NCBI GenBank assembly: GCA_963701095.1
Contig: OY969564.1
Coordinates: 1,952,001-2,016,000 of the forward strand
Length of the DNA: 64,000 nt
Source of the DNA: an uncultured Methanoregulaceae archaeon
GTDB taxonomy: Archaea; Halobacteriota; Methanomicrobia; Methanomicrobiales; Methanospirillaceae
Direction of reading: 5' to 3'
Position 1 is the first letter of the stretch, and every line of letters starts with the position of its first letter. The notes under the pieces were generated by a model. It was not told the origin of the DNA. It searched no databases and worked only from the letters and a program-made list of their open reading frames with translations. A program made the position numbers and the translations under genes. Of the stretch, positions 1 to 64,000 are shown piece after piece.

Positions 1-94
1 GTATTCTGTGAAATAATATGATCCACAAATTCTGATGAAGTCCCGACGAAAACTGCTTTTGGCAGGGATCGGGATCGAAGTGAATGCAAGCAAT

Positions 95-350
95 AAAGTA
101 TAAATAATACTGCAACCTATATTACAAGCCCGTGTTTAAATCAAAAACACGACGAAAAATGAGTGATGAAGAATCAGGAAAATCTGGTCAAAACCGGGTC
201 TGGTTCTGAACTAAAATAATGCAGGTGAGAAGGTATAAATAACCAGAAAGCCTACATTATAAGCCCGTGTTTAAGTGAACAATCACGACGAACACACGCA
301 AATATTTGATGGAGATCCAACCAACCCGCGTGACGGGAGTTGGTTCTGAC
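95..350 (+). promoter_or_regulatory. Tandem rRNA operon promoters (135-bp imperfect repeat)
   Basis: TATAAATA at 99-106 and 234-241, each after a purine-rich BRE-like run and followed by AAGCCCGTGTTTAA (126-139, 261-274), CACGACGAA and GGTTCTGA. Confidence 0.75.
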
Positions 351-433
351 GTTGATACTGGCAATGCGGAAATTTGTTTAGTAACCGCTAATTCCTCGAA
401 ATTAAGGTTCAGATAGTGTGCGTATTTATATGA

Positions 434-1901
<1,468 letters not shown>

Positions 1902-1969
1902 AACGAATTTTATTTCGGGTTAAAGCGGTTACTGGACAAACTGTAAAATTGCCGGTGTCAACACATGAA

Positions 1970-2024
1970 GGCTCAAGTGCCAGATAAGGTGGCATTCCGG
2001 TCTGGGTTCGACTCCCAGGGAGCT
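1970..2024 (+). ncRNA. Degenerate tRNA-like element in the 16S-23S spacer
   Basis: T-arm CTGGG-TTCGACT-CCCAG, one further hairpin TGCCA-GATAAGG-TGGCA, short closing stem GGCTC/GAGCT; no TGC anticodon loop and one arm missing. Confidence 0.55.
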
Positions 2025-2148
2025 GTTTAGATGCACCTCGAGATGTGAATCACGAGGGAAGGGCTGAAAGTCAAACCAATGACTTTGCGACGCCGTGTAA
2101 AGGTTTGCACTCAGGACGTTAAATGGGTTTAGCGGAGCATTAGTTTAA

Positions 2149-5060
<2,912 letters not shown>

Positions 5061-5144
5061 ACCACGCTAAACCCAGACGAAATTCTGAGTGCAAACCTTA
5101 TATCTTATCCTGACATACAGGATAGGGTATCATCCTACACGGTC

Positions 5145-5216
5145 GCCAAGGTGGCGGAGCGGCCACGCGGTTGACTGCAGATCAACTACACTCCGGTTCA
5201 AATCCGGACCTTGGCT
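5145..5216 (+). tRNA. tRNA-Cys(GCA) #1, in the rRNA operon; G37, U73
   Basis: GCCAAGG/CCTTGGC acceptor stem, anticodon arm GTTGA-CTGCAGA-TCAAC, T-arm TCCGG-TTCAAAT-CCGGA. Confidence 0.97.
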
Positions 5217-5300
5217 TGGATCGGATTCCAGAAATGGGATGCCGATCTGACGAAGAATAGCATCTAATTCTTCGGCTGCAAACAAAAAAGCAAATCATGT

Positions 5301-5427
5301 GGTGATAGCGGCCATAGCTGTCGGGAAACACCTGGTCTCATTCCGAACCCAGCAGTTAAGCTGACACACGTAGTATGCTGTACCGAGGTACGCGAGTCCC
5401 CGGGAACCATACCAAGCTGCTATCACC
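5301..5427 (+). rRNA. rrf: 5S rRNA
   Basis: Terminal stem GGTGATAGC/GCTATCACC, motif CATTCCGAACCC...GTTAAG, position downstream of 23S. Confidence 0.95.
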
Positions 5428-5606
5428 TTCCTTCTTACAAGAAGTCTGTTCTTATAATATTTTATCAGGGAGCGTACGCTTTCGTAACGTCATCGTATCG
5501 TTTTAGCGATCCTTAAGGCTCACGACCTTCTCTGACGTCTATCAGATCTTAATTGAAATTTTATATCTTCGTTCGTAACAATATCTGTCGTTTTTCTCTT
5601 TGGGAT

Positions 5607-6245
5607 TTAAGAATGCAAAGGCGCATTTTCTTCTTTTTGTCGAGCCGGGCAAAAATTGCAAATAGAAAAGAACACTTCTTTTTCGCGATCCCTGATGAGA
5701 CAATAGTAGATGCCGTCCCGGTCTTCAACCACAAATCCCCCCGGGAATGGCATTCCTACGGGATGACCGGGCTGATCCAGTACAAACATCGTAAACGCAG
5801 CCATGAGGTAGTAAAAGAGCCGGTGTCGCGGGGAGTAGTGAAATGGCGTTCTTTCTGCATTTTCATCCCAGGTAAAACAACCTTCGGGAATCATTGCACA
5901 GAACTTTTCAAAGAGCTCGCGATCCCGGATTAGTTCGCCAAAATGATTGGACTTTTTGGAGCGGTGCAACAGAAGAAGCCGATGGTGTGCCCCGAATATC
6001 TGTTCGTGAAAAAACGGGCGGACCCGGCTGCGATATGGTTCAGGTAAAACATTTACTTCCAAAAACAGACGTCCACCAATTATCTGGAGATCAGGAAGGG
6101 AATACCTGTTTACCTCGGCAGCAATGGCGTCGCATAAGTCATCTTTTGTTTTTGCCGTTTCAAGGCGATGCGCGATGACTGCAATCTCCTCTTTTTTCAA
6201 GGGTAGACTTTTCTCGTTATTACCCATCATAGATCCATGATCCAT
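5607..6245 (-). CDS. DUF2115/UPF0305-like methanogen protein
   Basis: Motifs HPVGMPFPGG, YYC and CNFCPA recalled as typical of the family. Confidence 0.75.
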   Translation of the reverse strand: MDHGSMMGNNEKSLPLKKEEIAVIAHRLETAKTKDDLCDAIAAEVNRYSLPDLQIIGGRLFLEVNVLPEPYRSRVRPFFHEQIFGAHHRLLLLHRSKKSNHFGELIRDRELFEKFCAMIPEGCFTWDENAERTPFHYSPRHRLFYYLMAAFTMFVLDQPGHPVGMPFPGGFVVEDRDGIYYCLIRDREKEVFFSICNFCPARQKEENAPLHS

Positions 6246-6342
6246 ATTACCGTCGTTGTTGTACCGTGTGAGCCAGTACCATATTATCCTGTTCCACCGG
6301 ATACATTCGAGCCATTATTTCAAAAGAAGTTCGACAAAACGC

Positions 6343-6543
6343 TCAACAGGTTACATGTGTCATTTCCATTGTTGACGAAAGAAACTCCAGCATGGATATG
6401 TCATTTCCCGGGAAATCCCATGTGCGTTGCAGGCTGACGGCGTTTCTCATCCTTGCTTCCCTAGGTCTCCTTTTCGGTCGCCCCCGAAAGTGCGACTCCT
6501 GTTCTAACCGGCGCAATTTTTTCGTCAATTCTCCCATACCCAT
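6343..6543 (-). CDS. Small hypothetical protein
   Basis: 66-aa ORF filling an intergenic gap, co-oriented with the DUF2115 gene; no recognised motif. Confidence 0.3.
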   Translation of the reverse strand: MGMGELTKKLRRLEQESHFRGRPKRRPREARMRNAVSLQRTWDFPGNDISMLEFLSSTMEMTHVTC

Positions 6544-6665
6544 TAGATCATTTCGGGTTGGTCAAAGGATCTATTACGATGAATTTGTTGGGAAAAATCT
6601 ACACTCATCTTTTGCTAGTGTGACAAAACAATATCTATACTACCACCGGTGTCCCACTTTTTTGT

Positions 6666-7121
6666 ATGGACAATACCAAGGCTGCCCGCGATGCGCTTCC
6701 CGGCACAACCATTCCAGAGAAACTAGCCTCGATTGGAATAGAGCGGGGAAGGATGATTGAGGTTCGCGATCTGGAAGAAATTGGGCGTGATTATGGGATT
6801 GTTGTTTACCTTTTTTTTGAAAAAGATCTCGCGACCAATCATGAATTTGCGCAAATTGAAAACGAATTTCGTAATGTTCCTGAATACGAACGTCCATATG
6901 TCAAGGTTGACAGTTTCCTTAAATTCACCCGGGAGAACGATCCTTCATTTAACCGTACTCTCGATGAATTCCCACTTATGATTGAAATTGTTACAGTTGG
7001 TGAACTGCACGATCCACAAACCGGAAATGCACAGTTGTTTATCACCGGTCTTATGCCATTCTTAGAAGATTTTGATGTAGATACTGATCTGCTATCACAA
7101 CCAAAAGAAAACAGATGCTAA
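6666..7121 (+). CDS. Hypothetical protein
   Basis: 151-aa acidic ORF with protein-like composition. Confidence 0.7.
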   Translation: MDNTKAARDALPGTTIPEKLASIGIERGRMIEVRDLEEIGRDYGIVVYLFFEKDLATNHEFAQIENEFRNVPEYERPYVKVDSFLKFTRENDPSFNRTLDEFPLMIEIVTVGELHDPQTGNAQLFITGLMPFLEDFDVDTDLLSQPKENRC

Positions 7122-7179
7122 ATTTTTAATTGATGATGAATTGTGCATATATCGATTACCGCGATTGAGGATTACCTCC

Positions 7180-7539
7180 ATGACGAAGAAATTTCCCCGG
7201 TTTATCTGGCAGTTTGTAATCGGTTTTGGTTTTCTTTCGGGACTTTGGACTTCAATTGGCATTGACCCCGAGGGTCTTATCATAGCCGCCCTTGGATCTG
7301 CAGTGACAAAAATCTCTTCTGATCCCGCAATCCGGGTTTTCTTTATTCTCTTGCCATTAGTTATCCTGATAATATCTGTGGTAGGTGCGTATCGGAAAGG
7401 CAGAGTTCCAGGCCTGATCGCGGTCTTTTTCGCTTATGGGGCAGGACTTGTAATACTTTTATCGACTCTATTGGGACTGCTATTTCTCTTAGTAGCGATA
7501 GTGATCGCATACAATTCTACGAAATCCAGAAGAAGATGA
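7180..7539 (+). CDS. Hypothetical membrane protein
   Basis: About 4 hydrophobic segments; GAGG upstream of ATG 7180. Confidence 0.7.
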   Translation: MTKKFPRFIWQFVIGFGFLSGLWTSIGIDPEGLIIAALGSAVTKISSDPAIRVFFILLPLVILIISVVGAYRKGRVPGLIAVFFAYGAGLVILLSTLLGLLFLLVAIVIAYNSTKSRRR

Positions 7540-7595
7540 AAAGAAATCCGGGTAACTCAACACTATAAATTCTGGCACGACAAAAATATCTGTTC

Positions 7596-8339
7596 ATGAG
7601 TTTGTTTCCCAAGAAAAATCTTATCGGTTATTTTGATACGATTGTCCCGAGTAAATATCTCTTGAAATTTAGAAAACTGGCTGTTTTAGAGCCTTTTATG
7701 GGGTATGATATTGCACAGAGGGGACGACTTTCACACTATGGCTGCGCCGAGCGTAAGGAGTTTGCATCCAACCTGAAAAAGATCCGTTCTGATACTGACC
7801 TTCTCTTGGAAGACATCGAAGCATATCAAATCTATATGGCCGCAAAAATCACCGAAAAAGTTGCCGGCGATATAGCGGAAGTCGGTGTCTACAAAGGTGG
7901 TTCTGCCAAGATCATATGTTCGGCCAAGGGAGAACGTGTGCTTCATCTCTTCGATACCTTTGCCGGACTCCCCCGTGTAGACGATGTGGACGCTGTATGG
8001 CCGTTTTACGAAGGGAAATTTGCCGCATCCTATGATGATGTGAAAACCTATCTGTCACAAGAAAAGAATGTTTTTCTTTATAAGGGAATCTTCCCTGATA
8101 CGTCAGGACCCGTAAGAGATATAAGGTTCTCTTTTGTCAATCTTGATGTGGATACTTATAATAGTACGAAACAATGTCTCGAATTTTTCTATCCCCGGAT
8201 GAACTCAGGAGGTGTAATCGTTTCCCATGATTACCTTACAGCACCAGGAGTACGGAAAGCAGTAGACGAATACTTCGCCAATAAACCTGAACCGGTAGTC
8301 GAGACTGCAGCTTCACAGTGCATTGTCGTGAAACTGTAA
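7596..8339 (+). CDS. TylF/MycF-family O-methyltransferase
   Basis: GDIAEVGVYKGGS, FDTFAGLP, LDVDTY and HDY motifs. Confidence 0.85.
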   Translation: MSLFPKKNLIGYFDTIVPSKYLLKFRKLAVLEPFMGYDIAQRGRLSHYGCAERKEFASNLKKIRSDTDLLLEDIEAYQIYMAAKITEKVAGDIAEVGVYKGGSAKIICSAKGERVLHLFDTFAGLPRVDDVDAVWPFYEGKFAASYDDVKTYLSQEKNVFLYKGIFPDTSGPVRDIRFSFVNLDVDTYNSTKQCLEFFYPRMNSGGVIVSHDYLTAPGVRKAVDEYFANKPEPVVETAASQCIVVKL

Positions 8340-8418
8340 TTTTAAATAACGGTCCTCTTTTTAGAGCACTTTTGTAGAAACAAACATCAATTTTAAAAAA
8401 AAAACGTTGTGCACCCTC

Positions 8419-8598
8419 TTATTCCTTGAAAATCAGGACTCCAAAGATGATGAACATCAGTCCTGCCAGGAGAACTACTATGCCAATGAGACCTTTAACT
8501 GCAACAACTACATCGGGAAGGAACTCCACAATTGCATAACCGCCCAGTATCAGGAGTACGATGCCCACTACCAGTGCCGCAATTCCGGTTTTATCCAT
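8419..8598 (-). CDS. Small two-helix membrane protein
   Basis: Two hydrophobic segments. Confidence 0.65.
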   Translation of the reverse strand: MDKTGIAALVVGIVLLILGGYAIVEFLPDVVVAVKGLIGIVVLLAGLMFIIFGVLIFKE

Positions 8599-8706
8599 AG
8601 ATTTATGCTCCAATATAGTCTCTCTAAATGACATCATATAAGTGTGTTGCCTTAAGATATCGGACTTATAGTGGTCTTCTTATTTCAGTCATAATATCGA
8701 GGGATT

Positions 8707-9336
8707 TCAGGTACGGGTAATCCTGAGGATCTCAATTATGACCTCATGAACTTCCTTTGTATGGAAGGAAAACGATCTTTTTATAGGAAAGATGCCACCG
8801 ACTTGTCCGGTTACTTTTCCTCTACCTTTAATATATGACTCCACAAATGGGGTTGAACCCGCGTTAAAAATACCATACGTGACCGGGGCAAGAACAAGGG
8901 CACAGTCGATAAAAGGCCGGTCTGCGTGTAATTTCTGCTTCTGTGCGCCGAACGGAGGGTTCATGATTACGGTATCACAGGGACCGACTTGTTCCTCAAG
9001 GGTCGGTGTGGCAGTCGGACTACTCAGATCGGACACGATAAAGGAGATATCAACTTCGAACAGTGCCGCATTCGTTTGGGCTGCACGGATCGCTCCCGGA
9101 TCGAAATCAACAGCCATCACTTTTTTCGCGCCAAGCAGTGCTGCCCCAATTGCAAGGATACCCGTACCACAACCGAGATCCATCACCGCTTTTCGTTCAA
9201 TATCCCCGTGTAAGAATGCATCGTAAAGGAGCCGGGCTCCAAGCGGAGCTGGTGTCTGGTACTGCTCCCATTCTGCTCGCGGTTTCTCAAAACCTTTGCA
9301 CCGCTGCAATGCCATCTCCAGATGCCTGAGTTTCAT
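8707..9336 (-). CDS. METTL5-family RNA adenine methyltransferase
   Basis: EQYQTP, DLGCGTG, NPPFG and FSFH motifs. Confidence 0.9.
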   Translation of the reverse strand: MKLRHLEMALQRCKGFEKPRAEWEQYQTPAPLGARLLYDAFLHGDIERKAVMDLGCGTGILAIGAALLGAKKVMAVDFDPGAIRAAQTNAALFEVDISFIVSDLSSPTATPTLEEQVGPCDTVIMNPPFGAQKQKLHADRPFIDCALVLAPVTYGIFNAGSTPFVESYIKGRGKVTGQVGGIFPIKRSFSFHTKEVHEVIIEILRITRT

Positions 9337-10286
9337 ACGATCTCATCGATCATGTAATCGTCCCAGTTTCTTGCGCCACAGAGTATTTCGAATTCCTGTG
9401 GTGAAAGGACGGGTTTTCCAAATCGCACCTGATCGTCATAGGCAAGGCGAGGACATGCGGTGTTTACATAGCAGTCAAAGCCGAGGTTGAGTAATTCGTC
9501 GGGATTAATCTCTCGCATTGCAATAATAGATGTCCCTGGAACGAGTTTTGCAAGCTGCCTCGCAAGATCCCAGCGCTGCTGACCACTTTTTGTGCTGACA
9601 AGAATACCAATGTTCCGGGAGTTCCGGGCTTTTTCAATGATTGCAGACCGGCGCCGCAGGAGAGAATCAGCACTTACTTCGACCGCGGTGCCTGTGAACG
9701 GGTCAAGTGCAACGACCCGGGTTTTCGTCGAAAGTGCAATGCCGGTCGGATGGAAAATACCTGTTCCAATAAACAGGACTTCACTTACCCCGGTCATTTT
9801 TGCGGCGGTAAAATTACACCCTAAAACCTGTCCCCGGAGAGGTGCCCGGTTCGTCCCATGTGCCACTCGCACTTCATATCCCTGTGATGCGAGAAATGTC
9901 TCCATTTTCGGCACGAGATGGGCATGCTGTACCGTTGTTACAAGGCAAATGGTCTTTTCCCGGAGTAAAGGAAATGCATGAGAGAGGGTTGTGACATCAA
10001 AATCGACGGCCCACGGCTCGAAAATTACCTGGGGAGACTCTTCTACCGGGGCATGTCCGAAATGGACAAGAACGTCCGCCCCCCCTTGTGAAACTGTATC
10101 CAATGCGAGATCACACGCGCCGTAGCAGGGGTCGCCGCTTATGATAACAGAGAACCCTGCTGCTGTAATCTTGGAAGATACAGCTGCAGCCTGCCGTTTG
10201 AGGCCTTCTGGAAACTGGAGAACAACAGTACGCGCACCCCGCTGTTTCAGGGTCTGGATCAGGTCAGATGTACCGCTCAACCACAT
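9333..10286 (-). CDS. dph2: Diphthamide biosynthesis enzyme Dph2
   Basis: LQFPEGLK, CYGACD, HFGH, QVLGC, TACPR; start uncertain. Confidence 0.92.
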   Translation of the reverse strand: MWLSGTSDLIQTLKQRGARTVVLQFPEGLKRQAAAVSSKITAAGFSVIISGDPCYGACDLALDTVSQGGADVLVHFGHAPVEESPQVIFEPWAVDFDVTTLSHAFPLLREKTICLVTTVQHAHLVPKMETFLASQGYEVRVAHGTNRAPLRGQVLGCNFTAAKMTGVSEVLFIGTGIFHPTGIALSTKTRVVALDPFTGTAVEVSADSLLRRRSAIIEKARNSRNIGILVSTKSGQQRWDLARQLAKLVPGTSIIAMREINPDELLNLGFDCYVNTACPRLAYDDQVRFGKPVLSPQEFEILCGARNWDDYMIDEIV

Positions 10287-10812
10287 GCACCCGGTCGGTG
10301 ACATTGATCTTTACAAGCGACTTATACAGTCTCCCGATGTCGGGATCCCCACGCTGGATTGCAATACAGACGTCTATTACCTCAGCGCCTGCAATTTCGA
10401 GGGCAGAAAGAAGCGCCTTCATTGTGCCTCCAGTGCTCACCACATCATCGATAATCACCACGCGATCTCCTTTATAGACGCCGTTCAGGTACAGTTCACC
10501 TTTTGAGTAGCCGGTCTTCTGGTGGACCGGCACTTCAAAAGGAAGCTCGTACTCCCGTTTACGCATGACGGTAACGGGAATATCGGTCATAACTGAGAGA
10601 ACGGCTCCTATGTGGATGCCCATCGCTTCAACAACCACGATCTTGTCGACGTTGTTTAAATCGAGTACCTTTATCATCGCGGTGCAAACATCGCGAAGGA
10701 GCGCGGGTTCAATAAGAGGAACACCGTCGGTAATGGGGTGTATGAAATAATTATACTCCCCCCGTTTCACCATCGGACTTTTTTCAAGTGAATCAACCAG
10801 TTTTTCAAGCAT
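10264..10812 (-). CDS. hpt: Hypoxanthine/guanine phosphoribosyltransferase (archaeal)
   Basis: YNYFIHPITDG and PRPP loop VIIDDVVSTGGT. Confidence 0.88.
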   Translation of the reverse strand: MLEKLVDSLEKSPMVKRGEYNYFIHPITDGVPLIEPALLRDVCTAMIKVLDLNNVDKIVVVEAMGIHIGAVLSVMTDIPVTVMRKREYELPFEVPVHQKTGYSKGELYLNGVYKGDRVVIIDDVVSTGGTMKALLSALEIAGAEVIDVCIAIQRGDPDIGRLYKSLVKINVTDRVHVVERYI

Positions 10813-11902
10813 GCATATCACTAAAATCCTTTAAGAATGCCTCAATTGTATCGCGATGCACATGTGGCATGCAAACGATCCGCAGATCGCCGTTCCGGGT
10901 CCATGAAACTTTCCATGGTTGAGGTGAGCTTTTGCAAACAAAAGTCGCAACATTGACGTCCGGGGTGGCTGCCGGTGCAATGCCGAGCGTCGCCATACCT
11001 GCGGCAAGGCGTTTTGTATTCTTCATGCAGCCGCAAACTACTGCTTTCATGCCCTCAGTACCAAGGTAATCGAGCACGGCAAGTGCACCTGCTACCGGGG
11101 CCCCGGTGCGGGTACCGGCAAGGGTAAATTCCTTTTTCACGGTGAGGTAGGGTGTATCAATATTAAGTGTATCGAGCAGATCAGGCTCCCGGGTAAGCAG
11201 GACACCTGCTGGAATGGTACTCATGCCCATCTTATGCGGATCGACGGCAATGGTAGTCACCCCCGGCAGGGCAAAATCAAAAGGAATAGGTTTTTCCAGA
11301 AACGGGATTACCATCCCACCGAATGCAGCATCTATATGAAGGCAGATGTCGTGCTGGTAGGCTATCTTTGCAAGATCCTCTATCGGGTCAACCATTCCAT
11401 ATTCGGTAGAGCCTGCAATACCAACCAGGCAAATTGTGTTTTTATCAATCTGTTCGGCAGCAATATCCGCCAGCATCCGGTGATCGGGTCCTGTAGGTAC
11501 TGTTCGCATCTCAAGGGAGAGGAGATCACAGGCTTTCTTAAACGAGAAATGGGCGGACTTTGGGAGAACCACGTTGGGGCAGTTTACCGGCTTTACAGCC
11601 TTTGCAAGCCGGAGCGCCTGTATATTCGACTCAGTACCTCCAGAAGTTGCGTATCCTCCTGCCTCTTTATGATGGAGAAGTATACCGAAGCGTTCAATAA
11701 GAAGACGTTCGAGTGCAGCAGTCCCGGGAAAGAGGCCTGGGTCGCCAAGATTGGTCTCCATGAACATGCAATGAGCTTTTACAGCGACCGGGTGCGGTAA
11801 TGTGCACATGGAGCTGAGAATGTACGTGTGATCGATGTCCTCTTTCTTTTGAGAGGATAAAAAAGAGAAGAGATCTTCTTCGGAAAGCCCTTTACTCAGC
11901 AT
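10805..11902 (-). CDS. mfnA: L-tyrosine/L-aspartate decarboxylase MfnA
   Basis: ILSSMCT, NLGDPGLFPGT, HIDAAFGG, PLP lysine DPHKMG. Confidence 0.92.
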   Translation of the reverse strand: MLSKGLSEEDLFSFLSSQKKEDIDHTYILSSMCTLPHPVAVKAHCMFMETNLGDPGLFPGTAALERLLIERFGILLHHKEAGGYATSGGTESNIQALRLAKAVKPVNCPNVVLPKSAHFSFKKACDLLSLEMRTVPTGPDHRMLADIAAEQIDKNTICLVGIAGSTEYGMVDPIEDLAKIAYQHDICLHIDAAFGGMVIPFLEKPIPFDFALPGVTTIAVDPHKMGMSTIPAGVLLTREPDLLDTLNIDTPYLTVKKEFTLAGTRTGAPVAGALAVLDYLGTEGMKAVVCGCMKNTKRLAAGMATLGIAPAATPDVNVATFVCKSSPQPWKVSWTRNGDLRIVCMPHVHRDTIEAFLKDFSDMHA

Positions 11903-14182
11903 CGCGGTTTCTCGCAGCTTCGAGGATGATGCGTTTCTCGGTTTTAGCGACCGCTTCCCGGATCTTTGCAATGGCATCAATATTTGCAGAAATGCTGGTA
12001 ATCCCGTGTTCAACAAGCCAGATTGCCATCTTGGGATCTGATCCCGCCTGCCCGCAAATCGAGCACTCCACACCATATGCACGGCATTGCTGGATAGAAT
12101 TGTGAATCAACGTGAGAACGGCAGGGTGTTGAGGATTGTACATATCAGCAACATTCTCGTTGTTCCGGTCTATAGCTATAGTATACTGGATCAGGTCATT
12201 TGTCCCAAATGAGGCGAACTTGATGCCGGCTTTGAGGAAATCTTCAATCATTATCGCGCTTGCCGGAATCTCGATCATGATCCCAAGTGCTACATTATCT
12301 ACATCGACGCCCCAGCCTCTCATCATTTCTTTTGCCTTGATAAACTGGTCAGGATGGGAGACCATGGGGAACATAACTCCAAGGTGCTCGTAACCTGCCT
12401 TCCAGAGACGTTTAAATGCCTCAACCTGAAGCCTGAACTGATCAAAACTCTGGAGATCCCGGCGGATACCGCGCCAACCGAGCATCGGATTATGCTCATG
12501 AGGCTCACTCTCTCCGCCCTGCATATTCCGGAACTCATCAGTGGGTGCATCCAAAGTGCGGACCCACACGGTTTTTCCCGGGAATGCATCGAGCACAATT
12601 TTAATACCGTCGTAGAGTTCTTTTACGAACTCCTCTTCTTTGTGGTTAGCGATAAACCAGCCGGGTGTCTTGTTGAGTCCAAGGATCAGATGTTCGATGC
12701 GGAGGAGGCCGACACCGTCAGCCCCGGTTGAAGCTGCCCTTGCTGCCGCCTCGGGAATAGATACATTGACTTTAACACTGGTGGCTGTTATTATCGGTGC
12801 GTTGCCGCCAGATGTCATAAACGCCGCCGCTCCTGTCTTTGATTGTGTTGTTGCGGTGGAAACTTCACCCTCATAGACGATACCCATCTCGCCGTCTACT
12901 GTCACGAGCTGACCGTTTTTCAGTTGCTGCGTACCTGTCTTCGTCCCAACTACGGCTGGTGTACCCAGTTCCCTGCTTACGATGGCAGCATGACAGGTCA
13001 TCCCCCCTTCATCTGTAACTATAGCAGCGACCTTTCTCATTGCCGGAACCATATCGGGGTTAGTCATACGAGTGACAAGTATGTCCCCCTCTTTTACCGA
13101 ACCGGTGTCCTTTGCATCCCGGATAATGACTACCTTACCGGTCGCGGTACCCGGCGCCGCTCCCTGGCCTTTCAGGAGAATCTTTGCATCTTTATTATGT
13201 CCAGACATGCCCTTTGCCTCTTTTTTACCTATGGTTGTAATCGGCCGGGACTGGAGAATGTATATTGTCCCTGCCACAATCCCCCATTCAACATCCTGCG
13301 GTATTCCATAATGGTTCTCGGCGATCTTGCCATACATCGCAAGCTTGGCAATTTCCGCATCCGAAAGGACTTGCGTATCCTGCCTTGCCGGATCTACGGC
13401 GACAAGTTTCGTACCATGGGAGCCATCGGGGATAATTTCGACTTTCTTGTTAGCTATCGTCTTCTCTCCAACAGATTCTGTCCGCTGGTCAAAGATATAG
13501 TGATCGGGTGAAACCGAACCAGAAACAACTGCCTCACCGAGCCCCCACGATCCCTCGATAATAGTGATGGAATCGCCGCTTATAGGATGAGAAGTAAACA
13601 TAACACCGGCTTTTTCTGAATGAACCAGCTGCTGGACCACGACCGCTATATTGACCGTGTGTTCCTCAAATCCCTGTTTTGCCCGGTAGTAGATTGCCCG
13701 AGCCCCATAAAGCGAAGCCCAACAGTTCTGGACCGCCGTAATAAGCGCTGCCTCACCCTTGATATTAAGATAGGTTTCCTGTTGGCCGGCGAAGCTTGCG
13801 TCCGGAAGATCTTCAGCCGTGGCGCTCGACCGTACCGCGACAATCAGGTCATTTTGTGACATCTTCTTATAGGATGCTTTGATGTCATCTTTTAATGCCG
13901 CCGGCATCTTCGCCTTTATTACCAGTGTCTTTATTGTGTCAGCAGCCTTTTCGAGAACAGCATTATTTTCTACATCGATATTTTCAGAAACCTTGAAGAT
14001 CTTCTGATCAAGACCTGTCTCAACGAGAAACCGCCGGAATGCCTGGGCAGTGACCACGAACGCCGGGGCACCGGAAGGCCGATAGACGCCATCTCCCCAA
14101 GGGATGCTCCCTTGCCTCCAACAGATGAAATATCCTCCTTCCTGATTTCTTCGAGCCATAGAATATTGGGCACATCTTTCAT
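11892..14182 (-). CDS. ppsA: Phosphoenolpyruvate synthase (1-nt frameshift near 14063, probably an assembly error)
   Basis: N-terminus VGGKGASLGEM in ORF 13970-14182 joins AVRSSA, TCHAAIVSRE, SFGTNDL in ORF 11892-14159. Confidence 0.92.
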
Positions 14183-14312
14183 GCTCGCACCACTTATGAT
14201 CTCACTTTCCTCTTTTAAATTATGATCATCCTTCGGTGGTACCTATGACGATGCGATTTCGAGAACCGAGAAGAATCCTGATTAGCTATTGCGCAGATAT
14301 TGTATGGGTTTT

Positions 14313-15917
14313 ATGGCAAACGCGAGAGTGCTCGTCAGTGATCCGCTGGCGGAAGAAGGGCTTGCGATCCTCAAGGAAGCCTGTATAGTTGACGTTAATA
14401 CAGATCTCAAGGAGGATGAACTCTGCAGGATTATCGGTGATTACGATGCCCTGATCGTGCGGAGCGGAACTGAAGTCACCGCAAAGGTAATCGAGGCCGG
14501 GAAAAATCTCAGGTTTATCGGGCGTGCCGGCGTGGGTGTTGATAACGTGGATGTTGAGGCAGCAACCCGTCAAGGAGTAATCGTTGCAAACGCACCTGAG
14601 GGAAACACTCTTGCGGCAACTGAGCACACGATGGCAATGATGCTCTCACTGGCTCGCAACATCCCGCAGGCCAGTGCGAGTCTGAAAAAGAAGGAATGGA
14701 AACGTTCGAAATTTATGGGCGTGGAGCTTAACGAGAAGACGCTGGGAATAGTCGGTTTTGGGCGGATCGGGCGTGAGGTGGCAAAACGAGCAAATGCGAT
14801 GGATATGAAGTGTGTCGCATATGACCCGTTTATTTCGAAGGAACGTGCTGCCCAGCTCGGCGTCAAGGTCATGTCAATTGAAGAACTTTTCAAAGTCGCA
14901 GATGTCATCACGGTTCACACGCCGCTCATCAAAGAGACAAAACATGTCATCAACGCAAAGAGCATTGCGACGATGAAGGATGGTGTGCGAATTATTAATT
15001 GTGCCCGTGGCGGTATTATCGACGAATCGGCCCTTTACGACGCAATAAAATGTGGAAAGGTAGCTGGGGCGGCACTTGATGTCTTTGAGACTGAGCCACC
15101 GCTTGAATCCCCTCTTCTTACCCTTGATAATGTGATAGTCACCCCTCATCTTGGGGCAAGCACTGTTGAGGCACAGAAGAATGTTGCGATTTCAGTGGCA
15201 AAACAATGTGTCGAAGTTCTTAGTGGCGGCTCCGCGAAGTATGTCGTGAACGCCCCAATTGTACCTACAGAGCATGCCGAGATACTGGAACCGTTTGCCG
15301 AGCTTGCAGAGAAGATGGGGCGCTTTGCTATTCAAACCGTTGAAGGACGGCTTTCTTCGGTTGAATGCATTTACGGAGGTGAGCTTTCCGCTTATGCGGG
15401 AAGCACGAAGTTTGTTACCCGGCTTGTCTTGAAAGGACTTCTTGATCCGATTCTTCAGACCCCTGTCAATATCGTCAATGCCGAATTTGTCGCAAAAGAG
15501 CGTGGCATTACGGTAAGTGAGACGGTTACCGAGGAAGCTCACGGATTTAAAAATCTCATCACAATCCGGGTAAAGACCGACAAAACCGAAGAAACCGTCT
15601 GCGGGACGGTGTTTGTAAAAGGCCGCAGCCGGATTGTCTCGGTTGACAAATATACGATGGATTTGATTCCCGAAGGTTATGTCATCGTCTCACGACACCT
15701 TGACAAGCCAGGGGTGATTGGCCGGGCATCCACAATTCTTGGAAAATGCAGCATCAATATTGCCGGCATGCAGGTTGGCAGGATCAATCCCGGAGAAGAA
15801 GCTCTTATGGTCCTGAATGTGGACAGCGAGGTTCCCGCGGAGGTAATGAAAGAGATCCGTTCAATGCCCGGGATTTTCTCTGCGACTTTTGCCAAAATAT
15901 CTTCGAAGAAGATCTAA
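14313..15917 (+). CDS. serA: D-3-phosphoglycerate dehydrogenase
   Basis: RAGVGVDN, GFGRIG, NCARGG, TPHLGAST, C-terminal ACT domain. Confidence 0.95.
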   Translation: MANARVLVSDPLAEEGLAILKEACIVDVNTDLKEDELCRIIGDYDALIVRSGTEVTAKVIEAGKNLRFIGRAGVGVDNVDVEAATRQGVIVANAPEGNTLAATEHTMAMMLSLARNIPQASASLKKKEWKRSKFMGVELNEKTLGIVGFGRIGREVAKRANAMDMKCVAYDPFISKERAAQLGVKVMSIEELFKVADVITVHTPLIKETKHVINAKSIATMKDGVRIINCARGGIIDESALYDAIKCGKVAGAALDVFETEPPLESPLLTLDNVIVTPHLGASTVEAQKNVAISVAKQCVEVLSGGSAKYVVNAPIVPTEHAEILEPFAELAEKMGRFAIQTVEGRLSSVECIYGGELSAYAGSTKFVTRLVLKGLLDPILQTPVNIVNAEFVAKERGITVSETVTEEAHGFKNLITIRVKTDKTEETVCGTVFVKGRSRIVSVDKYTMDLIPEGYVIVSRHLDKPGVIGRASTILGKCSINIAGMQVGRINPGEEALMVLNVDSEVPAEVMKEIRSMPGIFSATFAKISSKKI

Positions 15918-16023
15918 ATTTTCTTCCTTTTTATAAACCGTTTTTCAAACTGATAATGCACAGAAATTCTCGTCGTATGCGATTTTAATATGAAAAAGAT
16001 GTCTGCGACTTTGCAGCAGCGCT

Positions 16024-16356
16024 TTAAGGGGTTTGAACTTCTTCTTCAAAAATTTTAACCGTTACAGGAAGGATGTTTGGCCGCTTGTCGCTCATGATGT
16101 AGGTATATGCCATAACATGCACAAGGTACTCGAGATACCCCCTGGCGAAATCCGAAAGCCCCTGATGCCTCCGGCCGAATATCAGGATAACAAACCACTG
16201 AACAATCAGACAAATGGTGGCAAGAATACCATATATGCATGCGACGATGCCAATGAGAATCCAATAAACAATACGTATAAGGAGCTCCAGACGGCTTGCA
16301 TTGTGCACATACGTAAAGAGCTGAGTGGTTGGTGTAGGAATTACCTCTTCAGTCAT
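16024..16356 (-). CDS. DUF4389-like membrane protein
   Basis: SRLELLIRI...QWFVILIFGRR...AY...D.RP pattern. Confidence 0.7.
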   Translation of the reverse strand: MTEEVIPTPTTQLFTYVHNASRLELLIRIVYWILIGIVACIYGILATICLIVQWFVILIFGRRHQGLSDFARGYLEYLVHVMAYTYIMSDKRPNILPVTVKIFEEEVQTP

Positions 16357-16510
16357 AAAATACCTAAAATCTCTTTGAGGATTCTGCGCAATAAAATGAT
16401 CTCCTCGCCGATTATCATAAGATTGCTATCGGCATAGCACACATGAGAATAGAAAACATATATATAGTAATCTAAAATAAGTATATATTTAGTCAAAAAA
16501 CTCTATTCCT

Positions 16511-17228
16511 ATGGCGCAAGCGGTTAAGGATTGGATGGAAACGACGCACTTGGACCTCACCGATATCGCATCTCTCAGAATGGGGTTGTCCCGCCCCCAT
16601 CGGGAAGTACTTCGCCGAAATGTCATGGTTCCGGACAGTTGGGGAATATTTGACAAGATTAGGCATTATATGCCTCTTTGTTCTATTTTAGCCGGTGAAT
16701 TAACACGTGATGCGATATTTGCAGCACGGTCATTTTCTGATGAAACGGCCGGGCTGGAGAAACTCGGCCATGCGATGCACTTCCTGCAGGACGCGGGAAA
16801 TCCCTGGCATGCCCGTCCGCTTCTCCCGAAATGCCAGAAAAATCATGCAATCTACGAAGAATATGTCGCCAGGAATATGAGGGCGGGATTCTGCTTTCGT
16901 AACGCACTCATAAATTCCTCTGAAAGACGGATTCTCCATCCCCAGTTCACACGAAGGATAGGAGATGGTACATGCATATCTTGCCCGGGAGGCTGTTAAA
17001 AAATTTCCATTCCTTGACGGATGTATCTGCAATGATCCGGCATGGCAAGAAAACGACGAAGTTGCAACGGTAACCCTCTCCCTGCTAACAGCGTGCCTGC
17101 AGATGTGCGAAACCCAGATTTATTCATTTTCAATTCGAGCGGAATCGCAGATATTAAGGCCAATGCATTTGCCGGTTGCGGTAACCTGGACTTTTCTTGG
17201 ATCTGATAATAGAAGGCTACCTGCGTGA
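16511..17228 (+). CDS. Zinc-dependent phospholipase C/P1-nuclease-like protein (frameshift near 16972)
   Basis: N-terminal W..TTH, LGHAMHFLQDAGNPWH, H..YE zinc-ligand pattern; continues in ORF 16965-17228. Confidence 0.65.
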
Positions 17229-17274
17229 AATATTATGAGAACTGGTGCATCATGATAAACGGGAACGGAAACTG

Positions 17275-18360
17275 ATGGGATCGGTATTTGTCTCTCCACT
17301 AAACTGGGGGCTTGGTCATGCATCACGAGATATATCCATCGTCAAAGAATTGCTCAGCCGAGGGCATGAAGTCACCATAGGTACCAGTGGAAACGCACTT
17401 GCATTTCTGAAAAAAGAGTGTCCTGAATGCAAATTTATTCAATTTGAGGATTATCCAATCCCGAACAATAATGGGAGGATCTTCCTGCCGACATATTCGG
17501 CTTATATTCCTCTCCTTATTGAAGCCTATTTGTCTGAACGTAAAAAAGCAGAAAAAATATTCTCAAAACACAGTTTTGATCTCATTATCAGTGATTCCCG
17601 TTCTGGCGTTTTTTCAGAAAAAGTGCCTTCTATCCAGATTACCCATCAGCTTCATCAGAGTCTTCCACTCATTGCATGGCCGCTCGAACTGCTCGGTGTA
17701 TACGTTCAGGCTGACGCATTCTCAAAATTTACCAGAGTCGTAGTGCCGGACAATCCCCCGGGGAGGGGGGCTCTTGCGGGGAAATTGGCACGCACTTTTG
17801 TCCCCTCTCTCCAAGATCAGATTTATTACTGCGGAATACTGGCAAGTGTCCGAAAAGAACCGGTGAAAAAGGATATCGATTACCTAATTGTCATTTCTGG
17901 GATGGAACCTCAGCGTACGGCGCTTGAAAAAATCCTAATGAGACAGATTCCACTACTCCCCGGGAGGAAGGTAGTCCTGCTTGGAAAACCTTCAATCGAT
18001 AAGGTGAGCACAATGGATGACGGAACCGTAATCTATACCTATATCTCCAATAAAGAAAAGTCGGAGCTCATGTCCCGGGCGCGGTTCATTATCTGTCGTT
18101 CTGGATATACCACAATGATGGATATCGCCGAAGCCGGCTTAAAAAATGGACTCTTCATTCCGACGCCGGGCCAATGGGAACAGGAATATCTTTCTCGTTA
18201 TTACGAAAATGAAGGATGGTTTTTCTCCAGAAGCCAGTATGGGCTTCGGCTCCAAAACGACATCAATCGGAGTGCTGGTTTCTCCGGATTTCCTGCAATG
18301 ACAACGACAGAAAAGAACGTTTCAAGGCTCTACCAGGATGTATTATCAGATTATCTCTAG
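17275..18360 (+). CDS. GT-B glycosyltransferase (family 28-like)
   Basis: WGLGHASR, ICRSGYTTMMD, PTPGQWEQ. Confidence 0.85.
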   Translation: MGSVFVSPLNWGLGHASRDISIVKELLSRGHEVTIGTSGNALAFLKKECPECKFIQFEDYPIPNNNGRIFLPTYSAYIPLLIEAYLSERKKAEKIFSKHSFDLIISDSRSGVFSEKVPSIQITHQLHQSLPLIAWPLELLGVYVQADAFSKFTRVVVPDNPPGRGALAGKLARTFVPSLQDQIYYCGILASVRKEPVKKDIDYLIVISGMEPQRTALEKILMRQIPLLPGRKVVLLGKPSIDKVSTMDDGTVIYTYISNKEKSELMSRARFIICRSGYTTMMDIAEAGLKNGLFIPTPGQWEQEYLSRYYENEGWFFSRSQYGLRLQNDINRSAGFSGFPAMTTTEKNVSRLYQDVLSDYL

Positions 18361-18375
18361 GATGGATGTGTAACA

Positions 18376-18669
18376 ATGCAAAAAAGTTTCAACGAATGCA
18401 ATCTTCAGGATCATATTGACCGGGAACCCGTGGTATTGTTCTCGCAAACTCTGGATAAACTTGCTTTTACCTGGAGCGTCGGCATCGGCATCGGATACGC
18501 ATTTCTGATTTCTTTTTTCTGCTGGATTGCGTACAGGTGTTTTCTCATATACAGCGCATACCGGGCCGGAGATTATCTCTTCATCACCAATGAAATAAAA
18601 ACCGATGTTTTCATCAGCGCCGGGTATTTTGGAATAGCGATGATTCTTCGAAAAAAGGGATATATATGA
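18376..18669 (+). CDS. Small membrane protein
   Basis: Two hydrophobic segments; follows the glycosyltransferase. Confidence 0.55.
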   Translation: MQKSFNECNLQDHIDREPVVLFSQTLDKLAFTWSVGIGIGYAFLISFFCWIAYRCFLIYSAYRAGDYLFITNEIKTDVFISAGYFGIAMILRKKGYI

Positions 18670-18928
18670 CCTTAGTGGGAAATGGGATGGTAAAAAACCT
18701 TTTTTAGAGCAGAAGTTTGAAAAAAATGGTCGTATTCCAAAGACAATACCGGATAATTTAAAAAATACAAGTTATTGGCGAAGTGCAAACAGGCATTCGT
18801 GAATGAATAAAACGAAATGTTAAAGTGAGAGACAGAAAGAGATCAATGAACTGAAAATCTGGATCGATCTGGTGATTCATATCAATTGCCTTAGTAATGC
18901 TTCAGGTTATTCAGTTTGAGCAGATGTC

Positions 18929-19519
18929 ATGTCGAACGATGAAGAAACAAACAGGAACAACATATTCCTCATGGACAAGACCGCAAACCCGGCACCGCTT
19001 GGGCTATGCGCATTTGGGACAACAACTATTCTTCTCAGTCTTTGGAATGCCGGTATAATCGGGTTAAGCAGCCCAATTATCGCAATGGCAATTTTTTACG
19101 GTGGAATAGCCCAGATCATTGCCGGACTCATGGAATGGAAAAAGAACAACAACTTCGGGTTTTTAACCTTTGTTAGTTTTGGGTTCTTCTGGATGACTTT
19201 TGCCGGGGTTCTTATGCTTCCCGTTCTTGGTCTTGCAAAAGCACCTCAGCCGACTGATCTTGCTGCATTCCTAGCGGTTTGGGGGATCGTCGCATTCGGT
19301 CTTTTAATCTGTACTATGAAAATGCACCGAAGCCTTCAGGCTACCGTCCTTGCCGTATTCCTTCTGATTGCTCTTCTCGTTGCTGCAGAACTGACGGAAA
19401 GCGGTCTCATCAAATTAGCTGGAGGGGTAATGGGAATTATTGCCGGAGGTCTTGCCCTCTATATTGGCTTAGGTCAGGTTATTAACGAAATCCACAACCG
19501 GAAAATATTTCCGGTATAA
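18929..19519 (+). CDS. GPR1/FUN34/YaaH (SatP) acetate transporter
   Basis: ANPAPLGL and FYGGIAQIIAG signatures; six hydrophobic segments. Confidence 0.92.
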   Translation: MSNDEETNRNNIFLMDKTANPAPLGLCAFGTTTILLSLWNAGIIGLSSPIIAMAIFYGGIAQIIAGLMEWKKNNNFGFLTFVSFGFFWMTFAGVLMLPVLGLAKAPQPTDLAAFLAVWGIVAFGLLICTMKMHRSLQATVLAVFLLIALLVAAELTESGLIKLAGGVMGIIAGGLALYIGLGQVINEIHNRKIFPV

Positions 19520-19652
19520 TCTTTTTCTTATCCGAGTGAATCTTCGTTTGAAAACGTGATGCAAGTAACATTCTGTCCATTTATCCGCCTGTGGCGCTGG
19601 CAAATCTTATTAATAATAGGATGACAGATGTTATAGAGCATCAGACTAATGC

Positions 19653-19726
19653 GGGCTCGTGGTCTAGTTGGCTATGACGTCGCCTTGACATGGCGGAGGT
19701 CCTGAGTTCGAATCTCAGCGGGCCCA
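19653..19726 (+). tRNA. tRNA-Val(GAC)
   Basis: GGGCTCG/CGGGCCC stem, anticodon arm TCGCC-TTGACAT-GGCGG, T-loop TTCGAAT, downstream T-tract. Confidence 0.97.
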
Positions 19727-19871
19727 TCCTTCTTTTTTCGAGGTATTTTCCAGAATTGATAAAAAAAATACCTTCATTGCGACTTTTCATTGGGAAACAT
19801 GAAAAAAAGGAAGTAACTTTCAACAAGAAGATCCAGTGCCCTTTACGGATTGGATCCGTATCTATCTCTTC

Positions 19872-20156
19872 TTAACGACTGTTTCCTTCATTGACCGGTT
19901 TTCTGGTATCTTCATACAAAAGCCAGATGGCATAAAGCATTGAAACGCATGCTGCGAATAAAATAACGGTATTCAATCTGGGCAGCCCGTTTGGGTAAAA
20001 GATACGGACTCCTTCAAATAAGGCAAGAAGCGCAAACGTTATCGCGATGAGCCATCCATAACCCCGTTCGTTCCTGGTAGCGACAAGAACTGCAAGAATG
20101 ACAATGGCAAATTCGAAAATGACCGTGAAAAGAGAGATGAATTCCACGATATCCAT
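19872..20156 (-). CDS. Small membrane protein
   Basis: Three hydrophobic segments. Confidence 0.65.
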   Translation of the reverse strand: MDIVEFISLFTVIFEFAIVILAVLVATRNERGYGWLIAITFALLALFEGVRIFYPNGLPRLNTVILFAACVSMLYAIWLLYEDTRKPVNEGNSR

Positions 20157-20251
20157 AGTTCTGGATGGATATTTCCGGTAATATCTTTTTCGGTTGTTGA
20201 ATAGATGACGGGAATTCGCATCTATAAAAAGTTAAAAGATTTCCATTCCTG

Positions 20252-21547
20252 TTACGCTGAATCTCCTGCGTAGTTATTAGCAATTTCCTGAGGGGTTAGG
20301 GCACGGTTGTAGAGTGCGGTCGATCCAATTAATCCGGTGTAATAGAAGGCATCGCCGGGACCGGAGGCAGAGTTCTGTTCTCCTATATTTACTGGAAAAT
20401 TATTATTGTTTGCAATATTGACTAGCCCGTTTGGTGTTTGAGGGGTTGTTACACCTGATTCTGGATCCGGCACATTGCTGTTGTCATAATTAAGGGGTTG
20501 GGCTACACCATTGTCGTAAATTGTCAGATGACCGCCTGAGACGGTTGCAGTTATATAATTCCATGCGTTTGCCTGGATAGGTGCAGTGGTAGTGATTGCC
20601 TGGTAATGCTGGCCGTTCGTGGCATCATTCCATTCAAATAATATCTGGTTACCCAATTGGAAGATCTGGTAATTATCGTTCTCGTTAGTGGAACTGCTAC
20701 CGGGACTGGTTGTCTGACCTTTCCCAATAAGCTGTTCCCAGCCGTTTCCACTGGAACTATATGGAATAGCCTGAGTGGGATCGAACCACATGGAAAGGGA
20801 CATATCTCCGGTGAAGGCGAGACCCGTAGAATCTGGGATCGTGACAGATGATTGTCCATTAAAATAAGTTGCGCTCATATTCCCGGGTCCGATAGGTGAG
20901 GAAAAAAGGTTTCCGTTTATATTTTCGGTTATGGGATTACAGTTCACATCATAGAATTTGCCGGTCCCGGTATTGAGAAATCCTCCGGCCACCGGGAGGG
21001 ACGTTCCCCCGTTTTTTACTGTTTCCGAAACTGAATTTGCAAGGACATGCACATTCTCATCAATCATCTGGATTGTCCATGTACCAATGGCCATGGGACG
21101 GAGCAGCCCAGTCGGCTGGGTCTGGCTTACTATGTAGTTACATTGCGTTGCGGCAGGAGAACCATTTGGATAGATGTAGAGTGTTTTGCCGTAAAGGGGC
21201 CCCCTAATGCTGCTCGCGTCAGGAATCAGCGTCTGCCCGGAGGGGCTGATCGCTTTAAATGTCACCTGGGTGCCATTTGCACCGATAGTTTGTCCGGTAA
21301 GGTAAAATGCATCACCGGCTTCAGGCAGGTATGTCAGTATATCATCCGAAATACCCCCTGGTTGTGGGAGTGTGTCTATTTTGGCACTTCCTGCGACATA
21401 AACACTTTTTTTGGTAAACAGAGGGTTGAGCGCGCCACTAAATGCAGCGTAGGCAATTGCAGCGATCAGGATCACGAGGATAATGATCAGGATCTCTGCG
21501 GCCATCTCGGAGACTCCGGAGTTTGTTTTTGGCTCTCTCATGGTCAT
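20252..21547 (-). CDS. Archaeal type IV pilin-like protein with C-terminal LamG/ConA-like domain
   Basis: Class III signal-like SG-VSEMAAEILIIILV; C-terminal WNYITAT...IYDNG...LYNRALTPQEI. Confidence 0.8.
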   Translation of the reverse strand: MTMREPKTNSGVSEMAAEILIIILVILIAAIAYAAFSGALNPLFTKKSVYVAGSAKIDTLPQPGGISDDILTYLPEAGDAFYLTGQTIGANGTQVTFKAISPSGQTLIPDASSIRGPLYGKTLYIYPNGSPAATQCNYIVSQTQPTGLLRPMAIGTWTIQMIDENVHVLANSVSETVKNGGTSLPVAGGFLNTGTGKFYDVNCNPITENINGNLFSSPIGPGNMSATYFNGQSSVTIPDSTGLAFTGDMSLSMWFDPTQAIPYSSSGNGWEQLIGKGQTTSPGSSSTNENDNYQIFQLGNQILFEWNDATNGQHYQAITTTAPIQANAWNYITATVSGGHLTIYDNGVAQPLNYDNSNVPDPESGVTTPQTPNGLVNIANNNNFPVNIGEQNSASGPGDAFYYTGLIGSTALYNRALTPQEIANNYAGDSA

Positions 21548-21826
21548 CTTTCATTATAATTATAGAGATTTCTGTGTTATCTCTCTATTCATGCGACCCA
21601 AACCCGATTTATTTTGAATTACTCGTGGCGTTACTGGTAGACATCCCTGGGTGAATCTGAACAAGGGCCGAGAAGGCAACCCTCATTATCGATAACGACG
21701 AACCTTTTTCCACCAGAAGAAAGTGCCGGTGAATATCTGTAAAGTCTGGGGGGTATCGATACCCGGAGGCCTTTAAAGAATAGGCCACTTTTATAACCGG
21801 CCTCCTATGTTTGAGGGAACAAAGAA

Positions 21827-22960
21827 ATGCGGATACTATTTGTTGTTTGCGGAGAAGGACTTGGGCACTCTTCCCGATGCATTCACCTTGGACATTATCT
21901 GGAGCAGCAGGGCCATTTTGTTAGTTTTCTCGCATACGGAAAATCCTATGACTTCTTCCATGATCACGGATGCAACGAAGTCTATCGGGGGGAACATGAA
22001 GTGTGTCTTGAAGGGGAGAATGGCTTCTTCTCTCTGAAAAAGACCCTTTGGTGTTCACGGTGGATTGCCTTTAACCTGGTTAGATCTGGCCTGCTGGTTC
22101 GACGGCTTATCAAGGAACACGAGATTGATTGTGTTGTCTGCGACACGATGTATGCCGGGGTTATTGCGGCACGTTTCCGGAAAGTTCCGGTTGTCTTTAT
22201 AACGAATCAGAACAGGTTCAGTGGTCCTGGGGGCGAAAAAAACCCTGTCTGGAATGTTCTCAATTTTTTGATAAGGAGATATCTCAAGCTTGCCGATACT
22301 GTTATCGTACCTGATTACCCATCCCCACAAACCGTGAGCGAATATAACCTCCTCATTCCGGATCGGGAACGGCAGCATTATCATTTTACCGGGCCATTTC
22401 TGGAGATCGATCTCTCCAGGTATCACTTCGGGAAAAAAACTATTTTCACCAGCTTCGGAGGAGAACCCTACAAACTCCCCCTTTACCGTTTGCTTCGGGT
22501 GATTGCCGATAAAAGAAAGGATCTGGTCTTTGATGTATTCTATACCGGGGCCGTTCTTCCGGAATCTTCGGATAATTATCTCTCACACGGGTATGTGCCT
22601 AACCTCTATGAGCATCTTGCTGAAGCACAGATTGCAATTGTGCACGGTGGGCTGACGACCCTGCATGAAACATTGCTCTTTACAAAACCTGTCCTTATCA
22701 TCATGGACCCGGGTCACCCTGAGCAACAGAATAATGCAAAAAAAATCGTCGATATGGGGGCAGGAACCGTAGTCGATGGAAGGTCAGTAACCCTGGATCT
22801 TCTCGAACAGAAGATCGAGGAAACGATGGCACTTACACCACACATCAGCGGAAGTGATCTTGCATCAATAAATGGCACGAAAAATGCAGCTATGATCATC
22901 GAATCGGTGGGTCGCGGAAAATCAAGAATTTTAAATAAAGAGATCACTAAAAAAAAGTAA
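21827..22960 (+). CDS. GT-B glycosyltransferase (MJ1255-like, family 28)
   Basis: CGEGLGHSSR, HGGLTTLHE, HPEQQNNA. Confidence 0.85.
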   Translation: MRILFVVCGEGLGHSSRCIHLGHYLEQQGHFVSFLAYGKSYDFFHDHGCNEVYRGEHEVCLEGENGFFSLKKTLWCSRWIAFNLVRSGLLVRRLIKEHEIDCVVCDTMYAGVIAARFRKVPVVFITNQNRFSGPGGEKNPVWNVLNFLIRRYLKLADTVIVPDYPSPQTVSEYNLLIPDRERQHYHFTGPFLEIDLSRYHFGKKTIFTSFGGEPYKLPLYRLLRVIADKRKDLVFDVFYTGAVLPESSDNYLSHGYVPNLYEHLAEAQIAIVHGGLTTLHETLLFTKPVLIIMDPGHPEQQNNAKKIVDMGAGTVVDGRSVTLDLLEQKIEETMALTPHISGSDLASINGTKNAAMIIESVGRGKSRILNKEITKKK

Positions 22961-23055
22961 CCCGTTAGAAGAATAGTGATTTCTGCGGTTACAACGCAAA
23001 ATTCGTCGAGGATTTGAAACTCTGCCGCTCACCGTAGCAATCTCATTCTGATCTG

Positions 23056-24708
23056 TTATGCTGAGTACGCCTGTGCTGATTTTGACTGCCTGTGGTACCT
23101 TCCCCTTAAACTATCAAGTGACTCGATCTCAGATGTGTCTTTGTCGTCTCGTATTCTGATAAACCGGGGGAAACGGAGGGCAAACCCCGCTTCATACGTC
23201 GGGCTGACCTGAAGTTCGGCATACCCGACCTCAAAGACAAGTTCGGGTTCGAAGCGCACCTCTTTTCCGGCACTTGAGATGACCGAATCCTTGAGAAGAT
23301 CATATACCTCGCCTAATTGTTCATCAGAAAAGCCGGTTGCCACACGGGATAGGGGAATGAGTTTTCCCTGATCCTGGCAGGCTAACAAAAATGATCCAAA
23401 AACATGCGCCCGTTTCCCCTCACCCCATTCTGCACCTATTACAGCGAGATCGAGGGTATCTACTTCAGGCTTGATCTTTATCCAATTTTTTCCCCGCTGG
23501 CCTGGAGTATAGGATGAATCGGGGACCTTGAGCATAACACCTTCGTGGCCGGCGGCAAGCGCTTCCTGGTACGTTTGTTCTATTACTTTCGGATCAGCAC
23601 TCACAACTTGAGGGGCAACATAGTGTTTTACAACATCTACAAGGATCTTACGTCGTTCAAAAAAAGGTAGATCGATAAGTGTCCTGCCATCAAGGTAGAG
23701 TATATCAAAAACATTAGGGACCATCCTGATTTCTTCCTGTGCCCCGGCAACATTATGTCGGCGCCGGAATCTTCGTAAAACAGACTGGAATGGCATTGGC
23801 TTATCGTCTTTAATGGCGATTACTTCACCGTCGAGAATCACGTCATGCTCTGTGGCTCCTTGCAGAAAGGCGATCACATCAGGGAGAGCCGCACTTACAT
23901 CTTCAAGCCGGCGCGAATACATCATAGTTTTTTCTCCCTGTTTGTGGAACTGGAACCTCGAACCGTCATATTTGAATTCTACAGCCACTTCACCGTGATC
24001 TTCTACCATGCCGGTGATGGTTCCCTGCTGGGCGAGCATCATCCGCACCGGGTGGAAAAGTGTTATATGAACATTACGGAGAGAATCAGGCCCCATTTTT
24101 GCAAGCCGTGCCACCTCTCCTACGTCATTTATTGCCTGCATCGCGTGCTCAACAAGGTCCGGATCGACGGAGAACGCTTTGGCAATAGCCTCACGAACTG
24201 TCCCTTCTCCCACGCCTATTCGAAGCTCCTCAAGCATGATCCTTGTCAGATACCTGCATTCGAGAGGGCTGGCCTCACCGAGCAGCTGCTTTACCATACG
24301 CATTTTTTCTTTTTGCGATGTTGCACCGCCACGGGCTGCTATGCTGACAAGTATGTTGTAAATATCGACAATTTCAAGGTCCTGGGAAGAGAGCGACACC
24401 TGTGATTTTTTCGACAGGAGTTTTTCAACGGCCTTCCCGACATCTCCTTGATTATTGATCATCTGAATAACGTTTTCCTTCTTTATACCGGCAACATAAC
24501 CAACGGATTCATACAGGAGGTTAGGACCAATACCGAGTTTTTGCGAACTCCAGTCGGGAAAGATTTTCCCCATGATAAACCGGACAAAAATAGGAAGTTC
24601 CATGGGGGACAATACCGGCAGCACCTTACTTATCACTTCCGTCATCTCTAGGCGGCCAGAGAGACGCTCGATCTCTTCGCAGCACCTTGAGAATTCTGAG
24701 AATAGCAT
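23056..24708 (-). CDS. lig: ATP-dependent DNA ligase
   Basis: [37 protein letters not shown]. Confidence 0.96.
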
Positions 24709-24857
24709 GTAGTATCCGTTGAGTGCGTTGGCGACTGAAGCATTAACATTTTACTGTCTCTCTGAAACGGCAACCACGTTTTTGTATCCATCGAAAGGTA
24801 AAAGTATTTTTAATTTCCTGCCGATAATTCATGCAGCATATATAATGGAATATTCTT

Positions 24858-26048
24858 ATGGTTGACGAGTGGCAGCCCGAAGCCGTTATCAGGCTGAGAC
24901 TGGAACGTCTTAAAAAAGAATTTGTTGAATATATTTCCGTCAACAGGGAAAAAATAGACAGCAATATCCCGGTTTTTTTTGGACAGGTGATTGCATCTCT
25001 TGACAAGTCCCTGCCCGACTTAAGCGAAGAGCTTTTTGACCAGTTCATTGACGCAATGGCGTTTGCTGTTCTGGAGTCCTCGAACCGGTCTGATGATATT
25101 CCATTTGTTGAGAAACTTTTCGACTATGCATTACGTAATAAGCGCGGGAACAGGAACCGGGCGGTTTATGATATTCTTCTTGGCATGAAAATGATCAATA
25201 CCGGAAAGTATGCCGAGGGCGCTGAGCAGCTTAAGAAGTACCGGTCTGTCGATGTCATTATTTGTCCGGCAATTGCGTACTGCTACTTCGTCCTTTCGAC
25301 CCAGCAGACTCCCGTCGACAGAAGTGGCGAATCCCAGCGACTCAAGGATATGTCACTAGCCGCCCGGGAGCAGATGATCGAGCTTGTCCGGCTCAAACCT
25401 CCGATAAACAGGCTCCAGGATCTTGAGATAGCCGAAGATCCACGGATAAACAAGATCTTCTGGTTTATGATCAAACAGGCAATTGATTGGTTCCCCAGCG
25501 AACGCGAGTTTCTCCGTATCGGTATTGACAAGGCGTCGCGCGACGGGAGACGAGACCTAAAAGAAGAACTTCTTAATATCGCGATCGAGCGTTTCTATAA
25601 TGACATGTTCTTTTTGCGTGAGCTCTATAAGCTCAAGCTTGAGAACCGGGACGCTGGCGGTGTTGCCGGTGTCGTTAAACAAATGACCCAACAATACCCC
25701 GATGAAATTGAACCGATATATTATGGCATTAAACTTTCAATCATCACCAGTCGGATGGATACCTATTTCAGGTTCCGGAAACTTGCGACAGGGAAGAATA
25801 TCCCTCTTCAGGCTCTTCTCCTGCTGGACTATTCTTTTGAAGTTATGAGCGGTAAACAGGCTGATGCAGTTGCATGCATGGACGAGATCAAAAAACGCTT
25901 TGGTCCCCAGCACTTTTTTGTCACGCTGTTAGAGTACGTTGCACACGATTTTCGTTCTGACGATTCAGGGAAAGTCAAACGATCCAAGAAGGCAATCTTC
26001 GACGCAATTGATCAGTACTGCATGAAGCTACTCAAAATTGAGGCATGA
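24858..26048 (+). CDS. Hypothetical helical protein
   Basis: 396-aa ORF with helical/TPR-like composition. Confidence 0.7.
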   Translation: MVDEWQPEAVIRLRLERLKKEFVEYISVNREKIDSNIPVFFGQVIASLDKSLPDLSEELFDQFIDAMAFAVLESSNRSDDIPFVEKLFDYALRNKRGNRNRAVYDILLGMKMINTGKYAEGAEQLKKYRSVDVIICPAIAYCYFVLSTQQTPVDRSGESQRLKDMSLAAREQMIELVRLKPPINRLQDLEIAEDPRINKIFWFMIKQAIDWFPSEREFLRIGIDKASRDGRRDLKEELLNIAIERFYNDMFFLRELYKLKLENRDAGGVAGVVKQMTQQYPDEIEPIYYGIKLSIITSRMDTYFRFRKLATGKNIPLQALLLLDYSFEVMSGKQADAVACMDEIKKRFGPQHFFVTLLEYVAHDFRSDDSGKVKRSKKAIFDAIDQYCMKLLKIEA

Positions 26049-26121
26049 AAATGACGATAACAGGGATCCAGGATGACGCTCGGAGCAGCATAACCGGCAA
26101 ACTATTTGAGGAGAGTACTTT

Positions 26122-27198
26122 ATGTCGACAGTGAATGTTCTTATCGCTTCTGGGGATACAGCAAGTGCTGATGAGCTCGGGACATGTGCAGAATCCGTAG
26201 GATTCCATGTAATGGAACGGGTAAATTCCGTGCAAGATGCCGTTATGTCTGTCGAGTCCCTGTATCCAGATATTGTCCTTATAGAGACGGTTCTTTTTGA
26301 GAAAAGGAAAACACCGGAAATTTTAAAAGAGATCCAAATCGTGGGCAATATTCCTGTGATCCTGATTACCGATGCAGATGAGGATATCCCAGAAATCTTC
26401 CTTGAATCAAATCGTCCTTATGGCGTTCTTGTCCGGCCGTTTGGACCAATTCTATTCAAACACGTCATTGAGGAAGCAATACACCGGCACTCGCTCGAAA
26501 GAGGGGAAAACGACCGGAGAAAAAGGATGCATTCTGGTGCTATCGTAAGAAAAGTAGCCCATGATATCAACAATTCTCTGAGCTCTGCGCTTGCGAATAT
26601 CCAGCTCGCCCGCAGGTCATGTACCCTTGAGAAAAATCAGTGCAGGCATCTGGATGATGCCGAGAATGGCATCCTGCGGGCACGGGATCAGTCCCGTCAA
26701 CTACTCATGCCTTCAGTTGTCCCCAAGGATAAAGCCGGAATAGCTCGAAAGGTGTCGACCCATGAAAATCGACGGCAAAATACAGCCCGTAATAAAGTAA
26801 GTACCGCCGGAAAATACCGGATACTCCTCATGGATGACGAAGATGCAATACTATCAGCCACTAGCGAAATGCTCTCGTTTCTGGGTCATATTGTGACAAT
26901 TGCCAAGACGGGAGAGGAAGCAATTGCATTGTTCCGAAAAGCAAAAGACAATGCCCTGCCGTTTGATGCAGTCATTCTTGATATAACAGTACCTGGTGGG
27001 ATGGGTGCAGAGGAAACATTACCCCGGTTGAGGGAGATTGAACCCGGAGTGCGGGCGATTATTTCCAGCGGCTATGCCACTCACCCGTTATTGATCAGTT
27101 TCGCAGCCAATGGATTTTCTGCAGCTCTCATCAAACCGTACGGATTTAAAGAACTCGAGGAATCTCTAGGACTGGTATCTGGTTTAATAGGGTTATAA
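26122..27198 (+). CDS. Receiver-HisKA-receiver signalling protein lacking a HATPase domain
   Basis: Degenerate N-terminal receiver, H-box VAHDINN, C-terminal receiver ILLMDDE...VILD...KP. Confidence 0.8.
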   Translation: MSTVNVLIASGDTASADELGTCAESVGFHVMERVNSVQDAVMSVESLYPDIVLIETVLFEKRKTPEILKEIQIVGNIPVILITDADEDIPEIFLESNRPYGVLVRPFGPILFKHVIEEAIHRHSLERGENDRRKRMHSGAIVRKVAHDINNSLSSALANIQLARRSCTLEKNQCRHLDDAENGILRARDQSRQLLMPSVVPKDKAGIARKVSTHENRRQNTARNKVSTAGKYRILLMDDEDAILSATSEMLSFLGHIVTIAKTGEEAIALFRKAKDNALPFDAVILDITVPGGMGAEETLPRLREIEPGVRAIISSGYATHPLLISFAANGFSAALIKPYGFKELEESLGLVSGLIGL

Positions 27199-27981
27199 CC
27201 GGATTTCCTGGGGGTTCGTCGCTGATGAACCTTTTTGGGTTGCTACAATCAGGTTCTTTTCATCAAAAAAAAGGCCGACCCCCTCACGTGCGCTTGCCAG
27301 TGCACGATCAGGTGTGTTGTTTATCTCGCTCAGGTGTGAGAGTATAACCTGGGATACATCTTTTCCCCAGTTTCGAAGCACTGCGGCAGTTGCGATGTTT
27401 GAGAGATGCCCCCGGCTTGAACGAATACGTTTTTTCAGGGATTCGGGATATGGTCCGTTGGCAAGCATTTCCGGACAATGGTTGCTTTCAAGAACCACAC
27501 CATCGCAGCACCGGAGCAATTCAAGCATGTGTGTTGTAACTATACCTGTGTCGGTGCAATACCCTAGCGTTTGTCCGTTATCCTGTATTATAAACCCGCA
27601 GGGTTCAGCGGCATCGTGGGAGGTTGCAAATGGTAAAATCAAAAATCCCCCGGCAGTAAACGAAAGGGTATAGCGGCAGGTATGAACCTGGATCGGTTTA
27701 TTTGAAGTACGCCGATGATTTAAAAATTCATTAAGCGTACCCCCGGTTCCATAGACAGGGCAGGCAAGCTTTCGTGCGAGAACATCCAAACCTCGAATAT
27801 GATCCGTGTGTTCGTGGGTTACTATGATTGCATCTATTGAATCAGCTTGGCAACCCGTTTGTGTCATACGAGACAATGTCTCTTTCGCACTAAGACCAGA
27901 ATCAATTAAAATGGCACCATTACTGCCAGCGATATACGTGCAGTTGCCTTTGCTCCCGCTTGCAAGTATCGTGCATCGCAT
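27193..27981 (-). CDS. MBL-fold metallo-hydrolase (YycJ/WalJ-like)
   Basis: ASGSKGN, THEHTDH, TDTG, ESNH, GHLSN, HLS. Confidence 0.88.
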   Translation of the reverse strand: MRCTILASGSKGNCTYIAGSNGAILIDSGLSAKETLSRMTQTGCQADSIDAIIVTHEHTDHIRGLDVLARKLACPVYGTGGTLNEFLNHRRTSNKPIQVHTCRYTLSFTAGGFLILPFATSHDAAEPCGFIIQDNGQTLGYCTDTGIVTTHMLELLRCCDGVVLESNHCPEMLANGPYPESLKKRIRSSRGHLSNIATAAVLRNWGKDVSQVILSHLSEINNTPDRALASAREGVGLFFDEKNLIVATQKGSSATNPQEIRL

Positions 27982-28055
27982 GTCTTACTATATTGGGTAT
28001 TTGTTGTATTAACCTGCTTTCCTCCCGACAACTGGAGTAGAAAAAGAGGATTGTA

Positions 28056-28241
28056 TTATTGTTTAGCCTTTAGTGCTTCGTACTCTGCAAGTACCGGCGC
28101 AATTGTCTTTGTGGAAATAGAGCGACGGACAAGGACGGTTAGCTTGCGGCAATACCGGATATGGGCAATCTGGAAACTTACAATCAGGCCAAAACAGAGG
28201 CAGGTGATACCGATTAGGAAATAGCTTGGAGTGTCAACCAT
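28056..28241 (-). CDS. Small single-pass membrane protein
   Basis: One hydrophobic helix; resembles the adjacent ORF. Confidence 0.55.
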   Translation of the reverse strand: MVDTPSYFLIGITCLCFGLIVSFQIAHIRYCRKLTVLVRRSISTKTIAPVLAEYEALKAKQ

Positions 28242-28251
28242 ACAAATCCCC

Positions 28252-28440
28252 TCAGGTCTCCCTTTCGAGTTCATTAACGAGAGGGACTACAGAATCGGCA
28301 TCTGAACACTCTTTTGCGAGAATGAAAAAACGTTTCGAGTAATGCACTGTGAGCAGCTGATACCCGAGAACCATTCCGATAGCAAACATGACAATCCCAA
28401 AACAAATGTAGATAAGTAGATCCGTAACCAGGTCAGCCAT
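28252..28440 (-). CDS. Small single-pass membrane protein
   Basis: One hydrophobic helix; resembles the adjacent ORF. Confidence 0.55.
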   Translation of the reverse strand: MADLVTDLLIYICFGIVMFAIGMVLGYQLLTVHYSKRFFILAKECSDADSVVPLVNELERET

Positions 28441-28703
28441 AGTAAACCTCATTGACTGTTACGGTGGGATGCTGATATATTTTGTGAATTTTGTGGCTCA
28501 CATTTGTCCAAAAGATAAGAAAACCGGATCTGCAGAAAAGTCGTGTATTCTTGTAAAAGTGGTTTAATATAAAATCACTCGGGAAGACAATATTTTCTTT
28601 CTAACTCCACATTTTTCTTTGAGTCTAAGTAATGCAACATTGTTCTCTGGCCTTTTCTCAAGTAATAAATACGGGCATATGTATAGTGCTCACATGTCAC
28701 GTA

Positions 28704-29294
28704 ATGTCCTTACATTACCCTCTCCAAAACAAACCTGATCAAAGACATTTGACTACCCAAAAGAGTAGAAAAAAGTGGTTTTTAACTGCTCTTTTATTAT
28801 TTGCTATCGTGGCAGTAGCATGTGGTTTAGCACTTGCTCTTCAACCACACTCACAAAATTCCGGTGCCGGAAATCTTGATCAGGGAATTACAATATTTTG
28901 GCCTTACCATGTCCTCCTCATGGCAATAGGATTCATCCTTCTGGTTACCGGTTTTATTGTCGCACGGTTTCATAAAACCAGGTCCTGGTATAAATCTCAT
29001 ATGACCCTGGAAGTATGTGGTGTGACATGTATTATTGCCGGTATTTTTGTAGGTATATATATGGTCATGCTTTCTGGTTTCCCTCAGTTGCATAATATCC
29101 ATGAAATGCTGGGGATCACGACGGGAATTTTGGTTATTACTGCAATTATTCTAGGATATTGTATCAAACGTGCTACTATATCGAAAAAAATTGTTCGGCA
29201 AAGCCATCGTTGGCTTGGTCGGATTGTAATCTGTCTTATGATCATCACCATTGTCTTTGGAATAATCTTCCTGCTTCCTCTTTTGGGGCGATAA
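28704..29294 (+). CDS. Cytochrome b561-like membrane protein
   Basis: Four helix-associated His: YHVLLM, WYKSH, IHEMLG, HRWLGR. Confidence 0.65.
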   Translation: MSLHYPLQNKPDQRHLTTQKSRKKWFLTALLLFAIVAVACGLALALQPHSQNSGAGNLDQGITIFWPYHVLLMAIGFILLVTGFIVARFHKTRSWYKSHMTLEVCGVTCIIAGIFVGIYMVMLSGFPQLHNIHEMLGITTGILVITAIILGYCIKRATISKKIVRQSHRWLGRIVICLMIITIVFGIIFLLPLLGR

Positions 29295-29485
29295 TTCAAT
29301 TTTTTTTAGTATCCTTATGCGGAGCTTTTCTCACTAAACAATGAGAAGATAAATAGTATCCCACGTATCAAAAAAAGTCCGGAATCAGCGATCATTTTCA
29401 GACATAGTTGAAATAGTCTGTTTCCTAAAGGAAATCTGCACAACCATTAAGATGCTTTCCGGATCAGTATTGGCTGAGAAGTTTT

Positions 29486-29884
29486 ATGGTAAGGCTTACT
29501 GATGCAATCAAAGAATCCCTTGCAGCTACGAAGATCGTTTTCTTTGCTACCGCCTCAAGAAACAATGTACCCAATGCTGTCCCGATTGGGGCATTCAAAA
29601 TTGTCGACGATGAAACGCTTCTGATCTCTGATCAGTATTTCAATAAAACGTTAGCAAATATAAAGGAGAACCCGAATGTGGCCATTTCCTACTGGGGAGA
29701 GAAAGGAGGTTACCAGATCAAAGGGACGGTGACTCTCCATACAAGTGATGAGATCTTCAGGCAGGATGTAGCATGGATGAAAGAGTTGCGCCCTCAGCTC
29801 GTCCCGAAATCGGCAGTTGTAATGAAGATTACCGGGGTCTACATTCTCAAACCAGGACCCGATGCCGGAAAAAAGATTATCTGA
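29486..29884 (+). CDS. Pyridoxamine 5'-phosphate oxidase-like flavin-binding protein
   Basis: ATAS...PNAVP, KTLANIKENP, YQIKG. Confidence 0.85.
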   Translation: MVRLTDAIKESLAATKIVFFATASRNNVPNAVPIGAFKIVDDETLLISDQYFNKTLANIKENPNVAISYWGEKGGYQIKGTVTLHTSDEIFRQDVAWMKELRPQLVPKSAVVMKITGVYILKPGPDAGKKII

Positions 29885-29951
29885 TACACAAAATATTCTC
29901 TAAGTTTGTATAAATGTTTAACTTTTTCACAATGGTGTGTAGTGGCCCAAT

Positions 29952-31542
29952 TTACACCCGTCTCCACCCGGTATCCGGTACTGATATCTCGAAATGTGCC
30001 CCCTCTCCGAATGTTCCTGTTTCCTTGATGGAGATGCCAGATATCCCGAGGATCTCACGCGCGAGAAAGAGGCCTTGTCCGGTATTTTTTCCATAGCCTG
30101 ATGCAAAAATCTTTTCTTTGTCAGAGTCTATAATACCTCGACCATCGTCGCTGCAGATTATAGTGAGTGTGGGGCTGTCCTGCCGAAGAGAGAAGGTGAC
30201 CACGGAAAGCTTCCCACCGTACCTGAGAGCGTTATCAATAAGGTTATAGAACACCTTTTCGAGCATCCCATCCGCAAAAACCTCCACTCCCTCATCCGGC
30301 ATAACGGCCAGCCGAACTGAACCCGGATGTACGGACATTGCAGCTTTGGAGACAACGTCATGAACGTTCTGCCACTGAGGGGCATGCACACCGATATTCT
30401 GGTAATCACGGGTGAAGGTGATCTGTTGCTGGATACGCCGGGTACTTTCTTTTATCTCTACGAGGAGTGCTGACGATTCAGGCTCGGAAATTTTTTGGAT
30501 GGCCATATCCTCAAGGCCTAAAAGCCCGGTGATCGTATTCAGGATGTCGTGACGTATAAGCTTACTAAGCATGTTTAATTTTTTGTTTGAGGATTGGAGT
30601 GCTTGGCTTAACCGCCTTTGTTCTGTTAGTGTATAATCGCGTTCCATCATCTCAAGAGCAAAGGAAATATCGTCAGTGAGCTCCTTTAACAATGCAAGTT
30701 CCCTGTCATTGAAGAAATTACACTCATTTGAGTAGAAGCGCATTGCGCCAACGGTAGTGTTTCCACAACAGAGGGGAAACGCCGCAGATGAGCGGTAGCC
30801 ACGTTTGGTGGCCTCTCCACGATACTTATACATCCGGGGATCGGACTGTATGTCATTGCAAACTATCGGAGAACATCCCCGGATAGCAGAACCGGTAAGT
30901 CCCATCCCCTGGGGCACATTATTAACGGTAATTGAAAGCAAACTCAGGTACCCTGCCTCATACCCGTAAGCGGCGACCGGGAGGACATCGTTTGTAGCGG
31001 GGTTTACCATACCTATCCAAGCCATCAGGAATTTCCCCTCTTCAACAGCTATTTTACAAGCCTCATCAAGCAGCGCCTGCCGATCCCTGATATGGATTAT
31101 TGCCCGGTTGGTTCGGGATATGACTGAATTCAACCGGTTGAGGTGGAAAATCGTATCAAGTGCACGTTTCTTTTCAACTGAACTCTTGATAGTGTGGATG
31201 AGCTCAGTAAACTGTGACCGGGAGTCACCACCTTTACGGATATAGTGGTCCGCGCCGCAGTTGAGGGCATCTATAACAATTTCCTCCCGCCCTCTCCCGG
31301 TGAATATAATAAAGGGAAGGGCCGGGTATTTAGTACGGATGATCCTTAAAAATGCCAACCCGTCCATTCCTGGCATCTGATAATCTGAGATGACAATATC
31401 GTACGTTGTCGTCTTGAGTTTATTAAGCCCCTGATCCGCTGATTCGGCAGTATCCACCTGAATATTCCCCGAACGTTCCAAAAACAGACTTTGCCACATC
31501 AAGCAATGCGGTGTCATCATCGACGTATAAAACTGAAATCAT
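29952..31542 (-). CDS. Hybrid receiver-GAF-histidine kinase (frameshift near 31489)
   Basis: True start MISVLYVDDD at 31542 in another frame; SDYQMP, GAF region, RHDILN, NLIDNA, DDGRG, GQGL. Confidence 0.88.
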
Positions 31543-31797
31543 AAGAAACGGAGTTCCGTGAGAATGTGGGTTAGGAGTAATTTCAGTTATGTACACATAA
31601 CCGTTCCGGTGTCAGTATTATTTCAGCAACCTTGTAGTTCCCGGCATGCCAACCCGTTACCAAATATTAATCTATGAGGGTAAGGCGGGCATATTCCTGA
31701 CAAACAGGAACCATTAAACATTTTAGGCATATTCACAGGGCTGAATTTCATCCGCATAACGAAACCTTAACAACCTATCCTGCTGATTTTTTCTGCT

Positions 31798-33081
31798 ATG
31801 TGGAGCGCGGTAGATGTCGAAACCTGGATTTCGCGGCGTACATCCCGGCTGGATGAAGTACGTGGTACGGTTCAGGAAATTATCGAAAAAGTGAGGACAG
31901 GAGGAGATGGAGCACTGTTCGAGCTTTCCGAAAAATTCGACAAAGTTCATCTGGATTCGATTGCTGTCGACGAAGATGCCCTGGAGGCAGCATACGAGCA
32001 GGTCGATGCAAAAGTCACTGAATGTCTCGTGGAGGCCGAGGTAAGAATCAGCAGATTTCATGAGCTCCAGATGCCCCGTGAACTGTGGCTTTCTGAAGTC
32101 GAGCCCGGTATTACTCTTGGTGTAAAAACTACGCCCCTTTCCCGGATCGGTGCATATATTCCCGGTGGACGTGCTGCGTATCCATCGACAGCCCTTATGT
32201 GCACCATTCCAGCCAGAATCGCCGGTGTTCCAGAGATTTGTTGTTGTTCACCGCCGCCAATCCAGCCGCTCACGCTCGTTGCTCTCGATATTGCCGGAGT
32301 ACACGAGATCTACCAGTGCGGAGGTGCACAGGCAATTGCAGCAATGGCTCTTGGTACAGAAACAATTGAACCCGTGGATAAGATTGTGGGACCGGGGAAT
32401 GTCTATGTTACAGCAGCAAAGATGATGCTTCGTGATTACGCCGAGATTGATTTTCCTGCAGGGCCTAGCGAGATTGCCATTATTGCGGATGAAAGCGCCG
32501 TCCCGGAATATGTAGCAGCAGATATCCTCGCACAGGCAGAACATGATCCGCATGCCTCCTGTATTCTCATCACATCCTCCTCCGCTGTTGCAGATCGTGT
32601 GGGGATCGAAATTAAAAAGCAGGCAGAACACGCCAAGCGAAAAGAGATAATAACACAAGCGCTTAAAAACTCAGGATTTATTGTTGTCGGGGATCTTTCC
32701 GAGGCGGTAGCAATATCAAACACCATCGCACCTGAGCACCTCGCTCTTCAGGTTGTTGATCCTTTGGCAGTTCTCGGCAGTATTCATAATGCAGGTTCAA
32801 TCTTTGTCGGTAAGTACACTCCTGTTGCCTGTGGGGACTATGCGTCAGGGACAAACCATGTTCTACCAACGGCTGGATTTGCCCGGCAATACTCCGGCCT
32901 CGATGTGCATCACTTCTGCAAGACATCATCAGTCCAGTATCTTACAAAAGAAGGACTTGAGAGCATCGGGGATATCGTTGAAACTCTTGCCGAAGCTGAA
33001 GGGTTTTTCGCCCACGCACAGTCTGTCAGCGTGAGACTAAAAAGTTCTCAAAATCTCCAAAGAAAAAATTCCGGCTGTTGA
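31798..33081 (+). CDS. hisD: Histidinol dehydrogenase
   Basis: YIPGG, GPGNVYV, AGPSE, QAEHD, APEHL, GDYASGTNHVLPT. Confidence 0.96.
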   Translation: MWSAVDVETWISRRTSRLDEVRGTVQEIIEKVRTGGDGALFELSEKFDKVHLDSIAVDEDALEAAYEQVDAKVTECLVEAEVRISRFHELQMPRELWLSEVEPGITLGVKTTPLSRIGAYIPGGRAAYPSTALMCTIPARIAGVPEICCCSPPPIQPLTLVALDIAGVHEIYQCGGAQAIAAMALGTETIEPVDKIVGPGNVYVTAAKMMLRDYAEIDFPAGPSEIAIIADESAVPEYVAADILAQAEHDPHASCILITSSSAVADRVGIEIKKQAEHAKRKEIITQALKNSGFIVVGDLSEAVAISNTIAPEHLALQVVDPLAVLGSIHNAGSIFVGKYTPVACGDYASGTNHVLPTAGFARQYSGLDVHHFCKTSSVQYLTKEGLESIGDIVETLAEAEGFFAHAQSVSVRLKSSQNLQRKNSGC

Positions 33082-33248
33082 ATTGTTAATGTAATGTGCA
33101 TTCAACCGTTTCTTAAAATTTTCTCTCTTAAATCTTTAAAAAAAATGCTTCAAGTATATTGGTGATTTATCGGGAGAGAAAAGGAGATACTAATTAAGGG
33201 CTTCCCGTGATTATTCCGGGTTCCGTTGGAGCATTAATTCCCAATTTT

Positions 33249-34550
33249 TCAAAATTCCACGACCATAACAGCTTCTTCTTCAGCTTTGAGTTCCCCCTTC
33301 AGATGTTCCGCATCGAACTCATAATTATCGGCCGGGTTATAATCTTCGTAAATCTCACACTTATCCAGGACATCGATAAATTCCTTGAGAAATATCCGCG
33401 GGATTATGTCAACCCTCCCCCCAAACCGGTTCGTGAGTTTTTTGATCATAGCACGGATAAACCTGTGAGAAATCCGTTCTCGATCGACTTCACGGTAAGC
33501 CTGTGAGTAAACGTCAATAACCTTGAGCGCAACGAGTTCGAGTTTTCCATTGTCGAATCTGGTTAGATGGATTTGAGGCTGGCGTGGATTTTTATAACTA
33601 TCCGTCTCCACTACACTGATCCTGTCGTAGAGAGGTGTTACTGATCGTATACCCCGTGAGCTATCGAAGAATGAAGGTGTGCCGGTGAACAAAAAGTAAC
33701 AATGTGGCATTCTTCCGCCATCAAGAGCATCGATAATCCGGGCAAGTGTCTGGTAGCTTCTCTCCCGCTGGTTCCGCTGGAGTCCCTGGGTAGTTTCAAG
33801 TTCGTCTATCGCGATTGCGAGTCCCTTGTATCCGGCGCGATGTATGATTTCAACGAGGCCCAAAAGGAACGAGAACGCTGTATTATCGTCGACTTCACCT
33901 TTAATTCCTGCCTTCTGCTTAAAATCGCGACCTACGGTCGGTTCTGCAGCAATCCAGCCTATTGCAGCCTGCGCTACGGGAAAATCCCCGGCGTTATTTG
34001 CCCGGTAATAGGTACGCAGCGCAGCAGAAAGACCCGTATTGGTCTCACTTATACCTGCCAGCGCCGCTTCAATCTCTTTTTCCGTGGCTGCTTCAAGAAC
34101 TGCATTCTCCCCTCCATCCCGGCCTGTCGAGATCAGGCGCTCCTCAATGGCGAAGATCCAGTTGTCCACAATAGTCTTGAGGGCGTGATCTGCTTCGATG
34201 GTTTTGAGATTGGCGCAGATTTGTTGGTAGAGCGCTTTTGGTTTTGAGAGGGGTGCTGATGGGGAAATAAACACATGTGAAGTTGCAAACCCTTTGTTGC
34301 CGGCGATTTCAAGGGCCCGGGCGACAAAAAAAGTTTTGCCACTCCCGAAATCCCCCCGGATAAATTTTAGATCCCCGCCACCATCTGCCACATAATCCAG
34401 CTGCCTGCTGATCACGTTTTCTTCTATATCAAGTCCAACAACAATCCGTTCAAGTCCGTCAGTAGGAACTGTCCCTCTTCTCAGTGCATTGATAATATTG
34501 AGACTCTGATGTCGACGCTGTTCCTTCTGGTCAGGGGCCACAATATTCAT
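33249..34550 (-). CDS. DUF2791/BrxD-like P-loop ATPase
   Basis: ALRRGTVP, Walker A GDFGSGKT, Walker B IAIDELE, PRIFLKEFIDVLD. Confidence 0.85.
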   Translation of the reverse strand: MNIVAPDQKEQRRHQSLNIINALRRGTVPTDGLERIVVGLDIEENVISRQLDYVADGGGDLKFIRGDFGSGKTFFVARALEIAGNKGFATSHVFISPSAPLSKPKALYQQICANLKTIEADHALKTIVDNWIFAIEERLISTGRDGGENAVLEAATEKEIEAALAGISETNTGLSAALRTYYRANNAGDFPVAQAAIGWIAAEPTVGRDFKQKAGIKGEVDDNTAFSFLLGLVEIIHRAGYKGLAIAIDELETTQGLQRNQRERSYQTLARIIDALDGGRMPHCYFLFTGTPSFFDSSRGIRSVTPLYDRISVVETDSYKNPRQPQIHLTRFDNGKLELVALKVIDVYSQAYREVDRERISHRFIRAMIKKLTNRFGGRVDIIPRIFLKEFIDVLDKCEIYEDYNPADNYEFDAEHLKGELKAEEEAVMVVEF

Positions 34551-36342
34551 AGACCTCTCCTTCAGCACTCATACCTTTTCTCTCTATAAGCATAATCCCC
34601 TGCTCCTTTGCCTTACGGATCAGCATATTTACGATACCAGCCACTCTGCGAGTGGTTAAAAGATGCCGGAGGTCAGTTTCGGTTGCTCTCTTGTGTACGG
34701 CAAGGAACGATACAATTTTTATTTCAGGGTCAGTGAGTCCCATTTTATCTATGATGGTCATAGCCGTTTCTTTGGATGCAACTGCATCGTTTGCCGTGGG
34801 CGAGATTATAACCGGGGGAGTGGTGGGTAACAATTCCTTTGCCAGATTTATTAAAGACAGAAAATCACCGGTATGACAGGTTTTGGAATATGCCGGAAGG
34901 ATATCAATACCGCACAGACAGTTGTAGATGCATGCAGCGTAATCGTTTCGCGAGAGTGCATCTGCAGCTTCGCCCCGGTAGGCTGCAGCAAGGAACTCCC
35001 GGTCATCTGACCTGAGAGTCTGGCGGCGCTCTTCCAGCCGCCGTATCAGCTGTCGAGTGAGACGTTTCATTCGCTGAAATGTAGTGTCATATTCGGTGAC
35101 TGCTGCAGCTACTCTACTAAGATCAGCATCTTTTCTGACATTTGCGAGGATATGGAGCAGCACCTTCTCGCATTCCCGGTCATCGCCACAGGAGGCAAGG
35201 AATCCTGCGTAAGAAAGCCCTCCATGAAGATAATCGGCTCGGTAAGCGCGATAATAACAGGCTTTTGCCTCTTCGATTTCACCTGATTCGAGGAACATTT
35301 TACCCGTTTCTTCGAGGCAGATGACATTTGTATCCTGGGGGACTACGGTGAAAAACCGCTCACGGGCTTCTGCCGGGGTAAATCTTCCGTTGATATACCG
35401 GCAATAGGCCCGTAGTATCTGCCGGAAAGAGTCTGATACGGCTGGGGCGTCCAGTTCATCTCGGATGAGTTTTTCGTATTCAACAAGAGCGTTTAAATGA
35501 TCACCGAGGATTGCAGAAAGTTCGCATGCAATGAGACGGTAATGTGGTTTGTTATTGATAGAGATTAGTTTTCTTACTGCAGTAAGCGCACGGAGATATT
35601 CTCCCCTATCATGTAAAAGGCGGATGTAATCAAGGTAAATATCAGGATCCGAAACCTCCTTCAGAAACGATGCATAAGCAGCGGGTGCGGTAGCAGAATC
35701 CACATGGTTATGTGCAGCAAGGTACACCCTGAGAATCCCGACATCGTGAGTCTCTCTATAAAGTCCCTGAGCCTCCTGTTCAGCCTCCTTATATCTGCCA
35801 GCCTCGCAGAGAGCATGGGCATATTCCGGGCCTGTTTTCTTCCCAGATCCCTGGGACTCACAGAGAGCACAAGCAGCATCTGCAAATCCGGAATGTGTAA
35901 GAGAAGAGACCAGCTGGAATAGATCGTCGGGCCGGTTACTTGCCTGGTAAAGTCTTTTTAAGGCCGGAAGCGCTCCCCGCTCGTCATTTCGCTCAACCAG
36001 CCAAGAGATATAGCTCCGTAATGCCTCTTGATTGCCGGGATCGAGGCGGACCGCTGCCGCATATTCAGCAATCGCGTTATCATCTCCTTTCTTTTCGAGA
36101 ACCTTTGCAAGATAACTGTGAACATAGGATGATTCTGGCATCCGTTGTGCGAGATCCCGGAAAAATACCTCGGCGTCCTCGAGTTTTCCAAGAGAGAACA
36201 GGTTAGTTGCAGCAAGAATCTCAATTGCCGGGTCCCGGGCTGTTTCTATCAACCGGTTACACAATGCAAGGGATTCCGCATACATTCCTGCATGGTACAG
36301 CCCGAAAGCCTCCTTTTTTTTATCATCCGCAGTGGCCGGCAT
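34531..36342 (-). CDS. TPR-repeat protein with a C-terminal small helical/wHTH-like domain
   Basis: TPR-like repeats (A..EY..AVRLDP.N); overlaps the ATPase start. Confidence 0.8.
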   Translation of the reverse strand: MPATADDKKKEAFGLYHAGMYAESLALCNRLIETARDPAIEILAATNLFSLGKLEDAEVFFRDLAQRMPESSYVHSYLAKVLEKKGDDNAIAEYAAAVRLDPGNQEALRSYISWLVERNDERGALPALKRLYQASNRPDDLFQLVSSLTHSGFADAACALCESQGSGKKTGPEYAHALCEAGRYKEAEQEAQGLYRETHDVGILRVYLAAHNHVDSATAPAAYASFLKEVSDPDIYLDYIRLLHDRGEYLRALTAVRKLISINNKPHYRLIACELSAILGDHLNALVEYEKLIRDELDAPAVSDSFRQILRAYCRYINGRFTPAEARERFFTVVPQDTNVICLEETGKMFLESGEIEEAKACYYRAYRADYLHGGLSYAGFLASCGDDRECEKVLLHILANVRKDADLSRVAAAVTEYDTTFQRMKRLTRQLIRRLEERRQTLRSDDREFLAAAYRGEAADALSRNDYAACIYNCLCGIDILPAYSKTCHTGDFLSLINLAKELLPTTPPVIISPTANDAVASKETAMTIIDKMGLTDPEIKIVSFLAVHKRATETDLRHLLTTRRVAGIVNMLIRKAKEQGIMLIERKGMSAEGEVYEYCGP

Positions 36343-37049
36343 TATGGTATTTTCGAGAAGAATCGCACCCGGAGGAGTCCTACAAGCATTTTTATCATAT
36401 CCCTTTTCCTGACCCGGGAATCTCCCTTGTTCTGCCATTCGATGGGAACCTCCTCGATCCGGTACCCGGCCTTTTCCAGCTTCCAGATCAATTCTACATC
36501 AAATTCAAAACCCCGCGAAACAAGCAGGGGTAATACAGCATCGACTGCGGATTTTTTAAAGACTTTTGCCCCGCACTGTGTATCGTTGAAAGTAAAGCCG
36601 AATAGAAGCCTGATAATCAGGTTAAATCCCCGGCTTTCCAGACGGCGCATCAATCCCTGCCGGGTCAGAAGGGAAGAACCGGACATCCATCGGGAACCCA
36701 TAACAGCATCAAATGTGGAAAGATGTTCGTAAAGCCGGCACATTTCTTCGATAGTGGTTGAACCGTCAGCATCTGCGTATCCTACAAGAGGAGCTTGTGC
36801 AGCTGCGAGGCCGGCGATGACCCCTCCACCTTTACCAAGACGGTTGGGAAAACGCAGGCAGCGAATAGAGAGGTCGTGGCGTCTTTTTGCCATGGTTTCA
36901 ACCACATCTGCTGTCTTGTCGTTCCCGTCGCAGATTACGATAATCTCCCCGTCGAACCGTCCGACAGACTCAAAAAAAATTGCAATCCGTTTTTCTTCGT
37001 TGTATGCAGGAATGACCAAACTACATGGGGGATTTGAGGCAGGAGACAT
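36342..37049 (-). CDS. Family 2 glycosyltransferase (dolichol-phosphate sugar synthase-like)
   Basis: VIPAYNEE, GKGGG, DADG, DTQCGAK, FDVEL. Confidence 0.9.
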   Translation of the reverse strand: MSPASNPPCSLVIPAYNEEKRIAIFFESVGRFDGEIIVICDGNDKTADVVETMAKRRHDLSIRCLRFPNRLGKGGGVIAGLAAAQAPLVGYADADGSTTIEEMCRLYEHLSTFDAVMGSRWMSGSSLLTRQGLMRRLESRGFNLIIRLLFGFTFNDTQCGAKVFKKSAVDAVLPLLVSRGFEFDVELIWKLEKAGYRIEEVPIEWQNKGDSRVRKRDMIKMLVGLLRVRFFSKIP

Positions 37050-37267
37050 GGCAGGTAATGGGTAGATGATCATTTTTGTGTTCAAAAATACATGAGATCC
37101 AGTATTATTCTCTCGCTCTTTTAAAAAGGGTCGGCCGATCTGATAAAACTATCAAACGGTAGCTTCCAATGATAATCAGTCGGGTTTTGTAATAGCAGAA
37201 ATTTAGGGAGTATATATTATTTAGAAATAAATATGATAATTAAATAAGGCTTTCAACAGATGATTAA

Positions 37268-37891
37268 ATGATAAGAATTCTTGTGGTGGATGATAATCTC
37301 GATGTCCTTGAAGTATTTGTAGAGATGCTTAACCAGGGAGGGTACTGCGCATCGGCTGCCTCCAGCGGAGAAGAATGCCTGAAGGTTATAAAAAATGAGG
37401 CACCGGATCTAATCCTTCTTGATATTATGATGAAGCCAATGGATGGCTGGGAGACGTTGGAAAAGATCAAAGGAGAAATAACTACGGCGCATATCCCGGT
37501 GCTTATGTTGACATCAAAACAAGTGACTCCGGCCGAAATGGAGAAGTACAGCACCTGCATTGAAGATTATGTCCTTAAACCTGTCACTAACATTGAACTT
37601 TATAATGTGATTGAGCATGTGTTTGACCGCCAGCGAAATATCCAGTCGGGTGTAGATCGGGCAAAGAAGTACGGGGTTGATTCCAGAGTTGTCAGTGAAT
37701 ACGCCCTTCTTTCAAGAAGCATCGATATCAATAAGCGATTCCTGAATATTATCGAAACCAGGTATAATCTCAATAACGCATACATGGATACCAACGACAG
37801 TATCTATGCTGCGCTGAAAAAATTGGACGCCACCATCAGGTTTCAGAAGACCCGTCTTCAGGAAATCGAAGAAGAAATCAAAATACCTTAG
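37268..37891 (+). CDS. Response regulator
   Basis: ILVVDD, LLDIMMKPMDG, KP; helical C-terminus. Confidence 0.88.
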   Translation: MIRILVVDDNLDVLEVFVEMLNQGGYCASAASSGEECLKVIKNEAPDLILLDIMMKPMDGWETLEKIKGEITTAHIPVLMLTSKQVTPAEMEKYSTCIEDYVLKPVTNIELYNVIEHVFDRQRNIQSGVDRAKKYGVDSRVVSEYALLSRSIDINKRFLNIIETRYNLNNAYMDTNDSIYAALKKLDATIRFQKTRLQEIEEEIKIP

Positions 37892-38057
37892 CTGAGTTCA
37901 TTGGCGGAGTGCAATCGTACGATCGATTGAATGATTTTTAAGATATGAAATGTTCCATGGCCGTCCATAAATTTTTCTGACGTCAGACTCCTGTTATTAA
38001 CTCGATTTCTCCTAAAACTTTCGCTTAATAATTCCCCAATTTAAAGGACTAAATCCA

Positions 38058-38288
38058 TTACTGGTGTTTTCCCAGATGCCTGGCGAGTGCAGTTTTCTTA
38101 TGATATTTTTCTGCAATGGCAAGAGCCGTTGTCCGGAGATCCTGGTGATCCCTCAGACAGCTATCAGGGGGCGGGGATTTGCGAAGTAATGCCGAAGTGT
38201 TTTCGGTCACCTGGATGAGTTCAGTTGCTATCAATGCATTAAGCCAAATAAGATCGGCGAGCATGTCTTTGAGTTCAGCATCTTCCAT
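38058..38288 (-). CDS. Small hypothetical protein
   Basis: 76-aa helical ORF with upstream TATA-like sequence. Confidence 0.65.
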   Translation of the reverse strand: MEDAELKDMLADLIWLNALIATELIQVTENTSALLRKSPPPDSCLRDHQDLRTTALAIAEKYHKKTALARHLGKHQ

Positions 38289-38364
38289 ATACCTATTTCA
38301 GAAATACCCGATATATAAGGAGACCCATTGTTTATCGAGCGGTTTTAAAAAAAGTGTAGCATTC

Positions 38365-38622
38365 CTAACCCCGCCACCGGAAGTAGGGAATGCCGTTAAT
38401 TACACGATATTCAATCTTTTTCTCTTCAAACAGCAGCGGGGCAATCAGCGTGAGGTTTGCAATAAACACATCAAGATGCTTTGTACGGTTCATACCGGGC
38501 CCTATGAGTGCTTCCTCGATCTCGTGAAGCGAGTATGCCACACCGGGATGTTGCTTAAGCAAATTTTCGATTTCATTTGTCCCGGCGGCTCCTTTTTCGA
38601 ATTCATCCGCTGATAATGACAT
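38365..38622 (-). CDS. Small hypothetical protein (possible winged helix)
   Basis: Composition and C-terminal beta-hairpin-like IEYRVINGIPYF. Confidence 0.55.
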   Translation of the reverse strand: MSLSADEFEKGAAGTNEIENLLKQHPGVAYSLHEIEEALIGPGMNRTKHLDVFIANLTLIAPLLFEEKKIEYRVINGIPYFRWRG

Positions 38623-38739
38623 AAATAATAACCTCAATCCATCGATTACGGTTCGCGATACATAAATCTTGGGAAGCATGCAGTTTTTCTGACGGGAACC
38701 TTAATGCATTTTCGTTCCAGATATCTTTCCCTGAGTACC

Positions 38740-39156
38740 ATGACGTATCTGGATAATATCCGAAAGGATGGTAAATATGCCAACCCTTTTTTTTGCCTTG
38801 CCGGAATTGAAGTCGTTCATACAGAGGAAGGTCGTGCAATCTTGAAAATGATTGTCCGGCCTGATATGCATAATGGCGTTGGCTGGCTGCAGGGAGGCAT
38901 GCTCGTTGCCCTCGCTGATGAGGCGATGGCGCTTGCACTCTATCCAATGCTTGCTGAGACTGAAGGCATAGCAACCATTTCGGAGTCGACGAGTTTTATC
39001 AAAGGAATACGGGATGGCGTGATTATAGCTGAGGGAAGAGTAATCAGGAAAGGGCGAAGGGTAGCGTTCTGCGAGGGAGAAGTCAGGATGGGTAATGCAG
39101 AAAAGACCATATTATCGAGGACTACGGCATCATTTGCTGTTACATCCCTGATATAA
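38740..39156 (+). CDS. PaaI-family thioesterase
   Basis: NGVGWLQGGMLVALADEA hotdog-fold motif. Confidence 0.88.
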   Translation: MTYLDNIRKDGKYANPFFCLAGIEVVHTEEGRAILKMIVRPDMHNGVGWLQGGMLVALADEAMALALYPMLAETEGIATISESTSFIKGIRDGVIIAEGRVIRKGRRVAFCEGEVRMGNAEKTILSRTTASFAVTSLI

Positions 39157-39163
39157 AAAGAGT

Positions 39164-39901
39164 TTATTTACTTTTCATTTTCTTAGAACGGGTTTTTTTG
39201 TCAGGAGTATCTGTAATCTTCTTTACGGAGGGAGTTCTTTTGATAAGGTAATACCCGATACCGACTCCGGCGATAATCACAATGACAACGATGGCGATCA
39301 GCGTTAATGGCAGTGCAGTGGAAGCAGATTTTTCTGCATCGGCAATTTTTGTTGGTAAGACTGTACTATTAGGATAGGTCACGAGCGCTGCTTTATACGT
39401 GGTTACTGCATCCTGGTAATTACCCATTTTATCCAGGGCATCTCCTTTGTTGATTAATGCAGTAGTAAAGTTTGCATCACTGGACAGTGCCTGATTGTAA
39501 GAATTCACGGCGTCTGCATAATCGCCGAGCATAAATTGGGCATAGCCTTTGTTGTTCCACAGGTTTTCGTCTGTAGGGTACAAGGCAAGTCCGGCATTAA
39601 GAGTGGCTAATGCATCAGTGTAATTGCCCTGCTGGATTTGGGCATAGGATTTATCATGGTAGATATCGGTGAGGACACCGTCTAACTGGACCATTGTCGT
39701 ATTTGATCCAAGTGCCTGATCAAAACTCGCGATCGCACCGGTGAAGTTCCCGGCTGAAAGTGCAAGCTCGCCATAGTTATAGTAATCGGTAGCGATATCG
39801 TGTGTTGAAGTAACAGTCACATTTTCTGCCACAGCGGGAAAAATAGCAATGGCGCACAGCAGAAAAAGTGACAGAATTCCCAGAATCTGTCCACGCTTCA
39901 T
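39164..39901 (-). CDS. Exported, membrane-anchored TPR protein
   Basis: Signal peptide, TPR repeats (WNNKG...), C-terminal TM plus basic tail. Confidence 0.85.
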   Translation of the reverse strand: MKRGQILGILSLFLLCAIAIFPAVAENVTVTSTHDIATDYYNYGELALSAGNFTGAIASFDQALGSNTTMVQLDGVLTDIYHDKSYAQIQQGNYTDALATLNAGLALYPTDENLWNNKGYAQFMLGDYADAVNSYNQALSSDANFTTALINKGDALDKMGNYQDAVTTYKAALVTYPNSTVLPTKIADAEKSASTALPLTLIAIVVIVIIAGVGIGYYLIKRTPSVKKITDTPDKKTRSKKMKSK

Positions 39902-40031
39902 GTCCGTTTATATGCGTATTCTTCAGACATCAATCTTACTTTTTTAATTCTGGACCGGCCGTTCTATCCCGTCGTTAAGATAATAATAATAGGGAATGCG
40001 GGTTAAATGGTAAAGCAATCGGGGAGATCAC

Positions 40032-41612
40032 GTGAAGTATATTTTTATCACCGGTGGTGTTATGAGCGGCCTGGGAAAAGGGATCACGGCTGCATCGGTA
40101 GGACGGATCCTGAAAAACAGGGGGTACCGGGTCACGGCTGTGAAAATTGACCCCTACCTGAATATAGATGCAGGTACAATGAACCCGGCCCAGCATGGCG
40201 AGGTTTTTGTTTTAAAGGATGGAAGCGAAGTTGACCTGGACCTCGGAAATTACGAACGGTTCCTGGATATCGAGCTTACAGCTTCGCACAATATTACCAC
40301 TGGAAAAGTATACCGCACGGTAATTGAAAAGGAACGCCGTGGAGATTTCCTTGGCGAAACTGTTCAGATCATCCCCCACATCACCGATCAGATAAAGGCA
40401 TGTATCCGGCAGGCTGCGGAAGAGGAATTCCCTGAAAAGACGAAAGCCGAGGTATGCCTGGTGGAAGTTGGCGGTACCGTTGGCGATATTGAAAGCATGC
40501 CCTTCCTCGAAGCTGTCCGGCAGATGCGTGGTGAACTCCCCGCACATGATTATGTCCTCATTCATGTCACTCTTGTTCCTGAAGACGCAATGGGTGATTT
40601 AAAGACAAAACCGACCCAGCACTCAGTGAAGGCACTCCGGGAACTCGGGTTGCATGCGGATCTGATTGTCGGAAGGAGTGAGCGGGTGATTGGCGCCAAT
40701 ACCAAACGCAAGATTTCTGCGTTCTGCGACCTCCCTATAAACGCGGTCATATCTGCGGCCACTGCCCGTGATACCTATGAGGTACCGATGGAGATGGAAA
40801 AAGAGGGTATTGCAGATGTCCTTTCCTCCATATTAGGTCTTGAGAAGAAAGAGACCGATCCCTCATGGTACCGGCTTGTTACCAAAGAGTACACGAACCG
40901 GGTAACGGTTGCAATCGTGAGTAAATATGGCATTGAGGATGTTTATATCAGCATCAAGGAAGCGCTCAAACATGCAGGGAGAGCGCTTTCCACCGAAGTG
41001 AAAATTGTATGGCTGGACGCAGAACGTTATGAACGCTGCCAGCTGAAGGATTACGATGGCATCCTTATCCCGGGAGGATTCGGTAAACGTGGCATTGAAG
41101 GAAAAATTGAGGCAATTAAGTTTGCACGGGAAAATAACGTACCGTTCCTTGGCCTCTGCCTCGGGTTCCAGCTGGCAACGGTCGAATTTGCCCGCCATAA
41201 ATGCGGTATTGCGAATGCAACAAGTGAGGAATTCGGGGAAGGCTCACATGTAATTGCGCTTCTTCCCGAACAGGAAAGTGTTACGGAACTGGGTGGCACG
41301 ATGCGTCTCGGTGACTATACCTCAGATATCCGGGACAACACTCTTGCCATGAAACTCTATGGGCAGAACCAGATTGTGGAACGCCATCGTCACCGGTATG
41401 AGGTCAACCCCGATTATATAGAAAAGCTGGAAAAAGAAGGGCTAGTCTTCTCGGCAACAAACAAGAACCGGATGGAATGCCTGGAGCTTCCCGGCCACCC
41501 GTTCTTCTTTGCAACGCAATTTCATCCTGAGTTCAGGTCACGGCCGACACGCCCTTCCCCGTCATATATTGGTTTTGTCGAGGCATGCAGGGCGAATAAG
41601 CGGACAAAGTAA
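40032..41612 (+). CDS. pyrG: CTP synthase
   Basis: [33 protein letters not shown]. Confidence 0.97.
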
Positions 41613-41627
41613 GAAAGGCAGGTCAAC

Positions 41628-42545
41628 ATGGTCAAACCAGAGAAATTTATCCCGGCGGCAATCGAGGAGATCAAAAAAGCAGCCGGTAACGAAAAGGTTG
41701 TCGTAGCACTATCAGGTGGCGTTGACAGCTCAGTATGTGCGGCGCTTGCCGCCTTGGCAATCGGGGACCGGCTGGTCCCGATCTATATCGATACCGGCCT
41801 TATGCGAAAAGGAGAAACTGAAAGGATAAAAAAAATCTTTGGTGATATCAGGCTCCAGGTAGTTGAAGCAGGCGATGAATTCCTTGCCGCACTTGCCGGG
41901 ATCACTGATCCTGAGGAGAAACGTAAAGCAATTGGCGAACGTTTTATCCGGGTCTTTGAAAGAGAAGCAAAAAAGTCGGGCGCGACCTGCCTTTTGCAGG
42001 GTACTATCTATCCTGACCGGATAGAGAGTGAAGGAGGCATCAAAAGTCACCATAATGTCGGCGGGATGCCTTTAAAAATGGCGTTCACCAAGATTATCGA
42101 ACCAATCCGGGACCTGTATAAAGACGAAGTTCGGGAAATTGCAGGAGCGCTTAATCTGCCTCCCGAGATCCAGCACCGGATGCCGTTTCCCGGGCCCGGC
42201 CTTGCTGTCAGAATTATAGGAGAGGTTACCCGTGAGAAAGTTGAGGTTATCCGCGAGGCAAACTGGATCGTTGAGGCTGAGATAGTTGAGCAGTACCGCC
42301 CCTGGCAGTGTTTTGCCGCACTGTTAGGCCTTGGGACCGGAGTCAAAGGCGACAACCGGATCCATGGCTGGATTGTTGCAATCCGGGCCGTGAACTCACG
42401 GGATGGCATGACCGCTGACCCCGTCGAAATCCCGTTTGCCGATCTGACGAGAATTGGCTCTAGGATTACTGCCGAGATCCCCCGCGTTGCTCGTGTGGTA
42501 TATGATGTCACGCCGAAACCGCCGGCGACCATCGAGTACGAATGA
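41628..42545 (+). CDS. guaA: GMP synthase subunit B (ATPPase)
   Basis: [31 protein letters not shown]. Confidence 0.95.
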
Positions 42546-42628
42546 ACTCATTTGTCCCGTTACAACCCGGGAATAAATGTCCGAAAATAAGAAGACAAAA
42601 TAAAAAAACCAAAAATCACGTGATACCC

Positions 42629-43780
42629 ATGAAAAACGCCGATATTACCAGCATTTACAAGGCGCTGGACGACCAGTACTTTATGCCAGCTTTCTCCCGG
42701 AATATGGCGATTGTCCGCGGGAAAGGGTCCATCGTGTGGGATGGAACCGGAAAAGAATACATCGATTGTGTAGCCGGCATTGCCGTTTGCAGCACCGGTC
42801 ATTGCCATCCTGCTGTTGTAAAGGCTATCTGCGAACAGGCGCACGAGCTCATACACTGTTCAAATCTCTATTACGTTCCTCACCAGGGAGAACTCGCACA
42901 GAAGATCGTAGAGATCACGGGTATGAAAAAAGCCTTCTTCTCCAACTCTGGCGCTGAAGCAAGTGATGGGGCCCTGAAACTTGCCCGGGTCAGGACCAAA
43001 AAGAAGAAGTTTGTTGCCTTCATGCATGGTTTCCATGGGAGGACGATAGGATCGCTTGCAGTAACCCACAAACCAGCAGCCCGTGAACCGTTCGAACCTT
43101 TGGGCTTACCAACCACGTTTGTCGAGTACGGGAACCTCGAAGCGTTAAAGAAAGCCGTCGATCGCGATACCGCGGCGGTAATTGTTGAGCCTATACAGGG
43201 TGAAGCGGGTGTTATTATTCCTCCGGACAGTTTCCTTGAAGGTATCCGTGAAATCTGTGATGCAACCGGGACACTCATGATAGTAGATGAAGTTCAGACC
43301 GGGATGGGTCGAACCGGAAAATGGCTTGCAATCCAGCACACCAAAGTTGAGCCTGATATTATCACTCTTGCAAAAGGTATCGCAAGCGGGTTTCCCATGG
43401 GTGCACTTGTAGCCCGTGACGGTCTCGAATTTACGAAGGGCGAACACGGGAGTACATTTGCAGGCGGCCCTCTTGCATGCGCTGCCAGCCTTGCGACGAT
43501 CAGCGTCCTCGAACCACTCCTTCCCGAAATAGTCCGTAAAGGCGAGCGGCTCCGCCAGGGCCTTGCAAAATACCATCCCCGGGTACGCGGTCTGATGATT
43601 GGTGTTACAGTCGGGGACAAGTGTCCTGATGTCCAGAATGAATGTGCGGAGCAGGGTGTGCTTGTCAACTGTGCGGCAGATGGCAACCTGCGGTTAGTCC
43701 CGCCACTCGTAATCTCGGATGCTGAGATTGACCAGGTGGTGAAGGTGATCGATGGAGCACTTAGTAAGGTCATGCTATAA
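42629..43780 (+). CDS. argD: Acetylornithine aminotransferase
   Basis: NSGAEA, FHGRT, EPIQGE, DEVQTGMGRTG, LAKG, STFAG. Confidence 0.9.
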   Translation: MKNADITSIYKALDDQYFMPAFSRNMAIVRGKGSIVWDGTGKEYIDCVAGIAVCSTGHCHPAVVKAICEQAHELIHCSNLYYVPHQGELAQKIVEITGMKKAFFSNSGAEASDGALKLARVRTKKKKFVAFMHGFHGRTIGSLAVTHKPAAREPFEPLGLPTTFVEYGNLEALKKAVDRDTAAVIVEPIQGEAGVIIPPDSFLEGIREICDATGTLMIVDEVQTGMGRTGKWLAIQHTKVEPDIITLAKGIASGFPMGALVARDGLEFTKGEHGSTFAGGPLACAASLATISVLEPLLPEIVRKGERLRQGLAKYHPRVRGLMIGVTVGDKCPDVQNECAEQGVLVNCAADGNLRLVPPLVISDAEIDQVVKVIDGALSKVML

Positions 43781-44798
43781 GCAGGGCGGGTATGTATTCG
43801 CAAAAAAAGCGGCAAACCTCGCAGGTGACGGGAGGGTTGCACGTCTTGCAAGTAACGAAAATCCCGAAGCCCCTTCTCCGGCGGCGATAGCGGCAGCACA
43901 GGAAGCAGTACGTACTGCAAACAGGTATCCTGATGAGCGGGTGGACGTCCTTGTCTCTGCCCTTCGCGCTTATTACGGTAACTACCATTTCGTGACCGGT
44001 GTCGGTATGGATGGCGTGATTGAAACGCTGATACGGACACTTGTTGATCCCGGGGATAAGGTGGCTGTATCTACCCCTACCTTCTCCTTCTATGGGATCG
44101 CCGCTCAAGCACAGGGTGCAAACGTTATTGCAGTCCGGCGCCAGCCGGATTTTTCCGTTGATACTGCCGCACTTATCCGCGAAGGAAAAGATGCCAAGAT
44201 TGTCGTGCTCTGTACACCCAATAACCCAACCGGTAATTTAACCTCATTTGAAGATGTTCAAACAATACTTGAGGGGATTTGTGGGATGCTTTTCCTCGAC
44301 AATGCGTATGTTGAGTTTTCTGGCACCGATTATCTCCCTCTCATGAGAAAGTACGAAAATCTGGTCATTGGCAGGACGTTCTCGAAAGTTCACTCACTTG
44401 CCGGCCTTCGTATCGGATACGCGTTTGTACCGGCCTGGCTTCAACCGTTCTACCTTCGGGCTGGTACACCGTTTACGGTGAATACGATTTCTGCAGCAGC
44501 TGCTGCAGCTGCGTTAACAGACAAGGCACATGCTGACCGGTATATTGGCCAGGTCGTTACATGGCGCAAACAGTTCAGCGCTGACCTGAAGTATCCGGTG
44601 CTGCCTTCGGGTGCCAACTTTGTGATGGTCGATGTAACGCCCTTCACCTGCGATGAGGTCGTGGAGAGACTGGCTGCAAAAGGAGTGCTTGTTCGTTCCT
44701 GCAGAAGTTTTACAGGACTTGCTGACCATTATATCAGGGTGAGCATTGGCGAGGACTGGGAGAACGAACGCTTTATAAAGGAGTTAAACGCCCTATGA
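43752..44798 (+). CDS. hisC: Histidinol-phosphate aminotransferase
   Basis: LASNEN, PNNPTG, RTFSK..LAGLRIG, ANF. Confidence 0.9.
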   Translation: MEHLVRSCYKQGGYVFAKKAANLAGDGRVARLASNENPEAPSPAAIAAAQEAVRTANRYPDERVDVLVSALRAYYGNYHFVTGVGMDGVIETLIRTLVDPGDKVAVSTPTFSFYGIAAQAQGANVIAVRRQPDFSVDTAALIREGKDAKIVVLCTPNNPTGNLTSFEDVQTILEGICGMLFLDNAYVEFSGTDYLPLMRKYENLVIGRTFSKVHSLAGLRIGYAFVPAWLQPFYLRAGTPFTVNTISAAAAAAALTDKAHADRYIGQVVTWRKQFSADLKYPVLPSGANFVMVDVTPFTCDEVVERLAAKGVLVRSCRSFTGLADHYIRVSIGEDWENERFIKELNAL

Positions 44799-45307
44799 TG
44801 TGCGGTATCACCGGGACGCCGGGAACAGGCAAATCAACGGTCGCAGACGAACTGTTTCGTCGGGGGCACAGAGTGGTTCACATCACAGATGTAGTGCAAC
44901 CCTACGTGTTGGGAAAAGACCCGGAGCGGGACACGCAGATCATTGACACCGACAAGATGGTCGATGAATTGGTGCCCTTCGATGGTTTTGTCGAGGGCCA
45001 TTTCGCTCACTTACTTCCCTGTGATCGCATAGTGGTGTTGCGTCTTCGTCCTGACGAGCTGGTTGCACGCCTCAAAGCCCGGGGGTATTCATCCAATAAG
45101 ATCGTGGAGAACCGGGATGCTGAAGCGCTTGATGTCTGCCTGATCGAGACGGTAGATCTTTACGATCCTGATTATATTTTTGAACTTGATACGACAGCCA
45201 AAAGCCTGGCTGCTTGTGCTGACACGATCGAGCGGTTTTACCGGGGCGAAATCCCTGCCTCTTTTGGGTCGATCGACTGGTCAGCGTTTGCTGAGGTGTC
45301 GCCTTGA
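44795..45307 (+). CDS. Adenylate kinase (AK6/Fap7 type)
   Basis: ITGTPGTGKS, VEGH, RGY...K..EN. Confidence 0.88.
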   Translation: MMCGITGTPGTGKSTVADELFRRGHRVVHITDVVQPYVLGKDPERDTQIIDTDKMVDELVPFDGFVEGHFAHLLPCDRIVVLRLRPDELVARLKARGYSSNKIVENRDAEALDVCLIETVDLYDPDYIFELDTTAKSLAACADTIERFYRGEIPASFGSIDWSAFAEVSP

Positions 45308-45900
45308 CCCTTGACCAGTTCCGGCCGCATGTCAAGGTCTACTTCGATCCTCTCGTGCGGTTTGCCATCCGGTGCAGGCTTACGCCAAATATTCTTACAA
45401 TCGCGGCGTTTATCGCTTCTGCTGCCGCGGGCCTCCTCTTTTATTTCCGCCTTGAACTCTGGGCGGTACTTGCAGTCGCCATAAATGCGTTTTGCGATGC
45501 AATGGATGGAGCGGTTGCCCGGGAGACCAAAAGCCAGAGCCTAAGGGGAGATTTCCTCGACCATGCGGTAGACCGATACGCTGACATATTCATTATCACC
45601 GGTATCTTCGCAAGCGGCCTCGTAATCTGGCCTATTGGCGTTCTTGCTCTCACCGGGGTCCTGATGTCGTCGTACCTGGGGACGCAGGCACAAGCGGTTG
45701 GCGTGGGGAGGTACTACGGGGGAGTACTGGGCAGGGCCGACCGGCTCGTGCTGATAATGGTGGCCGGGATTGCTACAATCCTTTATCCCCTGACTATATT
45801 CAGTCTGAACTGGCTGGGCTGGCTTCTTCTCCTCTTTGGTGTCTTTGGCCACCTCACAGCATTCCAGCGGTTTGCATATGTGTGGCGGAAGATGGAATAA
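45304..45900 (+). CDS. CDP-alcohol phosphatidyltransferase (archaetidylinositol-phosphate synthase-like)
   Basis: DAMDGAVAR...GDFLDHAVDRYAD motif. Confidence 0.9.
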   Translation: MTLDQFRPHVKVYFDPLVRFAIRCRLTPNILTIAAFIASAAAGLLFYFRLELWAVLAVAINAFCDAMDGAVARETKSQSLRGDFLDHAVDRYADIFIITGIFASGLVIWPIGVLALTGVLMSSYLGTQAQAVGVGRYYGGVLGRADRLVLIMVAGIATILYPLTIFSLNWLGWLLLLFGVFGHLTAFQRFAYVWRKME

Positions 45901-45946
45901 CCAATCCTTTTAGAAGGGTAAAAATGGATAATCCGAGATGCCGACA

Positions 45947-46606
45947 TTATGGTGTTTCAGGTCTCTCTTTTAGATCCCGGATATATTCCAGCGCCGCAAT
46001 TGCATCTTCCCGTTTCTGATCAGCAGGGGTTTCTGTGACAAAAGCGAGGAACCGTTCTTTTGTCGCCGTATCAATTGCATCGCCGGCAACAGTCACGATT
46101 TTCTGGTAGGTACGTTGTGGATAAAAAACTGAACGTGCTGCGTCGAGCAGGATTTGGTGGACATCAGAAGAGATAACTCCGGCAGTCTCCGCATTTTTTA
46201 GTGTGCACCGGATATTGATGAGCGGCTCGGAGAGCGAATATCCTGAGACCGGATCGAAAACAAGTGCTACTTCGTCATCGGATGTGAGTGTGCCGTCTTT
46301 GTACATCTGGTAAATCTTTCCTATACCGGTCATACCCAGTGTATCCATCTCTGCAGCCCGAAGTGCGCCCATGCTCGATGCACCGATTACGGTTACCCCA
46401 TGTTTTACTGCAGCAAGGATCTCTCGATGTGCAACAGCAGCATCCTGATGGAAAACCCCGTCGATAAGACCGATGATCTTTGCACCGTCATGAATTGCCG
46501 CGAGGATATCGCTTCGCTTTGCAGGCAGCCGGTACTCTGCCGCGAGAATTTTTTGCGCAGATGCCAGATCAAGGCTTGGCCCGAGAAAAACGATGATTTT
46601 TTGCAT
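45947..46606 (-). CDS. tfuA: TfuA, partner of YcaO in McrA thioamidation
   Basis: VFLGPSL, IDGVF, GASSMGALRAAE, DDEVA, DQKREDA. Confidence 0.92.
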   Translation of the reverse strand: MQKIIVFLGPSLDLASAQKILAAEYRLPAKRSDILAAIHDGAKIIGLIDGVFHQDAAVAHREILAAVKHGVTVIGASSMGALRAAEMDTLGMTGIGKIYQMYKDGTLTSDDEVALVFDPVSGYSLSEPLINIRCTLKNAETAGVISSDVHQILLDAARSVFYPQRTYQKIVTVAGDAIDTATKERFLAFVTETPADQKREDAIAALEYIRDLKERPETP

Positions 46607-47781
46607 GTCTGAGCCGCTCCCCTCGCCGTTCGGGATCCATTGCATAGACTTCGAGACCTGGAACGATCACCCTGACCACCGGTATCCCTATCTCCTCTCT
46701 GGTCAGGTCAACAACAATCACCCGGTCAAGTCCCTGTTTCCTGAGTGCATCAATCGCAAACCGGATATCCTGAGCGAAGTCATCGCTGTCATATGAACCG
46801 AGATTTTCATAATTGACGGTCCCATTATCCTTAAACCAGTACCCGTTGATCCGTTTGACCCGGTCGTACCCCATCTTTTTCCGGAGGTCTGCCGTTATTG
46901 TATCTTCCCGCGCACCATGGATCTGGGTAAGGCGGCTCTGTGCCACTTCAGTAAGGGCCCTCATGATCGCAATGCGGGCATTGGTATGGGTACCGATCCC
47001 GATCGTAAGCAGCGAGGGATCTTTGAGCAGTACATCATCGGAGACTGCAGCTGATTGTGGGAATGCCGATATCACTGGTAATATCCCGGACAATAACGTC
47101 GACTTTTGCATCAGTAAATTTCTTCTGCATTTCTGCAATCATGGGATCGTCGATCCCGGTCACTGCCGGTCCGGTATCCCGGGTAGCTTCAACAAGCGAC
47201 CAGGCATCCCGTTCAATAACTTCACAGAGTGCATGGAAGATTGCCTCTTCTCTTGTATTTCCTGACGCAAGACCGTTTGTCGAAGTCCGGAAAATTTGGC
47301 GGAAGTTCCGGGGAAGAGGATGGAAGACAGCCTGCGCAGGAACGAAGACCGGGATATCGTTTGCGATATCCCAGCCCTCGACCCAGGGGAGGACATGGCC
47401 GGGTTCGGTTTCTGAAGGGAGGATAAGATCCTTTGGATTGATCGCCGGTGCATTCCCGGCAAGCATTTCATAGGTGTCCAGTTGGATCTTGCGGTCGTGG
47501 ATCTCTGACGAATACCGTTCGATTCCTTCCATGATGCCGGAGATCCGTGATTCCTCGACTGTCGCTCCCTTCCCGTTATAGACCGTAATCGCCCCGTCAT
47601 CAGCGGTCGGCCGGATACAGGAGAAGACGGGAATGCCAATCCGATCGAGATTAGTAATATCTGCAACCCGGGTGATGCCGGCGACCGGGACTTTTGGTTC
47701 TATCCGCTCAAGGGTTTCTGCCAGCGGCACTGCCCGCTGGGTTTCGCGGTTATAGGTCTTTTTGCAGGGAGAAATGTGCAT
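46569..47781 (-). CDS. ycaO: YcaO-family McrA-glycine thioamidation protein (frameshift near 47052)
   Basis: ITNLDRIGIP, NGKG, STNGLASGN..EEA....CEVIERDA, then EVAQSR and VRVIVPGLE in the second frame. Confidence 0.92.
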
Positions 47782-47933
47782 GGGGGTTCACCGGGGTTAC
47801 CGAGCGGATGAGATTGTCCTTTTTAAGAGATTTTACATTATTGTGGTTTATACATGTCCATAGTCCGGGAGCGCGAAGGGAGAATAGTCCAGCCACCCCC
47901 GGATATATTACCTTCCCGTGGCAATGGTGGTAT

Positions 47934-48275
47934 ATGGATTATTCCTACCTTGCCCTGAAATTCCTCATCGGCGGCGGCGTCATTGTAGGTGTAACATTTC
48001 TGGCAGAACAAGTCGACCCGAAATACGGAGGGATTCTCGCCGCAGCCCCGATAACGACAACATTGGCATTTCTTTTCACGTATTCAGATGCCGGGCAGGC
48101 GATAACAAGGCAGCTGGTGATGGGATCCTTCTGGTTTGCCATCCCCACCCTGCTCTTTCTACTGACGCTGTACCTTCTTATGTCACGATATTCCCTCATA
48201 CCCAGTTTTGGCGGGGCATATGGTGTATGGTTTGCAGCAGTCCTCGTAATGAACCGGTTACTTACCGGGATTTGA
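47934..48275 (+). CDS. DUF3147-like membrane protein
   Basis: LKFLIGG, GGILAAAP; four hydrophobic segments. Confidence 0.7.
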   Translation: MDYSYLALKFLIGGGVIVGVTFLAEQVDPKYGGILAAAPITTTLAFLFTYSDAGQAITRQLVMGSFWFAIPTLLFLLTLYLLMSRYSLIPSFGGAYGVWFAAVLVMNRLLTGI

Positions 48276-48321
48276 GCACAAGGGTCTTCATACACAATAA
48301 AATAGTGAATTTTTATGGATT

Positions 48322-49287
48322 TCAGATCTGCCTGAGATTTCCGCGTTGTTTTACAAACCGGTCCCAGTTCCACGGTTCGTCAAGTACGTTTACCCTCACA
48401 TGCTCGATACCGCAGATCCCGAGTGCTTTTCGCTGCACCTGTCCGGAAAGGTGATCGGAGAGGGGGCAGGCTTTACAGGTAAGCACCATGTCGATCTCCA
48501 CGCTGGTGCCCTTTACCCGTATTTCTTTTATTAGTCCGAGGTCGACAATGTCTATGCCCACCTCAGGATCAATTACTTCCTTCAATGCATTCCGAATCTC
48601 GTTCTCGCAGACGATCTCCTGGCGGGCCGCAGGGGATATTGGGTTTGGCTGTGCCTGCTCGAACGTGCGGAGTCTCTCTTCAAGCTGGTTCTGCCGGTCC
48701 AGCAGCCGGCTGACCACGCGGAGCATGGGATCAGGCATAACTTCTTCGATTGTCTCGTCCGGCGATCCATGTTCCGGACCGGCGATCCTGCCCGGGACAC
48801 CGACAACCGTTGCGCCTGACGGGACGGACCTGACTACGACTGATCCGGCACCGACTTTCGCCCCCCTGCCTATACGGATGGGACCGAGGACGATAGATCC
48901 GGATCCAAGGATCACATCACCCTCTATAGTTGGGTGACGTTTCACGTTCTCGAGCGCTGTACCCCCAAGCACGACACCCATGTAGATGAGGACATCATTT
49001 CCAATCTCGGCTGTCTCTCCGATAACAACTCCCATACCATGATCGATAACCACCCGGCGGCCAATCACTGCACCGGGATGGATCTCAATCCCGGTAAGGA
49101 ACCTGCCTATATGGGAGACGAACCGGGCCCAGAATTTGAAGTTATGGATCCAGAGCCAGTGAGCCCTCCGGTGGATCCAGAGCGCATGAAGCCCTGGATA
49201 ACAGAAAAGGACTTCAGAGGTGGAGCGGGCAGCAGGGTCCTTGGAAAATATTGCCTGGATGTCTTCCCGGAGGCGGTCAAAAACCAT
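48322..49287 (-). CDS. cysE: Serine O-acetyltransferase fused to a C-terminal DUF59 (SufT/MIP18) domain
   Basis: DPAARS, YPGLHA, IEIHPGA, IDHGMG, KRHPT; then [13 protein letters not shown]...LTCKACP. Confidence 0.93.
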
Positions 49288-49298
49288 GGTAGTCTCAC

Positions 49299-50231
49299 TT
49301 ATTCCACAAACAGATCCGGGATACTTAAGTACCGTTCCCCGGTATCTGGCAGGATAACCACAATAAGCTTACCCTTGTTTTCCGGGCGTGATGCCACTTC
49401 AAGAGCGGCATAGGTCGCTGCGCCACTGGAGATCCCGGCAAGAATACCCTCCTCTTTAGCCAGTCTTCGTGTCGTTTCAAAGGCGTCCTCATTCTTAACA
49501 CGGATAATCTCGTCCACGAGCTCGCGTTTGAGTACTGCGGGGACGAAACCAGCACCGATACCTTGGATGCGGTGTGGGCCGGGAAACCCGCCGGAGAGCA
49601 CCGGTGAAGCATCAGGTTCGACGGCGATTGCGCGGAATGAGGGCTTTTTCTTCTTGATCACATCTGCAATACCGGTAATTGTTCCTCCGGTTCCCACGCC
49701 GGCCACGAGGATATCGACTTTTCCGTCGGTATCGCGCCAGATCTCCTCGGCAGTAGTCTTCCGGTGAATTGCCGGGTTTGCCAGGTTGTTAAACTGCTGG
49801 GGGATGTAAAAGTACTTCGGGTTCTCTGCTGCCATTTTCTCGGCTCTTGAGACAGCTCCCTTCATACCCTCCGCACCGGGTGTAAGAACCAGCTCTGCAC
49901 CGAATGCTTTTGCCAGTCTCCGCCTCTCGACACTCATGGTCTCCGGCATCACCAGCGTGAGTTTGTATCCCCGTGCAGCACTTACGAATGCAAGGGCGAT
50001 ACCGGTATTACCGCTTGTTGGTTCGAGGATGATCGTATCTTTTTTGATCAATCCTTGCTTTTCGGCCTCATCGAGCATCGCAACCCCGATACGGTCCTTG
50101 ACACTGCTCAGAGGGTTGAACGATTCAAGCTTTACAAAAACCGTTGCGCCAGAACCCTTACTCAGACGGTTCAGCCGTACAAGCGGCGTGTTGCCAATCG
50201 TTGCTGTAATATTTTCGTAGATCTTTGCCAT
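49299..50231 (-). CDS. cysK: Cysteine synthase A (O-acetylserine sulfhydrylase)
   Basis: [33 protein letters not shown]. Confidence 0.96.
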
Positions 50232-50286
50232 TCCGTTTCCCTTCCTGACTCTGGAATCTCCCTAGGATCTGGTGAGGTTCCGGAAG

Positions 50287-50300
50287 TTCACAATTGTTAA
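50287..50300. promoter_or_regulatory. Putative operator TTCACAATTGTTAA at the cysK promoter
   Basis: Near-palindrome between a minus-strand TATA-like box (~50315-50322) and the cysK start; recurs at 52912 and 54701. Confidence 0.7.
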
Positions 50301-50989
50301 TTGTCCGGAGCCAGTTATTATACCTTGTTTTCCAGCAAAAACTGCATTCCTGATCAGGATTTATGAATAATACTCTTACGAAGATTGACATTTAGCGGCA
50401 AAATATGACGCAAAATCAGGATATAATACATCTCCCGCCTCATATTACGTGTTCACACCTCTGAACAGGAAGACAGTCATGAACACACACCGCGCGAATA
50501 CCGCTGGACTCTCATCAGGCCCGGATGCACCCCGGTCGTTGCCCGTGTCTTTTCCGGCATTGTACCGGTAAGACCTGTGGAACAGTTCACTCGTATCAGG
50601 GGCTCAGGGCAGTATTGTTGTCCCTTGGAGCTCGCTAGAACAGGTTCACCAGTGACTGCATTCCTCATAATCCGCGGAATACCTGCAGTCCTTGGTATGG
50701 GTCCGTGAGAATCAATCCTGATTTCATGTCCTCGACCTCAACCAAATAGGACCATATAGAAGCACCTCGGCTGTCAAGGTCGATATCACCAGCCGTAATA
50801 AAGCCTCATGCACCACAAACACACAAACTCCGATACCACACCCGGGAGATTTGTTAGTATTTCCAGGTGAAACGTAATTTTTTCCACCTATGTTTAGACT
50901 CAATCTAGATCTATTGCAGAAAAAGTGAATATCACGAAGAAGAGTAATCCAACCTGAATATATTCGGGAAACGAGTCCATTGAAAAAGG

Positions 50990-51062
50990 GCCGGTGTGGC
51001 AGAGCGGTTAATGCCTTCGCCTGCAAAGCGAATGCGTGGGGGTTCGACTCCCTCCGCCGGCG
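50990..51062 (+). tRNA. tRNA-Cys(GCA) #3, atypical (A37, apparent G73), directly upstream of cysS
   Basis: GCCGGTG/CGCCGGC acceptor, D-stem GCA/TGC, anticodon arm TTCGC-CTGCAAA-GCGAA, T-arm GGGGG-TTCGACT-CCCTC. Confidence 0.9.
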
Positions 51063-51082
51063 TAAAAATGAGGATCACTGCC

Positions 51083-52343
51083 ATGGAACTGTACAGTACA
51101 TTATCAAGAACTGTTGAACCGTTTGCGACACTTCATCCGGACAGGGTGACGCTCTTTGTTTGCGGTCCGACAGTATACGATTATTCACATCTTGGTCATG
51201 CCCGGACCTATGTTGTCTTTGACGTCCTTACAAAATATCTTAGGTTGACGGGTAAAGAGGTGTTCTATCTCCAGAATATAACAGACGTCGATGACAAAAT
51301 CATCTACCGTGCAAAGGAAGAAGGGCTGTCCCAGAGCCTTCTGGCTAGGAAGTTTGAGACCGAGTACCTCCGAGACATGCGTTCCCTTGGGATTGATGCT
51401 GTTAGTTATTATGCCCGGGCCACAACTCACATCCCCGAGATAATCAACCAGGTGAAACGGTTGGTCGATCGGAATGTAGCATACGTCACCGAAACCGGAG
51501 TCTACTTCAATCTCGACTCGTTTAGACACAACGGGGAACTTTCAGGACAGGAACGGGCAAAGCGTGTCAGCCGCGTTAACGATTCGACAAAGCACAATCC
51601 CTTGGATTTTGCGCTCTGGAAACTGGGTGAATTCGGGGAATATACTTGGGACTCCCCATGGGGGCGGGGACGACCAGGCTGGCATATCGAGGACACAGTG
51701 TATCTCAGAGAAGTACTTCGGGCAGCAGTACGATATTCATGGGGGGGGATTAGATCTGATATTCCCTCATCATGAGGCAGAGATCGCGCAGATGGAGTCT
51801 CTGGAAGGAAAGCACCCGATGGTGAGATACTGGCTGCACACGGGTTTCCTCACGGTAAAAGGTGAGAAAATGTCCAAATCCCTCGGGAACTTTATCACGA
51901 TCAGGAACGCCCTCAAAACATGGAATAAGGATATACTCCGGTATTACTTTTTGCTCTCCCACTACCGGTCCCCACTTCAGGCAACTGACGAAGGTTTTGC
52001 TAACGCCGCCCGAGGTCTCGATCATATACGGGCTGTTGCAACTAAAGATAAAGGAGCGGACGCGAAGGGAAGGAGAGCCTTTATCGACGCTATGGAGTCT
52101 GATCTCAATACACCTATGGCCCTTGCTGCAATCCAGGCACTTGCGGTGAGTAGAGATCTTGAGGCGTTGCGCGAGTACGGAGAGATCCTCGGGATCAATT
52201 TTCTCCGCGAGACCAGTGCCCCCCTCAGTGTTCTTCAGGATATCCGGGCAGAACTACGGGCGAAAAAACAGTTTGGTATAGCAGATTTGATCCGTCAACG
52301 AATGGTAGCTGCGGGAATACCAATTACTGATGGACCACTCTGA
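51083..52343 (+). CDS. cysS: Cysteinyl-tRNA synthetase (one extra base at 51698-51701)
   Basis: CGPTVY, HLGH, DFALWK, GRPGWHIEDT | DIHGGG.DLIFPHHEAE, KMSKS, AD.IR anticodon-binding motif. Confidence 0.93.
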
Positions 52344-52594
52344 TTGGGTTCCCCCTTTCATCAGCTTTTTGGAATCCGGAACTGCGAAATGCTCCCGAGA
52401 TTACACATATACTTAAACGCTCAATGGTGTTGCCAAAGTTCACATACGGGCGGGGAATTAAATTCATTCCTTTACCGGGAACGTGAAAGATTCAGTGAGG
52501 AGGAAAATAAAAAAATCGCGGGGGAAACAGTGGGTAACAGGTTCACCACTGCCTTAGGAAATAGAGGAACGTGCATGTAGAGGCATAGGACACA

Positions 52595-52848
52595 TCATGC
52601 AGTAACCGCCTCTTCCAGCGGCTTGGTGTTCAGGCCGTACAGACTCTGCCTTGCATCGATGAAATAATAATGTTCAATCAAGAACTTTTCATCTTTGAGC
52701 CTGTTCAATGCATACCGCACAGTTCGGGACGGCAGGGCGGTCTCACGGATGAGATCCTTCTGCGTCAGCTGACCATTCGTTTCCAATACTTTATACACGA
52801 GCTTTGCCGATGGCGGCAGGTGCCTGATCCGTGCGAATGATCCTCCAT
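52595..52848 (-). CDS. Winged-HTH transcription regulator (apparent 1-nt deletion near the start)
   Basis: LPPSAKLVYKVL...LTQKDL..ET.LP.RTVRYAL..L...DARQSLY; ATG at 52848 is one base out of frame. Confidence 0.8.
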
Positions 52849-52911
52849 TCGCGCTTACATTATTTTCGACAAAAACGATCCCTCATAGTGGATCACCATA
52901 GAACGTAAGAG

Positions 52912-52925
52912 TTCACAATTGTTAA
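52912..52925. promoter_or_regulatory. Putative operator TTCACAATTGTTAA upstream of the regulator
   Basis: 16-mer AGTTCACAATTGTTAA identical to the cysK site; overlaps a minus-strand BRE/TATA-like CGAAAGACTTAACAA. Confidence 0.7.
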
Positions 52926-53465
52926 GTCTTTCGTTTCAGGACCCATTCGTTCGATGCATTCAAACTTCATTTTCATGAAAGACACATATCAAAAAATAAA
53001 GGTATATCTGCTTTTTAAAGCAGGAAAAAGCCATATTCTCCCCCGAATAATCTCACCGGGAGAATATCCGATCTTTATCCTTTTCTGTGACACCGATCCC
53101 AGTGTCTCAAAATAGAGTACCAGATCCGGATCTTACTGATAAACCATGGCGTAGAAATCAGGGTATTGATTCCCATGCGTTCAATTTCCGGGAGAAGATC
53201 TTCCCATTCACAAAAAACAAGACGAGATTTTATCACGCATGAAGAGCGTGAAAGCCCATAACCGGAAAGAGAGTGAAGTTTCCCAGCCATATTGCTTGGA
53301 GAACCTTCCGGCGCTCATAACAGATTCCGACAAGGCAATTTTATGTTGATAATGATAGTACGGTGTTTGTATCTTCAGTTTAATGAGATCCCGATGATAA
53401 TGCTGATCTGAGAAACATTTTCTGGTTTTTCCAGAAATTTCCCATTAAAGTGGAGTAGATCAATT

Positions 53466-54329
53466 ATGACATCCCAAGAAAAGGATGAACACATCCTGGA
53501 AGCTGTTGGACGGTCCCGGATTGTCATCCGGAACGGAACCATTGTGGAAATTGGAGAAGCAAAGATTACGGAATGCCCGCTGGCCAAACGTTTTGCGTAT
53601 CCTGTCCCCCGGATCACACAAGAAGCAGTAAAAGCTAACATCGAGCACCGGATGAAAGCATTCGGCATGTGCACATCCCGGAGAGACGTACTTGATATGC
53701 GCGAATTCGTAGGGTTCGGTGCCACAGAGTTGCTTGGTTTCGCATCACATGTGGGTTTGATCGATGCGGCTGTACTCGCGTGTGACGGTGCCGGGACAGT
53801 CATTGTGAGAAAACCCGCCCTTATCCAGGGAGTCGGCGGAAGGATGTCCGGGCTTATCTCTACGAGCCCTATCAAAGAGGTTATTCAACGCATCGAAGAA
53901 AGTGGCGGTATTGTTGTGGATAAAACCCACGCAGCACTCGATCAGTTTAGCGGTGTAAAACGAGCTTACCAAGAAGGCTTCAAAAAAGTGGCTGTTACTG
54001 TAGCAAGACCTGAAGTCGCAGTGCGTATTCACCAGGAATACCCTAATACCATCATCTTTGGTGTCCATGTCACAGGTCTCACCGAAGAGGAGACAGAAGC
54101 AATGGTGGGAGTTGCGGATCTTATGACTGCATGTGCCTCTAAAACCGTGCGACAGATAGCAGGTGCTAAGGCACTTCTTCAAGCAGGAGTTTCCGTTCCT
54201 ATATTTGCCCTAACAAAGCGAGGAAAAGAAATCATTATTGAAAAGATTCGTCAAACGGAAGAACAGGTTCTGATAAAACCTACAAAGCTTCCGGCTCTTG
54301 GCGAAAAACAGCCCGACCCGCTGGTCTGA
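53466..54329 (+). CDS. Methanogenesis marker protein 8 (DUF2099)
   Basis: DEHILEAVG, CPL, FGMCT, ACDGAGT, GGRMSGL, GVH.TG, ACASK. Confidence 0.85.
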   Translation: MTSQEKDEHILEAVGRSRIVIRNGTIVEIGEAKITECPLAKRFAYPVPRITQEAVKANIEHRMKAFGMCTSRRDVLDMREFVGFGATELLGFASHVGLIDAAVLACDGAGTVIVRKPALIQGVGGRMSGLISTSPIKEVIQRIEESGGIVVDKTHAALDQFSGVKRAYQEGFKKVAVTVARPEVAVRIHQEYPNTIIFGVHVTGLTEEETEAMVGVADLMTACASKTVRQIAGAKALLQAGVSVPIFALTKRGKEIIIEKIRQTEEQVLIKPTKLPALGEKQPDPLV

Positions 54330-54699
54330 AATAATGAGATATTTTTTTTTAATTTGATGTTTTTAGTTTTTGAGATCCTCTATTTTTGCAAATTCAGACA
54401 TGCCAGTGATGAGGAATTGTCTCGAAAATAAAATACCGGTGACTTATCTGCATGATTGTGTTGAGGTCCTGTTGATGCTAAGAACCGAGAAAGTGACGGA
54501 TCACTTTAAGCCGTCTGTTGAAGAAGGATCCGGCCTTTGTTTTATTACTCCAGATAATAAATCATACGCGCCCAATATATCTTAACTGTATTCAAAATCC
54601 GGCCTCAAAAACACAGTTTTAGGTCTGTAATTCAGATCAGGAAAAAGTCGCCGAATACAGAACTTATAAATAATCACGATTGTTATCTATTATGGTCGT

Positions 54700-54715
54700 A
54701 TTCACAATTGTGAAT
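54700..54715. promoter_or_regulatory. Perfect palindrome ATTCACAATTGTGAAT upstream of tRNA-Cys #2/pscS
   Basis: Downstream of TTATAAATA (54664-54672); weaker copy ATCACGATTGTTAT at ~54673-54686. Confidence 0.75.
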
Positions 54716-54723
54716 GTGGCTAT

Positions 54724-54795
54724 GCCAAGGTGGCGGAGTGGCTACGCGGCTGACTGCAGATCAGCTACAACCCGGTTCGAATCCGGGCCTTGGCT
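54724..54795 (+). tRNA. tRNA-Cys(GCA) #2 (G37, U73), directly upstream of pscS
   Basis: GCCAAGG/CCTTGGC, anticodon arm GCTGA-CTGCAGA-TCAGC, T-arm CCCGG-TTCGAAT-CCGGG. Confidence 0.97.
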
Positions 54796-54808
54796 TCGAG
54801 GTGTTCCC

Positions 54809-57570
<2,762 letters not shown>

Positions 57571-57573
57571 AGT

Positions 57574-59055
57574 ATGAATATGCTCCGTGGCTCTCTAGGC
57601 ATTGTCAGGACAGAACACGCAGACCTCTCCGGTTCACTCACCCTTGAAAGCGGAGAAGTGCTCTCCAACCTGACAATAGCCTATGAAACCTACGGCAAGC
57701 TCAACAAAGAAAAAAGCAACGCTATCCTTATCTGCCATGCTTTATCCGGGGACGCCCATATAGCCGGGTTTCACGAAGGGGACGACAAGCCCGGCTGGTG
57801 GGACACTGTTGTCGGGCCCGGTAAGGCATTTGATACGGATCGCTATTTTGTGATCTGCAGCAATGTTCTGGGAGGATGTAAAGGCTCAACCGGCCCTTCT
57901 TCAGTCAATACGGAGACCGGCAAACCTTTTGGTACAAGGTTCCCGGTCATTACCATCAGGGACATGGTCAACGCCCAGAAACTTCTTCTTGACTATCTCG
58001 GCATTACCGAATTGTATGCTGTAGTCGGGGGATCAATGGGAGGCATGCAGGCTCTCCAGTGGACGGTATCGTATCCGGACATGATAAAAAAGGCAATCGT
58101 TATTGCCGCGACCGGATACTCGACTCCCCAGCAGATTGCCTTTAACGAGGTTGGCAGGAAAGCCATTATCTCCGACCCTGACTGGAATAACGGGAACTAT
58201 TACGGCAAACGAGTTCCCACACACGGTCTAGCGTTGGCACGGATGGTGGGCCATATCACGTACCTCTCTGATGAATCAATGCATGCAAAGTTCGGGAGGG
58301 CACTCCAGGGAAAGGACCATGTCGGGTTTGATTTCTCGACTGAGTTTGCCGTAGAAAGTTACCTCCACCACCAGGGGGATACATTCACAAAACGGTTCGA
58401 TGCAAATTCGTATCTGTATATTACAAAAGCGATCGATTACTTCGACCTTACAAAGGATGGCTCGCTCGCGACCGGGCTCTCTGCCGTGAAAGCGTCTTTT
58501 TTCATTCTTTCAGTCTCGTCGGACTGGCTCTATCCTCCCTATCAGTCGCAGGAAATTGTGACAGCACTTACCGCTAATGAACGCGAGGTGCATTACTGCG
58601 AGATCCGTTCGAACTACGGTCATGATGCGTTCCTGCTCGAATCAGGTCAGCTCAATTACCTGATTACCCGGTTCCTGTCGCATACCGTTGTCGGGGACGT
58701 GATGACCCGGGAGGTCGAATGCATCGAAGAGGGTACCACAATCGCGGTAACTGCCCGGAGAATGATCAAGTGCAGTGTCAACCACCTGCCGGTTCTTTCC
58801 GCTACCGGCCAGCTCGTAGGAATCGTTACCTCGTGGGATATCGCAAAGGCAGTGGCGTCCAATTTTCTCTGGCTCGACGAGATCATGAGCCGGGATGTGG
58901 TTACGACAACCAAGAAGGAGCCCGTTGAGGAGGCGGCTAGGAAAATGGAGGACCATTCAATCTCTGCCCTGCCCGTTGTCGACAACGACCGGCACGTTAT
59001 AGGCCTTATCACGAGCGATGCGATCAGTACTCTCGTCGGGAGACAAACACCGTGA
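57574..59055 (+). CDS. metX: Homoserine O-acyltransferase with C-terminal tandem CBS domains
   Basis: CHALSGD, GGSMGG, FDANSY, YGHDAFL followed by two CBS repeats. Confidence 0.93.
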
Positions 59056-59096
59056 AAATCCCCACTAATCAGGAAGAACCAGGGACAAACGTGAAC

Positions 59097-60209
59097 ATGG
59101 CAAAAAAGTGGTTGGTCCGGTACTCGGAGATATTCTTAAAATCAGATCCGGTACGCCGGCAATGGGAACGGGTCCTGATAAACAACATCCGGCAGCTTAT
59201 ACCCGATTTGAAGATCAAAAGTGAACGCGGCAGAATATGGATCACCGGGAATCTCGATCCCGAAAAACTTAGGCATGTATTTGGGATCGTTTCATTCTCA
59301 GAAGTCGAACATGTACCCCATGATTTACCGCTGGAAACAGCACTTATTGAATATTGCAGGACACACGGTCTTCCCGGCGCGAAGACATTTGCACTGCGCA
59401 TCAAAAGGGTAGGAAAACACAGTTTTTCCTCGAACGATAAGGCGATCGAACTTGGCGATGTAGTCCGGAAAGCATTCCCTCACCTGAAGGTGAACCTTGC
59501 TGTCCCAGACGTTGAAATCCATATTGAAATCCGGCAGGATGAATGTTATCTCTACGATAAAGTGATAAAAGGGTCCGGCGGTCTTCCTCTTGGGGTAGAG
59601 GGAACGCTTGTTGCACTTGTCTCGGGAGGCATCGATTCCCCGGTTGCGGCATGGATGATGATGAAACGGGGCTGCAGGATCGTGCCGATCTATGTGGCGC
59701 TCGATACCTTCCTTGACGAAACCGTCTTGACCCGGGCCGAACGGGTAGTTGAAGTGTTACGGAAGTACCAGCCCGACATCCGGCTCCGGGTGATACATGA
59801 CACCTACCTAGCGGCAGCAAAAAAGGAGCTGATCAGAAACCGGCAGGAGAAGTATACCTGCATCTTTTGCAAACGCCGGATGTACCGGATTGCGCAGGCT
59901 GTTGCACAAGAAATAGGGGCAAAAGGTATCGTGAACGGTGAGTCGCTTGGACAGGTAGCAAGCCAGACCCTCGACAATCTGGTGGTCCTCTCAGATGCCG
60001 CAGAGATCCCGGTTTATCGTCCCCTCATCGGGTTTGACAAGGCAGATGCGATAGCAATCGCCCGGGATATCGGAACCTACGAAGAGTCAACAAGTAAAGC
60101 TACCGGCTGCAAGGCTGTGCCAAAGGGACCATCCACGAAAGCTCACCTGAAGGAGATCCTTGAGATGGAAAAGAATATGGAAGCGACGAAAATACCACTA
60201 CCTGTGTGA
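59097..60209 (+). CDS. thiI: tRNA 4-thiouridine synthase ThiI (no rhodanese domain)
   Basis: THUMP region, SGGIDSPVA, CIFCKR, GESLGQVASQT, C-terminal GC. Confidence 0.93.
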   Translation: MAKKWLVRYSEIFLKSDPVRRQWERVLINNIRQLIPDLKIKSERGRIWITGNLDPEKLRHVFGIVSFSEVEHVPHDLPLETALIEYCRTHGLPGAKTFALRIKRVGKHSFSSNDKAIELGDVVRKAFPHLKVNLAVPDVEIHIEIRQDECYLYDKVIKGSGGLPLGVEGTLVALVSGGIDSPVAAWMMMKRGCRIVPIYVALDTFLDETVLTRAERVVEVLRKYQPDIRLRVIHDTYLAAAKKELIRNRQEKYTCIFCKRRMYRIAQAVAQEIGAKGIVNGESLGQVASQTLDNLVVLSDAAEIPVYRPLIGFDKADAIAIARDIGTYEESTSKATGCKAVPKGPSTKAHLKEILEMEKNMEATKIPLPV

Positions 60210-60274
60210 CAAGTATTCGGGATCACACAGACTCTCCTTAAATCAAGGGTCCCCCTCTCGCCTTTCCCCGGCGC

Positions 60275-61027
60275 ATGAATAAATCCATATCTTTTAACAA
60301 CACCCAGAGTACCATTATGCCATCTCCCATGGTCGGGCGGAAATTTGGTGTCGGTGCAATCACCGCACCGGACCCCGCAAACGTGCAGGGCACAAGAGTG
60401 GTAGGGATCTCTGGATCGAGCCGGCAGGAACCGGGGATGTCCAAGTCAGAACGCCTGCTCATCGAAGCTCTCGACCGGTGCACTGCACTCGGTTGCGAAA
60501 CGAAGTTTATCCGGCTCAAAGACCTTAAAATATATGATTGTGAAGGAAATTATTCCGAGAACCCGGAATACTGTACCTATCCCTGCCAGTCTTCGATGAA
60601 ATACGTGGACGACGAAATGGATAAAGTATATGCAGCGATTCTGGACTGTGATGTCCTTTTCCTTGCCACGCCCATCAGATGGAATAATCACTCAGCACTT
60701 GTCCAGAAATTTATCGAACGGATGAACTGCATCGAGAACCAGTACTCGTGGTTTGGCAACCGGATGATCAAAAATAAAGTCGTGGCGCTCATCATCATTG
60801 GCCATGTAGACGGTATGCAACACGTAGCAGGCAACCTCCTGAATTTTTTTGCATGGCTGGGTTTTCACAGCCCTGAAGTTTCTATCGCCTCTTGGGTAGG
60901 AGAGAATAATGAGGATACGACACGGGATTGGGAGCTGATAGAGAAAAACCAGTACACTCAGGAAGATCTCACGGATATGGTCCATAACTCGTTACGCCTT
61001 GCGTGCAGCCTGAAACGGCAGATCTGA
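60275..61027 (+). CDS. Flavodoxin / iron-sulfur flavoprotein-like protein
   Basis: GISGSSR, CEGNYS...CTYPC, ATPIRW; start uncertain. Confidence 0.8.
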   Translation: MNKSISFNNTQSTIMPSPMVGRKFGVGAITAPDPANVQGTRVVGISGSSRQEPGMSKSERLLIEALDRCTALGCETKFIRLKDLKIYDCEGNYSENPEYCTYPCQSSMKYVDDEMDKVYAAILDCDVLFLATPIRWNNHSALVQKFIERMNCIENQYSWFGNRMIKNKVVALIIIGHVDGMQHVAGNLLNFFAWLGFHSPEVSIASWVGENNEDTTRDWELIEKNQYTQEDLTDMVHNSLRLACSLKRQI

Positions 61028-61108
61028 CTGAAGAAGATATACTCCCGCTGTTACCGGATCATCGTTCCTATGAAGGATAATCAGGATCGTATATTGAAAA
61101 AAACGTTA

Positions 61109-61513
61109 TCAGAGGAGTTTTGAACCGGCCGTCGCTCCAGGTTTACATTCAAAAACATCGGTAATCTTTACAATGAGAAGCGACCGTGCAGGAAGCGCTG
61201 GGTTTTTCTTGTTAATCTTATCCTTCATCTCGTCGTATTCCTTGCCGCTCGTTTTGATGGTGACATGCCCTTTAATCTGGAAACACCCTTTGATTTCCGG
61301 GCCCCAGACATAGAGTGCGATTTTCGGGTTTGCCTTGAGATTATCAAGGGTTTTATTCATGAAATTGTCCGTAATCCAGATCGTATCATCGCTGATAAGC
61401 TCGACTATCCCGATCGGGATAACATTTGGTGTGCCATCTTTGGCTGCGGTCGCTACCGGGAAGATTTTCATTTTCAGAAAGGCTTCTTTCATGTCAGCGG
61501 TTAATTTTGCCAT
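61109..61513 (-). CDS. Pyridoxamine 5'-phosphate oxidase-like protein (paralog of 29486-29884)
   Basis: ATAAKDGTPNV, KTLDNLKANP, FQIKG. Confidence 0.85.
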   Translation of the reverse strand: MAKLTADMKEAFLKMKIFPVATAAKDGTPNVIPIGIVELISDDTIWITDNFMNKTLDNLKANPKIALYVWGPEIKGCFQIKGHVTIKTSGKEYDEMKDKINKKNPALPARSLLIVKITDVFECKPGATAGSKLL

Positions 61514-61627
61514 AATGAATGCACCGATCTCTTCCTCTGCGCCCCACTCGTATAAACCTTAGTATCAAGAAAGCAAGCCGGTCACCCGAAACCGTTTTAC
61601 GCTCCTCCCGGCAAGTGACTAGATTAC

Positions 61628-62251
61628 GTGAAGATCATGACCCGCCAGTTCCAGACCTATCATGACGCCGTTGCCTTTCACGGACATTCCTGTCCCGGCC
61701 TCGCGCTTGGTTATCGCGCAGCCAGACATGCTCTCTCTGTATTGCATGCCGAACGATCCGAGGACGAGGATTTGGTTGCGGTTGTTGAAAACGATGCCTG
61801 TGGGATTGATGCGGTCCAGGCAATTGCCGGATGTTCCGTTGGCAAAGGAAACCTGATTCTCAAGGATCTGGGCAAGCATGCATACACGTTTATCAACCGC
61901 AGGACCGGCTCGGCAATTCGTATTGTCCAGCGTTCTGAACCCCTGCTCGAACGTATTGATCCGGTGGCATCTGAGCTGCGCGGAAAAGTTGTGGCCGGGA
62001 AAGCGACGCCAACCGAGATACAGGAGTATGAAGAGCGCCAGACAGCAGTCATTGACAAGATCCTTACGGTTCCGATTGGTGAGCTATTTATTGAAAAAGA
62101 GGCGCGTTCTGATACCCCTGAAAAGGCACGGATTTCACGATCGGTTCCGTGTGCCATCTGTGGTGAGATGGTTGCTGAACACCGTGCCAGACTTAAAAAA
62201 GGTAAAACAGTCTGCATCCCATGCGCCGGCGAATATAACCGAAACCGATAA
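61628..62251 (+). CDS. FmdE-family protein with C-terminal zinc finger
   Basis: FHGHSCPGLALG, ENDACGIDA, GC.VGKGNL, C..CGE...C..C. Confidence 0.9.
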   Translation: MKIMTRQFQTYHDAVAFHGHSCPGLALGYRAARHALSVLHAERSEDEDLVAVVENDACGIDAVQAIAGCSVGKGNLILKDLGKHAYTFINRRTGSAIRIVQRSEPLLERIDPVASELRGKVVAGKATPTEIQEYEERQTAVIDKILTVPIGELFIEKEARSDTPEKARISRSVPCAICGEMVAEHRARLKKGKTVCIPCAGEYNRNR

Positions 62252-62347
62252 CCTCGTTTTGGCTGAGCGGTTACACCGGGCAAGACATTTTAATTCCGGG
62301 AGATTTATCAGAGTATCCGTTCCAGTCTTTTTAGATGGTGAATATAG

Positions 62348-62590
62348 ATGGGCGTGATTGATGGTATTCAAGGTCTTGTTGCAGAATATCTTGCTTCTCA
62401 AAAAGGACAGGAGACGATACGCGCCTTTCTTTCTTCCCCACAAGGAAAGGAAGCTATTAATGCATATCTTTCAACTCTTGAAGGCCAGCAAATGGCCCGG
62501 CTCCTTCTTTTACGCGCCCTCGACCGTCTCGAGATTCCCGAGACAGTAAAGGAACAGATCCGTAAAGCCCTTGCAGATTCAGGGACCTGA
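62348..62590 (+). CDS. Small hypothetical protein with an internal repeat
   Basis: Three (Y/F)L.S..G(Q/K) units; GGTGA upstream. Confidence 0.65.
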   Translation: MGVIDGIQGLVAEYLASQKGQETIRAFLSSPQGKEAINAYLSTLEGQQMARLLLLRALDRLEIPETVKEQIRKALADSGT

Positions 62591-62639
62591 AAGCATCTGA
62601 CCACAAACCCTCTCTTTTCTGCCCGCGTACCTGACTGGG

Positions 62640-63390
62640 ATGGATGAGACAATCATGGGAGCCCTGTTCTTCGGCTTACCCCGGCAGGGCCCGGGAAGCG
62701 ATGCCTGCACAGAACGGATGTTTCACCTGCTGCCCGGACTTCCAGCACACCCGACAATCCTCGATATCGGGTGCGGTTCCGGCATGCAGACCCTTGTGCT
62801 CGCCCGACTCGCACCGGACGCTCGGATTACTGCAGTTGACCTGTACCAGCCGGTGCTCGATATACTGGACGCTAGGGCACAGAAGGCCGGTGTTGCCGGC
62901 AGGGTAAAAACGGTCCGCGTTTTCATGGATGTCCTCCCGTTCCCTCCCGGTTCCTTTGACCTGCTCTGGGCGGAAGGCTCGATCTTTGTCATCGGGGTGG
63001 AGGCGGGGCTTGTAGCATGAAAGAAATTTATCCGGCCCGGCGGGTACCTCGCATTTACCGAAGCATGCTGGTTCGTGGAAGATCCTTCACGTGAGTCCCG
63101 GGCGTTCTGGGAGCAGTGTTACCCGCAGATAAAGACAGTGGAAGAGACCCGAATCCTGATCGCCCGGACAGGATATCATTTCTGTGCGGATTTCCCGTTG
63201 CCCCTGTCTGCATGATGGGACGAGTACTATATCCCGATGCTTGCCCGGCTCCCTGCTATCAGAGAACAGTACCGGGACACCCTCGGTTCAGCTCGAGTTC
63301 TTTGCCGGGATAGAGCAGGAGATTGAAGTGCACCGCAACCACCCCGGGGAATATGGGTACCAGTTCTTCCTGCTCCGTGCGCCGGCCTAA
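62640..63390 (+). pseudogene. Class I SAM-dependent methyltransferase, disrupted
   Basis: PRQGPGS, LDIGCGSG, WAEGS; in-frame TGA at 63018 and ~63213, frameshift near 63272. Confidence 0.8.
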
Positions 63391-63670
63391 AATTCCTGGT
63401 GGCGACCCCGTTTTTTCATAAAACCCTCCCTTTTCTCTTCCACATCTTAGTATGGGGCAGGTTTACCTGCCTCTATTGCCAGAGCATATACCATGACATT
63501 CCCTGTTCCAGTGAACATACCCTCGCTACCACGCTGCTCGCATTCGAGACGGTGATGGCGGATTTTTCCGACAGTACCCTGCCTCCGACGGGCACGACCG
63601 ACCGGTGATTTTCCCGGATATTCCTGAAACGTTCCTCTTATCTTTATAGCGCCCTAATCATGTGAGTGTG

Positions 63671-64000
63671 ATGCACGAGCCGCCGGTGAAAAAGATCCTC
63701 TACTGGTGTGACCGGTGCAATGTCCCGCTGATTGGCAGGACCTGCGCCTGCGGAACTATGGGGAGGGAGATCGAACTACTCCAGCCATACGATGTACGCC
63801 CGGCGCTTTCGGCTGATATGGCTCTTATAAAAAGACTGGTACGGGAACGTTTCGGCACTATCCCTCTCCAGACGGTCCTGCTTCTCAACAAGACCGGTGG
63901 TTTGGACAGGGCCGACCTTGTGATCGCCCACGGTCACCGGTTCGGCTGGCTCTCTTTTGACCCGGTATCACGTCAGCACTCGTTCGATCTATCGCCCGAG
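63671..64000 (+). CDS. PAPS-reductase-family protein, N-terminal part (runs off the window)
   Basis: Open frame MHEPPVKKILYWCDRCNVPLIGRTCACG...PYDVRPA...LLNK..G.D, resembling the N-terminus of archaeal PAPS-reductase-like proteins; catalytic domain not visible. Confidence 0.65.
   Translation, partial: MHEPPVKKILYWCDRCNVPLIGRTCACGTMGREIELLQPYDVRPALSADMALIKRLVRERFGTIPLQTVLLLNKTGGLDRADLVIAHGHRFGWLSFDPVSRQHSFDLSPE

Follow-up and report, generated by a model that had tools for sequence, protein, structure and literature searches.

Layout of the locus

The window, a 64,000-nucleotide stretch of the genome of an uncultured Methanoregulaceae archaeon, contains three copies of the 14-base palindrome TTCACAATTGTKAA, each in front of a gene or operon. 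The copies at 50287-50300 and 52912-52925 both read TTCACAATTGTTAA, and the copy at 54701-54714 is a perfect palindrome. They precede cysK-cysE, the gene of a small winged-HTH protein that we call TF-A, and an operon that opens with tRNA-Cys. The features discussed below are as follows.

48322-49287, minus strand: cysE, fused to a FeS_assembly_P domain (cysK and cysE together span 48322..50231)
49299-50231, minus strand: cysK (PALP)
50287..50300: putative operator copy in the cysK-cysE promoter, which in the direction of cysK reads TTAACAATTGTGAA and has a TATA-like TATAATAA 14 nt upstream on the gene strand
52595..52882, minus strand: winged-HTH frame (TF-A), +1 relative to the ATG, with an HTH_24 match; no ATG, GTG or TTG before codon 29
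52860..52886, minus strand: short zero-frame ORF, ATG to TAA (MRDRFCRK)
52869..52874, minus strand: TTT_T, the proposed site of the +1 shift, with TGT (Cys) as A-site codon
52889..52897, minus strand: TF-A Shine-Dalgarno (SD) sequence GGTGATCCA, complementary over 9 nt to the 16S rRNA 3' end and separated from the ATG by 2 nt
52912..52925: putative operator copy in the TF-A promoter; a conserved CGAAA(T/G)AC (BRE/TATA-like) precedes it, and its left half overlaps the putative TATA
54663..54672, plus strand: TATA-like CTTATAAATA (assignment by eye) in the promoter of the tRNA-Cys operon
54673..54686: weak putative operator copy; its centre is 28 nt upstream of that of the strong copy
54701..54714: strong, perfect putative operator copy, 9 nt before tRNA-Cys
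54724..54795, plus strand: tRNA-Cys(GCA), first gene of the operon
54809..60209, plus strand: SepCysS (second copy, with an N-terminal extension), metY, metX-CBS and thiI

A palindrome at cysteine and sulfur promoters

Allowing up to two mismatches, the window holds 6 strand-matches to the palindrome against 1.17 expected, a number reached in 0 of 100 shuffles. Over the whole 2.63-Mb genome there are 10 sites with at most two mismatches, four with at most one and two that are exact. Three of the four best sites are the window copies; the fourth, at genome position 2121908 and so outside the window, lies between the gene of a small four-Cys HTH protein, TF-B, and iscS-iscU. Palindromes of this base composition, 210 in all, have on average 0.41 sites with at most one mismatch. 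Four such sites are reached by 4 of the 210, and two exact copies only by the operator palindrome itself. In a weight matrix the four sites score 27-29 bits, and the next best place in the genome scores 12 bits.

An earlier note on this DNA had placed the three copies at intergenic promoters, where we also find them, and its gene names agree with Pfam/NCBIfam. It had seen a weaker copy beside a TATA box, which is the one at 54673-54686 (11.5 bits, rank 6 genome-wide) and is kept in the related genomes G017, G033 and G039. It had seen none before tRNA-Cys (50990)/cysS, and neither the genome pattern scan nor the weight matrix finds a palindrome upstream of that gene pair. As a check on its proposal it had suggested a genome-wide motif scan; all four sites with at most one mismatch in that scan lie in promoter regions of Cys/sulfur genes.

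The seven other genomes that carry TF-A have 5-10 sites each, clustered at sulfur genes, and a reversed-pattern control gives none in these seven and at most one in the other genomes scanned (0-1 across 30 genomes). Where annotation is available, in five genomes, the sites cluster in islands of 13-35 kb that include SepCysS, metY/X, cysK/E, nifS/iscS, fdhD, a LarE-like gene, thiF/thiS, moaE, ttuA, nadA and radical SAM genes. The cysK promoters of G017, G033 and G039 have the same operator copy in the same orientation, and conserved sites also precede the SepCysS/tRNA-Cys and nifS orthologues of the five annotated genomes. The TF-A promoter itself has the palindrome in 81 of 82 distinct loci, 25-28 nt before the ATG in 80 and 22 nt before it in one. 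Judged by this placement and conservation, the palindrome TTCACAATTGTGAA, one half of which may read TTAAC, is the predicted conserved operator of a Methanomicrobiales regulon that serves cysteine synthesis and the mobilisation of sulfur. The Cys/sulfur operator that the earlier note had proposed is thus borne out as a promoter-located motif that is kept across orthologous promoters, tRNA-Cys genes included.

The operator either covers the predicted start site, between TATA and gene and often with a weaker second copy 27-28 nt upstream, or it covers the TATA. From this position, whatever binds the operator should act as a repressor. Several target operons open with their own tRNA-Cys gene 6-9 nt past the operator, an arrangement in which tRNA-Cys would be co-regulated with the second SepCysS copy. 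tRNA-Cys is the scaffold of tRNA-dependent Cys synthesis.

Such spacing could also arise if the palindrome were no protein-binding site at all, but a repeat that arose by chance or a piece of a promoter-tRNA-Cys module that was duplicated. In 9 of 13 tRNA-Cys genes examined, a site with at most two mismatches ends 6-9 nt upstream, and a fixed distance is what a module copied as a unit would give. However, the palindrome also precedes cysK, TF-A, TF-B/iscS, nifS, nadA and radical SAM genes in the absence of any tRNA, the flanks of these tRNA-free sites are dissimilar, and the palindrome is kept across families of the order while its surroundings change. We therefore regard this explanation as highly improbable.

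The gene association has a precedent in the clade VII SepCysS gene clusters described by Mukai et al. 2017 (PMC5424206). The SepCysS of the window is likewise a second copy, and ThrRS-ED sits in the island of G028. The passages of that paper on SepCysS clusters describe gene association only and mention no operator, regulator or frameshift.

A conserved frame break in the TF-A gene

We fetched 91 TF-A loci, of which 90 have a complete 5' region and 82 are distinct; because the 82 are related (18 clusters at 90% core identity), the counts given here overstate independence. In all 82, an SD sequence and an ATG open a short frame beginning M-R/S-D-R-F/L-C, with the HTH domain encoded in the +1 frame. 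The distance from the ATG to the HTH is 52, 55, 58, 61 or 64 nt, always in the +1 relation, and 57 loci have no ATG, GTG or TTG in the HTH frame ahead of a conserved HLPPS motif. Codon 5 of the short frame is TTT in 61 loci, CTT in 20 and CGT in one, the last having a GTG in the HTH frame. Codon 6 is Cys throughout (TGT in 81, TGC in one), codon 7 is also Cys in 45, and the short frame terminates after 6-13 codons in 80 of 82 loci.

A 21-nt block ending in YTT-TGY (-3..+18) is nearly invariant. Its mean entropy is 0.24 at third positions of the HTH frame and 0.17 at third positions of the short frame, compared with 1.03 at third positions of the HTH domain, and the three-base periodicity of the HTH frame starts at +19. 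Across the HTH domain of the 64 loci that lack the GTG, entropy is 0.31, 0.15 and 1.03 by codon position and there are no stop codons, which indicates clear selection at the protein level. Between SD and ATG the length differs by 1-2 nt among loci, and this spacer is therefore non-coding. Gene calls for TF-A in public records range from 63 to 95 aa, as expected if no start codon fits. The sole RNA evidence comes from low-depth metatranscriptome contigs of relatives.

An assembly error or a decaying gene could in principle produce such a break, and the source genome is only 86% complete by marker genes. It also has a frame break in cysS, a 1-nt insertion that is absent from G017 and so is an example of ordinary error, unlike the TF-A break. 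The TF-A frame relation is the same in all 82 distinct loci, drawn from isolate genomes, MAGs and metagenomes of many projects, and the HTH domain is under purifying selection; these two observations refute error or decay, to which we give a negligible probability. The earlier note had spoken of a frame-corrected protein, and a break conserved in this way needs no correction.

Programmed frameshifting as the proposed explanation

As an overall explanation we favor, with moderate confidence, a programmed +1 frameshift in TF-A together with the conserved palindrome operator regulon. From the layout and its conservation we infer the shift, its site, its dependence on Cys-tRNA and its regulatory sign. 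Ribosomes would initiate at the conserved SD and AUG and translate M-R/S-D-R-F/L. A +1 slip would then be needed to enter the HTH frame, most likely at UUU_U or CUU_U with the UGU or UGC Cys codon waiting in the A site. One of these two shift sites is present in 81 of 82 loci, and the exception has the HTH-frame GTG. Ribosomes that do not slip would stop at the end of the short frame. Going by RF2 and by hungry-codon shifts, more TF-A should be made when the Cys codon is decoded slowly, so that TF-A synthesis would be a read-out of Cys-tRNA(Cys) supply, and the frameshift probably senses that supply. The sign of such control is paradoxical: repression is what the site positions suggest, but scarce Cys-tRNA would, through the hungry Cys codon, yield more TF-A.

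Other parts of the block may have a role as well. The element G(G/T)GATC ends 2 nt before YTT in 81 of 82 loci; its GGG form matches the anti-SD poorly and can pair with the initiation SD. In 30 sequences that were folded, GGATC of the block and GATCC of the SD can form a 5-bp hairpin whose variable pair is CG in 21, AU in 3, CU in 5 and UG in 1, which suggests that some of the block's conservation may serve control of initiation and not shifting. At position 6 of the block the base is always G or T, and in the 18 of 82 loci with T this makes a GTG start. Variation in the block at positions 7, 10 and 13 is synonymous in the HTH frame; translation of that frame from further upstream would fit this as well, and a slip at AGG_G (codon 2) may be an alternative to the proposed site.

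The same synonymy would be expected if there were no frameshift, TF-A starting in its own frame at a non-canonical codon (AUC, GGG/GUG) or at an internal GTG (66-67 aa), with the short ATG frame as a regulatory uORF containing Cys codons. GTG is the first HTH-frame codon in the 18 loci just mentioned, a sister subfamily begins M-V-F-V-V in frame, and many public gene calls are 63-66 aa. We nevertheless consider an own-frame start unlikely. The 57 loci with no start codon before HLPPS do not fit it, one of them (L034) lacking any in the 90 nt around the start of the match. Upstream of the internal GTG the frame remains open, varies in length only by multiples of three and includes the conserved I-G/R-H-L-P-P-S motif. 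The SD is placed for the ATG and not for a codon 7 nt further on, and the AUC is never ATG, GTG or TTG in 82 loci. In addition, third positions 13 (T/C only) and 16 (T only) of the HTH frame vary less than the protein would require, although TTC makes up 47% of Phe codons, and GTA plus GTG 41% of Val codons. The frame might instead be fixed in the mRNA, by RNA polymerase slippage that adds or drops a base in the T run. A run of five T is present at the site in 61 of 82 loci, but the other 20 loci with a shift site have only CTTT, and a metatranscriptome contig of one relative reads the run unchanged, although contigs drop rare variants. Slippage thus seems very unlikely.

Comparison with known frameshift and leader systems

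The closest parallel is RF2 (prfB), in which, as in TF-A, an AUG opens a short zero-frame ORF and the functional protein lies in the +1 frame without a start of its own. According to the account of frameshifting in PMC5009743, RF2 shifts at CUU_U, or in a minority of species at UUU_U, and a +1 shift is favored by a hungry codon in the A site; TF-A shares these sites, with UUU_U in 61 of 82 loci and CUU_U in 20. In both, the choice between stop and shift would depend on slow decoding of the codon in the A site. The systems differ in that the TF-A codon is a Cys sense codon (UGU in 81, UGC in one) and not UGA, the shift would come at codon 5-6 instead of 26, the host is archaeal, and the product is a DNA-binding protein and not the factor that reads the codon. 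TF-A is therefore not a member of the RF2 type, whose A-site codon is a UGA stop read by its own product, and the likeness is confined to how the two would work. RF2 has an internal SD-like stimulator; G(G/T)GATC is a candidate counterpart only.

Hungry-codon shifts, at Ty1 CUU_AGG_C and in starved E. coli, are alike in that a P-site Leu or Phe tRNA slips on YUU_N while the A site awaits a scarce aminoacyl-tRNA, as described in the same part of PMC5009743. In Ty1 a rare tRNA sets a fixed ratio, whereas the TF-A codon specifies the amino acid that the surrounding regulon makes, linked to tRNA, which suggests a sensor. Leader-peptide attenuation (trpL, pheL) also uses a very short ORF rich in codons for the regulated amino acid, as seen here with Cys in 82 of 82 loci and tandem Cys in 45, but the frame regulated in TF-A overlaps the leader in +1 instead of following it. 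The 30 folded leaders show no alternative terminator/antiterminator hairpins, only the 5-bp SD hairpin, and no terminator-like site lies at the place. On these 30 sequences, transcription attenuation, which would have such alternative structures after the leader ORF, is not supported.

Candidate binders of the palindrome

Two small, putatively autoregulated HTH proteins, TF-A and TF-B, accompany the operator, and each is a candidate to bind it, TF-B being at least as good a candidate as TF-A. TF-A is a single-domain protein of 93 aa that matches HTH_24 at 26.9 bits (gathering cut-off 21.9), and in its structure model both the helices and the wing of a winged-helix fold are present. MarR-family chains are the best structural neighbors of the model, but the structure search found no PDB match with E ≤0.001, and MarR chains match weakly by profile (E 0.004). 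Assignment to MarR fails on a MarR_2 score of 19.7 bits against a cut-off of 27 and on the short single-domain chain; compared with single-domain winged-HTH regulators of the MarR/TrmB-like kind, TF-A is without the MarR dimerisation helix pair.

TF-B has 113 aa and an XRE-like HTH, with C6, C88, C91 and C102 invariant in 22 of 22 sequences; no solved structural relative was found. Its gene is divergent to iscS-iscU. It resembles IscR/SufR-type iron-sulfur repressors in being a small, putatively autoregulated HTH protein with four invariant Cys and this gene neighborhood, but it belongs to neither Rrf2 nor COG2345, and cluster binding is putative. With its HTH and conserved Cys, own-promoter palindrome and Fe-S biogenesis neighbors, it may be said to work like these repressors, without being placed among them.

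TF-B might then be the sole binder, an iron-sulfur- or sulfur-sensing repressor like IscR/SufR, with TF-A merely regulated and doing another job. We rate this as a serious contender, at somewhat less than an even chance. Orthologues of TF-B (E ≤1e-28) occur in 33 of 61 sampled genomes and those of TF-A in 8 of 61. TF-B is found in 18 of 18 checked genomes with at least one site, ten of which lack TF-A, and genomes with TF-B and no TF-A have 1-7 sites each (G014, G009, G013, G038, G019, G044, G005, G020, G010, G012, G001), located at iscS/iscU, cysK and SepCysS. The palindrome lies 40-47 nt before the TF-B start, with at most one mismatch in 13 of 22 promoters and two in 5 more (18 of 22 with at most two). 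Throughout genus g10 (4 of 4 genomes), a changed TF-B recognition helix goes together with a changed own-promoter site, TTAACAATTGTTAA. That genus also offers a contrary observation, with 1-3 sites in TF-B-only genomes against 9 in the TF-A genome, and the HTH_3 match of TF-B (20.5 bits) is below the Pfam cut-off of 23. Moreover, in a paralogous winged-HTH family the recognition helix is almost the same, and related half-sites, TGTTAAC-N3-GTTAACA, lie immediately upstream of the family's own genes, which fits binding of such sites by winged-HTH proteins, although the argument is two-edged because the same operon also encodes a TF-B paralogue. Binding by TF-B alone is compatible with a frameshift in TF-A.

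Implications

Taken together, these observations lead us to a tentative model of an archaeal gene expressed through a conserved +1 frameshift in which a Cys codon replaces the stop of RF2. The ribosome would measure Cys-tRNA(Cys) and set the level of a cysteine-free DNA-binding protein. We know of no amino-acid sensor of this kind in any domain, nor of T-box or attenuation systems in this lineage. The protein itself sits in the regulon that makes Cys-tRNA(Cys), on which it would probably act and which holds additional tRNA-Cys genes, the second SepCysS, cysK/E and cysteine desulfurases.

Occurrence of the operator

The 14-base palindrome that an earlier note had proposed as an operator is present at all three promoters where it was claimed, and the weaker copy described beside a TATA box is also found.

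50287-50300, site before cysK, TTCACAATTGTTAA
52912-52925, site before TF-A, the small winged-HTH gene, TTCACAATTGTTAA
54701-54714, strong copy before tRNA-Cys, perfect palindrome
54673-54686, weaker copy before tRNA-Cys, 11.5 bits by weight matrix, rank six genome-wide

At up to two mismatches the window holds six strand-matches against 1.17 expected, a number that none of 100 shuffles reaches. We scanned the whole genome (G000, a single contig of 2,625,686 bases and 48% G+C, in which the window is 1952001-2016000) and found 10 sites at ≤2 mismatches, 4 at ≤1 and 2 exact. Three of the four sites at ≤1 mismatch are those already singled out. The fourth, at genome position 2121908, is a perfect copy and separates two divergent operons. 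One opens with a 113-aa HTH gene (TF-B), with a LarE-like PP-loop sulfur transferase (TIGR00268) and fdhD behind it; in the other, iscU comes after a cysteine desulfurase gene.

As a null, all 210 palindromes of equal half-site composition were counted in the same genome. They average 0.41 sites at ≤1 mismatch, four sites are reached by 4 of the 210, and only the operator has two exact copies. A weight matrix derived from 40 sites gives the four genomic sites 27-29 bits and the next best genome position 12 bits. In line with the earlier note, which saw no copy there, neither the pattern scan nor the weight matrix finds an operator upstream of the tRNA-Cys at 50990 and cysS. G000 also has an excess of two further palindromes of this composition, AATATCCGGATATT (seven sites at ≤1 mismatch) and CAATATCGATATTG (five); these may be other operators or restriction-related sites.

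Conservation and membership of the regulon

The gene names first given to the window are borne out for cysK (PALP), cysE, SepCysS, metY (Cys_Met_Meta_PP), metX, thiI and tRNA-Cys. In addition, cysE has a FeS_assembly_P domain at its C-terminus, metX has CBS domains, TF-A is an HTH_24 winged helix, and DUF2099 (methanogenesis marker 8) is also in the window. Among 61 genomes of the same order, close TF-A orthologues (59-79% identity, E ≤1e-22) occur in eight, including G000, and span five of six families; the many weaker matches (about 45-50% identity) are a paralogue. The operator stands directly upstream in 8 of 8 orthologous TF-A loci, as TTAACAATTGTGAA when read towards the gene. Five TF-A genomes have 6-9 sites each at ≤1 mismatch, with none for a reversed-pattern control, and the remaining two have 5 and 10. 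In the five annotated genomes the sites are grouped in 13-35 kb islands, except for three clusters in G017. The genes downstream were identified by ORF calling and Pfam on 167 ORFs.

Genes downstream of operator sites
tRNA-Cys, then SepCysS, metY (and metX)
cysK-cysE, or metX-cysK-cysE
nifS/iscS, then fdhD or iscU
LarE-like gene
thiF-thiS; thiS-moaE
radical SAM gene with DUF1890, DUF1894 and nadA; or nadA alone
pdxS/thiN
TF-A itself

These downstream genes make the regulon broader than the 'de novo Cys/Met' synthesis first proposed. It comprises cysteine supply and the sulfur moved from cysteine into cofactors, tRNA and iron-sulfur clusters. We regard the operator and its regulon as very probably real and conserved.

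The sulfur islands of G028 and G033 hold further genes (L145 5469-9360, L147 12609-16424 and L147 686-8683). These are NifH/NifD/NifK-like and ThrRS-ED genes, a corrinoid methyltransferase set (RACo, B12-binding, URO-D type, DUF1847) and an NMT1-type ABC transporter, and they possibly serve organic sulfur scavenging.

Position of the operator at promoters

TATA boxes were assigned by eye, and the transcription starts are predicted rather than mapped. The tRNA-Cys promoter has one such box.

54663-54672, TATA-like CTTATAAATA, tRNA-Cys promoter

Here CTTATAAATA is followed by the weak copy, a predicted start about 25 nt past the TATA, the strong copy and the tRNA. The same order is found in the iscS/TF-B region and at the SepCysS promoters of G017, G033 and G039, with a centre-to-centre spacing of 27-28 nt. 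At cysK, TATAATAA lies 14 nt 5' of the site, so the predicted start falls inside the site. At TF-A, an invariant CGAAA(T/G)AC precedes the site and resembles a BRE plus the start of a weak TATA that enters the left half-site; TF-A loci with G+C-rich upstream DNA have no other A+T-rich stretch there. Because archaeal regulators bound at or downstream of the TATA box block TBP/TFB or RNA polymerase, we infer that these positions indicate repression.

A sigma-70 and terminator scan, a method unsuited to archaea, gave nothing useful. One metatranscriptome run contains 5% of the sequence words. At 80% likeness, low-depth contigs of relatives, which cannot reveal starts, ends or rare variants, cover TF-A, DUF2099, the tRNA and SepCysS.

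tRNA-Cys genes as first genes of operons

Across the window and the sulfur islands retrieved, ARAGORN identifies 13 tRNA-Cys genes. In nine of these the operator (≤2 mismatches) ends 6-9 nt upstream of the 5' end of the mature tRNA, and one more has a variant with three mismatches. The operator-led genes head operons of SepCysS-metY, thiF-thiS or a radical SAM gene. Every genome also carries a tRNA-Cys with an ordinary promoter and without the site. Two tRNA-Cys genes of the window are of the operator-free kind.

5145-5216, constitutive-looking third copy of tRNA-Cys, without operator
50990-51062, + strand, tRNA-Cys before cysS, without operator, in sequence quite unlike the other two of the window

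Rfam on 45000-62000 returned two tRNAs and nothing else. The SepCysS of the window is a second copy. The other (G000:C1:761160-762329, 63% identity) lacks the N-terminal extension and lies outside the regulon, with no operator-like site among the top genome matches. Judged by sequence, tRNA-Cys genes appear to stand, under regulation, at the head of sulfur operons, a use in keeping with tRNA-dependent Cys synthesis. The tRNA-Cys/SepCysS arrangement agrees with what is described in portions of Mukai et al. 2017 (PMC5424206), in which a term search gives 0 occurrences of 'regulat'.

A conserved frame break in TF-A

In G000 the frame encoding the HTH domain of TF-A is open from 52882 down to 52598, and its first ATG/GTG/TTG is a GTG at 52798, inside the first helix. 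A conserved ATG (52886-52884), one base out of this HTH frame, instead opens a short frame, MRDRFCRK-stop. The earlier note had assumed that the gene needed frame correction, but the break is conserved in 82 of 82 distinct loci and is no assembly error. They were drawn from a set of 91 orthologues, of which the order sample supplied 8, genome_contigs 3 and metagenome contigs 80. The 5' region is included in 90 of the 91, and the distinct loci form 18 clusters at 90% identity over a 62-aa core, with a minimum pairwise identity of 56%.

The ATG is present in all 82 loci and lies 52, 55, 58, 61 or 64 nt from a conserved His codon; therefore the HTH frame is always +1 and the linker varies in length by threes only. 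The first HTH-frame codon is GGG in 63 loci, GGT in 1 and GTG in 18, and in 57 loci no ATG/GTG/TTG occurs between the HTH-frame stop and the conserved HLPPS motif. Codon 5 of the short frame is TTT (61), CTT (20) or CGT (1), and the sole CGT locus, L126, has an HTH-frame GTG. At codon 6, 81 loci have TGT and one has TGC, namely L009, in which the overlapping HTH-frame codon changes from Val to Ala and the Cys is kept. Codon 7 is also Cys in 45 of the 82. The short frame is 6-13 codons long in 80 loci and 29-30 in two. Upstream of the ATG, GGTGATCC(A) is a 9-nt complement of the 16S rRNA 3' end of G000, and since its distance to the ATG differs by 1-2 nt among loci, it is a ribosome-binding site rather than coding sequence.

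Per-position entropy shows positions -3 to +18 to be almost invariant. Mean entropy in this block is 0.24 at third positions of the HTH frame and 0.17 at those of the short frame, against 1.03 for third positions of the HTH frame within the domain. G000 makes free use of synonymous codons (TTC 47% of Phe, TGC 55% of Cys, GAC 36% of Asp). The triplet periodicity of the HTH frame sets in at +19. Among the 64 loci without GTG, the HTH domain has entropies of 0.31/0.15/1.03 by codon position and zero stops, a pattern that points clearly to selection on the protein. Public records give TF-A as 63-95 aa under generic names (winged helix-turn-helix regulator, TFIIE alpha, hypothetical).

A second broken frame in the window behaves differently. 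The cysS gene (51083-52343, + strand) is split into two overlapping ORFs by one extra base near 51701, whereas same-genus G017 has an intact 444-codon frame without it, so this break, unlike that of TF-A, is not conserved. It may be an assembly error or gene decay, since G000 is only 86% complete by marker genes. Another frame break possibly affects a YcaO gene: the match at 47035-47781 (- strand) spans profile positions 1-195 of 325 and is followed by an overlapping ORF at 46569-47138 (- strand), with TfuA (45947-46645) next to these ORFs. The 12-nt block GATCGTYTTTGY / GATCGTTTTTGY has three further exact copies in G000, at 2573218, 1481668 and 848159 (minus strand). A distant homologue in a Bathyarchaeia MAG (L045 2900-3010) retains CTATGAGGGAT...GTTTGC and a short frame that an ATG opens and in which codon 6 encodes Cys. 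Its HTH frame has an ATG of its own, and the palindrome upstream is a different one, TTCTTATAAGAA.

Which protein binds the operator

The earlier note had cast the winged-HTH protein as the repressor. The operator before its gene is indeed conserved, but the role is unproven because TF-B, a second and more widespread HTH protein with four cysteines, shares the operator. TF-B gives a weak XRE-type HTH_3 match (20.5 bits against a 23-bit cut-off), and its nearest Atlas clusters carry HTH_3. Cysteines C6, C88, C91 and C102 are invariant among 22 orthologues. TF-B orthologues (E ≤1e-28) occur in 33 of the 61 genomes, far more than TF-A.

Operator sites at ≤1 mismatch by genome class
With TF-A (all also with TF-B): 4, 7, 5, 7, 6, 9, 7, 10
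TF-B only: G013 7, G038 5, G014 4, G001 4, G019 3, G044 3, G009 2
TF-B only, continued: G005 1, G020 1, G010 1, G012 1, G004 0, G042 0, G054 0
Neither TF-A nor TF-B: G011 0, G051 0, G046 0, G003 1

A profile search finds no TF-A in G014 and G009, whose sites lie at iscS-iscU, cysK and SepCysS. In 22 TF-B promoters the palindrome is mostly 40-47 nt 5' of the ATG (8 perfect, 5 with one mismatch, 5 with two, 4 diverged). In one genus of the order, g10, the recognition helix of TF-B is changed and the site in its own promoter is changed to TTAACAATTGTTAA in 4 of 4 genomes. The promoter palindromes, the spread of TF-B and this joint change suggest that TF-B controls its own gene through this operator and may be its primary binder. 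Within the same genus, genomes with TF-B alone have 1-3 sites in all, against 9 in the one with TF-A. Genomes with and without TF-A show no clear difference in the ratio of TTAAC-type to perfect sites.

A widespread TF-A paralogue with a normal ATG lies directly behind a related palindrome, TGTTAAC-N3-GTTAACA, and its recognition helix is almost the same as that of TF-A, which speaks against dismissing TF-A. The paralogue is followed in one operon by a TF-B paralogue, so the two families are functionally linked and the paralogue argument does not separate them. Recognition helices were also considered as evidence for the binder; those of both families are nearly the same in the paralogous system, and the helices are hence uninformative on which protein reads the DNA. 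The two-gene operon (a winged-HTH, then a Cys-bearing XRE-like HTH) is at G000:C1:1402560-1403109 and occurs in most genomes of the order.

On balance we slightly favor binding of the operator by TF-B, and we give binding by TF-A slightly less than an even chance; the two are not mutually exclusive. The model of TF-A (mean pLDDT 71) is a plain winged helix with MarR-family chains as its best PDB neighbours, and that of TF-B (pLDDT 77) is helical with an HTH and low-confidence Cys-bearing ends. A fold search of the PDB gave no match at E ≤0.001 for either model, and a sequence search of the PDB gave weak MarR and HigA-like rows only.

A proposed +1 frameshift

The frame break of TF-A is a conserved feature that is probably best read as a programmed +1 frameshift. 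We propose that ribosomes would start at the AUG of the short frame and reach a YUU_U site (UUU_U or CUU_U), where a Cys codon occupies the A site. The peptidyl-tRNA, specific for Phe or Leu and paired to UUU or CUU, would then slip forward by one base to pair with UUU, and translation would go on in the HTH frame. The two variants are exactly those of RF2, for which, in the sections consulted of Atkins et al. (PMC5009743), CUU_U is the conserved shift site and UUU_U occurs in a minority of species. The same sections state that frameshifting rises as the RF2 level falls, that a slow A-site codon from limiting aminoacyl-tRNA is generally important for +1 shifts, and that Ty1 CUU_AGG_C gives 40%. 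Unlike in RF2, the A-site codon of TF-A is a sense codon, for Cys, which the regulon provides in tRNA-bound form. TF-A itself contains no cysteine in any of the 82 loci and could therefore be synthesised during a Cys-tRNA shortage, unlike TF-B, which needs five. A role of the frameshift in sensing Cys-tRNA is conceivable, and we put it forward tentatively.

The shift may instead take place at AGG_G (codon 2). Position 6 is only G, which permits this slip, or T, which gives a GTG start, and the rare substitutions at positions 7, 10 and 13 leave the amino acids of the HTH frame unchanged. However, only T or C occurs at position 13 and only T at position 16, a restriction that slippage at YUU_U explains and slippage at AGG_G does not. 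Initiation may be a further source of constraint. A 5-bp hairpin can form between GGATC (+6..+10) and the GATCC of the SD, leaving the AUG in its loop (window 52877-52897, - strand), and therefore part of the block conservation may serve initiation control. Among 30 sequences the variable pair is CG in 21, AU in 3, CU in 5 and UG in 1, with a folding term of -4.5 kcal/mol, and the closing pair is kept through two-sided changes in 3 of the 30.

Repressive sites and more TF-A at Cys-tRNA shortage would give no simple homeostasis if TF-A were the repressor. One coherent circuit would have holo-TF-B repress while sulfur or iron-sulfur status is good. TF-A would be transcribed only on derepression and translated only at Cys-tRNA shortage, and would then modulate the state, in either direction.

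Significance

To our knowledge, the control of cysteine and sulfur trafficking in methanogens is largely unknown. The earlier note had not recognized the operator as described, and in our searches, with subscription journals outside their scope, the motif core turns up in unrelated papers only. Over the same scope, the portions of text retrieved on regulators of SepCysS and sulfur genes in methanogens, and on a Methanomicrobiales sulfur regulon, contain neither the operator nor TF-A or TF-B, and those on frameshifting with archaeal transcription factors contain nothing on the TF-A system. A 2021 review of archaeal recoding (PMC8211752), in the sections consulted, gives only one programmed -1 frameshift as demonstrated in cellular archaea and brings up +1 shifting solely in connection with a haloarchaeal virus and a suggested case in magnesium chelatase. 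A +1 site shared by five families of the order would therefore be the first in archaea.

For annotation, gene callers assign TF-A 63-95 aa with arbitrary starts. The regulon map supplies testable targets. If the frameshift responds to Cys-tRNA, it would be a new way to sense an amino acid, with RF2-like recoding put to a different signal in a domain where such recoding has not been demonstrated.
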